Made by a program: the position numbers and the translations under genes | Notes under the pieces: generated by a model | What the model was told of the DNA's origin: nothing | The model's database searches: none | The model's input: only the letters and a program-made list of their open reading frames with translations | From: a virus | Lineage: Duplodnaviria; Heunggongvirae; Uroviricota; Caudoviricetes | Strand: one strand, 5' to 3' | Length of the DNA: 10,385 nucleotides | IMG/VR virus record: IMGVR_UViG_2778261543_000007 | Shown here: positions 1-10,385 of the stretch, piece after piece | Position numbering within the stretch: the stretch's first letter is position 1 | How the letters are laid out: the number at the start of each line of letters is the position of its first letter

Positions 1-6097: not shown

Positions 6098-7120
6098 ATG
6101 TCTATCAATGCACTTAAGGCAGCGGCTACCGGTAACCAAGTTGCACATCATAATGAGAAACCAACAACTCTGGCCGGACTTCTGGCAGACCCAAAAATTA
6201 AAGCTCAGATGGCTTTGGCACTTCCAAAGCACATGACAGCAGACCGTCTGGCGCGCATAGCAACCACAGAGATCCGAAAGGTTCCAAAACTTGCATCATG
6301 CGACCAAGCCAGCTTCCTGGGGGCAATTATGCAATGTGCCCAATTGGGTCTTGAACCAGGCGGAGCTCTTGGACACGCTTACCTGATACCGTTCGACAAA
6401 CGCCAGAAAGTAAATGGAAGATGGGAAACCGTATCTACAGAAGCACAGCTGATTATCGGCTATCGCGGAATGATTGACCTTGCCCGCCGCTCTGGGCAGA
6501 TCCTGAGTATCTCGGCTCGTACCGTACATACAAACGACAAATTCAGCTACTCATACGGCCTGGAAGAAACGCTCGAGCATTTACCTTGCGAAACAGGTGA
6601 CCGAGGAGAATTAACGCACGTTTACGCCGTTGCACGACTGAAAGATGGCGGAGTCCAATTTGAAGTTATGAGCCGGGCAGACATTGAGAAAGTTCGTGCA
6701 CTGAGCAAAGCCGGTAGCAGTGGCCCATGGGTTGATCACTTCGATGAGATGGCTAAAAAAACAGTAATTCGCCGACTATTCAAATATCTTCCTGTTTCTA
6801 TTGAAATGCAGAAGGCTGTTGTTATGGATGAGCGCGCTGAAGCTGGACTTAGCCAAGATAACGCAGCTGTTATCACTGGTGAATATTCCGTAGTTGACGA
6901 TGAGCGTCAACACCTGTCGCCAATTTCAGATTCAGAACGAGAAGAAGCTCGAGAATATATCATCGCGATACTTAATAGCCTGGATCCATCTGCTGAAGAT
7001 GCAAAAACGATGTTCAAGCGCGCTGAAAATGAGATTAACACCATGGCTGAAAAGCTCGGTGATGAATATCACCAAAAATTCATGATGACGCTTAACGATA
7101 TGCGTCCAGAATTCGAGTAA
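6098..7120 (+). CDS. recT: RecT-family single-strand annealing recombinase
   Basis: Strong SD TAAGGAG 6 nt before the ATG. RecT-like central region ...LIIGYRGMIDLARRSGQI...; paired with the upstream exonuclease. Confidence 0.8.
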   Translation: MSINALKAAATGNQVAHHNEKPTTLAGLLADPKIKAQMALALPKHMTADRLARIATTEIRKVPKLASCDQASFLGAIMQCAQLGLEPGGALGHAYLIPFDKRQKVNGRWETVSTEAQLIIGYRGMIDLARRSGQILSISARTVHTNDKFSYSYGLEETLEHLPCETGDRGELTHVYAVARLKDGGVQFEVMSRADIEKVRALSKAGSSGPWVDHFDEMAKKTVIRRLFKYLPVSIEMQKAVVMDERAEAGLSQDNAAVITGEYSVVDDERQHLSPISDSEREEAREYIIAILNSLDPSAEDAKTMFKRAENEINTMAEKLGDEYHQKFMMTLNDMRPEFE

Positions 7121-7128
7121 CCACCACC

Positions 7129-7147
7129 GCGGCGCCACACGCGCCGC
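7129..7147 (+). other. GC-rich hairpin between recT and the alpA-like gene
   Basis: Perfect 7-bp stem GCGGCGC / GCGCCGC with loop CACAC. No T-tract follows, so it is not a canonical intrinsic terminator. Confidence 0.3.
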
Positions 7148-7169
7148 ACTGCAACCAAGAGAGGTATTC

Positions 7170-7418
7170 ATGAAAGGTGCATTAGGTAAGAAAGAACTCC
7201 TGGCGGTGGTGCCACTGTCATGGAGCACTATCGACCGTATGGAGCGCGCAGGGGAATTTCCTAAACGCTGGTATATCACCGATAAACGCTGCGCATGGAA
7301 CCGTGATGAAGTTGAGCGTTGGCTTGATGAACGTCAGGCAGCAAGCCCGGCAGAGTTCCAGGGTAAAAAGCCTCCTGTTCAGCAACGTGTATATCGTCCC
7401 GTGAGCAACGCTGCATGA
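7170..7418 (+). CDS. AlpA-family phage transcriptional regulator / excisionase-like HTH protein
   Basis: 82 aa. ...LSWSTIDRMERAGEFPKRW...WNRDEVERWL... matches the AlpA/Xis-like pattern. SD GAGAGG before the ATG. Confidence 0.7.
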   Translation: MKGALGKKELLAVVPLSWSTIDRMERAGEFPKRWYITDKRCAWNRDEVERWLDERQAASPAEFQGKKPPVQQRVYRPVSNAA

Positions 7419-7443
7419 GTGCGCTGCTAAGGCACTGGAGCAA

Positions 7444-7527
7444 ATGGTCAGGATGGTACTTATTCCTGGCCTCTGTTTCAGCATGGCTTTATCTGCTGGC
7501 ATTAATTTTCAGAGAGGGTTGGATTAA
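7444..7527 (+). CDS. Possible small hydrophobic peptide (27 aa)
   Basis: ATG 7444 with GGAG 3 nt upstream (short spacing). Translation MVRMVLIPGLCFSMALSAGINFQRGLD. Its stop TAA (7525-7527) directly abuts the GTG at 7528. Speculative. Confidence 0.2.
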   Translation: MVRMVLIPGLCFSMALSAGINFQRGLD

Positions 7528-7827
7528 GTGAGAAAGTTAAGCCGACTTGAAAAATATCACATGAATAAGGTTTCAATGCGCAGTCCGTCAAAGATTGTCG
7601 CCGTTACTCCTGCGGCGATAGATATCGAAAAACGCGCGATTGAAAGAGAGAAAAAAGGGCAATTCCGCATTGCCGCTCACCTTTGGCTTCAGTGTATGGA
7701 TGTTGCTTCTGGTGATGTTGAACGTGCAAGGATCGCGGTTCGCAGGGACCAATGTATCACAAAAGGTAACGGCCTTCGCCGTGGCGACTATAGCGGCATA
7801 GGATGTTGTGGGGTGGTTTATGACTAA
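7528..7827 (+). CDS. Hypothetical protein (up to 99 aa; start uncertain, GTG 7528 or ATG 7561)
   Basis: ORF ends 5 nt after the methyltransferase ATG, i.e. overlaps it. No motif recognised. Confidence 0.45.
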   Translation: MRKLSRLEKYHMNKVSMRSPSKIVAVTPAAIDIEKRAIEREKKGQFRIAAHLWLQCMDVASGDVERARIAVRRDQCITKGNGLRRGDYSGIGCCGVVYD

Positions 7828-8470
7828 GAAATACACACTAATCTATGCAGATCCACCCTGGGTATACCGGGACAAAGCCGCAGATGGTAATCGCGGTGCC
7901 GGTTTTAAATATCCGGTTATGAGTGTGCTGGATATCTGCCGCCTTCCTGTGTGGGATTTGGCCGATGAAAACTGTCTGTTGGCCATGTGGTGGGTGCCAA
8001 CACAACCACTCGAAGCACTAAAAGTTGTTGAAGCCTGGGGATTCCGTCTGATGACGATGAAGGGCTTCACGTGGATAAAATGTGGTAGTCGACAACCAGA
8101 TAAACTGGTTATGGGTATGGGACACATGACTCGCGCCAATAGTGAAGATTGCCTGTTTGCGGTAAAGGGAAAACTACCTACGCGCATTAATGCAGGGATC
8201 GTTCAGTCATTTACCGCACCGCGGCTTGAGCATTCAAGAAAGCCAGATGTCGTTCGTGAAAAACTTGTGCAATTGTTAGGCGATGTTTCTCGCATTGAAC
8301 TGTTCGCCCGCCAGACGTCTCATGGCTTCGATGTTTGGGGTAATCAGTGCGAAGACCCGGCAGTGCAACTACACCCTGGATACGCGTTGGATATCGGCGG
8401 ATTAACAAATGCATTCAGCAATGCTCCGCTGTCACCAACAGACAACCAGGGGCGGGAGCGTGCAGCATGA
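7820..8470 (+). CDS. MT-A70-family N6-adenine DNA methyltransferase (orphan, no cognate nuclease seen)
   Basis: Translation from ATG 7820 gives ...[14 protein letters not shown]..., the DPPW catalytic motif. GGGGTGG precedes the ATG. Stop overlaps the phosphatase start (ATGA). Confidence 0.75.
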
Positions 8471-9126
8471 ACCTATATCAACGCATCAATGGCGCTGACT
8501 GGTGCAATATCTTCGTCGTCGGCGATCTGCATGGGTGCTACACGCTGCTGATGAACGAACTCGACAAAGTTTCATTCGACCCGGCGCGCGATTTGCTTAT
8601 TTCCGTTGGTGACCTTGTTGACCGCGGCGCTGAAAACGTCGAATGCCTGGATTTGATTACTATGCCGTGGTTCCGAGCTGTTCGTGGCAACCATGAGCAG
8701 ATGATGCTGGATGCACTGGTCAACGGCGGAAGTTTCGGACATTGGATGTCAAACGGCGGTGGATGGTGGCACCAACTTGATTCTGAGCAGGATGTGCAAC
8801 TCAAATACCTTCTGCCAAAGGTTACCAACCTCCCGATGATTATCGAACTGGTTACCGGCAATAAGAAGGTCGTCATCTGCCACGCAGACTACCCGCACAA
8901 CGAATACGCATTCGATAAGCCAGTACCGGAAGAAATGGTGATATGGAATCGTGAGCGGGTTAGCGACGCGCAGGACGGTATTGTCTCGGAGATAACCGGT
9001 GCCGATTTGTTCATCTTCGGTCATACGCCAGCACATCACCCACTGGTGTATGCAAACCAAATGTACATCGACACCGGCGCAGTGTTCTGCGGAAATCTGA
9101 CGCTTACCAAAGTCCAGGAAGGATAG
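8467..9126 (+). CDS. Serine/threonine protein phosphatase (lambda PPase / PrpA-like metallophosphatase)
   Basis: Metallophosphatase motifs GDLHG, GDLVDRG and GNHE in order. Start taken at ATG 8467, coupled to the upstream gene, rather than the ORF-track start at 8347. Confidence 0.8.
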
Positions 9127-9128
9127 AA

Positions 9129-10385
9129 TTATTTATTACTGTCTTCCATCCACTTCTCAAACTTCGACGGGGAGAACGGAATCAGATCCGTATGCTCCCC
9201 GTCAATCCAGGAATCAATCATATCTGCCCACTGCTGCAACATGTAGGCGCGCTGTCTGGCGTATTCCGCTTTGTTATATACGGCGCGCACACCTTTCTGC
9301 TCATGTGCCAGAGCCTTTTCAATCCAGTCTGAAGGATAACCAGCCTCATGCAATAACGTACTGGCTGTACGGCGCATATCATGTACGGTGAAGTCCTGAA
9401 TATGCTCACCATCTTCATTTATTATTTTCACCGTTCTGTCGATCAGAGAGTTCAGCGCGGCATTAGATAATGGCTTCCGGAAGTTGTAACGACCAGGAAC
9501 CAGATATTCACTTCCACCAGCGCACATCTGCAACCCGACCAATATATCCTGTGCCTGTTTAGGCAGGTAAATAACATGCGCCCGGCTTCCCTTCATGCGG
9601 TCTGAAGGAATTGTCCATGTCCATTTTTTAAAATCTATTTCGTCCCACGTTGCATTGGTGAATTCGCCTTTACGAACCATAGTGATAAGCACCAGCTTTA
9701 AAGCCATTTTCATAGTGCCCATAGCACCAATGGCATCCAGCGTGCGGAAGAACAGGCCAATTTCTTCTGGTGTCAGTGTTCGCTCTCGTGGTTTAAATAT
9801 GGCGATAGACGAAGGTTTAATGTCAGCCGCAGGATTAAACAAACCATGACCACGGTCATTGGCGTGACGGTATACGCTGCTGATGATCTCCCTGGCCTGT
9901 ACTGCTGTTGCCCGGCCACCGCGTTCGACAATCCGGTCACACAAATCACGAACCATCGATGTGGTAATTTCAGCCATCATTTTGTTGCCAAGAACCGGAA
10001 GTATGTCACGGTCGATCACTGCCTGCTTCATTGCGCGGGTACTTTCAGCCAGGATGACGTGTTTCATATAACTGTCGGTATGTACCGCAAACGTCTCGGC
10101 ACCACGAATCTTTTTGATACCGTCACGTTTAGCCGCAGCCGGTGACTGGCCTGCTTTAAGCAGCTTCTTTGCAGCAATCAGTTCTTCTCGCGCTTCTGCC
10201 AGGCTGATACCGTCACGCCCATACTGCCCGATTACCAGTGTTTCGCGGCGACCGTTGATACGGTAGTCATAGCGAAACGAGACCGTACCTGACGTAAGCA
10301 CAGCTACATACAGCCCGTCACGATCGGAAACTTTGTACAGTTTGTCCTGTGGCTTGAGGTTCTTTAATTTTGTATCGGTAAGCAC
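9129..10385 (-). CDS. int: Tyrosine recombinase / phage integrase; N-terminus at or just beyond the window edge
   Basis: N-terminal LTDTKLKNLKPQDKLYKVSDRDGLYV... resembles the P4-type integrase arm-binding domain. C-terminal catalytic region has HDMRRT and ...RAVYNKAEY. Stop TAA at 9131..9129, only 2 bp from the phosphatase stop. Confidence 0.85.
   Translation of the reverse strand: MLTDTKLKNLKPQDKLYKVSDRDGLYVAVLTSGTVSFRYDYRINGRRETLVIGQYGRDGISLAEAREELIAAKKLLKAGQSPAAAKRDGIKKIRGAETFAVHTDSYMKHVILAESTRAMKQAVIDRDILPVLGNKMMAEITTSMVRDLCDRIVERGGRATAVQAREIISSVYRHANDRGHGLFNPAADIKPSSIAIFKPRERTLTPEEIGLFFRTLDAIGAMGTMKMALKLVLITMVRKGEFTNATWDEIDFKKWTWTIPSDRMKGSRAHVIYLPKQAQDILVGLQMCAGGSEYLVPGRYNFRKPLSNAALNSLIDRTVKIINEDGEHIQDFTVHDMRRTASTLLHEAGYPSDWIEKALAHEQKGVRAVYNKAEYARQRAYMLQQWADMIDSWIDGEHTDLIPFSPSKFEKWMEDSNK

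Follow-up and report, generated by a model that had tools for sequence, protein, structure and literature searches.

Exchangeable cargo downstream of a conserved MT-A70 methyltransferase gene: a lambda NinI-type phosphatase in the probable early operon of a phiV10-like E. coli prophage

The right-hand part of the window, i.e., the whole stretch of 10,385 nucleotides that was analysed (IMG/VR record IMGVR_UViG_2778261543_000007), holds a gene for an MT-A70 family adenine methyltransferase whose stop codon overlaps the start codon of a gene for a serine/threonine phosphatase of the lambda NinI type. Based on comparisons with several hundred related prophages, the pairing looks like a result of phage mosaicism and not like a dedicated two-enzyme system. 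In our explanation, which we consider probable as a whole, the methyltransferase gene would be a conserved resident of the early operon of a phiV10-like phage, and the gene that follows it would be exchangeable cargo, with most relatives carrying the lambda orf63 homolog (DUF1382) in that position and one sub-lineage having had it replaced by a captured NinI-type phosphatase. The two enzymes would be made together from a single early transcript and would then act independently of one another, the phosphatase probably being an accessory that modulates the host in the manner of the lambda enzyme.

The window comprises the early arm and the integrase of a temperate podophage of the phiV10 type, resident in E. 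coli as a prophage. Its nucleotide sequence is 98.6% identical to that of phage vB_EcoP_PAS61 (a temperate podophage of the genus Uetakevirus) and 99.7% identical to that of one prophage adjoining guaA, and outside the position occupied by the phosphatase gene phiV10 and many of its relatives are 98-99% identical to it. In complete E. coli genomes the equivalent module adjoins guaA, with a P4-type integrase at the end of the prophage, and the region probably represents the distal part of the early operon, i.e., its recombination and accessory genes, in a phiV10/epsilon15-like Uetakevirus that integrates beside guaA. The positional counterpart in lambda is the exo-xis region, which likewise lies between the recombination genes and int. 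The methyltransferase-phosphatase arrangement is itself already known: PAS61 and RefSeq prophages such as that of E. coli Ecol_AZ146 have it in identical form, at 98.6-99.7% identity and with essentially zero differences across the region, and their annotations name the two products “MT-A70 family methyltransferase” and “serine/threonine protein phosphatase”, although the paper on PAS61 does not mention either gene. At an identity of at least 98% the pair occurs in 143 complete genomes and two phage records, one of them PAS61, an isolated temperate phage, and the other BP9; as an outcome of phage mosaicism it is unremarkable. No Rfam families were found in the window.

The plus strand of the window encodes, in order, two small ORFs, a YqaJ exonuclease, RecT, an AlpA-family regulator, an ORF of 38 amino acids, a PerC-like protein, the methyltransferase and the phosphatase. 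The start of this rightward early operon is probably the promoter-like site on the plus strand at 4676..4704 (TTGACA-17-AATTAT; a consensus match only, at 10 of 12 positions), which directly follows the terminators of the repressor gene (4605-4657), and a scan for consensus terminator-like sites returned none on the plus strand between that site and 10151. The AlpA-family gene (7170..7418, plus strand; Pfam Phage_AlpA, E=3.1e-05), a probable excisionase gene, overlaps the next ORF at its stop through an ATGA. That next ORF (7415..7531, plus strand), intact and sharing 4 nt with each of its neighbours, is equivalent to the gene for the p35 membrane protein of phiV10, and its counterpart is annotated in both phiV10 and PAS61. 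The gene for the PerC-family small protein (7528..7827, plus strand) starts at GTG 7528 or at ATG 7561 or 7576, and its end (TAA 7825-7827) runs 8 nt into the start of the methyltransferase gene. The preliminary description had reported this overlap correctly, but its term “hypothetical” for the upstream ORF did not hold up, as the product matches Pfam PerC (E=5.8e-07) and PHROG 868 (E=1.3e-61) and is named “PerC family transcriptional regulator” in RefSeq. The methyltransferase gene (7820..8470, plus strand; ATG 7820, TGA ending at 8470; 216 aa) is followed by the phosphatase gene (8467..9126, plus strand; ATG 8467, TAG ending at 9126; 219 aa), and the P4-type tyrosine integrase gene (9129..10385, minus strand; Pfam Arm-DNA-bind_3, E=3.9e-20, and Phage_integrase, E=1.4e-19) converges on the operon, its stop lying 2 nt from that of the phosphatase gene.

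The names given earlier to the two enzymes, adenine methyltransferase and Ser/Thr phosphatase, were correct. The methyltransferase matches the Pfam MT-A70 family (PF05063) along the entire profile (1-172/172; E=2.5e-22, 80.1 bits versus a cut-off of 23.9) and the PADLOC model MTase_II (E=1.7e-77). Its catalytic motif YADPPW occupies residues 9-14, and the DPPW within it (residues 11-14) aligns with the DPPW of ciliate MTA1 and is invariant in six phage homologs. The phosphatase, a Mn-dependent enzyme of the NinI type, belongs to the calcineurin-like metallophosphatases (Pfam Metallophos, E=1.2e-15), matches the NinI-like PHROG 246 (E=9e-108) and has its match to lambda phosphatase (NinI, ORF221; PDB 1G5B) at E=6.7e-100, the two proteins being of equal length and aligning without gaps at 66.8% identity. 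It contains the signature motifs GDLHG (GDxHG), GDLVDRG (GDxVDRG) and GNHE, and its residues D20, H22, D49, D52, R53, N75, H76, H139 and H186, which we take to be the metal ligands and catalytic residues of 1G5B, are identical to those of the lambda enzyme. It did not reach the NCBIfam equivalog cut-offs for the E. coli host phosphatases PrpA/PrpB (266 bits versus 326, and 221 bits versus 332). Both enzymes look catalytically competent, as far as their sequences can tell.

The evidence that the phosphatase gene is cargo came from the alignment with phiV10. In the p34-p33-p32 genes of that phage (PerC-like, methyltransferase and DUF1382) the backbone is 98-99% identical to the window, and gene order and overlaps match up to the methyltransferase stop. 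The identity runs through the ATGAA at 8471 and resumes only at 9146, inside the last codons of int; between these points phiV10 has a gene of 64 codons for a DUF1382 protein (orf63 of the lambda exo-xis region), starting in the same ATGA, and the window has the phosphatase cassette in place of both orf63/DUF1382 and the last integrase codons. The right end of the cassette (9127..9145) includes the last integrase codons and stop, and by hand translation from the alignment the integrase ends in ...WMEDSNK in the window versus ...WMAGE in phiV10. A search of the rest of the window and of 25.8 kb of the L010 prophage region found no DUF1382 gene. The left boundary of the slot would be the ...GCAGCATGA stop/start junction, and its right boundary the final codons of the convergent integrase gene.

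Of the 5426 complete E. coli genomes surveyed, about 545 contain the module, with DUF1382 in the slot in 372 genomes, the phosphatase in 143, and other genes in the remainder, e.g., an 82-aa ORF together with the antirepressor Ant. Every one of these alternatives begins in ATGA and is preceded by the conserved sequence GGGCGGGAGCGTGCAGC. The junction as a whole, GGGAGCGTGCAGCATGA (8454..8470, plus strand), which takes in the Shine-Dalgarno sequence of the downstream gene as well as the start/stop overlap and the left edge of the slot, is identical or nearly so in phiV10, PAS61, Tyrion and the variants with Ant or DndB. Among the window and 80 IMG/VR loci with methyltransferase homologs, no gene recurs beside the methyltransferase gene more often than DUF1382/orf63 (22 of 81 loci), which is situated downstream of it in phages of the phiV10 and PA8 types and upstream of it in four others. 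Only four of the 80 loci (L022, L024, L029 and L030) have a NinI homolog at a distance of at most 6 kb from the methyltransferase gene, and all four belong to one lineage with an identity of at least 97%. The preliminary description had conjectured a combined role for the methyltransferase and phosphatase; the swapping of the slot (372 genomes with DUF1382 versus 143 with the phosphatase) and this confinement to a single lineage argue against such a functional unit. On the other hand, the phosphatase form, present in 143 genomes, is stably maintained, and this would be compatible with selection for the combination. The single-lineage distribution suggests that the pairing arose through a single acquisition that later spread, and not recurrently.

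As to where the phosphatase came from, its closest relatives outside the lineage are the NinI proteins of HK225 and phi80 (79% nucleotide and 79.5% amino-acid identity). Lambda, HK225, phi80 and further lambdoid phages carry ninI in their nin region, which is part of the rightward operon, with ninE/ninG on one side of the gene and ninH on the other. The gene in the window is outside any nin region: on a Uetakevirus backbone it closes the recombination/accessory operon, after the methyltransferase gene and against int. The GC3 of the phosphatase gene (0.61 versus 0.41-0.51 in the neighbouring genes) also sets it apart. In HK225 and phi80, ninI follows ninE across the same CAGCATGA junction as that of the window slot, the ninE/ninI junction of HK225 likewise ending in these letters, and it is plausible that they provided the microhomology for capture of the phosphatase gene; around the slot, repeats were limited to short chance matches. 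A single capture from the nin region of a lambdoid phage, through recombination at the gene-boundary microhomology, is the probable origin of the phosphatase. As the nearest candidate for the donor is only 79% identical, the capture event is inferred.

The absence of a restriction endonuclease partner, claimed earlier, was borne out: the other ORFs of the window contain no restriction endonuclease family (by Pfam matches and annotation, which a novel nuclease among the hypothetical proteins could escape), and the 49 annotated genes of PAS61 contain no restriction enzyme (by annotation only). “Orphan” is a fair label for the methyltransferase on these sequence grounds. It would be a solitary m6A writer, the candidate targets being phage or host DNA (at GATC-like sites) or rRNA. 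The best-informed comparison is with M.EcoPA8orf6770P, the gp5 of the Stx2a phage PA8, which is 83% identical over residues 1-187, the catalytic core. It and M.EcoGV share with the window enzyme the MT-A70 fold family, the N-terminal TLIYADPPW motif and a prophage origin, and the PA8 gene, too, belongs to a temperate phage and sits near its integrase end, with a start that overlaps the gene upstream. The differences are that PA8 is a Stx phage of the Sepvirinae and the phage of the window a Uetakevirus podophage; that the gene upstream encodes PNB-2 in PA8 and the PerC-like protein in the window; that the gene downstream encodes DUF1382 in PA8, as in phiV10, and the phosphatase in the window; and that the C-terminal tails are unrelated, the alignment stopping at residue 187 and the window enzyme lacking the PA8-type tail. 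M.EcoGIX and M.EcoGII were dropped as precedents, neither being a documented relative of the window methyltransferase (M.EcoGIX is a plasmid-borne, single-strand-specific enzyme).

According to Gong, Chakraborty and Koudelka (PMC10810198), the PA8 enzyme on its own has almost no activity on DNA or GATC in vitro, binds PNB-2, the product of the gene directly upstream, in a 1:1 complex and in this form prefers 16S rRNA; it also raises spontaneous prophage induction and virulence, and the authors suspect that its C-terminal tail contacts PNB-2 and matters for formation of the holoenzyme. From these precedents one could argue that the window methyltransferase is mainly a 16S rRNA m6A enzyme that tunes translation and induction, with the PerC-like protein substituting for PNB-2 and the phosphatase an unrelated passenger. 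The 83% identity of the catalytic core favours such a role, as does the overlap of the methyltransferase start by an upstream gene in the window as in PA8, and as does the tail, which past residue 187 differs from the PA8 type, the one suspected of touching PNB-2. We nevertheless regard it as unlikely. The PerC-like protein has zero detectable sequence similarity to PNB-2, and tblastn found no PNB-2 homolog in the window, in the 25.8 kb of the L010 prophage region or in the parts of PAS61, phiV10, Tyrion and SPC32N that were searched. An identical methyltransferase tail occurs with different genes immediately upstream (PerC-like, DndB or Tyrion gp30), and at one locus (L089) the PerC-like gene has remained with the phage backbone although a 45% identical MT-A70 relative replaces the methyltransferase. 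Because the tail is constant across these upstream genes, and because of the L089 case, there is little support for the PerC-like protein as a dedicated partner, and its role as an analog of PNB-2 was rejected as the leading model (no similarity, no covariation of the tail) and kept as a minor rival. Moreover, the closest solved relatives of the methyltransferase by sequence are the ciliate MTA1 DNA 6mA methyltransferases (E=3e-13), ahead of METTL3 (E=5e-06), and the PA8 study does not name the modified rRNA base (PMC10810198).

The interval between the PerC-like gene and the methyltransferase gene is a second variable position. In some of the relatives in E. coli and Salmonella it is occupied by a DndB/DGQHR protein, and in phage Tyrion by two small ORFs. 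No PADLOC model matched the PerC-like protein.

A more elaborate version of the cargo explanation would have the junction between the methyltransferase stop and the 3' end of int act as a dedicated hotspot, with the CAGCATGA boundary allowing orf63/DUF1382, NinI and Ant to be swapped, the phosphatase conferring an advantage, and the methyltransferase modifying rRNA either without PNB-2 or with some other small partner. If this version were true the advantage could be, e.g., the countering of a kinase-based host defence or stress response. Taken with all of its parts, we think it improbable.

Direct reading of the sequence and a script both confirmed that the methyltransferase stop and the phosphatase start share the ATGA at 8467-8470, an overlap of 4 nt. 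The junctions between successive plus-strand genes in the window measure -13, -4, +9, +49, -4, -4, -8 and -4 nt, i.e., six of the eight overlap. The survey of the window and the 80 IMG/VR loci (methyltransferase homologs of 44-100% identity; a downstream ORF was called at 77 of the 81) found the -4 overlap at the methyltransferase stop at 49 of 77 loci, spanning 21 unrelated families of downstream proteins, and upstream overlaps of -4 or -8 at the methyltransferase start at 54 of 77. As they have been kept across hundreds of genomes, the overlaps are not due to chance; they are a generic packing feature of the whole operon and not special to the methyltransferase-phosphatase pair. The phosphatase gene has its own Shine-Dalgarno sequence (GGGAG, 8454-8458, with an 8-nt spacer), and no unusual RNA structure masks its start, the local fold being about that of shuffled sequence (z=-0.07); a gating of the gene starts by RNA structure was rejected, no such structure having been found. 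Hence, of the earlier view that the three genes are one co-translated unit, the layout for co-transcription stands, there being no intervening plus-strand terminator-like site. A ribosome hand-over at the ATGA is possible, and strict coupling would be a possibility only, given the separate Shine-Dalgarno sequence and the unremarkable fold.

These observations bear directly on the proposal that the two enzymes co-evolved for counter-defence as a translationally coupled pair, in which self-methylation would protect against restriction and the phosphatase would rewire phospho-signalling by the host or its defences. The ATGA overlap, the shared operon, the missing cognate endonuclease and the conservation at 98% or more in the 143 complete genomes, PAS61 and BP9 are all in its favour, as is M.EcoGV, a close relative which, as Fang et al. 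2012 is cited in PMC10810198, methylates GATC in vivo when overproduced. We give the proposal very little credence, however, since about three quarters of otherwise near-identical prophages have unrelated genes in the slot, the same ATGA coupling occurs with 21 different downstream families, the pair does not recur independently among the 80 diverse loci, and the phosphatase start is neither masked nor dependent on a neighbour for its Shine-Dalgarno sequence. Neither the phosphatase nor the alternative cargos matched a defence model in PADLOC. GATC sites are not depleted in the window (36 versus 42.9 +/- 6 expected), a count that is uninformative on the specificity of the enzyme, and in E. coli Dam already methylates GATC. 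An anti-restriction role of the methyltransferase by itself remains conjecture, and is complicated by the weak DNA activity in vitro of the relative with the 83% identical core and by its preference for 16S rRNA in the presence of its partner (PMC10810198).

The phosphatase is best seen, from its sequence, as an early accessory enzyme whose substrates would be phosphorylated proteins of host or phage and which would act independently of the methyltransferase. The literature on the role of NinI in the phage life cycle yielded only lists of non-essential genes. A mycobacteriophage metallophosphoesterase was set aside as a parallel, being a DNA-damaging enzyme and not close. It would be far-fetched to see the phosphatase as acting on nucleic-acid ends, i.e., as a 2',3'-cyclic phosphodiesterase/3'-phosphatase that heals RNA cut by anticodon nucleases or RNase defences: lambda phosphatase reportedly has 2',3'-cyclic phosphodiesterase activity in vitro (Keppetipola and Shuman 2007), and at the family level the window phosphatase weakly resembles ApaH and the phosphatase domain of polynucleotide kinase-phosphatase, Pnkp (NCBIfam TIGR04075, E=1e-10), but a kinase or ligase partner was not found nearby, and by far the best matches are the protein phosphatases lambda PP and E. 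coli PrpA/PrpB.

The value of these analyses is mostly corrective. That a stop codon overlaps the next start codon in a phage operon is no evidence that the two genes work as a pair. Nor should this enzyme, which is widespread in prophages (its module is present in about 10% of complete E. coli genomes), be called an anti-restriction orphan DNA adenine methyltransferase as a matter of course: its only close relative studied biochemically has a preference for 16S rRNA when bound to a partner that the window lacks. What retains interest is the substrate of the methyltransferase and the natural variants of the slot: the polymorphism of orf63, NinI and Ant constitutes a natural set of near-isogenic prophages that could serve as a test bed for the functions of orf63 and of the long-unexplained NinI phosphatase of lambda.

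The genes from AlpA to the phosphatase are linked by more than the junctions flanking the MT-A70 methyltransferase. A 38-codon ORF (window 7415-7531, + strand), whose equivalent in phiV10 is annotated as a membrane protein, shares ATGA with the AlpA stop at its start and shares GTGA with the start codon (GTG) of the PerC-like ORF at its end. With this ORF overlapping a neighbour on each side, as read from the window junctions, the genes from AlpA to the phosphatase overlap in a chain without a break. A second variable slot separates the methyltransferase from the PerC-like gene: certain relatives from E. coli and Salmonella have a gene for a DndB/DGQHR protein inserted there (1829-2896 in the relative L009 and 1437-2504 in SPC32N; Pfam DndB, E = 3e-46), and the stop of that gene overlaps the methyltransferase start through ATGA.

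The commonest recurring neighbour of the methyltransferase was DUF1382 (lambda orf63), found in 22 of 81 loci (the window and 80 IMG/VR loci with methyltransferase homologues). It lies downstream of the enzyme in phiV10-type and PA8-type phages (7068-7262 in phiV10, 2056-2268 in PA8) and immediately upstream of it in four loci (L031, L032, L053 and L057), an association that may reflect a functional tie to the methyltransferase or mere common residence in an exo-xis-type region. In a further locus (L091, 5567-6654), a PNB-2-like protein with 53% identity to PNB-2 of PA8 is encoded directly upstream of an MT-A70 enzyme only 44% identical to that of the window, and so the adjacency of PNB-2 and methyltransferase recurs over divergent enzymes, which is consistent with the published partnership (PMC10810198). 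In two 89%-identical methyltransferase loci (L036 and L037) the enzyme is shorter than in the window, and a small ORF that follows it (6588-6779) has ...NAPLAPSDNQGK..., resembling the C-terminal tail of the window enzyme, a likeness in sequence that suggests the tail has been frameshifted or re-partitioned.

Elsewhere in the early arm the recombination module is mosaic. In the window (5189-7120) separate genes encode a 299-aa exonuclease of the YqaJ type and a 340-aa RecT; phiV10 has an annotated RecE-RecT fusion (3961-5721), and other relatives carry a PD-(D/E)XK nuclease with RecT or Bet. The O/DnaT-like replication gene (window 2433-3248, minus strand) contains iteron-like tandem repeats at 2845-2950, in units of 24 nt (2.6 copies, 100% match) and 18 nt (3.1 copies), which by analogy with lambda O are probably the phage replication origin.

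At the other end of the operon, the stops of the phosphatase (9126, + strand) and the integrase (9129, complement) are only 2 nt apart (window 9124-9131), an arrangement shared with phiV10. Scanning the window, in which the region beyond the phosphatase reaches 10385, revealed no terminator-like site on the + strand up to 10151. Given these tail-to-tail stops and no such site before 10151, the early operon would run antisense across int, and such reading could down-regulate int during lytic growth.
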